A stretch of DNA of 64,000 nucleotides from Eledone cirrhosa (lineage: Eukaryota), in NCBI GenBank assembly GCA_964016885.1, contig OZ024740.1, positions 78,678,001-78,742,000 of the forward strand, written 5' to 3'. The stretch's first letter is position 1. Each line of letters begins with the position of its first letter. Below are positions 1-64,000 of the stretch, piece by piece. The position numbers were made by a program, and so were the translations under genes. The notes beneath the pieces were generated by a model. That model worked only from the letters and a program-made list of their open reading frames with translations, ran no database searches and was not told where the DNA came from.

Positions 1-143
1 AACATCTATAAACTCAGTTGGTCTTGCTTGGGGATCGAACTGGATTAATTGGAGATGGTTGCTTCTGACAGGACCCGCTTGTAGGAGTGTTTGTAGACTC
101 TACCACTCGACCCTCTCTGGAATAAGTAGGTGCTGAAGAGAAG
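1..143 (+). mobile_element. 3' end of a Rex3/Expander-like RTE LINE (runs off window start)
   Basis: Aligns by eye with 47902-48045 (AACATCTAT..TGGTCTTG.TTGGGGATC..GATGGTTGCTT.TGACAGGAC..GACCC.TCTC..ATAAGT). Confidence 0.7.
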
Positions 144-620
144 TTAACTTATTGTAAACTGCTACAACTCGGGTTTAACTACAAAATAGTTAAACAAGTT
201 GGGCATGTAAACTCCTAAAGATGGAAAGAAGGGTCCAGAGTCACCTGTAGGATTTAAACTTGCATCTACCATATGCTGGATGGTTGCATTCATTTTTTCC
301 ATTTTCTGAGGTTTATATGTCCAAATTGTTTGACTATTTTATAGTTAAACCTGCATTGTAGCAACTTACAATAAGCTAACATACTTTCAAAATTCAAATT
401 TGCTCAATGCTCTGTTAAACAATTGTTTCTTTGTTTACATTTTATGGCTGATAGATAAGGCTTTAATATGATGGGTAAATGGTTAGTTTTGCTTTGCATC
501 TAACAGCAGATGGGAGTTTGATTCCAGTAAGCAACCCTGTCTACTTTTTTCTGCCCCCAGGGCTTTATATGCCTAACTTATTCAATATTTTATAGTTAAA
601 ATTTATATTGTAGTAACATT
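143..620. repeat. Three local copies of a ~90-150 bp repeat, the first two inverted; tRNA-like heads
   Basis: 143-230 is a degenerate reverse complement of 292-380. A third copy lies at 545-620, preceded by A/B-box-like GGGTAAATGGTTAG..GGAGTTTGATTCC. Confidence 0.55.
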
Positions 621-740
621 CTTGCAAAATTCATATATGTACAGTCTACATGATCCCTGATAGTAACAGCACATTGACCCTTTAATTATCTTGTCAAGTC
701 AAAATTAAGTGGGGCCCCTCCTTTTATTAGTCTTTGTTTA

Positions 741-1480
741 TATCATCATCATCGTTTAACATACATTTTCCATGCTAACATGGGTTAAATGAGTTCTGCT
801 GACATGAGAAAAGTCAGATCAGATGACTGCGTCTTGCTTAAATAGAACTGTTTCTGACTTGGTTCCTACAGCTGGATGCCCTTTTTAATACCAACCACAT
901 TTACAGTGTGGACTGGGCGCTTTTTATCGTGGCACCAAAACAACCAACTGACAGGTTGGACAGTACTTTTTGTCACGTCACCAACATGACCACATTACAG
1001 AGTGGACTGGGTGCTTTTTGTCATGTCACCAGCATGACTGTCTTACAGGATGGACTGGGTGTTCTTTTGTCATGTTACCAGCATGAGCAGCTTATATGGT
1101 AGACTAAGGGCTTTTGTTGTGTCACCAGCATGACCATCTTACATGCTTGTGTGCATGGGTTGGACAAGAGAGGTATAGAAAGTGGTGGTAGGGCGGTTAT
1201 GATGTGTGTAAGGGGATTGGAGAAGTAGATCTGTGGTGGGATACCTAGCTGTTGAAGGGTGGAGTGTTAAGACATGGGATGTATATGAGTGGGGGAGGGA
1301 GAGAGGAGATGATTTGGTGTAAATTATTGTTCTCTAGATGTTTGCTTCATCCTGTGCATATAGGAAGGTGGGTCTTCTCAGTACTACATAATGCCAGAGA
1401 TCTTGATCCTGTAATATTGCCTTCGAGAGGTTTAAATGTGCAAGGCCAGCTTTTATTACTTCATCCCAAGCTTTCCTAGG
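741..1480 (-). mobile_element. Old RTE 3' fragment with long 3' UTR carrying tandem ~41-bp units
   Basis: (GAT)n tail at 741-753, the AAGGGCATCCAGCTGTAG motif, about 6 units like CAGTGTGGACTGGGTGCTTTTT..CACCAGCATGACC at 904-1140, and ORF-end homology (GGGTCTTCTCAGTAC..) near 1370. Confidence 0.7.
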
Positions 1481-1584
1481 TCTTTCTCAGTTTATTTACG
1501 CTTCACCGTTAATGTATATTATTATTACACATCCGTTGGAGCATGCAAGCTTCATTTATATTTAGTCTTTTATATATATATATA

Positions 1585-1659
1585 CTAGCTGAGGTACCCG
1601 GTAATACCCGGGAGCGGGTGTATTCCCAGTTCCCATTAAAATGCCCAATGCCTCTCAGA
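1585..1659 (-). mobile_element. Helitron 3' terminus, possibly a 75-bp mini-Helitron
   Basis: The minus strand reads CCCGGGTATTACCGGG (hairpin), then TACCTCAG, then CTAG|T. A candidate A|TC 5' end lies at 1659. Confidence 0.6.
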
Positions 1660-1759
1660 TCAAAAATGAAATCAAAATATAGGACAGATAAATCTAAGCT
1701 TGGGTAGAATTTGAATTCAGAACATAAAAAGAATTAACAAAATACAAGTCAGTTTATCC

Positions 1760-2040
1760 AATGCTGTACTCATTCTACCACCTACCACCTTATCAATGCA
1801 AATAAATTGTGAGTTATTTATTGCACTAAATAGTAAAAACTAAAGACAAAATAATAAAGTTTGGCTATATTTGAAGATGAGTAGAAATTGATTTAATTCT
1901 GTTGCATTTTTCTCCGGTGCTCTACTGATTCTACCTTATAAATGTAAATAATCTTGAGTTATTCTTTGTAGCACTAAATAGTAAAAACAGATAGCAAAGA
2001 ATTAAGGCAAGAGACTATGTTTGAAGATAAGTAGAACTTG
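1760..2040 (+). repeat. Degenerate ~148-bp tandem duplication
   Basis: CTACC..TTAT.AATG.AAATAA..TGAGTTATT..GCACTAAATAGTAAAAAC..TTTGAAGAT.AGTAGAA.TTG occurs twice. Confidence 0.7.
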
Positions 2041-2798
2041 GCCTAATTTCACTGAAGATGTTCTACAAAAAAAAAGACAGCAAAAAGATGTTATAAAAAA
2101 TATATAAAAAGAGTTAATATCTGTTATGCTCTAATTCTATTTCTAAAGTACATCTCTAACACCACCCTGCTAAGAAATGTCTTTCATTTTCTAATGAAAC
2201 ATTTCTTTATGATTTTCAACAGTTTTAGCTTCTATAGAAAAAAATAACGAAGTGATAAAAAAAACCTTGCTTTTCAGTGTTTAGTTTTTTTACTCTTTCT
2301 TTCTCCCCACCTCTCTTTTTGTGTATGGTTAGTCAGCTGAATGAGTATTAAATTATTATTTGTTATATTTGTACATCTAGTTTTTATTTTGCAGATGTGC
2401 ATACTTCAATAAGACAAAAACATTTGTTAGGAGACAAGGTAAACTATTCACAGATGTTTATGTGCGATTTGTTGAATGTAGGGTTTAAAGTTTTGTGAAT
2501 TCCACTTATAAGATAATATATAAAAAGTGAAGCCCCAGGCATCGTAATTCTTACTTGCTGACATAGTAGTAGGATTGTTGTGGCACTTCAGTTCCACTTC
2601 ACTATCAGGCTATAGGGAGATATATCAGATAAATCAAATGAAATCTTGACAGTACATTAGAATTGAATGTTTTATATGATTGGTTCTACAACTCCTTATC
2701 AAACAATAAGAATGACATCACTATTGTGTTGTTTCTTTAAATAAGAAATTTAATTCCCAATTTAAATTTCATTTTTAGTTGGTCATTGCTATGAGTGA

Positions 2799-2890
2799 AG
2801 ATATGTGGCTTAGTGGTTGGTTGTTGGGTTGACAGTCATAATGTTGTGAGTTCAATTCCTTGAGGAAGACATTTTATGTTGCTCCAGTAA
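2799..2890 (+). mobile_element. Degenerate tRNA/CORE SINE 5' fragment
   Basis: A box TGGCTTAGTGG, B box GAGTTCAATTCC, and CCTTGAGGAAGACA..TTGCTCCAGT. Confidence 0.6.
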
Positions 2891-3693
2891 AAATGAAGCC
2901 CCCCAAAATGAAAATATATTGTTATGCAGAAATACTTCGAAAATGTAGTAATCTTAGAAATGGCTTGAATACAATGGAAATGGTTTAGCTTTGTTCCTAA
3001 TGTACATTATTATTTTTAATTTCTTGTTTAGTAATTCCAATCCAATCCAGGGCTTTCTCAAGTCCTGCTGGAAGAACGCCGTCCTGGTTCACCTCCACCG
3101 CTTTCTGTTTGGTTGTGGTCATGTCTTCGGGCATGTAACCATACTCACCACACTTGTCAAATTGCAGGTTGATGAGGCTATTTAACCCATAGTTGGGGTC
3201 AATGGCCGTTGACTCTGAGGAGTTCATCTTTTTTAATAGCTCCTATTTTTTATGGTGCTGGGGTTCCACTTACCCTCCTCACTAGACCAGAGTCTGGTGG
3301 GGGAGCTGGTTTAGTCACCAACCACTCAACCATGAAGCAGGCTGTAATGGGTTACATGGTACCCAGTAGCAGGGAGAAGCCTGACCTGGAGTAATTATGG
3401 ATTGAATAATAAATGTTTATACTTAACACAAATTTTTAAACTAAAAATTCTTAATTATAATCCCCTCTATGAAAACATAAACAAATATGAAAAGTGAACT
3501 CATTTTTTTTCCTGTTTTTTTTGTACATAGAAAAATAAAGGGATTGCCTTTACAGGTTCCATAGGTACTTGTGTGTTCAACAGAAGACGAGTACCCTTAT
3601 CTTTCTGCTCATGAAAGGAACTTAAAACAAATCACTATTAAAGTCAAACATTTTTACAGCAATATTTATTTAAAGCCTATAGCTATACCTACA

Positions 3694-3930
3694 TTAACCC
3701 TTTCAACACCATATTTCTAATGAAAGGCAATGCTTATGATTTTCAAATCATTCTGAAAATAATCAAGAATTTTGGATGGAGTTTGTTTAAATAACTAACT
3801 TTCTCATTATTAGGCTAATGATTAGAACATAACTTAAAATTATAAAATGTTTTAAAATAGATATAAACACTTTAAAACGAAGAGTATTTGATTATAGGAC
3901 CAGGCACTGTTTCTGTATCAAGAGGATTAA
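3694..3930 (+). mobile_element. piggyBac-like MITE flanked by TTAA
   Basis: TTAA-CCCTTT ... AAGAGGA-TTAA. The interior is shared with 8650-8895, 16810-17045 and 52299-52513. Confidence 0.55.
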
Positions 3931-5087
3931 ATTTAACTTAGATTTTCTAATATATGATGTATTGTGCATAAATGTTTGTTTAATCAATTATGTCATCAAC
4001 AAATGTACATTATACAAGTTAGATAAATCATCTTAGTTAGGTTCTGATTTTTGTTTGTTGTTTGTTGTAAGTTGCAATTTGCTAGGAGTTCTCTTTGTGG
4101 GCAGAATGTTAAGAGTACTTGTGTTCCAATGAACAGCCAACTAGCTGTGAAATATATAAAGGCATCTCTTGTGTTTTTCTATGTATGGAGAGAATAATAT
4201 GTTTTCACAAAGCTAGCAATTTAAAAACTGTAGGTATATCTACAATAGATATATTTTTGATCTCAGATTGAGTTTCAGAGTGTAGACATATTTTAAAAGA
4301 AATATTACACTGCAAATGATTGCTGCCTTCAGTAGAATCTATTCTGTTGAAAGCATTGATTAGATCTCTGGCCTCAGATATGTAAAAAGGGTCATAGGTA
4401 CTGCCTTTTCCCCTTGACTAAATAGTAGGAACAATATATGAAAAAAATATAACTAGTATCTAAGTAAGACGGCATTTAAGTATTAATGTTAAAGGTAATC
4501 TTATGCTGCACTTAGTTTCAATTATATTGAAGCTGTGTGAAGAAATTAAGACCGGTTACTGATAGATGAACACTGCACTCATTTCTTCACATGTTAATGC
4601 TAGTGCCATGATAAAGTACACTCTGTAAAATGGTTGGTGTAGGAAGGGCATCCAACCATTGAAATCATGCCAAAATATGGAATGCCAGCATGGAAAACGG
4701 ACATAAAATGATTATGATGATGATGAACATCAGCTCTAATCACCTCTGATAATGCCAAATCAGGTAATATCTACCCCGCTCCATCTAAAAATTTAGTTTT
4801 GTCTATTATTTATTTTCAGCTTTATGGAAGTGGTATGGCTTATTCAGGCTGTGGGCTTGAGATTTTCTTTTTAGAAAGCCCCATTAAAACTTAATATGAT
4901 GAAAGGACTGCAGGAACATATTCCAATTATAGATAAATCTATGTGGATGGAAAGGCTATCAATGTACCTGTGGCTTTACACCTAAGAGAAAACAACATTT
5001 TAGAAAGAGTTTGTCTGTGATTGTAAAGATAAATCCTGATTATAAAGATAACTCTGATTAAAAATAGAGTAAATAGAATATCATTTT

Positions 5088-5700
5088 ATCATCATTATTT
5101 TACATTTACATTCCATGCTGGCATCGGTTGGATGGGTTGTCATGGTCTAAGATGAGATGGATCAGAGAGACCTCATCTTGTTCATATGTTCTATATTTGG
5201 CATGATTTCCATGGCTGGATGCCCTTTCTAATGCCAACCACCTCACCGAATGTACTGGATACATTTTACCAGCGTGTAGTGAATGCATTTCCACATGGTA
5301 CCCACACTAGAGAGGTTTTCACATGCTTGGCTAGATTGGAGAGTCCTCTATATTCTATATACCATTCACTATATAAAGTGATTGGTAATCACATGGATGC
5401 AATATACAGATGCTTTTTACAAATATTATATAAGAACTGTAATAAACATTTTCTATGAAGATTCTCTTCCTTGCAAAGAATAGCCAATGAGAAATTACTT
5501 TACACATCAAAACTCTTTTCACATTATTTCCATTACCTACCCCAAAGCTATTAATATACTTTCTATTGCTCACTACAGATCTCTCCCTCAGAGTGAAAGA
5601 CAGATTGTATAATGCCTGTGTGTGAATGGTAATGCTACATGGTAGTGAAACTTGGGCGTTGTGTACGAAGGACTTTAGAAGGTTCAATAGACAAGTTGCA
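5088..5700. mobile_element. Degenerate RTE fragments (3' UTR/tail on minus; ORF piece on plus at 5540-5700)
   Basis: GGCTGGATGCCCTTTCTAATGCCAACCAC motif; the plus piece encodes [17 protein letters not shown]. Confidence 0.65.
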
Positions 5701-6910
5701 TGCATTTTTTGGAGGGGCGGGGAGTACAACTTATGCACAAGTATATTGGGTGTATTAAAAATATATTAACTGGATTGCCATGGATGGAATGTAAGCTTTT
5801 GTATTATTTATTTATATAATAGGTTATGGAAATACAAGTAAAATTTTAAGAAGTAAATATGAACTATGCAACTCCATTACAAATACTATTAACATTGTGT
5901 TAGGAATAACTTTATACAGAATTACCACAATCTCATTCAAAAAATTGGTCACCAACTAACCGAGTGCTTTATTTCATAGGCAATGCCAGATATGCTTCTG
6001 GTATCTAGTGTTTTATTTATGTAGTAATAAGAAAGCCTTTTCTTTCAAATACTTAAATAACTAAGAATAAAAGGTAGAGGCATTGAGTGCAGGCAAGTAA
6101 ATGACAAATACTACAAATGGGTTTGACATCAAAGTTAAATAAATAAAAATGAAGTTAGATAAAAGAACTGTATACTGTTGTAGAATTTGAAATGGCTAAG
6201 GTGAGGAGGAGAGTAATTAGGGTATGTTTAATGTGAACATATGCCTGTCAGTATTTGTGTAAATATGCAAGAGTAAGTTTGAAGATAGCAATTAGAAAGA
6301 TTCTGTATTCTATTGAACCAATATAAGCAGCCAAACGGCTTCTTTATCCACACACATGTTATCATTAATTAAATTTTATCTTGCTAGCAGTATGTAATAC
6401 TAAAATCATTAAAGAGCAGATGAGGGAGTCTCTACATGGTCACTTGACCTGCTAAAAATACCAGCCAACTATTTTTCAACATTAAATCCCACTATAATTT
6501 TTTTTACTGAGGTAGAAGAGTAGTGCTTATGACCCTATTCAATATATTTGAGACTAGTAAGAGGGACAAATGAAGGTACCTTCAAACTGGAAAATATTTG
6601 CATTCAGAAGGTGAGGAGTTTAACAAGGATATTTAGTATACCCTGCTTGTTTAACTATTATGTTAGATATTGTAACCTCAAATGAACCTGCAGTACTGTT
6701 GGTAGGAGTTGAAACTCTGTAAGTCCATTTCAACAGCTGATGAACACTGAGTTGTTTGTCTTGTTCATGTTACTAATTTTTGTATTGCCTATTTACCATC
6801 TTGTCCTTTATTCATCCATTCCTGTACATCTATCTGGTTTTCACTGTATCTTGTTATTTTTGTAATTATATCTCTCTATATATCTTTATTATATATATAT
6901 GTATATATAT

Positions 6911-7244
6911 CATCATCATCATTTTACGTCCGCTTTTCCCTGCTTGCAAGGGTGGGACGGGAACTGATTCTGGCTTTATTTCTACAGCTGGATGCCCTTC
7001 TTAACACCAACCTAATTTACAGTGAGGTCTGGGTGATTTTTTGCCGTGGCACCTCCACGATCACTTTGCAGTGGAATGATATGGACTCCAGTCCTTATCA
7101 TCTCATTTCTACAGCTGAGTAAACTGGAGCAATGTGAAATAAAGTGTCTTGCTCAAGGACACAATGCATCACCCAGTCGGAGAATTGAACTCACAATCTT
7201 TCGATTGCAAGGCCAATGCTCTAACCACTAAGCCATGTGCCTCC
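6911..7244 (-). mobile_element. SINE1: tRNA head + CORE + RTE-UTR body + RTE-A tail, full length
   Basis: GGAGGCACATGGCTTAGTGG (A box), GAGTTCAATTC (B box), CCTTGAGCAAGACACTT..CCAGTTTACTCAGCTGTAGAAATGAGATGATA resembling the MIR CORE, and a (GAT)n tail. Flanked by (TA)n. Confidence 0.9.
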
Positions 7245-7619
7245 ATATATATATATATATTTATCATATATAGAAATGACTTCTACAGGACTAGAACTGT
7301 TTCATTTGTATGAAATCCTGTAGAAGGCTATATATAATAAAGATGCCTATACTCTACCAATGTATTGAGTACCTTTTTTAACTGTGGTTACAACATCCCC
7401 ACCCAAACACACCGTGGAAATCTACATATATGTATATATACACACACTATGTATTCAGTTTAGAATAGGTACATCATATCCCTGTATGTTGTAAAAATTG
7501 ACTAAAAAGAGTTGGTATCAGGAAGGGCATCAGGCTATAAAACATTGCCTCAATAAGTCCTGTTCAAGCCATGCCAGTATGGAAAGTCCTATGTAAAAAC
7601 AATTATGATGCTATATAAT

Positions 7620-7760
7620 ACATGGCAGGCTTCTACAGTTTCCAGCTACCAAATTTCACTCACAAAGCACTGGTCAAACCCAGGGTTCCATGCAGTGGAC
7701 GTGAATCCCAAGCCATGTAGTTGTGAAGAAAGCTCCTTAACCACACAGTAATATCTTCAC
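7620..7760 (-). mobile_element. Degenerate tRNA-derived SINE (relatives at 9208-9620, 22680-22770, 23620-23755, 47230-47385, 49590-49750)
   Basis: Head CTGTGTGGTTAAGGAGCTT..CATGG.TT and body TTGTGAGTGAAATTTGGTAG..GAAACTG recur across the window. Confidence 0.6.
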
Positions 7761-8079
7761 CTACTGAAATTTATCAATGTTTTACCAGAAAAACGACCTG
7801 TAAGAAAAAATAAAAAAAACATGTGGACACACAAGCCTGTTCTGGTAGAGAACAGGTCGCAGCGATGCGGCCACTAGATATGATGGTTAGTTATGAAATA
7901 AGCAGGCTCCTGTTGGACAAATAAGTAACTCCAGACCAACAGCAGTAAATTACTAGGGGAGATGGAGCAATGGATGACACTGTTAGCTCCTAAGCCCCCC
8001 TCTAAAAAACAACAACTCATAACCCAGTGATGTTTCATCAGAGGACAAAGAAGAATAAAGTCAAAAGTTTGACTGAAGC

Positions 8080-8235
8080 TCGGAAGCTCATCAGGCTGGT
8101 GCTTATCCCAGTTTGTGTAGTGTTAAGGAACTGAGGTTACAAGACTTTCCCCCTGGACAGAACACCAGTCTATCGCCGGGTTAAACCCCCAACTACTGTT
8201 GGTACTCATTTTCAGCTGAGTTTACTGGAGCAATA
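8080..8235 (-). mobile_element. 5'-truncated CORE SINE with a different 3' module
   Basis: ATTGCTCCAGTAAACTCAGCTGAAAATGAG (CORE end) followed by CCCGGCGATAGACTGGTGTTCTGTCCAGGGG..ACTGGGATAAGC. Confidence 0.65.
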
Positions 8236-8649
8236 TGCTGTATAAATATGGAATGTAATACAGAGTTTTACCATCATATGCAATTGATTGTTGCAGGTTT
8301 CTTCTCTCCATTGCTTTCTTTCAAATCAATTTACTGCTTCTTTTTCTCTTCTCTCTGCCAACAACCCAGTATTTTCCGCTCTGTGCTCTTCTTACTAACT
8401 CTACATTTGTCACAAATGTTGTAAACTCAATAATTTGAATCTGTTATGTTCAACCTCTTAAGATTAATCCCTTTATTCCAATTTGTACTGCACTTACTAA
8501 TTACATGTATAAACAGCTGGAGACGTAATATATAGTTTCTACTTAATATTAAGAAGTATACAGGATGTTTAGGGTAAGCTTAGTGTGTTAATATTTCTTG
8601 AAGAGCGAAATTTAACAAGTTACTCTTATTTCTAGTTTAATTCTTTTGA

Positions 8650-8895
8650 TACTCTCTGCATACCAGGCCACCTAAAACTGACCCTGGTTCTCTGATACAA
8701 AACTGTTTGTCTTAAAGTGTTTATATTTAACAAAGAATCTTCTATCATAATTTTAAGTAAGAACCTTTTGTTTATGTTCCAGTAACAAACTTAATAATGG
8801 GAAAGTTAGATATATTGCATTTTTGATTATTTTCAAAATTATTTGAGAATCATGTGCAGTGTCTTTCATTAGAAATCTAGTAACAAAAGAGTAAG
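8650..8895 (-). mobile_element. piggyBac-like MITE, degenerate copy
   Basis: Colinear by eye with 52299-52513 and with the reverse complement of 3694-3930. Confidence 0.55.
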
Positions 8896-9321
8896 TGTTT
8901 AGTTGATCTTATGGACGCCAGCACTGGTACATATTTTATCAATCTTTTTGTTGAACTGTTAAGTTACAGGATATAAAGTGATAATATAAACAACACTGAT
9001 TTTTAGACCTGTATAGACATAGATATAGACATAAAATGATGACTGATGATATGTGTATGTAAAATGACAATGTAGTATTCTATTATTGAATATGTATTTT
9101 GAAAATATTTTTGTTAATATTCCTTGTGAATATTTATAGAAGGTAAATATGTGTGCAGCTTTATTCTATAAATATTTCATGTTATACTAAAATATATTCT
9201 CTATATAGATGCAGGCATGGCTGTGTTGTTTAGGAGTTCACTTTGCAAACATATATGGGTTTCGTCTCAGAGCATAGCACCTTGGGCAAGTGTTTTTTAT
9301 TATAGTCTCTTGCTGACCAAT

Positions 9322-9560
9322 CTAATCTAATCTGGCCGAGTTTATACTTGCAAATAAGAAGAACCAGGGCTGCCCCTAAGAGCATTGGATTTGGTGTAAT
9401 TCATATTTGTTTTGGTTGCTGAATACAATCAGGGATCACTGCTTTTCCTGAAGGTCAATAGTTCTCTTCTAACTTGAGCGGAGGCACCTTTTCATTGTCA
9501 ATTTGCATTGATCATCTGCAAAGCCGCATTGTTCTCAGAACCACTACACCAGTCTTTCAA
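9322..9560 (-). mobile_element. 5'-truncated non-LTR element with (GATTA)n tail, nested in a SINE
   Basis: 11-bp TSD TGCTGACCAAT at 9311-9321 and 9561-9571; CTAATCTAATCT tail on plus. Confidence 0.7.
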
Positions 9561-12500
9561 TGCTGACCAATGCCTTGTGATTAAAATTTGATAGATGGAA
9601 ACTGCAGAATCTTGTTGTGTGTCCATGTCTAAGTGTATGTTTGTAGCGTTTCGATAAAATAAGTACCAGAATAAAAAATAAACACATGGATTGATAACAT
9701 GGTCAGTCTAATGACTGAAACCAGTAAAAGAATAAGAGAATTATTGAAAGTTAAGATCTGAAGAATTTTTTTACTTTTTTTCCTTTTGCAAGTATGAAAT
9801 CAGCCTAAACATTGAAAAGTAATATTATCTTGCTTAAGTTCATTTGTATGTGTCTTTATGGCTTGCTTACAGGTAAGTGTTGATAGATAACTACTGTATG
9901 ATATTAAGTGATTTAAATTTAGCACAATGTAGTAGATTCTCAGAGGTAAAATACTAGGAAAGGCAATGAAAGATTAATGAAATTGTAGATAACCCAAGAG
10001 GCATATTTCATATAGATATTAATATATTTGGACATTGGGTAGAGTAGAATCATGAAATGACAGATAAAGTTTGATAAAAGGAAGAGCAATAAAAATTATA
10101 TTGTATGTAGAAAAATAAAGATATAGGGTGATAACAATCTTTAAAGTGCGTATGAGGGTGAATATTAAGATTGTGGAGTATATAACATAATGTACACACA
10201 AACATACACATACATTGTAATGATGGTGGAGCAGATATGAGTGGATGTGTCTGTGTACAAGAGCTTAAATGGAGTGATCCTTAGTTATATTCTTCTGGGT
10301 GGGTGATAGTGCTAGGGTGGGTAGAGTAGGTATTTTGTTGGCAGAGAAATCAATAAAGTACTTGTAGAGGCAGACTGTGCTAGAGAAGACCCACTCAAAC
10401 CATGCAAGCATAACAAATTGGATGTAAAATGTTAGTAATGATGATTGATGATGTGAATATGTGACAGGTTAATTATAGTTAAACTAGTCATAGGTACAAC
10501 AGCAACAGTGAGCTCTGCATATGCACTACAATGAGGATTGATATATGAGCAAAAGAACCTCTTTTACAAGATCCTATTGTATTCTACCTTCATAATGAAG
10601 GACTAACCTAATTATTGTGACTGTATTTATAATGAAATACATTATTTCATTTAATTAATGAAGAATTTTAAGGGATTTACTAAAATTATAATTTCATTAC
10701 TAAGATAGTAATTTAACATATGGTTCTTATATATAATTATGTAAATAAAACATGTTTATAAACATTTGATAAAAAGAGATTGATAAAATAAATATCAGAC
10801 TTGAAAAATAAGAGTTGGGACTGATATGTTTCACTAAAATCCCTTTAAAGTTATGCCCCAACATGGCCATAGTCTAATGACTGAAACCAGTAAAAGAATA
10901 AATCTAAATAAAGAAACTTTAAATATTGTTGAGAATTTCTACAATGTATAGAACATATTTATTTATACATAACAATGACACCATCTTTCCAAATCATTGT
11001 TTTTTTATCTATTATTTGACGAACCAATTTTTAACTATGACAGTGTTAATATCAACAATCAGAACATTTTGAATAAATTATCTCAGTTATGTAGCAAATC
11101 TTTTTTTTTATTGTAATTTTTTCGTTTTTTGATATTTGGCAAATGTCATATTTCATGTAAAAACCAGCTCTGTCTAGCTTTACCCTTCTCCATAAATAAA
11201 TGTGCTAATTGGTTCTGCTTTCTTAATGCTAAGATGGTGCTGCTTTCACTAAAACCACTCAAAAACGTTAGATAGTAGCTACCACTCGTGTTTGCCTCCA
11301 CTTTCATCCCTTGACCACTGAAAAAAAAAACAAAAAAAACTGAACAGCACTTGGCTGCAGTTTAACTGGCACATTAAGTTTTTCTTCTATGGAAGAAAAT
11401 TCATGTTAAAACTGAATAACATTCATAGTTATCTATTTAAAAAGAAAAAAAAAAATTTATTGATAGCATATATTTATCAAATCTTCATCATTTTCTCTCC
11501 ACTTTCCAAGAGGGTATGATTTTGATGGGTCATTATAGTTTGACCCAGTTCATATTCAAAGTTACTGCCCTAGATATATCAAGGGACTATATCTTGCTCA
11601 TATATTCCATTTTTTGGCATGGTTCAAATAGTTCTTAATGCTTTACCAACTACTTTAGAGTGTACTGGGTGCATTTTATCTCATGGATAATAGGAAATAA
11701 AAATGATCATAAGAGTAATTGGCAGATATGCATCTGTCATTTTTGTGCTATTCTGATTATTAAAAATTATTTAATAACCTCACTAGTGTAGGCCATCCTA
11801 GACTATTGAAGTTGAACCAGTGTGTGAATATTTCGGTTGAGGATTCTATATTGAAATCTTTCAGATTAGATCATGGATTAATACCACCCCCAATATCTTT
11901 ATTCTGTTAAGCCATATTTCTATAAGATTGCAGAAAGAGTATAACAGATGTTTTTATCATGATCAGCATCATTTTACATCCACTTTCCATGCTGGCATGA
12001 GTTGAATGAGTCACCATAGTCTGAGACTTGATGGGTTAGAGAACCACATCTCATATGTTCCTTAATTTGGAATGGTTTCTAAAGCTAGATGCCCTTTCTA
12101 ATGTCAACCATTTTACAGAGTGTACTGGGAAGACTACATTTTGGTGACATTATTTTTAACTCACACTGACATGAGTTGATTTCTTGTTTGAATCCAATAC
12201 CACTTAATACATAATTCTTCATAGTTGACATGTTCATATACCAGCAGCTACATTGTCTTAAGTCTTCCACAAAAACTAGACAGAAGACAGACAATATTTT
12301 ATATATCATCACTGTTTTACATTGACTTTTCTATGCTGACATGGGTTGGAATGGGATTTTTTGAGGCAGTGTTTTATAACCAGATGCTTTTTCTAATACC
12401 AATGCTTTTAGTCACTTATGACATGCAAGGACATGGTGTACCTTTTCTAAAGCAAATACACACTGTCTATATTTATGTTTATATTCATCCATATTAGTTA

Positions 12501-14164
12501 AACCAGTTACCAGAACTATAACTGGCTTAATTGGAACTTGTAAGGCTTGATGAAGAGGATGGCAAAAGATTGAAAGACATCACAATACTTCTGTTCTGAA
12601 GTAAGTTTCGAATCAGGTATGTCACCTGCATTGTTGCTTTCTTCAGTATGTCAAACATAGGCTTCATTGCTTGACAAGTTGAAGATTGCTAGGTGACAAA
12701 GTACTAGCTACTCACCAATAAATTTCTTGTCAAACCTATAGCAGTGGAAACATTTGGTGTTCTGGGCCTCCAAACTACCTCCCTACTCAATTTGATTAGG
12801 ATGGGAATGGCCATCTGCAACACCAAGCAGCATAAAGTGAACAGGCTCTTTTAGTACACTTTTTGGGGTAACACACTCACCATTTTGTTCACTGGGACCA
12901 TGAAAGTTTTGCATGGCAAGCTGTGATTCCTTTGTTTATTGCATTTGCAAAATAAAATATATTCTTCACAATTTAAATTTATCTAAGATTGTGGTTTGTA
13001 ACAGTTTTAATAAATTATATATTGTATATCTGTATGAAATTGTTGGAGTCAAACAATAGATGGATATGGAAGGGTGTTATAAGTTTTTTTAATAAGAAAG
13101 ACTATGGAAAATTTATGTTTTGCCCAAGTTTTAGTCCCAAGTCAGACCTTTGATCAGCCATTACTATCCCATCTTTCAATCAAGCATTGAATATCTAGGA
13201 CATTAGCCAATGTGTCCTGCCAGTTTCAGGATGGTAGGATGTAGATTTAAGATAGATTTTTCTACTAATTTAGTAGCAACCATATAGAGGCTCTTTTGAT
13301 AAGATATATTATATACTGGCTTGTTTTCAATATTTATGGTGGGGATATTGTATAGTGGTTTCTAATTATGTAGCAAATTTTAATATGATGGACGCGCACG
13401 CACACACACACACACAGACACACACAAACACACACAAACACACACACACACACACTTTTCTTAACATAATGATTTCTGAAGATTTTCACATCTTTATTAG
13501 GATTGGATTTTATCAATTTATCATCCTAGGTCACTTATCCATTTTGTTAACATATTTCTAATGCTGCCTATGAGTTTTGAAAATAGTGAAGAATTTGGAG
13601 TGTGGAGCATGATTTAACAATGGTTCTTATATAAAATTACTTTTCAAAATAAACAACTTTGTATCATAGCATCTGGGCAGTTAATAGTTTTACCATTGTT
13701 TTACGAGTTCCGTCAGGTTAGGTAACTTGAAAAGTTTTATCCAAACTACTCATGGGTTTCGAATTATGCATCCCCACCTCGCTTATTAAATTTTGCTAAT
13801 CTATCTCCGGTGAAATTTTATTTTAAGTGGTAGCATTCTTCTGATGATTAATTTTTTTTTAGTTATTAAAAACCATTGTACATGTCAAAAAAAGTACATT
13901 ACTAGAAATCCAATGTTCTAAAAGAAATAGGATGGGATGGGGTCTCAATATGTAAACTAAACAACTAATTCTGGTTCTTAAAAAAAATAGAGACAATCTA
14001 GAAAAATCCCCCCCCCCCCCCCCCGCCCCCATCCCCATTATTTGGGATCCAAGAGTACACACTTCAAAAAAGTAAAAGCTGATAGTTTCTCTACTCAGCA
14101 TCTGTGATTTGGTAACTATTTCTGTATATCCTGTTATTTTATTGGGTATGTTTTATAGGTTGTG

Positions 14165-15070
14165 AATCAATTATATTTTATAAACCAAAGTTATACAATG
14201 GATGGAAAATATTAAAAAAGGATAACAAAATCAATGAAAAAAAAGGGGTCATGGTGTAAAGAAGAGCAGATCTGGCAGTATCGGAAAGGAAAGATAAAGA
14301 CTATAGAGGCCATAAATGAGAAGAAAAGAGGTAACGAAGGAAGAAAGGGAGAAGGAGAGAGAGTGACAGACTCTACACCTAGGTTGGGACAGTATTTCGA
14401 CTGCCCTGCAGACAAAACTGCAAAGGCATTTCTGTGGACAATGGTCAGTGACATGTACTGCAACAGCCACCCCACTTGGCAGGGCTCCTTCCTCAGACGG
14501 GCTGTTGATGTTCTGATTTTATGAAAGAGCTTGACTGTAAGAGGTCTGAAAATGCATGATGTCTTGACAGCAGCTGGTGCAAAGAGGCAGTGGCTGGACA
14601 TGCCCGGGTATTTTTTTTACCAATTTCCATCTGTTTTGAAGGTCATATTCATTCAAAACGTAAAAAAATATGAATTTCATCTCCAAAGTGAAATCAGTGT
14701 AATATTCCCCTTCAAAACGAAAATATGTTGACACCTCATTTACTTAGAAGTATATATGGTAAATACTACCAATGTAAAATTTGGTTTTGGGGTTGATAAA
14801 ATAACATACAAGTCCATTGTGGTGGATTGGCAGAATTGTGAGAATGTTAGATGATATGCCTTGTGATATTTGTTCTGGCTCTTTACTTTTTGTGTTCAAA
14901 TCCTGCTATAGTCTACTTAGGAGGTAGACTGCATCCATTGCCTGGTTTAAAACCAACCAATAGGCCTTTAAGTATCTTTAGCAGAGTCCACTCAGTCGCA
15001 AACATTTAAATAGGTCTCTGGTTTGAAGATACTTTCCTCCCTGTTGTCTTGGAAGCCCTGAAAAGGGTCA
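14165..15070 (-). mobile_element. Degenerate LINE 3' region (L1/Tx1-like, tentative), interrupted by a SINE3 remnant
   Basis: 14180-14300 and 14925-15065 are homologous to 17845-17970 and 18007-18150. The minus strand shows a decayed Cys-containing C-terminus, a pyrimidine-rich UTR and an AT-rich end. Confidence 0.45.
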
Positions 15071-17844
15071 GTGGCACTACCATTTCCTCACTGACTAAAC
15101 AGTAAAAAGAAAATATCCAGCATAGAAAAAATAAGATTTGGAAAACATAATACTTATACCATTTATTTGTTTATTTTCTAGTTTTTGATGCTTGTTTATT
15201 TCCATAGTTAGTTGTAGGCGGAGTATTCTACTTATAACTTACATCTCCTCCTCACATCTACTTCTGCACTTAGCTAGATCTTGATGCCTTGAAACTTTAG
15301 TCAAGTTTTGCCAGTAATTAACTAAAGGAAACAGTCTCCTTGCATTGCCTGATAAAGGGTCAAGTATTGAAAGAGATTAACATTGCCTGAATACAGCAAT
15401 ATAAGAAATTGGTAACTACTGCTGCTGCTACCTCCTCTATCACCACCTCCACATCCTTTTTTTTTCTTCTCTAAACATGCCTCATATAGCTTTAGACACT
15501 CTGCAGCAAAAACTCTCTTGAATTTATTTTGTGTCTAATTGATTATTTCAAATAGAATTTGAAGTTGTTTATATTAAATAAAACTTCTTTATTTAGTGGC
15601 AATTGAAATGATGTGAAGTAACATTTAACTATTCTTTGAGAATCAATCAGTTGTATTAAATTACTGCAAGAGTCCATTTAGTAGATGAAATCTATATGGA
15701 AGCACATCATATGTCGTCATCATCATCAGTTTTCTGTCTATTTTTATATCCACTAGTGGGTTGCACAGATCCTTTCCAACACAGCTTCTTTGCTCTTGGT
15801 ACATTCGCTTGTCATCTCCGTTTTGACTGATTCATCGTCCCTGCTGAACCCTTGCATCCCCAAAACTTTCTCAACCCAGGAAATGTTGGGGCATCCCAAA
15901 ATGATGGACACCACCCACCCTACCAGTTGTCCCAAGTAGTATATAAATGCCCCTTTTATACCATCAAGGGAAGCCAGGCACCACAATGTCTTCCATCACT
16001 CTCCAGCTATACAATATCGGTACCCCAGCCTCACCACACACCAGCTTTCATGAACTCTGCACTTGTTGTTTTTGGTCTTCTTCTTCCATGACTTCCTTCT
16101 ACTTAGAATCCTTGGCACTTATTGCCCAAATGTCATCATTCATATGCATTACATGTTGATACCAGTGCAGTTTTCTCTCCCATAGACAACATCTAGATAT
16201 AGGATTCCTCCTATATCTAGATTTTATCTTAACTCATCTATGCTTTGATATTCATGCACAACAATATTAGACATCCAGCAGAACATGCTTGCTTCAGTTT
16301 TCCTGCCTTTGCACATTCTCTGCATTCATATCCATAATTACAAGCCAGTGTATGTCTATATTCAAATAAAACCGTCAATGGCCCTAATCTGTAGACAAAA
16401 CACACTCAGAAAAAATACTGACCTGCATTCATAGTTCTTGTTAAACCAACCATCAACCCATATCCCTATATTCCATAAACCAACCACTAACCAATATATA
16501 TTTTGTAAACTATCCACTAACCTACACCAGCCACTGATCTGGAAAACACAGGCATTATCAAGCTGCAGCCATGTCTGTGTGTCAGTGACATTGTAAGTAT
16601 ATGTTTGTTTAATGGTGAATATATAAAGAACTTCTTAAAAATGATAAGTTAGTAAAGTTTAACAAAAAAAACAACCTTCTCTACATACTTTGTACCTGCA
16701 TAGTGCTTGAAAATTAGTCTTCATTCTAGAACAGCTTTTGACTAGACAGATTTGATGGCTAAACAAACACATATTAGTATTAGAAAGATATTTTTGCTGT
16801 TTTATTTTTTATACCGTATTTCTAATGAAAGGCAGTACCTATAATTTCCAAAACATTTTGTAGATAATGTTGGTGGTGGTCAAGAGAATTGACTTTCTCA
16901 TTATTAAGTCAGTGTTTTGAATATAGCAAAGTTTCTTACAAAAAATTATGATGGAAGGTATTTAGATAACTATAAACACTTTAAAATAAGTAGTTTTGTA
17001 TTGTAAAACCAGGGATGGTTTCAGGTGGTTTACTATCAAAAGTATTATGGGTTGGTAACAAGTTCAAACCTTCCTGTAGCCTTTGTGTTGTGTCCTGGGA
17101 AAACCCCCACATAACTTTGTTTGTCTAATTGACAGCAGGTTCTACTTGTATATCTGTCCAAAGTGATTAGCAGTAGGATGGGCATTCAGCTTAAAATATT
17201 ATTGTTCTTAACAAAACCCTTTCCACGTGTGTTAACATGGATGTCAGACAGTCAAAGTAAATAGTAACTCTTTTAGGTTTTACGAGTAGTATGTTGTTAT
17301 TGAACAACTTTATACCTCAAAGGCAACATAACTAATTTGTTTATTTAAACTGACTTGTTTTTTACTTCAATAATATTGTGCTAAGAATGAAAGGTATTTT
17401 TATTCATTCATATGCTGTTTATGATTAGGATTTTAAAATTGTAATTTTGTTTTTTAAAATGTTTCTATATGAAATATCCTGTTTTAAACATTTAATCATT
17501 AGATATTAAATATGTTAAAAGGTGTCAGCAGAAGGGTATCAGAAATCATTATCTGTATGTGGACTAGTCCCTTTAGAATGTAAGGAGTTAAGGGCTGAAA
17601 CATTTGCAAGCAGGGAAGGTGAAGTGGGGTTCTTCTCTGAAGGTCCAGTGTCTTGCTACTGCTGTGAAAATTGTTTCTTTCCTTTCTGTTATTCATAGGA
17701 GACATTAGAAAAAAATGACTTCCTATGTTTGTTCCAGCCCATGTCAACTTTGCCTTTCATCCTTTTGAGGTTGACAATTAAAGTACCAGTCCAGAGCAAA
17801 ATATATTATTTACCGTTTAACAATTATGTCAAGTATATTTTTTA

Positions 17845-18150
17845 CAAACAGAAATTATACAATGATGGAAATATTAAAAAAAGATAAACTCAAAATTAAG
17901 TAATGAAAAAAAAAGGGGGAAAGGGTAAGGAAGGGCTGATCTGGCTGTATAGGAAAGTAAAGAAGGAAAGGAAGTATTGGCAGTGGATTATATCTACCAC
18001 CCAAGTTGTAGACTTAATCCACTGCCTGGTTTGATACCATTACATGGCTCTTGGGTACCTTTAAAGTAGTCCACTCTGTTGCAAGCATATGGATCATGTC
18101 TCTGGTTTGAGGATACCTCCCTCCCACCAATTTCAAAGGCCCTGAAAAAG
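17845..18150 (-). mobile_element. Second, internally deleted copy of the 14165-15070 repeat
   Basis: Shared blocks TTATACAATG.ATGGAAA.TATTAAAAAA, GTAGACT..ATCCA.TGCCTGGTTT and GTCTCTGGTTTGA.GATAC. Confidence 0.6.
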
Positions 18151-19572
18151 TTATCAAAAAATTTTCTAAACATTGAGGATGATATATATATAATAAAAAC
18201 CTTATTCTGAGATTTAAGTTTATGTTACTACTTTAGTTTTAAACTAATTATATATTTTCGTAGCTGATTCAATTCACATCTACATTCAGATAGTATTTCA
18301 TGATACCTTTCTATATTCAAGTAACCTAAACTGGACTGAATTATCAATCATTGCTTTACTTACAGTTTTTGTTTAACTTTGTTTTATAGTACTATGTATT
18401 ACTTTTTTTTTATATATAGGATAAATATATTCAGAAAGATTAATGGTCTAATTTGTTAATTGTCTGATTAACTGGAATTAATTAGAAAGAAAGATTTATC
18501 ATTTTGCTAGATTTTGAATAGTAGATATTTTAATTTCTCTCTCTTTCTCTCTCATGCACACACATACCACAACAAACCAAGTGTTTTAAGGCTATTTTCC
18601 TTGCTAAAGCAGAAGTTAGCCATGTAGGCCCCATGATATGTGATCACTTTTTAGGCAACTTTTTACAGCTGGATCTTCTTCCTGGAACCAACTCTTTTAG
18701 TCACCTCTTCCAACATGCATGGATATTGTATACCTATTCTAAACCAGATACTCAGTCATATATATATATATATATATATAGGGGTAAGAAACTCTCAAGA
18801 GAGCTGGACAGCAGGCCTTCAGAGAAGACCCCCCCCTACCAATCGAGTGTTTTAGCCCTTAACTTCTCATATATAGTCTGAAAAATGTGACAAAAATATT
18901 GATGGTAAAATCAAAGGTCAATATTTTGTCATTTTTCACCAACTTCAAATTCTACTTTAAAAAAGTGCTAAAATATCTGGAGTGATTATTTTACAATGAA
19001 ACACACATAATTGTGCGCGTGCACACACATATATACGCGCATCAACTGCTTTTCTCTGACTAAATTATACTTTTCTATCTAGCACATGTAAGTAAAACTG
19101 AAATCTTATTTCTGACTTGTATTTTATTGCTCTCTCTCCTTCTCTCTCTTACTTGCTGTCTCTGCATCCCTCTTCTACTCTATGAATCCTTCCCTATACA
19201 ATGTTCTCTTATTTGATCTCTTGCATTCAATTACTCCCAGCATACAAATGACCAGAAGTAAACAAAAATTCATAAAACTTCATTATAAACTGGATGAAAT
19301 GGTAAAAAATCATTACATAAAGTAATTTAAAAACCTATACTCTAAATGACATTTAAAATATCAAAATATTAAAATTTTATAACTATATTCTCCACTCATA
19401 AAAATCTCAAAACCATGCCATCCACACATAATTTTCTTATTATCTGCCTTAGTTTATAAACAAGATTTAGATTTTTGCTTATTTATTAATGAAATAGGGG
19501 ATTGGATTAAATTCGAGTATATATGGTGTGTGTGTGTGTGTGTACACACACACACATGTACATATATATATA

Positions 19573-19786
19573 TTTTTTTGTCAATCGGCTTTCATCAAAT
19601 CGGATCGAGAAAACGTTTCCATAGGTCTTTCCAATTGCTAATACTATCTATCTGTCACAACTCCATGTAGGAGCAACGTGAAATAAAGTGTCTTGCCCAA
19701 CGACATAACGCATCGCCCGGTCCAGGAATCGAAATCACAACCTCATGATTGCGAATCCAATTCTCTAACCACTCAGCCACGCGCCT
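19573..19786 (-). mobile_element. SINE2: tRNA head + 5' half of CORE + unrelated 3' module
   Basis: Homologous over its whole length to 60197-60416. Confidence 0.85.
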
Positions 19787-19794
19787 TTATTTTT

Positions 19795-20131
19795 TCATTT
19801 TTCATTTCATTTTGCGTCCACTTTTCCCTGCTTGCAAGGGTGGGACGGGAACTGATTCTGGCTTGATTTCTACAGCTGGATGCCCTTCCTAACACCAACC
19901 TCATTTACAGTGAGTGCTGGGTGCTTTTTTGCCATGGCACCTCCACGGCCACTTTGTAATGGAATAATAGGGACTGGGGTCCCTATTATCTCATTTCTAC
20001 AGCCGAGTAAACTGGAGCAATGTGAAATAAAGTGTCTTGCTCAAGGAAACAACACATCACCCGGTCTGAGAATTGAACTCACAACTTTCGATTGCAAGGC
20101 CAATGCTCTAACCACTAAGCCATGTGCCTCC
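19795..20131 (-). mobile_element. SINE1, full-length copy
   Basis: Near-identical by eye to 6911-7244 and 32747-33096. Confidence 0.9.
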
Positions 20132-20162
20132 ATATATGCCTTTATATATATATATATATATA

Positions 20163-20275
20163 AGGAGCAGCCAGAAACAGTCCTCTGTTTAGTCCTCCAG
20201 CTAAACGTGCCTCAAATGGGACAAACCCTTCTAACCCATGCTAGCATAGAAGATAGACGTTAAACGATGATGATT
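20163..20275 (+). mobile_element. Short RTE-type 3' tail fragment between (TA)n tracts
   Basis: AACCCATGCTAGCATAGAAGATAGACGTTAAACGATGATGAT. Confidence 0.7.
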
Positions 20276-21199
20276 ATATGTATATATATATATATAAGGA
20301 ACAGTCTTTCATTTAGATATGTGTTGTTAAAGACATGATTAGCTTCATGTTTCAACTTCATTGTTAGAATTGACTGTTATATTTATGTCAAGTCTTCTTT
20401 ATGATGTATGTGGTTGGTGATTATACTGGCTATTGTTCTTGGTAACACTTTGCAATGTAAGTATCTTTCCCATGATTAAATGATTATATTTTTTATTAAT
20501 TTTGTATAATATAGATGTATTGTTCTTTAATATTCCCCACCTAGCTTTGTATTGTGGCATGTTGTGTAGTATGTTGCAATTGTTCCTTGTTATAAATGCA
20601 TGGTGAACCTTTGAGAGGGTATTATACTTGTATGACCATATCTAATATTATTTTACATTCATTTCCCATACTGGCATGGGTTAAACATTATATATTAATT
20701 TCCTTTTACTTTTTCATTGTGAAAGAAGGGCAGTAGCTATAAACCTTTCGTAGGGCCTCATAGTAAGTGGTAGGAAGCTAAGAAAATGTATATAGACCTG
20801 ACCAAAATGCTTACAACAACATAGACTCTAAGTGCATCCAAGATGCCATATGGTGGTCTTAAACTGAGTGACAGATTATGTCTACCATCCAAGAAATCCA
20901 CAATGGGATTTGAACTCAGAATATAAAGAGCTGGAAAAAGATACTGCAACATCTAGTCTGATGCTCTAACAATTCCCTCAGTACACCATCTTGGATTACT
21001 ACTTTATTTTATTGACCCTAAAAATATGAAAGGCAAAGTTTCCCACAGTAGGATTTGAACACAGATTGCAGAGTTGGAGCAGATATTACAAATCATTTTG
21101 TGATGTGTTCTAATGACTCAGCCAAATTGTCACCAATAATTATATGTTATATGGTGTAGATAAGTCTCTTCTCTCTCGTTGAGCATATGACTACCTCTC

Positions 21200-21500
21200 C
21201 AGTGTTGGTACCATGATAAAATACACTTAATACACTCTGTAATGTAGTAATACTGGTACCTTGGCAAAAAATGCAGCCAGTACACTCTGAAGTAGTAGTG
21301 CTGGTGCTATAATAAAATGCATTCAGTATACACTAAAGCGGTTTGTGTTATAAAGGGTATCCAGCTACAGAAACCATGCCAAAATATGGAACATATGAAG
21401 AGGATGTGGTCTGTTAGACCTGTCTAGACTTTAATGATGACAACTTGTACAATTTATCCCAGCATAGAAAACAGCCGTTAAATGATAATGATGATAATAT
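21200..21500 (+). mobile_element. Degenerate RTE 3' UTR with ~4 tandem 41-bp units (similar at 4597-4725, 50811-51030, 56270-56580)
   Basis: Repeated TGGT.CCA..ATAAAA.GCACCCAGTACACTCTGTAA, then AAGGG.ATCCAGC and an (ATG)n-like tail. Confidence 0.65.
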
Positions 21501-22794
21501 ATGTGTGGAACAAAACACTCACAAACACAAACTGGCATATCAAATAGTAAGTTGTCATCATTGATCTAAAGGTATCAGGTGATACCACTACTATATTAGG
21601 ATCTTATTGCAGCTGCCTGCCTTTCTGGTAGCCAACAACAACAAAAGAAAAGGTTTATTTCATCTTTTTTTTTACTGTCTTTTATTTCGAATTGTTAATA
21701 AAGTTGCTAAGAGCTTCTTATATTGATGGCACTGAGATTGGCCAAAGTTGACATTTGTTGATCTTTTGATAGTAACACTTGATGAAAATAAATAAAATGG
21801 AGATGACCATCTTCTTGTCATTCAGAAAAAAAAAGCAAACAAGTAGCTTGAAGAATTTTAGAAAAAATGTCTAATCTAGACACTACAAGCATTTAATGAT
21901 GGTAGGTTTCCTTTAGCTTGAATGACAGCTGTTGAGAAAATATTCTTTTATTGTAACAGAATCTTTTCTATCTTAAGAAGTAAAAATAAATAAATAGATA
22001 GAAAAAAAAATGAAGTTCCATGTGTATTTGTACTTAACATGAATGTAAATGTTTGAGACTGTGTGTGTATGTAATTAGATATGTATGTGTGTATTATGTG
22101 TAAATACATGTGTATATGTATATATATGTGTGTGTATATATATATATTATGAATATATATATATATATACACACACACAGGAAGTGGTCAATCATGAACA
22201 TGTCATTCTGTTTAAATGCCAGGTCCCTATTGATATCAAAGTGAAGACTCAAAAATTTCAAGTCACCCTACAAAACTGACTTTGTTTATATTTGATATGT
22301 GTTTTTGGACCTATATTTGTTTATATTTTGTGTTTATTATTATTTTTTCTTCCCTTGTCTGTGTGTGGTGGATGATGGCTAGTTTTGAATCTTTACATTA
22401 TTTATTTATGTTCCCAGAAAAAAAAAGTTAGGTGTGCTTAACTTAACTGTTTGCATATCTGCTGCCTGTTAAAAAGGGTAGAGAGCTTGTAAATCAAAAC
22501 TTTCATAGACTTGAAGTAAAGAGATCTGAATGTTTGATATGAAATGTTGTGCATTATATTTTATAGTATTCAGGTGTTGAATTCTTTATTATATCAATGC
22601 GTATAAAGATTTTGTTTGAAATTATATTTTCTTAGATTTTTTTTGTATTTTAATTTTGAACTATGTTAGCATGGGCTCAGCTATGGCTGTGTGGTTAAGT
22701 AGTTAGCTATACAACCATTTGATTCCAAGTTCAGTCCCACTGCATGGCACCTAGAACAAGTGTCTTCTACTAAAACCTCTTGTATTTGAAATTT

Positions 22795-23215
22795 GATAGA
22801 TGGATGCTGCATGGTAGTGCAACATGGGCTGTGACTGCAGAGGACGTGTGTAGACTGGAGAGAAATGAAGTAACCATGCTCTATTGGATTTGCAATGAAA
22901 GTGTGAGAGAGAAGCAGAGCTTAGACAAGTTGAAATTTGAGGTGGTGAGCAGGAGAGAAGACTGCGTTGGTTTGGACATGTGATGTGCATGGACAATGAT
23001 CGTTGGGTAAAGAAGTACCAGAAAATGCCAGTGGAAAGAAGTCAAAGTAAGGGTAGACCAAGAAAGACCTGGGCAGAGGTTGTGAGAGATTACCTCAAAT
23101 CAGTAAGAATCACAGAGATGCTGAAGGATTGCAATGTCTGGAGAGATGCTGTGCTGAGAAGGACCCGTCCAACCCATGCAAGCCTGGAAAAGCAAACATA
23201 AAAACGATGACAATG
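22795..23215 (+). pseudogene. RTE-A-like ORF 3' fragment, decayed
   Basis: [46 protein letters not shown]. Confidence 0.85.
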
Positions 23216-23944
23216 AGGGAAACTGTGTGTAAACCCATTGCACTTATATGACACAGTTATCAGCCAAGTGTTGTAATTAGGTAGTGTTGATGTTATGATA
23301 AAATACTCCCAGTCCACACTGTAAACTTGTACTTAATTTATTAATCTCTTTTTTGTTGAACCACCAAATCGCAGGACATAATAAACACACATGCGCACAC
23401 TCACATACGCGCACTCACACACGCGCATACGTGCACTCATATGCTCACACTCACACGCATGCACATACTCACACACACGCACTCACACGCTCATTAAGTT
23501 TAACATGACAAAATTTCACATGAATGTTTTAACTGATTATTGACCAATTACATATGCTTAACAGATGATTGGCTCAAGGTTCACATTTGTGTTATAGACC
23601 CAACTCTAGCATCAATTTTGGCAGGCTTCTACAGTTTTCATTTATCAAATTTCATTCACAAAGCATTGGTCAGCCACCAAGCTGAGGCTATATAGTAAAA
23701 TACACTTGTTGAGAGAGGTTGCAAAGCAAGCTCTTTAACCACACAACCATGCCTACACACATATATGGTCCAGCCCATGCCAACATGGAAAAACGGCTGT
23801 TAAATGATGCTGCTGATGATATATATCTGGTTTATCTTGTTGAAATGCTGCAAATGTGTCAATGCTTTTTGCATAATGTCAGCAACTGTATGGAATACAT
23901 TTAGATATCTCTGAAGGGTAATTATGAAGTTATTAATTTACGAC

Positions 23945-24452
23945 TCTTTCTCTCTCTACCACTCTCTCTATTTCTCTCTTTTTTCTCTTTCTTCTCTTTT
24001 CTCTTTCTTCTCTTTTCTCTTTCTTCTCTTTTCTCTTTCTTCTCTTTTTTTCTCTTCTCTTTTTTTCTCTTCTCTTTTTTCTCTTTCTTCTCTTTTCTCT
24101 TTATCTTTCTCTTTTCTCTTCTCTTTTTTTTCTTTTCTCTTTTTTTTTCTTTTCTCTTTTTTTTCTTTTCTCTCTTTTTTCTTTTCTCTCTTTTTCTTTC
24201 TTTTCTCTCTTTTTCTCTTTTTCTTTTTTCTGTCTTTTTTTATTTCACAATTTCTCTCTTTCTATCATTACTTCTCTCTTTCTCCTCACTACTACCCCTC
24301 TTCCCCCTCTCTTTCTCTTGTTCCCCTTTTCTCCCTTTCCCACTCCTCTCTCTCTTTCCCTCACTACTTCTTATTCTTTCCTCTCTCCCTTACCCCTTCT
24401 TTCTCTCGCTTACCCTCTCTTTCTATTTCACTCTCTCTCACTCACCTCTCTC
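23945..24452 (+). repeat. Polypyrimidine (CT/TTTC) low-complexity tract
   Basis: About 500 bp that is almost purely C/T. Confidence 0.95.
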
Positions 24453-24720
24453 AAATCTAAAGATAGGTAAAACCCCACAAAGCCACACAGATTTGAATTT
24501 CTTTGTTGATGACTTCAGTTACTTAATCAGACCAATCATATCTAATCTTTTTATTGCTATTTTACCATTTCATATGAAATTATCTGAGTGTGTTAGCTAA
24601 GAAAGATAACCATTAATACTTATGGGAAATGAAAAATAATTTTCTATCAATGGTTTCCTTCATGACTTAGTAAATTTACTACTGATACTACAGTACTATA
24701 TTTCAAACACAGCTGGCTTA

Positions 24721-25273
<553 letters not shown>

Positions 25274-25413
25274 TTGTTATACTTTGGGAGGGTCATGTTG
25301 CCAATAAGAAACACACGCACCAGTTGCTTTCACTTCAATTTAATTTATTATATATTTATAAATTTCTGGTTGGTTGGTTGGTTCCACAACCAGATAGTTG
25401 TTTATATATATAT

Positions 25414-25458
25414 AGTCATAGTTCTTTCGTCACACACTCTGTGACCTCTTCAGTGACT
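25414..25458 (-). ncRNA. Minimal type I hammerhead ribozyme in the PLE1 pLTR
   Basis: AGTCA-CTGAAGA-G-GTCACA-GAGTG-TGTGAC-GAAA-GAAC-TA-TGACT: stem I, conserved core, 6-bp stem II, vestigial stem III. Confidence 0.8.
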
Positions 25459-25766
25459 GGGGATTTCTTTCTTCGTTTCTGTGCCTTTCTTTTCTTCTAC
25501 TATCCTACGCCATTTTGTTTGTGTGTGGGTTGCGTGCTCAGTTTGCGCATGCGCCACATCCGGGTGTCTGTGTGTGTTTGTGTTCATTTTTCTATTTTTC
25601 TATTTATATTTTTCTATTTGTTTGTTTATTTATTTATTTATTGTTGGTTGGTTGTTTGTTCTATGTGTGTGTGTGTTTTCATTTTGTCTTGTGTGTGTTT
25701 TCATTTTGTGTGTGTTTTCAATTGTAAGTTGTTTGTTCTATGTGTGTGTGTGTTTTCATTTTGTCC

Positions 25767-26842
25767 TTAATTGTAAGTTGTGATGTTGCTGTTCCACTCA
25801 TATTTTCTATTTAATTTTGGTTTTAATTCTTTTATGCTTACTGCCTCTGTAATTTGCCTAAACATTGCGTCTTTCTTGTGTGTGGATTCTATTTTTATTT
25901 CTATGCTCTCTAATTTACCCCTGTGTTCTATCTTAGCATGTTGGTAGAGCACAGATGATTCTTTATTATCTTGGAGGTCTCGCCAGTGTTCATTTATTCG
26001 TTCCCCTATACTACGAGCTGTCTCACCTATGTACACTATATTTTTGTTTCTACATTGTCCTTCAGTACATCTTATGCTATATACTACATTTCTAGTTTTA
26101 CAGTTAATATGGGGGCTTATTTTACATGTTATACATTTCTTATCTATACATGAGGGTCTTTGGAACGGGTATGTCTTGCTAATAAGTGTTTTTACGGAGG
26201 TACCAGGTCTTTCTACTATCTTAATATTGAGATTATGTTTCTTTAGGGCCCTTCTAAATTTGTAGGCTAGTTCGCCTCTAGGGGTTGTATTGATGAACAT
26301 TACACTCTGGTATTTATTGCTATCATACCATGAGTTTATTCTATTGGCCTTGTTCTTAGTTCTTTCTATTCTATTCCAAAATTTGCTCCTATACAAGGGG
26401 CAGGTCCCATTTATGTCATTATTTACCATTTTTTCCCATTTGGTTCTGGCTCCTTTATACACTCTGATTCTATCTCTCTGATTGTAGCCAGAGAACTGCA
26501 TACGGTGGATGAAGTGTTGTATGTGTCTCTCTAGTTCTTCGGGGTTGCACATGCGGGACACATTTCTCATCACCCGTACCAAATCCGCAATCAGTATGTT
26601 GATTTTGGTATGGTCCGAAATGGCCGAGTTTCGGTGGATCAGATGTTTGGAAGTCATGGGTTTGGCATAATGGGAATGGAGGATTTGTTTTTGGTTGTTA
26701 ATTGTATCTAACCAGAGCTCTGTGTCTAGTACAGGTAATCGATGGTTGGGGTGTCTACTTGGGTAGTCTATAGTAACTCTAATGCTCTGGTGGATGGAGT
26801 TTGCTATTTGCTGGATGCTTTCCATTGTGTTTTTCTCTACAT
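25767..26842 (-). CDS. Penelope-like RT (C-terminal part), Cys-rich linker and GIY-YIG endonuclease; partial but open
   Basis: [15 protein letters not shown]; [11 protein letters not shown]; [23 protein letters not shown]; EAVSI..PKLN. Confidence 0.88.
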
Positions 26843-26936
26843 TTATTGGCAACATGACCCTCCCAAAGTATAACAATATCGGTTTCAACACACGATTTCA
26901 GATAAAGAATCTTGCTAAACAAATTCAGAAACGAAA

Positions 26937-26937
<1 letters not shown>

Positions 26938-26990
<53 letters not shown>

Positions 26991-26992
26991 CA

Positions 26993-27068
<76 letters not shown>
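26938..27068. repeat. (TA)n microsatellite with C interruptions
   Basis: Read directly. Confidence 0.98.
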
Positions 27069-27071
<3 letters not shown>

Positions 27072-28127
27072 TACTGTTTTTGGTGGCTCTCTCGGACATG
27101 CCCTCTGTGGTGCATGCAACAACATCCCTCACTAGCTATGCTGATGACACTAAGGTAGCACAGGCAATCAAAAACCCGGCTGACGCTGCCCTCTTACAGC
27201 AGGATCTGGATGCCATATACAGATGGGCGGAAGAAAACAACATGCAGTTTAATGCTGGCAAATTCCAAGCCCTACAATACAAACCTGCAAACACAAACAC
27301 AAATATAGCGGAACACAGCTACACAGGACCAGGAGGGACCGATATCCCCGTGTCAAAATCGATACGAGACCTGGGCATAGACATGAGCGATGATGCATCT
27401 TTTTCTTCACACATCATGAAGGTGGCGACAGCATGTAGACGATTCGCTGGCTGGATCTTGAGGACTTTCCTTACAAGAGATCGAGACACCATGTTGACAC
27501 TGTGGAGGACTTTTGTCCTAAGCCGCCTGGACTACTGCTCCCAGCTGTGGTCACCCATAGTGTCAAACTAACCACAGAGCTTGAGGCAATCCAGCGAAGC
27601 TACACCAAGAGGATTGCCAAGATGAGGGAGACAAGCTACTGGGAGAGGCTGAAGGAACTGAACCTCTACTCCTTGGAGCGAAGACGGGAGAGATACGCAG
27701 TGATCTTCATGTGGAAAATCCTGGAGGGACTAGCACCAAACTTTGGCATTGGGAGCTGGACGAACCGTCGAACAGGACGTCACTGTGTGGTGCCAAAGGT
27801 CCCGTCTTCCACATCTAGAATAAGGAGCAGGTATTGCAATAGCCTGGGATTCAAGGGCCCTCAACTCTTCAACAGGCTGCCGAGGCATCTGCGAGACTTG
27901 CATGACGTGGAGGTGGATGTCTTTAAGAAACATCTCGACACCTTGTTATCCAGGATCCCGGATGAGCCCACAGCAAGACACGAGGGAAACCTAAGGGCAG
28001 GAGCAACAAACTCCCTCCTACACCAGTGGCCAACCTATACAGGCTGGAGATAAAATGTGTAGCAACAAGGGCGGTGCACCAGCATGGCCTCAGCCGGATG
28101 GCTGAAACAGGTAAAAGAGTAAAAGAG
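27069..28127 (+). mobile_element. CR1-type LINE, 5'-truncated, one frameshift near 27555
   Basis: [52 protein letters not shown]; 3' hairpin CAGCCGGATGGCTG and (GTAAAAGA)2 tail. Confidence 0.9.
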
Positions 28128-29312
<1,185 letters not shown>

Positions 29313-29674
29313 ATGGCCTAGTGGACGGAGGCACATGGCCTAGTGGTTAGAGCATTGGCCTTGCAATCGAAAGGTTGTGAGTTCAATTCTCAGACCGGGT
29401 GATGTGTTGTTTCCTTGAGCAAGACACTTTATTTCACATTGCTCCAGTTTACTCAGCTGTAGAAATGAGATGATAGGGACTGGGGTCCATATCATTCCAC
29501 TGCAAAGTGGTCGTGTAGGTGCCACGGCAAAAAAAGCACCCAGCACTCACTGTAAATGAGGTTGGTGTTAGGAAGGGCATCCAGCTGTAGAAATCAAGCC
29601 AGCATTAGTTCCCGTCCCACCCTTGCAAGCAGGGAAAAAGCGGACGTAAAATGAAATGATGATGATGATGATGA
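29313..29674 (+). mobile_element. SINE1 copy with an extra A-box fragment in front
   Basis: ATGGCCTAGTGG-AC-GGAGGCACATGGCCTAGTGG... ending CGGACGTAAAATGAAATGATGATG. Confidence 0.9.
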
Positions 29675-29677
29675 CAT

Positions 29678-29697
29678 TATATATATATACATATACA

Positions 29698-29747
<50 letters not shown>

Positions 29748-29785
29748 CATATATATATACATATACATATATATATACATATACA

Positions 29786-29825
<40 letters not shown>

Positions 29826-29830
29826 CACAT

Positions 29831-29891
<61 letters not shown>

Positions 29892-29938
29892 CATATATAT
29901 ATACATATATATGTATATATATATATACATATACATAG

Positions 29939-29987
<49 letters not shown>

Positions 29988-30032
29988 CATATATACATAT
30001 ACATATATATATACATATACATATATATATAC

Positions 30033-30063
<31 letters not shown>

Positions 30064-30110
30064 CATATACATATATACATATACATATATATATATATAC
30101 ATATACATAT

Positions 30111-30144
<34 letters not shown>

Positions 30145-30314
30145 ATACATATACATATATATATACTTATACATATATATATACATATACATATATATAT
30201 ACATATACATATATATATACATATACATATACATATATACATATACATATATACATATACATATATATATACATATACATATACATATATATATACATAT
30301 ACATATATATATAC

Positions 30315-30346
<32 letters not shown>

Positions 30347-30379
30347 ATACATATATATATATACATATACATATATATA
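29678..30379. repeat. (TATACA)-rich (TA)n microsatellite
   Basis: Read directly. Confidence 0.97.
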
Positions 30380-32484
30380 TACAGTGTGGGGCTGGGAGGT
30401 TTTTACCGTGTTGCCTACACGGCCACATTTACAGCGTGGACTGTGTGTTTTTTTGTCATGACACCTACACGATCTCATTTGTTTCGGTCTGGATGTTGTG
30501 GGACCAACATAACTTTACATTGAAAGGGGCGGTGTGGATGGGGTGGAGGTGGTGGGACGGGGGTGTGTTTTGATAGAGATGCCTACTGACTGTAGTAGGT
30601 TTTTACTTTGTATTTAGGTAAGGCGGGTCTTCTCTTTTACTGAGTACCGCCAAAGGTCTCGGTCCAGTGACATTGTCTTGGAGAGGTGTAAGCGTGTGAG
30701 GTCGGAATTTATCAGCTCGTCCCATGTTTTTCTGGGTCTGCCTACTCCGTGGCTACCGTCTATCTTTATTGCCCTGCACTTTGTTATACAGCTGTCGTCT
30801 TTCATGCGCATCACGTGACCGTACCAACGTAGCCTTCTCTCGCGTAAACAACATCTGATCCCTCTTATTTCTAATTTTTTCCTTAGTTCGTTTATGCTTT
30901 GCCGTTCACGTATATTACTATTGCACATCCAGCGGAGCATGCAAGCTTTGTTCCTCTCTAGTCTGCGTATATCCTCTGCACACAATGCCCAGGTCTCACT
31001 GCCATGCAGCATTGCTGTTCATATGCAGGCATCGTATAACCTGCCTTTCATTTTTAGGGAGAACCCTCTAGCGGCTAATAGTGGTATAAGCTCTCTGAAC
31101 TTTTTCCATCCAGTTCTGACTCTAGCTACTGTACTTTCAGAGCACCCTCCCCTACTGCTGATTTTGTCACCCAGGTAACGGAAGCTGTCCACTATTTCTA
31201 TAGAACCCTCTGCGCAGTTGAAGGAGCTAGTATTTTGTGGGCACTTGCTGCTACTTATTGCGCCAGAGCACCGGCCACATGTAAAATCTATGTTCTTAGT
31301 TAGCTTACCTGTGATCCCACTACATCTTTTATGCACCCATACTTTGCATTTGGGACATAAAATGGAGTTTCTACCTACGCCTTTCCTACACACTGAGCAT
31401 GGCCATTTCCCAGATGGGACTGCCGCCTTATTTTCTTTCCTACAAACTAGAACTTTAGTCTTAGCCAGGTTAATTTTAAGGCCTTTTGATTCTAGGCCGT
31501 GCTTCCATGTTTGGAATTTCTTCTCTAGCTCGGCCATTGATTCAGCTATGAGCGTTAGATCATCTGCGTATAGGAGTTCCCATTGGCAGCCGGTCTTGAA
31601 CTCCTCTGTTATAGCCTGAAGGGCAATAATAAATAGTAAGGGCTAAGAACAGAGCCCTGATGGACACCTACTTTTACGCTAAACTCTTCACTATATTCGT
31701 TGTTAATTCTAACCTTACTGACTGTTTCTTTATACATGGCTTGTATAGCTCTCACAAGCCATTCGTCAACACCTAGTTTTCTAAGAGACCACCAGATAAT
31801 GGAATGGGGGACTCTGTCGAAAGCTTTCTCCAAGTCGACGAAAGCTAAGTATAGGGGTTTACTTTTAGCTAGGTACTTCTCCTGTAGTTGTCGTACAATG
31901 AAAAGAGCGTCTGTGGTACTTTTGCCTGACACAAACCCGAACTGCATTTCATCTAGATCAATTCTCTCTCTGATTAGTTGCGCTATTACTTTTTCCGTGA
32001 CCTTCATAACCTGGTCGATTAATTTAATGCCTCTATAGTTACTCCTATCTAGGGCATCTCCTTTTCCCTTATAGCAGTTAACGATGATGCTGCTACGCCA
32101 GTCCTTCGGAACAACCCCATTCTGTACGACTTGGTTAACTATCCGGGTGACCATGGTGTGTCCCACCGAACCAGATGCCTTCAGCATCTCAGCAACTATT
32201 TCCGAAGGACCAGCTGCCTTACCCGTCTTCATATCTTTGATTGCCTTGCTTATTGTACTACCCTGGACTAACACTGCTGGTCCCTCTATTGGGTCGATGT
32301 GGGGGAGACTGTCTTTCTCCCATTTGTTCTCCTCATTTAGAAGCCTTTCGTAGTGACACTTCCAAGCTACCTTCTTATCAGCGTCGGTGATGGCAAGTAT
32401 GCCATCATCGTTAAGTACACACTTCTCCCCGACAATATCACGGTTTTCCTTGACACATTGCCTGGCAATCCTGAACACCTCACG
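30380..32484 (-). mobile_element. RTE-B LINE, 5'-truncated and lacking its 3'-terminal ~165 bp; RT + PHD finger; one frameshift and one stop
   Basis: [28 protein letters not shown]4HC3 finger, GRPRKTW. Frameshift near 31640, in-frame TGA at 31019, ORF stop at 30614, 3' UTR to 30380. Confidence 0.93.
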
Positions 32485-32496
32485 TTTTTTTTTTTT

Positions 32497-32746
<250 letters not shown>

Positions 32747-33096
32747 ATCATCATCATCATCATCATCATTTCATTTTACGTCCGTTTTTCCCTGCTTGCA
32801 AGGGTGGGACGGGAACTGATTCTGGCTTGATTTCTACAGCTGGATGCCCTTCCTAACACCAACCTCATTTACAGTGAGTGCTGGGTGCTTTTTTGCCGTG
32901 GCACCTCCACGACCACTTTGCAGTGGAATGATAGAGACCCCAGTCCCTATCATCTCATTTCTACAGCTGAGTAAACTGGAGCAATGTGAAATAAAGTCTC
33001 TTGCTCAAGGAAACAACACATCACCCGGTCTGAGAATTGAACTCACAACCTTTCGATTGCAAGGCCAATGCTCTAACCACTAAGCCATGTGCCTCC
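32747..33096 (-). mobile_element. SINE1, full-length copy
   Basis: A/B boxes, CORE, RTE-derived body and tail. Confidence 0.92.
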
Positions 33097-34126
<1,030 letters not shown>

Positions 34127-34133
34127 CATCATT

Positions 34134-37100
34134 TTACGTCCGCTTTTCCCTGCTTGCAAGGGTGGGACGGGTCTTATTCAGCACAGCACCTCTCCACTCG
34201 TCACGGTCCCTCGTCATCTCCACCGTGAGCTTCAATGATCTGAGGTCTGTTCTCACCACCTCCGCCCATGTTTTTCGTGGTCTACCTCTACCACGTCTTC
34301 CTTCAACTGGCATTTCCTGGCACTTCTTCACCCATCGGTCATCCTCCATGCGCATCACATGTCCATACCACCTCAGTCTCCTCTCCCGTACACTACATTC
34401 TATCCCTCTCAGACACAGTTTCTCTCTCAACACATTTATGCTGGGTCGTTCACGCACATTTACACTGCACATCCAACGGAGCATGCTTGCCTCATTTCTC
34501 TCCAGCCGTCGCATATCTTCTGCGGTAGCTGCCCATGTCTCACTACCATGCAGCATCGCGCTCCTCACACAGGCATCATACAACCGGCCTTTCGTACGCA
34601 GGGAGAAACCCTTCTTCGTCAACAGAGGAAGCAGCTCCCTAAACTTCTTCCAACCCGTCCTTATTCTAGATACTATGGCCTCGGAACACCCTCCTCCCAT
34701 GCTAATCTGATCTCCTAGGTACCGGAAGCTATCCACCACTTCTATAGCGCCCTCTCGCATTTGAAAAATGTGTCTATCAGTGCGACTTCTACTGTCTAAC
34801 TTCCCTGTACATCTACTGCATACATATTTCTCCCTACCTGTTAGTTTGCCTGCTATCCCGCTACATCTCTTGTGTACCCAGGACCTACATTGTGTGCATT
34901 TTATAGAATTTATGCCAGTTCCTTTTCTGCATATCGAACATGGCCATTTCCCTGACGGAATCAGGGTTTTGTCCTCTTTTCTACTCATCAACACTTTTGT
35001 CTTAGCTAGATTTACTCTCAGTCCTCTTGCTTCCAACTGCTGTTTCCATAGCCGGAATTTATTCTCTAGCTCCTCTACTGATTCTGCCATAAGAGCCAGA
35101 TCGTCAGCATAGAGAAGTTCCCATGGACAGCCAGTCTTAAACTCCTCTGTTATGGCTTGGAGGACTATAATGAACAAGAGCGGGCTGAGGACCGAACCCT
35201 GATGTACTCCTACTTGTATCTGGAATTCCTCACTAAACTCCATTCCTACCCTGACTTTACTGAGAGTACCTCTGTACAAAGTTTGCACTGTCCTTACAAG
35301 CCATTCCTCAACACCCAGCTTCCTTAGGGACCACCAGATGACAGATCGGGGTACCCTATCAAAGGCCTTCTCTAGGTCAACAAAGGCTAAGTATAGTGGT
35401 TTATTCTTCTCTAAGAACCTCTCTTGCATTTGTCTCACCAAGAAGAGGGCATCTGTTGTACTCTTCCCAGGCACAAAACCAAACTGCATCTCATCTAGTT
35501 TGACCCTTTCTCTAATTAGTTGTGCTAAAATCCTTTCTGCCACTTTCATAACCTGATCTATCAGTTTTATACCCCTATAATTGCTCCTCTCCAAAGCATC
35601 CCCTTTACCTTTGTAGCAATTTATGAGAATACTGCTGCACCAGTCTTTGGTTATGACACCACCATATATAGCCTGATTGATTATGCGTGCAACCAGTTTA
35701 GTGCCTACGTCCCCTGATGCCTTCAGCATCTCAGCAACTATTCCCGATGGTCCGGCCGCCTTACCATTTTTCATTTCCCTAATCGCCTCTTGGACCCTAT
35801 ATTCGTCAATCTCAATAGCTGGTCCCTCTGTCGGATCTACCAAGGGTAATTTCTCTCTCTCCCATTCGTTCTCCACATTCATCAGTCTCTCATAATGACA
35901 TTTCCAGGCCTCCTTTTTCTGGTCATTCGTGACACTAAGTACACCGGCATCATCCCGGACACATTTATCACCAACAACATCCTGATTTGCATTGACACAC
36001 TGCCTTGCAATGTGGAACACCGCACGCCTCTGATCTTCCCGTCGCAGAACATTGGCAAACCTCCTACTCTCTGCCTCCCTGCGTGCTAAGTACACCTGAC
36101 GTCTAGCTTCTCTCTTAGTGGCTGTATATTCTTCCCTACTCCCACCCTTATTCCAAGCCTTCCATGCTAGTCTTTTGTCTCTAATAGCCTTATCTACACT
36201 GCTGTTCCACCACCAGGTCACTCTCTGTCTGGTTGGAGCTCTGCTCCAGCCACAGGTTTCATCAGTAGCCTTCAGCAAGTTGTCACGTAAGAACTTCCAG
36301 TTATTATCTATGTCATACGTCTCTAAATCGTCTTCTTTTTCGTCATATACATCTTGAAGGGCTTTCCTAAATTTGAATTTTAATGAAAGGTCTTTTAGCT
36401 TCCAGACCTTTCTTCTCCACACCTTCCTATATGTCTCATTCCATCTCTTGCTTACTGAGATATCACTAACAACTAACCTATGCTGTGGGGTACATTCTTC
36501 CCCAGGGTATGCCTTGGTATTAGACACTATCTGCCTGTCCCGCTGCCTAACTAGCAGGAAGTCAATCTGGCTTATGTGCTCACCAGATTTGTAGGTTATT
36601 AGGTGATTGGCAGGTTTCTGGAAGTTTGTGTTGCAAATAGTCAATGTACTTGCATCACAAAATTCAAGAAGTCTCACTCCTTCTTCATTTCTTGAACCGT
36701 AACCGTGCCCACCATGTACCCCAGTGTAACCATCCTGGAGCTGTCCAACATGACCATTGAAGTCTCCTGCTAGCATAACGATGTCTCCGTCCTCTGTCAT
36801 TGTGGTTGTTTGCAAAAGTTGCTCATAAAAGCAGTCTTTCTCATCTTTGCCTAGGCCTGCTTGGGGAGCATAGACCGAGATGATTGTCAGTAGTCTCCTA
36901 CCTACAACTAATCTAAGCTTAATTATTCGATTACTAACTCGAACTACCTCTATTGTCTTATTGATCCATTTCTCAGCCAGGAAAATGCCTACTCCCCCTA
37001 ACCCATCATCCTTACCTACCCAGAATAGCTTATAGCTAAGACGCTTGCCTACGACTAGTCTCGCAGAGGCACCCCTCCATCTCACCTCTTGCACGCAGCA

Positions 37101-37202
37101 CACATCCACCTGCCTTCTCTCCAGCATCTCCGCTATTTCAGCAGACCTACCTCTGAGAGTGCCAACATTAAGTGTTGCAACTCTGAGATGCGACGTCTTC
37201 AT
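34134..37202 (-). CDS. RTE-A LINE intact ORF (1022 aa): AP endonuclease, reverse transcriptase, internal PHD finger
   Basis: Starts [16 protein letters not shown] motifs VQE, YAPQ, GDFNGH, QIDF, PQH; RT motifs [27 protein letters not shown]; C-terminal GRPRKTW. The stop is followed directly by AATGATGAT and (TA)n. Confidence 0.95.
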
Positions 37203-38908
<1,706 letters not shown>

Positions 38909-39006
38909 TGTGTATGAATTTACTTATTAAAGTTTACCTCATCAGAAGGATTTTTATTTGAAATTTAATGTATTCTGTTTTGGTTCTGTTGCTGTGTGTG
39001 TGCTTA

Positions 39007-39052
<46 letters not shown>

Positions 39053-39499
39053 CACTAATATTGATATCATTGAAGATATTTTTAATGAGAGCAGACTTTA
39101 TTTCTTGAGGAAGAAAATAATACATTTTAAGATTTAGGTTTACCATTGAAAGACTACTACATTTAATAAAGTAAACCTGTGAGATTAAGGATTGCTGTGT
39201 AAGCATGTCTGATAATTTTATCAGATATTGCTGACAATTAATCATTCCAACAGCAGCCAAACACCAACATATTTTTTTTTTTATCTTAAAATCTGTTTGT
39301 GGGTATGGATATGTGGGTTTGGATTATTGAAAGAAAGATTCAGCAATGAATGAAGAAAGAATGAAATGAATAGAAAGTGAATTTTATTTATTGGAATAAA
39401 ATGCTGGTATCAACATTGTTCCTTTCATCCAATATCCTGATGAAATATATACTTGTTTGTTTATATTTTTATAGATATATATATATGTGTGTGTGTGTG

Positions 39500-40016
39500 T
39501 ATAGTAAATGGTCAGTAATGTTTTTTTAAAGCCAGTACAATGTGGTAGAAAGATATGAAGGCCAAATGAAACAAAAAACAAAGCAATGTTTTACCCAGTG
39601 TATTTTAGCATGATATTTCAGGGCTATTACCCTCTTTGCAGATTTTCAGCTGTGATGTTGAAACAGTCCAAAACAAAATGAAACAAGCGATCAGTTTTCT
39701 TTCTGAAATGGTCTGTGTTTACAAAACCTATAGGTCAGAAATGCACAAGGCGGAATGGTTACTGTAGCAACCTCGCAGATGAGCATTTTGCTAACACATA
39801 GACCAGTTAGGGAAGAAAACTCTGATTGTTCGTTTTGTTTTGTCCTGGATTGTTTCACCTTCACTTCTGAAAAAGGGTAATAGCCCTGAAAGATCATGCT
39901 AAAATACAATGGGTGAAACATTACTGTTTTGTTTTGTTTGTCATTATTTGTGCTTCGTATTTCTCTATCACGTTGTACTGGCTTTATAAAAAAAGAATTA
40001 TCACTTTTTACTACAT
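39500..40016. mobile_element. Foldback/MITE-like long inverted repeat
   Basis: Arms of about 225 bp, e.g. TGTATTTTAGCATGATATTTCAGGGCTATTACCCT vs AGGGTAATAGCCCTGAAAGATCATGCTAAAATACA, and AAAGCCAGTACAA vs TTGTACTGGCTTT. Confidence 0.8.
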
Positions 40017-42059
40017 ACTTCACAATGCTTTGTATTAACTACACACATACTCTCTCCCTCTCTCTGGATGTATGATAAAACTTTACCTAATGTATTGAGT
40101 ATTCTTTTTCTTATTCCTGTTCATGCTGTTATTTGTGCCACAACACACATATTCACATACATATATCAGCAGTCGTAATATTTTTGAAGTTTAATTGATA
40201 ATGGAATGTAGGAATGGCATGCATCTGTCACTTCTGACAATACTTAGGCACCATCACTCATCAACAGTGTATACATGTGGCCACAGTTTATCTGTGTGAT
40301 GGAAGTGATTGGCAGGTCAGATGAGATGATGATCTTAACCACCTTGAGTGGTCATCATGCTTATCAAGGATTTCTTTCTCCTAGGTCTCCCTAGGTGAGG
40401 AGAAAAGCAAGGTCCGCATGTCTGACAACCAGATGCAGGGGTTGCCAAGAGTGTCAGCAATACTGGACCCACAAGCCTAAATATGCCCCCTAAATCATTT
40501 GTAGGTTTGGTAGATGACTATTGACCCATTTTTGTGATCATCTACCCTTGTGGGCAGGTATTATCTTTTGTTCTGTCAGTGTGTCTATCTACCCACCAGG
40601 GGGAAGCGTCAGTGTTGCACTGCCTGTTTAGTCTGTGACAACCTGATCATACATCAGATAGTACTGGTTTATATGATTGGTTATAGTAAAGTTGATCTGC
40701 TCTGGCAGAAAAAATAAACACATACTTAATAGCAGATACTTTGTATGAAATTTCAAGTTTGGTTTGTTAACAAAAAAGTTTTAGCTTTTTTCTATAAATA
40801 TGTGTGCACTGGGATTAAAAATAAAATAAATTGCAATACTGTCCATTGGGTGAAATGTGTTGTAAAGTAATAATTGAATAGAAATTAAGAGAATCAGTCT
40901 TAGTGAAGTAGATACTAGATCAGACATTTGAATTGTGGTGATGCAGGAGAAACTTGGAGTGGAGTTTTGTTGTGTATACAAACATCTCAAGTTAAGATGC
41001 TGCCATTTTGTTAGAGCAGTTACTGCTACTGATGTAGACTAAAGTCAAACAGACTAAAAAATAACCTTGAATTTATTGTTCTTAAGAGTAGAGTGTTAAG
41101 GTACATGGCCCAGTAGTAAAGGTGCTGAGCTCATGATAATAAGGTCATCAGTTTGATTCCCAAACCAGATGACATTGAATTATTGGGCAGAGTACATTTC
41201 ATATTGCTCCAGTTCACTCAGCTGGAAATGAGTACCTGCAGCTACTGGGAGTTAGCACTTCAGTGAATTGTACTTTCAATTGCTTAATGCCCATGAAATT
41301 GTAATTTCTGGGTTTCATCCAATCTAAGTTAGTTGGTATAGGCCTGCGATTTTGAGGGAACATATGCTTACAGATACTTAATAATAATATGTTCAAGTTG
41401 TGTTCTTTTATGTGCTGTTAGTTGTAAATACATCATGTATGCATGTATATACCCATGTCCCCTACATAAATTGTATGTATTTTACACTGATTACTAAAAT
41501 ACTTAATGAGCAGTTTGAAATGGGGCCTACATTTTATGTCTGATCTGGGCTTGTTTACTATCTTTTATAAACCAGGTTGTAAACACTAATATTAAAAATT
41601 ATATTATCGTTGGTTAATATTTTAAAGTGTGTATTATTTATAGGTTTTATAAAATAGAGATAGTCTTTCTAATTGGTGTGTCTAAAGAATCTTTAAAATG
41701 TGTTCTTAGAAAAAAGAAATGTACTTGACTCTTAACTCCTTTGAGATGAAACCTATTGATGCTTCTACATGCCATTTTTACAGAATACTAGATGGATAAA
41801 TGTGTTATTTAAAATTATATAAAACATACCAGAATTTTATCAGATAAAAGAAATGTATATATATTTTCAAACAGACCAATTCTGTCCTTTTTCCTAGTAC
41901 AAAAATGTTGGAGCAATTTATTGGCCCTGTTGTCTTAAAATTGTTAAATTCAATCTTCATTTATAGAATTTGGGAGATTCTTCTTAATAAAATTGTTATA
42001 GTATTTCACTAAATAAATATTATCTCTAAAGTTTTAAATATTTTTCATTATAGTGGTTG

Positions 42060-42620
42060 ATAGTTTCTGCTATCTAGGTAATATAGTTAGCAATGGAGGA
42101 GGGTGCTCGGAGAGCATAGTAGCTTCAATAAGGAAAAAGTTTAGGGAACTGCTACCTTTGCTAGCAACAAAAGGTTTCTCCCTATGAACGAAAGGTCGGA
42201 TGTATGACAGTGCCATGCTGCATGGTAGTGAATGTATAGGACATGCGGAGTCTTTAGAGAAATGAGGCAAGCATGCTTTGATTGATGTGCATTTTTAATG
42301 TGAGAATGACAAAGCATGGATGCACTGAGGGAGAAACTGGGTATAAGATGAATCAGAAGTAGTGTGCAAGAGAGGAGACTGCATTGATATGGACATGTGA
42401 TGCACATGGATGATAATCACTGGGTGAAAAAGTGCCAAGTTATCCCAATGGAGAGAGAGAGGCCATGGTATAGGAAGACCTGGATGGAAGTGAGAGCTCA
42501 TCTCAGATCGCTAAAGCTCACTGCGGAGATGACAAAGGAACACAAGTAGAGAGATGCTGAACTGAGAAAGACCTTTCCAACCCATGCATCATGGAATAGC
42601 GAACATAAAATGATGGTGAT
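42060..42620 (+). pseudogene. Decayed RTE ORF 3' fragment with tail
   Basis: [34 protein letters not shown], and a CCAACCCATGCA..AAATGATG tail. Confidence 0.85.
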
Positions 42621-43741
42621 ACTGAGCACTGCATTCTATTAATAGTTACCAAGGACAATGGATTGGCAGAATTGTTAGTGTTGGACAAAATGATTTTCAA
42701 TATTTGTTTTTGCTCTTTATTTTCTTGATTCCAAATCCTACTGAAGCCAACTTCGCTTTTCATCCTTTCAGGTAGAGTACCAGTCAAGTACTAGGGTTGA
42801 CTCGATCATCTAATCTCCTGTTAAATTTCTGATTTTGTGTCTGTTACAACTATTAAATGGCAGAATACTGAGTGACAAAATAAGTAATATTTTACAGTAA
42901 TATTTAATTTTGTCCCTTTACAAGAAACTACACATCACAAAGGAGGTGTCAAAAGAAGTGGAGAGATGCTGTACTAGTGTGGACTTGTCTAACCCATGCA
43001 AGCATGGAAAAAACTTACATAAAATCTATGGCAGTTGTAGCTGCAGCAGGTTTCAATTACTACCAGGTCAATTTGATCTTTCATTTCTTCAGTGTTGATA
43101 AAATAAGTAGCAGACATGTAATAGGATTAGTTAAATAACTGTTTCCTTCAACAAATGTTGTTTTAGTTATTATCAACAAATCTACATAGAAGGACAATAT
43201 CATCTCTACTTTACATGCCAACCATACTAAAACTATGTTATTACACAAGTGAAGCTGACATTTCTTACGTATCAGTCTTTTAGAAGAAATGACAAGCATT
43301 TTTGGTCTCATCTTTTGGCACCCCATTATTTCTATGTTTCTTTACAAATACTTAACTTTTTAAACTTACATTCTATGTTGACTTAACAGCTTATGTCTAC
43401 TTCTTCACACGTAGGCTTTGGGATATTTTTTTATTTTAGAATTTAAAACAAAACGGAAATATAAACTTGAAATGGAATCTTTTTAATGCTTTGGTATGTG
43501 ATTCTGTGGAGCTTTCTTTCAGTTTAGATATTACAGAACTGTAGCAGAATGGTAGGTTTATAACACTTCACTATTTGAAGAATTGTGTTCAAATGTAGAT
43601 GCTTTAAAGAACAAACAGTGGAATCTTGGTGGCAATATACCAATAATGGCCTGTTGATTATACAAAGAAACAGGTGTACTCTTGTGTATAGAATAGAGTG
43701 GAAAATTACAGAAGGAATCAAAGTTATTGGTCTGAAATAAT

Positions 43742-43945
43742 TGTTTCTACTTTTGGCACAAGGCCAGCAATTATCCCAGTGCATTACTGGTACTTTATTT
43801 TATCGACCCCGTAAGGATGAAAGGCAAAGTTAACCTCGGCGGAATTTGAACTCAGAATGGCAAGGGCCGTAACTCTATGCGTCAAAGCATGGCGTCCGAC
43901 TCTCTACCGATACTGCCAATCCACCATACTGCCAATCCACCACCC
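43742..43945 (-). mobile_element. SINE3: tRNA-like head + GCCTTTCATCC..GGTCGATAAAAT.AGTACC domain, 18-bp TSD
   Basis: TSD TTATTGGTCTGAAATAAT at 43724-43741 and 43946-43963; near-identical by eye to 46137-46322. Confidence 0.85.
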
Positions 43946-44052
43946 TTATTGGTCTGAAATAATGTTCACTATAATTGTTCCTAATTATTGAGCGGCTCCT
44001 TAATGCTTTCCGAGCAAAATTATGTTAAATTGAAAGCTACTTTTTTATGTTT

Positions 44053-44115
44053 GTGGCCACAGTTTGATGTGTGTGGCTACATTTTGATGTGTGTGGCTAC
44101 AGTTTGATGTGTGTA
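44053..44115 (+). repeat. 20-bp tandem repeat x3
   Basis: GTGGCTACAGTTTGATGTGT consensus. Confidence 0.85.
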
Positions 44116-44344
44116 GCAACTTCTCCACTTCATGTAGTCCCCAGTCTCATACCACATTTATATTTAATATGGCAGTGCTTGAAGTGGTGGGCAGGTCTTT
44201 TGTATTATAGCATATCACCAGTTGATTCAGTCTTGTGTCATCTCCTTTGTGAGATTCAATTTCTTGAAGTCATTCTTCACAACTTCATCTTATAACTTGT
44301 TCTCCAAGATGGCTTGACTGAACACACATACATTTTGTCAAAGT

Positions 44345-44760
44345 CTTTTCCGTTCCTTCCTCTTCTCACTCTGTCTTTCTATTTCAGCCTTTATTTCTCA
44401 TTCTCTCTTCTGATGAAGGACTAGTGTCTGAAATGTAAAGACTCATTTCCTACTTTATCAAACTAATATATTTCTTCATTGTACTTTGTTGTTCCATTTA
44501 CATTTTGCAAGTGCACATGCACACGTTCACACACACACACACACAGGTACACGCACACACACACACGTACACGCACACACACACGTCAACAAGAGAGAAC
44601 AATACAGTAAAATGATGATATATATTAGTTTAACATTTGATACAGGAAGAAAAGATTTTTAATGTTTCGGATGCTAGTCCTTCATCAGAATATAGAATTC
44701 GAGAGATGATAAAATAGAAAGATGGACAGGAGTAAAAAAAAAAATTAAAAGAATTTTTGG
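44345..44760. mobile_element. Two convergent Penelope-pLTR-like fragments, each with a hammerhead core, around a (CA)n tract
   Basis: Plus: CTGATGA-AGGACTAGTGTCT-GAAA (44410-44433). Minus: CTGATGA-AGGACTAGCATCC-GAAA (44688-44665). Both share the downstream AAACTAATATAT block. Confidence 0.65.
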
Positions 44761-44788
44761 TAAATTATATATATATATATATATATAC

Positions 44789-45387
44789 CATCATCATCAT
44801 CATATGTCCATTCTTCCACGCTAGCATGGGTTAGATGGGTTGTTCTGTTGTGGATAGTGCCAAGTCGGGTGACCTTGTCTTGCTCATATGGGAACTGATT
44901 TTGGCTTGATTTCTACAGCTGGATGCCCTACCTCATTTACAGTGAGTGCTGGGTGCTCTTTTTCCGTGGTGCCTACACGACCACGTTACAGTGTGGGCTG
45001 GGTGCTTTTTTGTTGTGACACCTCCACGACCACTTTGCAGTGGGAGGGGGTGGGTCATATTGTCTATATACTTCAGCTTCGGCATGTTCCTGTGGGAAGT
45101 TAGGTCTTCTGTATTACTGCGTGACACCAGAGGTCACGGTCCTGTATCATTGCCTTTGAAAGGTGCAATTGGGTAAGGTCGGCTTTTATCACCTCATCCC
45201 AGGTTTTCTTGGGTCTTCTCATTCCAAGGCTTCCATCGACTTCTAGTGTCCTGCACCTTTTTATACAGCTGTCATCCTTCATACGCATCACATGTCCATA
45301 CCAACGCAACCTCCTTTCCTGCACACAGCATTTGATTCTTCTTATGCTCAGTCTCTCTCTGAATTTGTTTATGCTTTGCTGTTCGCA
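44789..45387 (-). mobile_element. RTE-C LINE 3' fragment (ORF end + 3' UTR + (GAT)n), flanked by (TA)n
   Basis: [30 protein letters not shown]; the UTR at 44890-45043 matches the SINE1 body. Confidence 0.88.
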
Positions 45388-45458
45388 TATATATATATAT
45401 ATATATATAACACATGCAAACATAATTATGTATATATTGATGTGCGTTATGTACTAGT

Positions 45459-46118
45459 ATCATCATCATCATCATCATCATTGTTTAACGTCCATCTTCC
45501 ACGCTTGCATGGGTTTGGATGGGAATTTTCCCACTTGAGGCAAGATTGGTTGTCCTGCTCGTATAGGACTGTCTGGCGGGTTTTCTACGGCTGGATGCCC
45601 TTCCTAACACCAACCACGTTTACAGTATGGACTGGGAGGTTTTTACTGTGCTACCTACACGACCACATTACAGCGTGAACTGTGTGTTATTTTGTCGTGA
45701 CACCTACACGTCTGGCGGGTTTTCTACGGCTGGGTGCCCTTCCTAACACCAACCACGTTTACAGTGTGGACTGGGAGGTTTTTACCGTGTTACCTACACG
45801 GCCACATTACAGCGTGGACTGTGTGTTTTTTTGTCGTGACACCTACACGACCTCATTTGTTTCGGACTGGATGTTGTGGTACCAACATAACTTAACATTT
45901 AAGGGGGTGGTGTGGATGGGGTGGGGGTAGTGGGACAGGGGTGTATTTTTGTTAGAGGTGCCTGCTGACTGTAGGTTTCGCTTTGTACTTAGGCAAGGTG
46001 GGTCTTCTGTATTACTATGTAGCGCCAAAGATCTCGGTCCAGTGACATTGTCTTGGAGAGGTGTAAGTGTGTGAGGTCGGAATTTATCAAGTCGTCCCAG
46101 GTTTTTCTGGGTCTGCCT
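45459..46118 (-). mobile_element. RTE-B 3' fragment with complete 3' UTR and a 139-bp internal tandem duplication
   Basis: 45760-46118 aligns with 30380-30743; duplicated units at 45571-45709 and 45710-45848. Confidence 0.88.
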
Positions 46119-46136
46119 ATATATATATCAAATAAT

Positions 46137-46322
46137 TGTTTCTATTTTAGGCACAAGGCCAGCAATTACCCAGTACATTACTGGTACTTTATTTTATCGA
46201 CCCCGTAAGGATGAAAGGCAAAGTTAACCTCGGCGGGATTTGAAATCAGATCATAAAGGGACGTAACTCTATGCTTCAAAGCATGGTGTCCGACTCTCTA
46301 CCGATACTGCCAATCCACCGCC
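46137..46322 (-). mobile_element. SINE3 copy
   Basis: Flanked on both sides by (TA)nTCAAATAAT; matches 43742-43945. Confidence 0.85.
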
Positions 46323-46897
46323 TATATATATATATATCAAATAATGGTAGTTAAGATGGGATTAAATCACCATAATTCTTCATTGCATGATATATATTTC
46401 TGTAACATGGTTATTCAATGACTTCGACATATGCTTACGCAATCATTGTGATATGCCAGTGGTCAACGATGTCTATCCAGGAGTGAAGTTGGTCGGCACG
46501 TATATATATATATATATATGTGAGTGTATATGTGTGTTCTCTCTACATATAATTTCTATTTACAGAAATCACTAAACTGAAACGACTTCTTCAAGAAAGT
46601 GAACTGGAGAAGAACCATTGGAAATCACGTTATGATTCAATTTCACTCGATTGTCAGAATGAAAAACAGGTTGGTCCTTCAATAATGTTTTTAAATTCTG
46701 TTTGTTTATTTTTTTTTTTTTTCTGTATTGAAATTTACCCAATTTGATATGTACTTCACCAAGCATTTAGTACAAATGGCAATTGTTAAATAGACCATGA
46801 AGCACAGCAATTTATTTAGATAATTACCATCCAAATTTGACATTTTTTTTTTCTAGAGAGAACATCATTTTAATTTTCATTTCACAATAACCTAGTG

Positions 46898-46993
46898 CTG
46901 GTGCCACAATAAAATAGTCCCAGTACTATCTGGTGCCACAATAAAATAGTCCCAGTACAATCTGGTGCCACAATAAAATAGTCCCAGTACAAT
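46898..46993 (+). repeat. 32-bp tandem repeat x3 derived from the RTE-UTR unit
   Basis: CTGGTGCCACAATAAAATAGTCCCAGTAC(T/A)AT three times. Confidence 0.9.
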
Positions 46994-47504
46994 CTGTAAA
47001 GTAGTCGTGCTGATGTCATGATGCACTCAGTACACTCTGTTTCGTCATAGTGCTATTGGTTTCAACAATGACGATTCAGTTGTTTGATCAACTAAATTTA
47101 TAACCCATTGTTTAACATGTAAGTTGTTGAATATTTTACACATGTACTTTTAACTTAATTTCTCATCAAAAATCAATTTGTTGCAATATGTGATGAGGCT
47201 GGAGCTCTGGGTTACAAATACAATACATCTGACAAGCTTCCACACAGTTTCTACCTACCCAATTTCACTCACAGGCTTGGGTGAACCTAAGGCTATGGCA
47301 AAAACACTTGACCAAGATGCCACACAGTGGGATCAAAACCCAAGACTTCATAGTTGTGATGTTGACTTCATAATCACACAGCCATTCTGGTGTCCACATG
47401 GAAATTAATATCCAATTAGTTGAATAAATGATTATACAAATTTATCTTATTGCCTATTTTTGAAAGTGTCTCATGATTTCAATAATATGTAAAATAAGTT
47501 TAAA

Positions 47505-48045
47505 ACTTATGTGCAGTAAAGCACCAGCCTCCTCATTCGGTAATCAGAAGAATGGAGGTAAGTGTAAAAGCCAAACTTGCTATCTTCAGTTCAGTATTCA
47601 TGCCAACCCTTACCTATGGTCATGAATCTTGAGTAATGACCAAAAGAATACGATCACGAATGCAAGCAGCTGAAATGGGGTTCCTCCTAAGGGTCTTTGG
47701 ATAAATGTTACTTGATAGTGTGCGTAGCTCAGAGATCAGAGAAACACTCCAGGTAGAGCTACTACTTTTCTGAATTGAAAGATCACAGCTCCGGTACTAT
47801 GGGATTGTGGTTACAATGTCTCAGGAAAGAAATGCTGGACAGATTTTATGGGTAAAATCAACTGGTAGAACACCCAGAGGTAGACTCCGAGCAAGATAGA
47901 TAACATCTATGAGATTGGCTGGTCTTGTTTGGGGATCCAGCTGGACCAGTTGCAGATGGTTGCTTGTGACAGGACACACTTGAAGGAGTATGTGAGGACT
48001 CTTGCCCTATGACCCCTCTCAGGTATAAGTGGACAAAGAAGAAAG
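47505..48045 (+). pseudogene. Rex3/Expander-like RTE ORF 3' fragment
   Basis: KAKLAIFSSVFMPTLTYGHES*VMTKRIRSRMQAAEMGFLLRV..IRETLQVELLL..IERSQLR. Confidence 0.75.
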
Positions 48046-48791
48046 TTGAAAACTACATTGTTTTCAGTATTAAAATTTATTTTTTGTTTGTAAGATCTTA
48101 ATTCATTTGTGGTTCTGGGGGTTTCTCTTGGAAAACTATTGTTGTACTCTGAGAGAGTCATACCGCCCATGAAAATACACACAAACTGGTTGCATTTCAG
48201 ATTGTTTATATTATTAATTGTTTAATTGTCAAAATTCTTTCATCACAGCTTGTCATCTAATCGGTGACAAGGTGCCCATCACTCACATCTTTATCACCAG
48301 CACTTTGTGTTCTGTTAATTTCTCAGAAACCAATAGTTGTGGTCGTGGAAAACTGTTATATTTAAAATGACATAGTTTTCTTTTGAAAAACTGAGTAATA
48401 TTTCAGTCTTTGACATCTTTTGATAACATTAGCTCAGGTTTGGTCTTAAACATCTTTTGATAACATTAATTCAGCAGGATTTTGAAGTCTTTTTAGTCAT
48501 CATTAAAACCTTCTAATTCTTCAGCCACCAAGTTTTGATTTGTTAGTCTGCTGTATTTTCTTTTTCACTAGTTTTTTACTTTTCCAAAGTTGTTAGTTGC
48601 ACTATAATTAACATATAAAATCAATACAAATTGTTTCATACACCTCTCTCTTTCTCTCTCTCTATCTTGATTGTATCCTCACCTAAACATATATTCTTTA
48701 ATTACTCTGTCATTTGATGATGGCCATGCTAGAGAACCACTATGATTTAGTTGATCATATTGACTCAGTACTTATTTTTTCAAGCCTGGAA

Positions 48792-49470
48792 CATCATCAT
48801 CATTTTATGTCCACTTTTCCATGCTTGCATGGGTTGGATGGATCTTATTTACCATAGCATCACTCCACTCAGCGTAACCCTTTATCATCTCTTCTATGAG
48901 CTTCAGTGATTTAGGATCAGCTTTAACCTCTTCCACCCAGGTCTTTCTTGGTCTTCCTCGGCTGCGGATTTCTTAGCACTTCTTTACCCAACAACCATCA
49001 TCCATGCACATCACATGTCCATACCACTCTTCTCTCCTGCAGACTACATCTTATTCCTCTTGTACCCAGCTTCTCTCTCAGTTCATCTATGCTTTGTCAT
49101 TCATGCACATTCAACAAACCATGCATATTTCATTTCTCTCCAGCCTTCACATTTCCTCTGTATTTACTGCTCATATTTCACTACCATGCAGCATCACGCA
49201 TCATGTTTCCAGTTTTCCACACTTGTCTCTTGGCCTTAATGGCTCTATTCACTGCACTGTTCTACCACCAGGTCACCCTCTGTCTGGCTGGTGCTTTACT
49301 CCAGTCATAAGTAGTCTATAGTATGTTGTCACACAAGAACTTCCAATTGTCTTCTATGCCACATGTATCTAACTCCTCTTCCCTCTCATCATATGTATCA
49401 TGTACAGTTTTACTGAACCTATACTTAACAGAGAGGTCCTTTAATTTCCATACTCTCCCCCTTCAGATTT
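48792..49470 (-). mobile_element. Old RTE-A-like copy with the RT region internally deleted
   Basis: Tail at 48792 and MLHGSE at ~49190 are joined directly to the pre-RT RVTWW/NWKFL region (49200-49460). Confidence 0.7.
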
Positions 49471-52298
49471 TCCTATATTTCTTGTTCTGACTTATTCTGT
49501 TGTCACTGTACATATTTTATTAATCTCCTTTCTGTTGAACTGCTAAACAAAGACACACAAACAAACATAGTAGACATGTATATGAGATGGGATTTTTCAG
49601 TTTCTGTCTATCAAATTTCACTCTAGGCATTAATCAATATGTAACTGTAGTAGAAGACACTGTCCCTATTTGCTGTGCAGCAGGACTAAACCCAGAACCA
49701 CATACATGGTTGTGAAACAAACTCTGTAACCACTTGGCCATGCCTTCACCTATACAATATTTTCTCCAGAAGTATTATCTGCTTTACATGTTAGCATAGT
49801 TTGGACAGGATAGAAGAAAAAAAAAATTAAGCGATGAAAGAAAGGCAAAGTGGTGACAAAGTGACAGACTGTACCCCCTAGTTTGAGCAGTATGTTTCAG
49901 CTGTGCTCCTTCCAAAAAATAGTGTAGGCATTGCCACAGAAAATGACCAGCAACACCCACTACAACAGCCACACTACCTCATGGAGCTTTGTCCTCAAGT
50001 AGGTTGCATCCTTCTCAATTTTGTGGAGGAAAACAGTTCAGGAAACGAGGACACCTGAGGTTTTGATGGTGAATGGCATGAAAAGGAAGCGGTTGGTTAA
50101 TCCCCCGTTTTTGGTTATCTTCCTCTCCTCTGCATTGGATAGGTTGTCATTGTCTGAATGATTATCATTACTTTTTCTACTTCTGTTTATTACAACTAGT
50201 ATTTCAAAATTTAATTTTACTAACCTCATCTAGTTTTCTTTCTCTACTAATTAACAATATGGATGTAGACATCCATATATAATGCACATTATCCCTCTTT
50301 TTTATAAAAAATAAAATTGTAAAAATAATGATTCTTCATTGTTAACACATTGAAATTGGAATGGTAGGCCAGTAGATTCAAAGATAATTGACTATCCTAC
50401 CAGCATTCCATTCTATCACACACTTTTGTTTATAACTGTTATTTACATCACTTCCTGCATAAATCAGTGCTCATTTTACATTGTTTCTTTGGTCTGAGTT
50501 CTTCAGTGAGACATTACTATGATTTTTGTCAAGTTTGTACATTAATGAATTTGTTTTTATTTTCTTTAGTTTAACAAATATCTTTTTCAGAGGTTTTTGT
50601 GCAGATGCCCAGGGCTGGGGGACTGCACATGGGGCAGTGGGTCAGAGTTCAGAGGGTTAAACATGAGATACATATTTCAATGTGGACTTAAGTTTTTGGA
50701 TAATGATTTTCATGCCTGGAGGTGATAATTTTGGCAATTGAAATTGAATGGAGACAATATAGGGTTTGAGAAGACTATTTAGCCTGATTTAACATGTGAC
50801 ATACTCTCTAGTGCTGGTGCCACAATAAAATGCACCCAGTACACCCTGTAAAGTAGTAGTGCTAATGTCACCAAAAATGCAGCCAGTACATCCTGTAAGG
50901 GGATTGACATTAGGAACTGTATCCAGCCATAGAAACCATACAAAATTTGGAATGTAACAAGCAAAAATTGGTCGTCCTGATCCAACTTGAGAATCTGACC
51001 AACATGGGTTAGGTAAAATGATGATAATGAAATCCATATAGAATACAACAACTGAAATAATTAATAATTCTCAAATTAATCAATACTTTCAGTAAGCTTT
51101 ATGTTATACATCTAGAGTTACTAATTTGCCTGATTTTTTTTCTGGCAATATCTGCACTTGTTACCTATCTTTGAATAAGTAGATATTTAAGCAAACAAAG
51201 CTATCTCAAATTTTTCTTTGTTTAACATCTTTTAGTTTTGTTTGTATTTAATTATGAGACCATTATTCCTCAAAATATCTTTTTAAGATCTGAAGTGCTT
51301 TTGATGTCAAGCAAAGTATATCTATTTTTTCTTTTTTAGAAGCTCTTGAAAAATAATTGTTATATGAATAAAAGAATTGGTCAAGAATAGACCATAAGTA
51401 AAATTAGTACTTGAGAGGGCTCTTATTTCATACACAGGATACCATAACAACTAAATATATACACTCTGGAGTGACCAAAGGCCAAAATTATTTCCCTTTC
51501 AATTTATTTTTTATCTTATTTTCTATCATATGCTTCAGTCTTAAGCATACTTACTCTTCTCTCAGTTTACAGTTGACACTAGTAATCTGATTTTAGTCTT
51601 CTTATAAAAAGCTTCTGAATAATGACTTTGTATCTCCACTTCTAGGAGGTCTATTGAAAATCTGCTTTGAGTTTTTTAGCTGATGTCAATGAGAAACATG
51701 ACTAAAATCATCAATGTGTGTAGCTAGCAATTGTAGTTACCTCAGGAAGTTGATAAGTGAACAAAAAATAAATAAAATATAATAAAATGAATAAAAATTA
51801 CATTGTATAGTTTTATAACAAAAAAGATAAACTTGGTTTTCTATACATGAAGTCATTTTTAAAATGTCTGTTACAATCCTAAGGACTTATAAAGGCCAGT
51901 TAGATGGTTTCCTTGAAAATACTGAATTAGCTTAATTTTGTTTTAAGGATACTTGTAAAGTACTATTATATTTTATTGTTTCCATATTTTGAATTAATTG
52001 CATGCTTCCAGATTATAAACAATGTAATAGTAATCTAGATAGCTTACAGTCTAGTACCACAATAAATTTTACATTTTCTATAAAATATTAGGCTTTTATT
52101 TGGAAGCATTAAGATTAAAGTTCCATTTTTATATATATATTTTTTTCTATTTATATTTTGATATGAAAATGAATGTTTATCATTGGTTTGTGAATTTATT
52201 CTCTTTAATCTTTATATAAGTTTCTTCTTCTGTGCCATTCTTTGGGGTAATACATCTGCTATTTTGTCTGCAGGAGTTGCAGTGATACAATAAAATTC

Positions 52299-52513
52299 CT
52301 AAACTCTTGTGATACCAAACCATCTGAAATGACCCATGGTATTTTATTACAAAACTGTTATATTTATCTAAAAACTTTCCATCATAATCTTATGTAAAAG
52401 CATTTGTTAAGCTATGCTCCAAACACCAACTTAATAATTCTTGATTATTTTCAAAACGATTTGGAAATTATATGCTGTGTGTTTTATGAGAAATATAGTA
52501 ATGAAAGGGTTAA
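52299..52513 (-). mobile_element. piggyBac-like MITE copy
   Basis: Ends AAAGGG-TTAA; interior shared with 3694-3930. Confidence 0.55.
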
Positions 52514-52619
52514 AAGTAAAAAAAAAATAGAATGTAAATAAAGAAAACAGGAACAAGACTACCTTTTATTTTATTACTGATTTAGTAAGCTGGTTTATAA
52601 ACTTTCATTAACATCCTCA

Positions 52620-54608
52620 GAACATCCTGAATTCAATATGGACAGCATGTGCAGCATCAGTGCCATGTCAGTAGAAAAACATCCTAAAAGTGCAATTTGG
52701 GAGACTACAGCAGTCCGTCTTGCCAGGAAAGAATGTTGTAATGCTGAACGTCAATACAAACTGCATAAATCAGATATCAATAGGAAAAAGCAAAATAAAT
52801 CATCCAACCCTGACAGTAAGGTGTTCTGGAAATATGTACACTCAAAGCAGAGGCCTCACTCTCCAGTTGGTCCTCTTCATAATCCCCACATAAGCCAGAT
52901 TACTGATGACCCCAAGGAATGCGCAGAACTCATTGCTGAATGCTATGCAGGCATTTTCACTGTTGAAGACCAAAATGTACCATCTCCACCACTTCTGACA
53001 TCAAATTCTATGACAACTATGGAAATTACACCTGCAATGCTGCGATGTCACCTGAAGAATAAACGCAACCATAGGAAGGACATCCAGCCATAGAAAACCC
53101 GCCAGACAGTCCTATACGAGCAAGACAACCAATCTTGCCTCAAGTGGGAAAATTCCCATCCAAACCCATGCAAGCGTGGAAGATGGACGTTAAACAATGA
53201 TGATGATGATGATGATGCCTCTCCTGGTATTGATGGTGTTACGTACCTGCTTCTCAAACGTGGTGGGTACTTCCTTCTGCACCAGCTATTACTCTTCTTT
53301 CAATTCTGTCTTAACACTGGTGCTACTCCAGAGCAGTGGAAAACTGCCAGTGTCATGCCTCTGTTCAAAAAGGGTGACTGCTCGTCGCCTGTCAACTATC
53401 ATACAATCAGTCTTATCCGGCCCTCGCAATTTGGATTTATCCCTAACTCTAGCTGCTGTGATCAACTTATCGAGTTTCTTGAAGACATCACCCGGATCAC
53501 TGGTGTATGTTGTTTACCTTGACTTTGCTAAAGCTTCTAATTCTGTGCCACACAAAAGACTTATGGCAAAACTCTCTGCAATGGGTGTGAAGGATGATCT
53601 TTTAAACTGGTTGAAGTCCTTCATTCTCAGTCGAAGAGAGGCAGTCAAGGTTCTAAGACAGCATTCCTCACCATATGAGATGTCATCTGGTGTACCACAG
53701 GGATCTGTTCTTGGTCCCCTTTTGTTTGTTGCATATATTAATGACATAAATGCCAACTTAAAGAATGCCACAGTACTGAAATACACAGAGGACATCAAAC
53801 CGTACCTTGAGATAAAAAGGACAGATCCTGAACACTATAGATCTTTTCTGCAATCAGACCTGGACACAATGCAGCAATGGATCACGAACAGGCAACTCAA
53901 GCTGGCTGTGGACAAGTGTACCACTATGCATTTTGGGAGGAAAAACCCAGCGTCCACATACTCCCTTCACAACACTAATATCAAGAAGTCTTCTTGTGAA
54001 CGTGACCTGGACATTACTATCAGCATCGATTTGTGTTGGATGAAGCACGTCTCTAAAATTGTCAAGAAGACCGAGGGTGTCTTAACATCACTCAGCAAGA
54101 CCTTTGTCAGCCGCTCTCCAGCTATCTATTTAAAGCAGTATATAGCTATGGTACGGCCACACTTAGAATTTGCATCACCAGTCTGGAACCCCTATCTTGC
54201 TCAGAACATTGACCTCCTGGAAACTGTTCAACTGATTTGGTAAACACACACAAAATTATTAACCATATTGCCAACAACAACTGTGAGCACCTCTTTGATT
54301 TCCATGTGTCTAACACACATGGGTATGCCTACAAAGTCAGGAAACAGCACAGCTCCCATGACTTTCGGAAACATTTTTTCATGTTCAGAGTTGCTGAAGC
54401 ATGGAACAACTGCATCCTTTAAAACCTCCATGCTTCCTGAAATTCGCCAAGACTATACCTGATATCCCCCCTCCATACACACATGTATATCACGACTCAT
54501 ACACTTTTCACTTTCCTGTCATTTGTACATTATTCTATGTACTATACATGCACCTTTGATGGGTTGTAGTGCATCTGAGCACTGTACACAATAATTTCAT
54601 TATTATTT
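52620..54608 (+). pseudogene. Decayed CR1-group LINE ORF2 with deletions and frameshifts
   Basis: KVFWKYV, YLDFAKA..VPH, SGVPQGSVLGPLLF, YTEDIK (mutated YADD), VRPHLEFASPVWNP; (ATT)n tail. Confidence 0.88.
53073..53217 (+). mobile_element. RTE-B 3' tail fragment inserted into the CR1 ORF
   Basis: Near-identical to the reverse complement of 45459-45606; removing it restores KRNH-ASPGIDG. Confidence 0.88.
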
Positions 54609-55749
54609 TATCATTTTATGTCTGTTTTCCATGCTGGCATGGTTCAAGTCAGTTCTTATTTGGAGTAGCTGTACTCCTCAACAAGTTAGAGGGCTACACC
54701 TTCCGTTCACAAGTGAGACATGGTCCTCCAACCTCTCTTACAGAATTTCTACTTCATGAAATATAGATACAAATTTGTATCTATATTTGCTTATTTCATG
54801 AAAGTATAAACATATAAAATGTATGCATTAGGCTGGTGCATACATTTCATATACATGTATGTGTACTTGTATATGTATAGAAACTACATCTTGAGCTCAG
54901 CCATTCCCCTCATGGTTGTAGGGTCTTCTTTCCTACCTACTAGGGAGTAAAATACTTCAATGTAAAGAGCAGTTTAAATTATTTGTTTGCCATATGAAGT
55001 TAAACAAACCGCAGCATAAAATCTTAAGTAGATAATGTTTTCATTTTAAGTATCCAATAATATGCCCCACGTATTTGTAGATATTTAGATTTTTGTTCTG
55101 TATCTTTGGCAATGTCATGTCATCTTAATTTATACATGTATGCACACACGCACATGCGCATGATGGTTACATCTCAATTTTGAGAATTGCCATCAGTTGA
55201 TCCATTTCTCATACATAGGTGAAATGAAAATGAATTTTTAGCCCTGTCAAGGACTTACATTCCCCTCTGCATATGCTGCGGCGAAGGGGAAAAGCCTTTT
55301 ATGGCTACACTCAGCCATGCCCATGCATCATGTGCGAAAGCCATTTCGATCAAGTGATGCTTGCACTGGACCAATCCCATTCCCTGAACAACAGTGACAG
55401 GTGTCCAATAAGAAGAACTGGTTAACATCATTGGGTGTCATTGAGTTACAAGTTTCTTTCTCTAAGGAAGATGTCCTAACAAGAGCCAGGGGTCTCTCAT
55501 TCATAGTGGACTAACCCCATGCTCAGGCACCAAACTGAGTATTTCCATGACTCATGCATGCATATATACACGCACACACAAACTACATATATATACATAT
55601 ATATTTATGCATAACATACATATGTATACACTATAGGATGGCTATTGACTCTGCTGAGTTCCTCCACCATTTGGCTGGGTTTTGTTTTTCACCCTGCAAG
55701 GTGTCCAAAAATCACCCTCCTCACATATATACATGTTTGTGTGTGTGTT

Positions 55750-56050
55750 GGACGTCCATTGGTTCTAATGATGGGTGTTCCAGTTGATTCATTTAAAAGT
55801 CTGCTTGTGAAATGAACATGGAAGTGGCTCAGCATTCTTTATGTAGTTCTCAGGGATATTCAGCATGAACTGTGTGACAAGACTGGCTCTTTGAATTACA
55901 GGTAAAGCTCATTTTTTTCCAACTGACTGGTCTGAAGAAATATAAAATATAGTGTCTTGTTCAATGCACTAGCTGGAATTAAACTCCCAACATTATGATA
56001 GTGAGCTGGACACACTAACCACTAAGTCACTAAGTCATGTGCCTTCACAC
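55750..56050 (-). mobile_element. Degenerate tRNA/CORE SINE with yet another 3' body
   Basis: CTTAGTGGTTAG..GAGTTTAATTCC..AACAAGACACT..AAATGAG..CTGTAATTCAAAG.GCCAG.CTTGTCACA. Confidence 0.55.
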
Positions 56051-56888
56051 ATACTTATTTTCATACACACTTAAATCAGTATTTTACCCATTCCTATTAA
56101 TGAGTCTCCTTAATCTCTTCCTTTCTGTGACAGCATTGAAGGGTATTTACAGAAATTTGTATAAGATATACCAATTTAGATTACATTAGTGTCATTGGCA
56201 GCTATCATGTGGGTATGGTAATTTTTAAATAACATTGGTTAATTTTATTTCAGTTCTTCTGTTTTGCTATCATCATCATTGTTAATGTCATTTTTACGTC
56301 TACTGTCTCTGTTTGTATGGGTTGGTCAGGTTGTTATGGTCCAACATTAGTCATGTCAGAGAATTGTGTCTTGTTCATATGTTCCATATTTTACAATGGT
56401 TTCTATGGTTGGATACTTTTCCTAATGCTAGCCACTCTACAGTGTGTATTGGGTGCATGTTATTGTGGTACCAGCACCACTACTTTAAAAAGTGTATTAA
56501 GTGCATTTTATTGTGGTAGCAGCACTACCACTTTACAAATTATACTGATTGCATTTTATCATGTCACCAGCACTATGCCTTTACATAAATTATATATTAT
56601 TTAATGGTACCATACTTTTTAACATTATGTATTTAAAATTTATTTGCTTCTTTGCTTTATGGTGTAAATGGCCTATTTCTTAGAACTCAACAGTAAACAG
56701 GAATTTAACAAAAAGAATTAAATTTCAGTTTCAAAATGACCCTTACACTTTTTTACATACAAAATTCCCTTTAAACTTTCTGCTATATATTAAAGAGTCT
56801 CTTTTATATAGATTATTTTGATCATCAAACCATAATCACAACTTTACTGTATCTAGTGGTCAAATGAGGTGTTAATATTTGAATTCTG

Positions 56889-56968
56889 ATTTTCAGTTAT
56901 ATAACTGTATTTTCAGTTATATAACTGTATTTTCAGTTATATAACTGTATCTTCAGTTATATTACTAT
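56889..56968. repeat. 20-bp tandem repeat x4 containing a 14-bp palindrome
   Basis: ATTTT-CAGTTATATAACTG-T; the fourth copy is degenerate. Confidence 0.9.

Positions 56969-64000: not shown

What the first reader, a model, noticed from the sequence alone, without database searches (positions are those of the whole stretch)
32747..33096. Four-module SINE built from two different RTE LINE families, both putative donors present in the window
Seen: SINE1 has five similar copies (6911, 19795, 29327, 32747, 57746), each made of a tRNA head, a MIR-like CORE, a ~115-bp body and a ~45-bp tail. The body (32811-32926) matches the RTE-C 3' UTR (44890-45043: GGGAACTGATT.TGGCTTGATTTCTACAGCTGGATGCCCT..ACCTCATTTACAGTGAGTGCTGGGTGCT..CACCTCCACGACCACTTTGCAGTGG). 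The tail is the last coding nucleotides of RTE-A (CCCGTCCCACCCTTGCAAGCAGGGAAAAGCGGACGTAAAATGA, 34128-34171). The switch falls on a CCC shared by both donors. Known: SINEs borrow 3' tails from partner LINEs, and CORE SINEs occur in octopus. Inference: an RTE-C-dependent SINE switched partner to RTE-A by template switching and kept the old UTR as its body.
Basis: partly seen in the sequence, partly recalled or inferred. Interest (0 to 1): 0.75.

Follow-up and report, generated by a model that had tools for sequence, protein, structure and literature searches.

The report
SINE that changed tails twice
A short jumping gene in this genome exists in three versions with the same front half and different tails, and it likely swapped tails twice to hitch onto successive helper elements, keeping most of the second tail as its middle part; this is an unusually complete example of a known process.

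Summary
I found two further states with the same head: SINE-C (whole RTE-C 3' UTR; 13 of 30 junction loci) and SINE-0 (no body, unrelated tail, partner unknown). Six head positions grade 0, C, A. Preference for (TA)n target sites appears with the RTE tails. The shared junction is CCCGT, not CCC. The body's deeper origin is likely an RTE 5'-UTR motif: RTE-A carries it before its start codon (73% identical), and one RTE clade carries it at the 3' end. Template switching is inferred, not shown. Tail exchange and SINEs built from two RTE families are published (Kojima 2018, 2020); I found no report of a demoted 3' UTR as the body. This scan noted the same RNA module before on other DNA of this genome.

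The parts
33020..33096 (-). tRNA-derived head of SINE-A (A-box-like 33077-33087, B-box-like 33034-33044); lower boundary approximate
   Evidence: Rfam tRNA 33030-33087, 28.1 bits against gathering 29, E 7.7e-4; ARAGORN calls the copy at 29316-29401 a tRNA; box positions
32955..33019 (-). CORE-like domain; boundaries approximate
   Evidence: 33000-33010 matches 9 of 11 letters of the mollusc CORE/Ceph motif printed in PMC5786205; shared with other SINE families of this genome
32927..32954 (-). Hairpin, last piece inherited from body-less SINE-0; first junction at its 3' foot
   Evidence: Fold z -3.7; present in SINE-0, SINE-C, SINE-A; junction table
32814..32926 (-). Body: one-unit form of the RTE-C 3' UTR module, itself homologous to an RTE 5'-UTR motif
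   Evidence: 97-98% to RTE-C loci L085 and L090; 68 of 93 columns to the RTE-A 5' UTR, 0 of 500 shuffles
32809..32813 (-). CCCGT shared by both donors; 5' strand of the outer helix of the predicted terminal stem-loop
32771..32813 (-). Tail: last 43 nt of RTE-A, predicted two-helix stem-loop
   Evidence: 42 of 43 to 34129-34171; fold
32747..32770 (-). (ATG)n terminal repeat, flanked by (TA)n
6910..7244 (-). SINE-A copy
19802..20131 (-). SINE-A copy
29327..29674 (+). SINE-A copy
57748..58063 (+). SINE-A copy, about 10 nt short at the 5' end
34126..37203 (-). RTE-A: open 1022-aa endonuclease + reverse transcriptase frame running into the terminal stem-loop; 5' UTR missing in this copy; tail donor family
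58105..59635 (+). Second, 5'-truncated and more diverged RTE-A copy
   Evidence: 94.3% over 879 nt; tblastn
45090..45386 (-). RTE-C coding remnant
   Evidence: tblastn to RTE-A residues 919-1001; family search
44890..45043 (-). RTE-C 3' UTR module, two-unit form; body donor family
44790..44889 (-). RTE-C terminal ~100 nt with its own stem-loop and (ATG)n; kept by SINE-C, replaced in SINE-A
45460..46114 (-). RTE-D 3' end: sister family with a diverged copy of the same module
730..1500 (-). Older RTE 3' end with several module units

Best explanation
This SINE is the most abundant of three forms that share one tRNA-CORE-hairpin front, and it likely arose by two successive tail replacements. First, body-less SINE-0 likely took the whole ~215-nt 3' UTR of RTE-C, joined at the foot of the hairpin, and became SINE-C, moved by RTE-C. 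Second, the last ~100 nt were likely replaced by the last 43 nt of the younger RTE-A at a shared CCCGT, most likely when RTE-A reverse transcriptase, primed on its own RNA, jumped onto SINE-C RNA. That left the proximal RTE-C UTR as an internal body and gave the SINE the predicted recognition stem-loop of the LINE with intact young copies. Shown: the three forms, the junctions, the donors' identity, head gradient, flank shift. Inferred: order of events, RNA-level switching, dependence on RTE-A protein. The body is homologous to a motif in the RTE-A 5' UTR (shown); that one RTE clade gained it at the 3' end from an old bipartite element is inferred with lower confidence.
For: RTE-C UTR is familial: 28 of 30. 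Exact junction counts: body+C tail 2,975, body+A tail 19,746, SINE-0 tail 1,209, reversed-pattern controls 0. Of the first 30 body+C loci, 13 have SINE head/CORE upstream, 12 RTE-C coding sequence, 5 unassigned. 29 of 30 SINE-0 tail loci have head or CORE and no body. Over all held loci: head+A 87, head+C 17, ORF+C 44, ORF+D 18, head+D 0, ORF+full A tail 0. All 99 body+A-tail elements have the same breakpoint. Six head columns grade 0, C, A with C intermediate or mixed (33, 13, 58 copies); a sister SINE has the SINE-0 state at three of them, which are CpG sites (read by eye). TATATA upstream: SINE-0 5 of 33 (background 12.8%), SINE-C 7 of 11, SINE-A 38 of 60, p 0.004 and 9e-6; downstream RTE-A 16 of 30, RTE-C 27 of 40 (background 18.3%). 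RTE-A median divergence 0.0%, 29 of the 30 best copies with an open frame; RTE-C median 5.7%, p 1e-5. Module-bearing RTE rows form one side of a 95/100 branch, 9 against 4 rows, 4 ungrouped. The deletion intermediate has 1 exact match in the genome.
Against: Age by divergence separates the SINE forms only weakly: head non-CpG means 2.4% (A), 3.0% (C), 2.8% (0); A<C p 0.011, A<0 p 0.051, C<0 p 0.75; on the position-ordered body samples A<C p 0.12. Exact-pattern sampling favours young copies, and enriched one head allele in all groups. The first junction shows no microhomology. At least 3 of 67 SINE-A copies have the two-unit body (checked by eye), so later recombination or a second switch occurred. 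One RTE-C copy carries the first 10 nt of the A junction (L066). No partner LINE for SINE-0 was found. No transposition or transcription data.
Confidence: 0.85

Rival explanations
1. Same history, but the second swap happened at DNA level: a 43-nt 5'-truncated RTE-A insertion into, or recombination with, a genomic SINE-C copy at CCCGT.
For: A 5-nt microhomology fits either route (established knowledge); elements here sit close together in shared (TA)n sites; PMC7245038 names DNA recombination and template switching as equal options.
Against: The join falls exactly at the base of the predicted stem-loop, which suggests an RNA-level pause or selection; the body end is not a (TA)n site, the usual RTE target here. 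Neither point is decisive.
Confidence: 0.3
2. Classical bipartite origin: head plus an internally deleted RTE-A (its own 5' UTR and 3' end), with no role for RTE-C.
For: 28 of 30 RTE-A loci carry the motif in the 200 nt before the start codon; this architecture is common (PMC5786205).
Against: Body is 97-98% identical to RTE-C copies but 73% to the RTE-A 5' UTR; SINE-C exists.
Confidence: 0.03
3. Reverse transfer: RTE-C took its 3' UTR from this SINE lineage.
For: The CORE 3' half and the body unit share a short similar stretch (5 of 500 shuffles as good); coded run X13 shows CORE-to-motif joints with short sides, so an older SINE with the motif may exist elsewhere.
Against: RTE-D and older families carry the module at 17-22 differences per ~120 nt from RTE-C and group with RTE-C by coding sequence; no SINE head precedes a D-type module in 0 of 39 D-tailed elements; SINE-0 lacks the body.
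Confidence: 0.06
4. SINE-C copies are late, sporadic chimeras of SINE-A with RTE-C ends, or SINE-A is a deletion product of SINE-C.
For: The C and A termini are about 80% alike and both begin with CCCGT; divergences overlap.
Against: SINE-C heads keep SINE-0-like states; the deletion form has 1 match against 19,746; the A tail has RTE-A's letters in 86 of 92 stem-loops scored.
Confidence: 0.06

Closest known systems
Hagfish SINE2-1/1B_EBu and SINE1-1_EBu (Kojima 2020, PMC7245038; passages and the Discussion read)
   Same: SINE with parts from two RTE families, formed by replacing the 3' part; a precursor-like family (SINE2-10_EBu) and both donors are in the same genome.
   Different: There the retained middle is a 5'-UTR piece of a bipartite element and the new part is 5'+3'; here the middle is a demoted 3' UTR of an autonomous LINE and the new part is a 43-nt coding terminus.
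WALLSI2, Mar-1, SINE2-2_ACar and other tRNA-CORE-RTE5'-RTE3' SINEs (Kojima 2018, PMC5786205; main text parts 1-4 of 5 read, supplement searched by terms)
   Same: Same final layout: tRNA head, CORE, RTE 5'-UTR-type segment, ~45-nt RTE 3' end.
   Different: They are explained by internal deletion of one RTE. Here the same layout was reached through another family's 3' UTR. The paper found only LINE 5' regions in SINE bodies.
Ceph-SINEs of squid and cuttlefish (as analysed in PMC5786205; Akasaki 2010 not seen)
   Same: tRNA head, CORE-derived half, RTE-derived body; tail replacement proposed for IdioSINE2.
   Different: The printed SepiaSINE and OegopSINE bodies do not resemble this body by eye, and the body's core motif was not found in that supplement by text search (line breaks could hide it).
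Mammalian CORE-SINE series MIR/Ther-1 (L2), Ther-2 (L3), Mar-1 (RTE) (table passage in PMC3747384)
   Same: One CORE lineage using different partner LINEs through different tails.
   Different: Ancient, without young intermediates; the old tail is not described as retained.
Octopus OK, OR1, OR2 SINEs (Ohshima and Okada 1994; Gilbert and Labuda 1999; recalled, neither paper seen; not held, no hits)
   Same: tRNA-derived, recalled as CORE-containing octopus SINEs.
   Different: Not compared; one of the three forms or a sister family could already bear one of these names.

Membership tests
tRNA-derived SINE (SINE2) | tRNA-related head with A and B boxes | tested here: met
   Rfam tRNA E 7.7e-4, just under the gathering score; ARAGORN hit on one copy
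tRNA-derived SINE (SINE2) | Short, non-coding, many dispersed copies of uniform structure | tested here: met
   19,746 exact junction matches; 10 copies in 52 random 10-kb stretches, about 58,000 genome-wide, 95% range 28,000-106,000
tRNA-derived SINE (SINE2) | Transcribed by RNA polymerase III | not testable with these tools
   No assay available
CORE-SINE | CORE domain after the head, shared with SINEs of other tails | tested here: inconclusive
   9 of 11 match to the motif printed in PMC5786205; segment shared by several SINE families here; no alignment to a CORE consensus was possible
RTE-partnered SINE | 3' end shared with an RTE LINE, same terminal repeat and target preference | tested here: met
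   42 of 43 nt, (ATG)n end; (TA)n flanks as for RTE-A
RTE-partnered SINE | Mobilised in trans by that LINE's protein | not testable with these tools
   Inferred from tail and flanks
Bipartite RTE-derived SINE (Bov-tA, Mar-1, WALLSI2 type) | Body homologous to an RTE 5' UTR | tested here: met
   68 of 93 columns to the RTE-A 5' UTR, 0 of 500 shuffles
Bipartite RTE-derived SINE (Bov-tA, Mar-1, WALLSI2 type) | Body and tail come from one internally deleted RTE | tested here: not met
   Body nearest to RTE-C 3' UTR, tail to RTE-A
Ceph-SINE | Ceph domain with its particular RTE 5'-UTR half | tested here: not met
   No resemblance by eye to the two printed sequences; motif search negative; no formal alignment run
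RTE-clade LINE (RTE-A) | Single frame with APE endonuclease and reverse transcriptase, tandem-repeat end | tested here: met
   1022 aa, RVT_1 E 8e-30, Exo_endo_phos E 1e-6
RTE-clade LINE (RTE-A) | Placement in the RTE clade on a reverse-transcriptase tree with named references | not tested

The most novel reading that the evidence does not exclude
The RTE leader motif is a portable cis-element that works at either end of the RNA. One RTE clade moved it from the 5' UTR to the 3' end by absorbing a bipartite non-autonomous element, and a SINE then rebuilt the textbook bipartite layout by a second route, as a demoted 3' tail. Some SINE bodies filed as 'RTE 5' UTR' would then be old tails, and the 0-C-A series gives natural constructs to test whether a body helps mobilisation.
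Probability: 0.35. Interest if true: 0.62.

Novelty: new variant of a known kind. Interest (0 to 1): 0.42.

Why it matters
The origin of SINE bodies is an open question, and Kojima's model (LINE-derived pieces become bodies after tail exchange) usually lacks intermediates. Here all three SINE states and both donor LINEs are young and abundant in one genome, the junctions are known to the base, and the partner change can be read in the insertion sites. It also shows that a body can look like a 5'-UTR piece yet come from a 3' UTR. It does not reveal a new kind of element or a host function.

Tried and rejected
Bipartite RTE-A origin, reverse transfer and deletion origin: rejected (see rivals). 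Search for SINE-0's partner: 30 tail loci, blastn of the tail over all held loci and the one head-less locus L286 (its reverse transcriptase frame lies downstream of the tail) gave none. Motif in the RTE-C 5' UTR: no same-strand hit at a consistent place in 30 loci, whose shared leader reaches about 960 nt in the longest; the true 5' end may lie further up. Pseudoknot in the body (lead from earlier notes): stem 1 pairs in 81-85 of 87 SINE-A copies, stem 2 has its fourth pair broken in SINE-A (4 of 86 paired) and RTE-C (2 of 44), little covariation; inconclusive. Folds of the body and of both termini were not better than shuffles (z -0.7 to -1.6). The body alignment mixes one- and two-unit forms, so its 5' columns and divergences were not used for dating. 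and the query were in an off frame; corrected. Sequencing runs: no RNA holder listed. Of 8 runs laid, X24 laid nothing; X6, X7, X9, X11, X12 are low-depth contigs; X5 and X13 show head/CORE and the motif far deeper than the hairpin junction. Contigs cannot show absence, so these were not used for the order of events. Literature: 8 searches found no description of this SINE or of an RTE with the leader motif in its 3' UTR; Repbase, Dfam, SINEBase entries and subscription papers could not be searched. PMC4758252, PMC9115989, PMC3531059, PMC3747384: passages only.

Full report
Setting. The window lies in a 3.0-Gb animal genome.

Observation. The five copies are real and alike. On the minus strand the 32747 copy reads: tRNA-like head (Rfam E 7.7e-4), CORE-like segment, a 12-bp hairpin, a 113-nt body, a 43-nt tail, (ATG)n. 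The tail matches the RTE-A end at 42 of 43, and in RTE-A these bases are the last codons of a 1022-aa endonuclease-reverse transcriptase frame. The family is large: 19,746 exact body-tail junctions, 19,601 exact hairpin-body junctions, and about 58,000 copies by extrapolation from 10 in 520 kb.

Is the RTE-C UTR a family feature? I fetched 30 loci with the RTE-C coding end alone (best 30 of 40 scored, window copy included). 28 of 30 carry the body within 330 nt downstream, the best at 97-98% to the SINE. The coding-end/body junction has 1,270 exact matches. The UTR comes with one or two 48-nt units; SINE-A mostly has the one-unit form.

The predicted precursor. The junction between body and RTE-C terminus has 2,975 exact matches. 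Of the first 30 by position, 13 have SINE head or CORE upstream, 12 have RTE-C coding sequence, and 5 were unassigned. So SINE-C exists. None of the first 30 body+A-tail loci has an RTE frame upstream.

A third state. A search on a head allele (4,271 matches) gave, among 30 loci, 9 A-tailed, 7 C-tailed, 13 with a different tail and 1 other (counted by eye, one row partly cut). This SINE-0 has the same head, CORE and hairpin, no body, and a ~75-nt tail ending in (CA)n or (CAA)n; 1,209 exact matches, 29 of 30 with head or CORE. Its partner LINE was not found.

Order. Six head columns change from SINE-0 through SINE-C to SINE-A. At three of them a sister SINE in the window has the SINE-0 letter, and the change is the direction of CpG decay (by eye). 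One column is biased, but the contrast also shows by eye in the position-ordered sets. Divergence supports SINE-A as youngest only weakly (p 0.011 on heads; p 0.12 on bodies) and does not separate 0 from C. The donors differ clearly: RTE-A median 0.0% (28 of 30 loci scored) against RTE-C 5.7% (12 of 30), and 29 of the 30 best RTE-A copies have an open frame, while the 8 long RTE-C copies fetched align in broken pieces.

Functional trace. SINE-0 flanks are near background for TATATA (5 of 33 upstream, background 12.8%) and 13 of 33 show complex target duplications. SINE-C (7 of 11) and SINE-A (38 of 60) sit in (TA)n like RTE-A, RTE-C and RTE-D. This fits a change of machinery at the first swap. 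It cannot tell RTE-C from RTE-A, since both prefer (TA)n.

Junctions. All 99 body+A-tail elements break at the same place. The shared letters are CCCGT, which is also the 5' strand of the outer helix predicted at both LINE ends; the inner helix differs between A and C while staying paired. A plain deletion between the two CCCGT of the C tail has 1 match, so the tail is RTE-A's. The first junction has no microhomology.

Direction and deeper origin. RTE-D and older families carry diverged modules after their frames. On a tree of 270-nt coding ends (17 rows kept from 87, up to 3 per cluster) the 9 module-bearing rows lie on one side of a 95/100 branch (midpoint root). No SINE head precedes a D-type module. 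So the SINE took the body from RTE-C. But full-length RTE-A has a homologue just before its start codon (28 of 30 loci; 68 of 93 columns, 0 of 500 shuffles), and RTE-C shows none in up to about 960 nt of leader. Old elements without a detected frame join extra RTE-A-leader-like sequence to the motif and a C-type terminus (e.g. window 50700-51000). I infer, with less confidence, that such a bipartite element was appended to the ancestor of the C/D/E clade.

Comparison with what is known. Kojima 2018 (PMC5786205) shows that RTE 5' regions become SINE bodies and that tails are exchanged. Kojima 2020 (PMC7245038) describes hagfish SINEs with parts of two RTE families and a precursor-like family. 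This case works like those. It is not a member of the bipartite type in the strict sense, because body and tail have different donors and the body came from a 3' UTR. My 8 literature searches found no description of it, but the repeat databases were out of reach, and supplements other than that of PMC5786205 were not read. Earlier scan notes had already seen the module at LINE tails, a LINE head and in a SINE; a look-up by sequence returned nothing. None of the 8 notes listed mentions SINE-0, SINE-C or the flank shift.

Verdict. Serial tail replacement 0.85; RNA-level template switching about 0.6 against 0.3 for a DNA-level event. Interest 0.42.

Noticed in passing
window 19570-19786 (-) and 60197-60420 (+): A sister SINE with a related head and CORE (about 80% alike) and a different 3' half ending near a T run; further sister families in L206, L198, L124, L194.
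   Followed up: partly
window 62387-63862 (-): 491-aa frame with reverse transcriptase and GIY-YIG domains, Penelope-like (label recalled).
   Followed up: no
window 50700-51000, 5070-5400, 21150-21500, 56250-56600, 11940-12250: Old elements with no detected frame that carry module units and a C-type terminus, some with extra RTE-A-leader-like sequence; candidate bipartite RTE elements.
   Followed up: partly
L066 about 1800-1970 (oriented): RTE-C coding end plus body followed by the first 10 nt of the A-type junction, then unrelated DNA; a possible LINE/SINE-A recombinant.
   Followed up: no
L075: An RTE-C copy whose coding end runs straight into (ATG)n and skips the 3' module.
   Followed up: no
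L082, L097: The 48-nt unit expanded into tandem arrays; earlier scan notes report satellites from it.
   Followed up: no
window 32955-32985 against 32860-32890; L138, L169; run X13: The CORE 3' half resembles the body unit; single copies have deletions between such stretches, and coded run X13 has contigs joining CORE directly to the motif, sides under 30 nt.
   Followed up: partly
L032 ORF residues 755-798: PHD-like zinc finger between the reverse transcriptase and the C-terminus of RTE-A, E 1.7e-5.
   Followed up: no
L286 3-1385 (-): A different non-LTR reverse transcriptase frame next to a (TAA)n run, Dong/R4-like by recall.
   Followed up: no
L101 about 6350-6700: RTE-A-like leader with three tandem ~85-nt units ending in the motif.
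   Followed up: no
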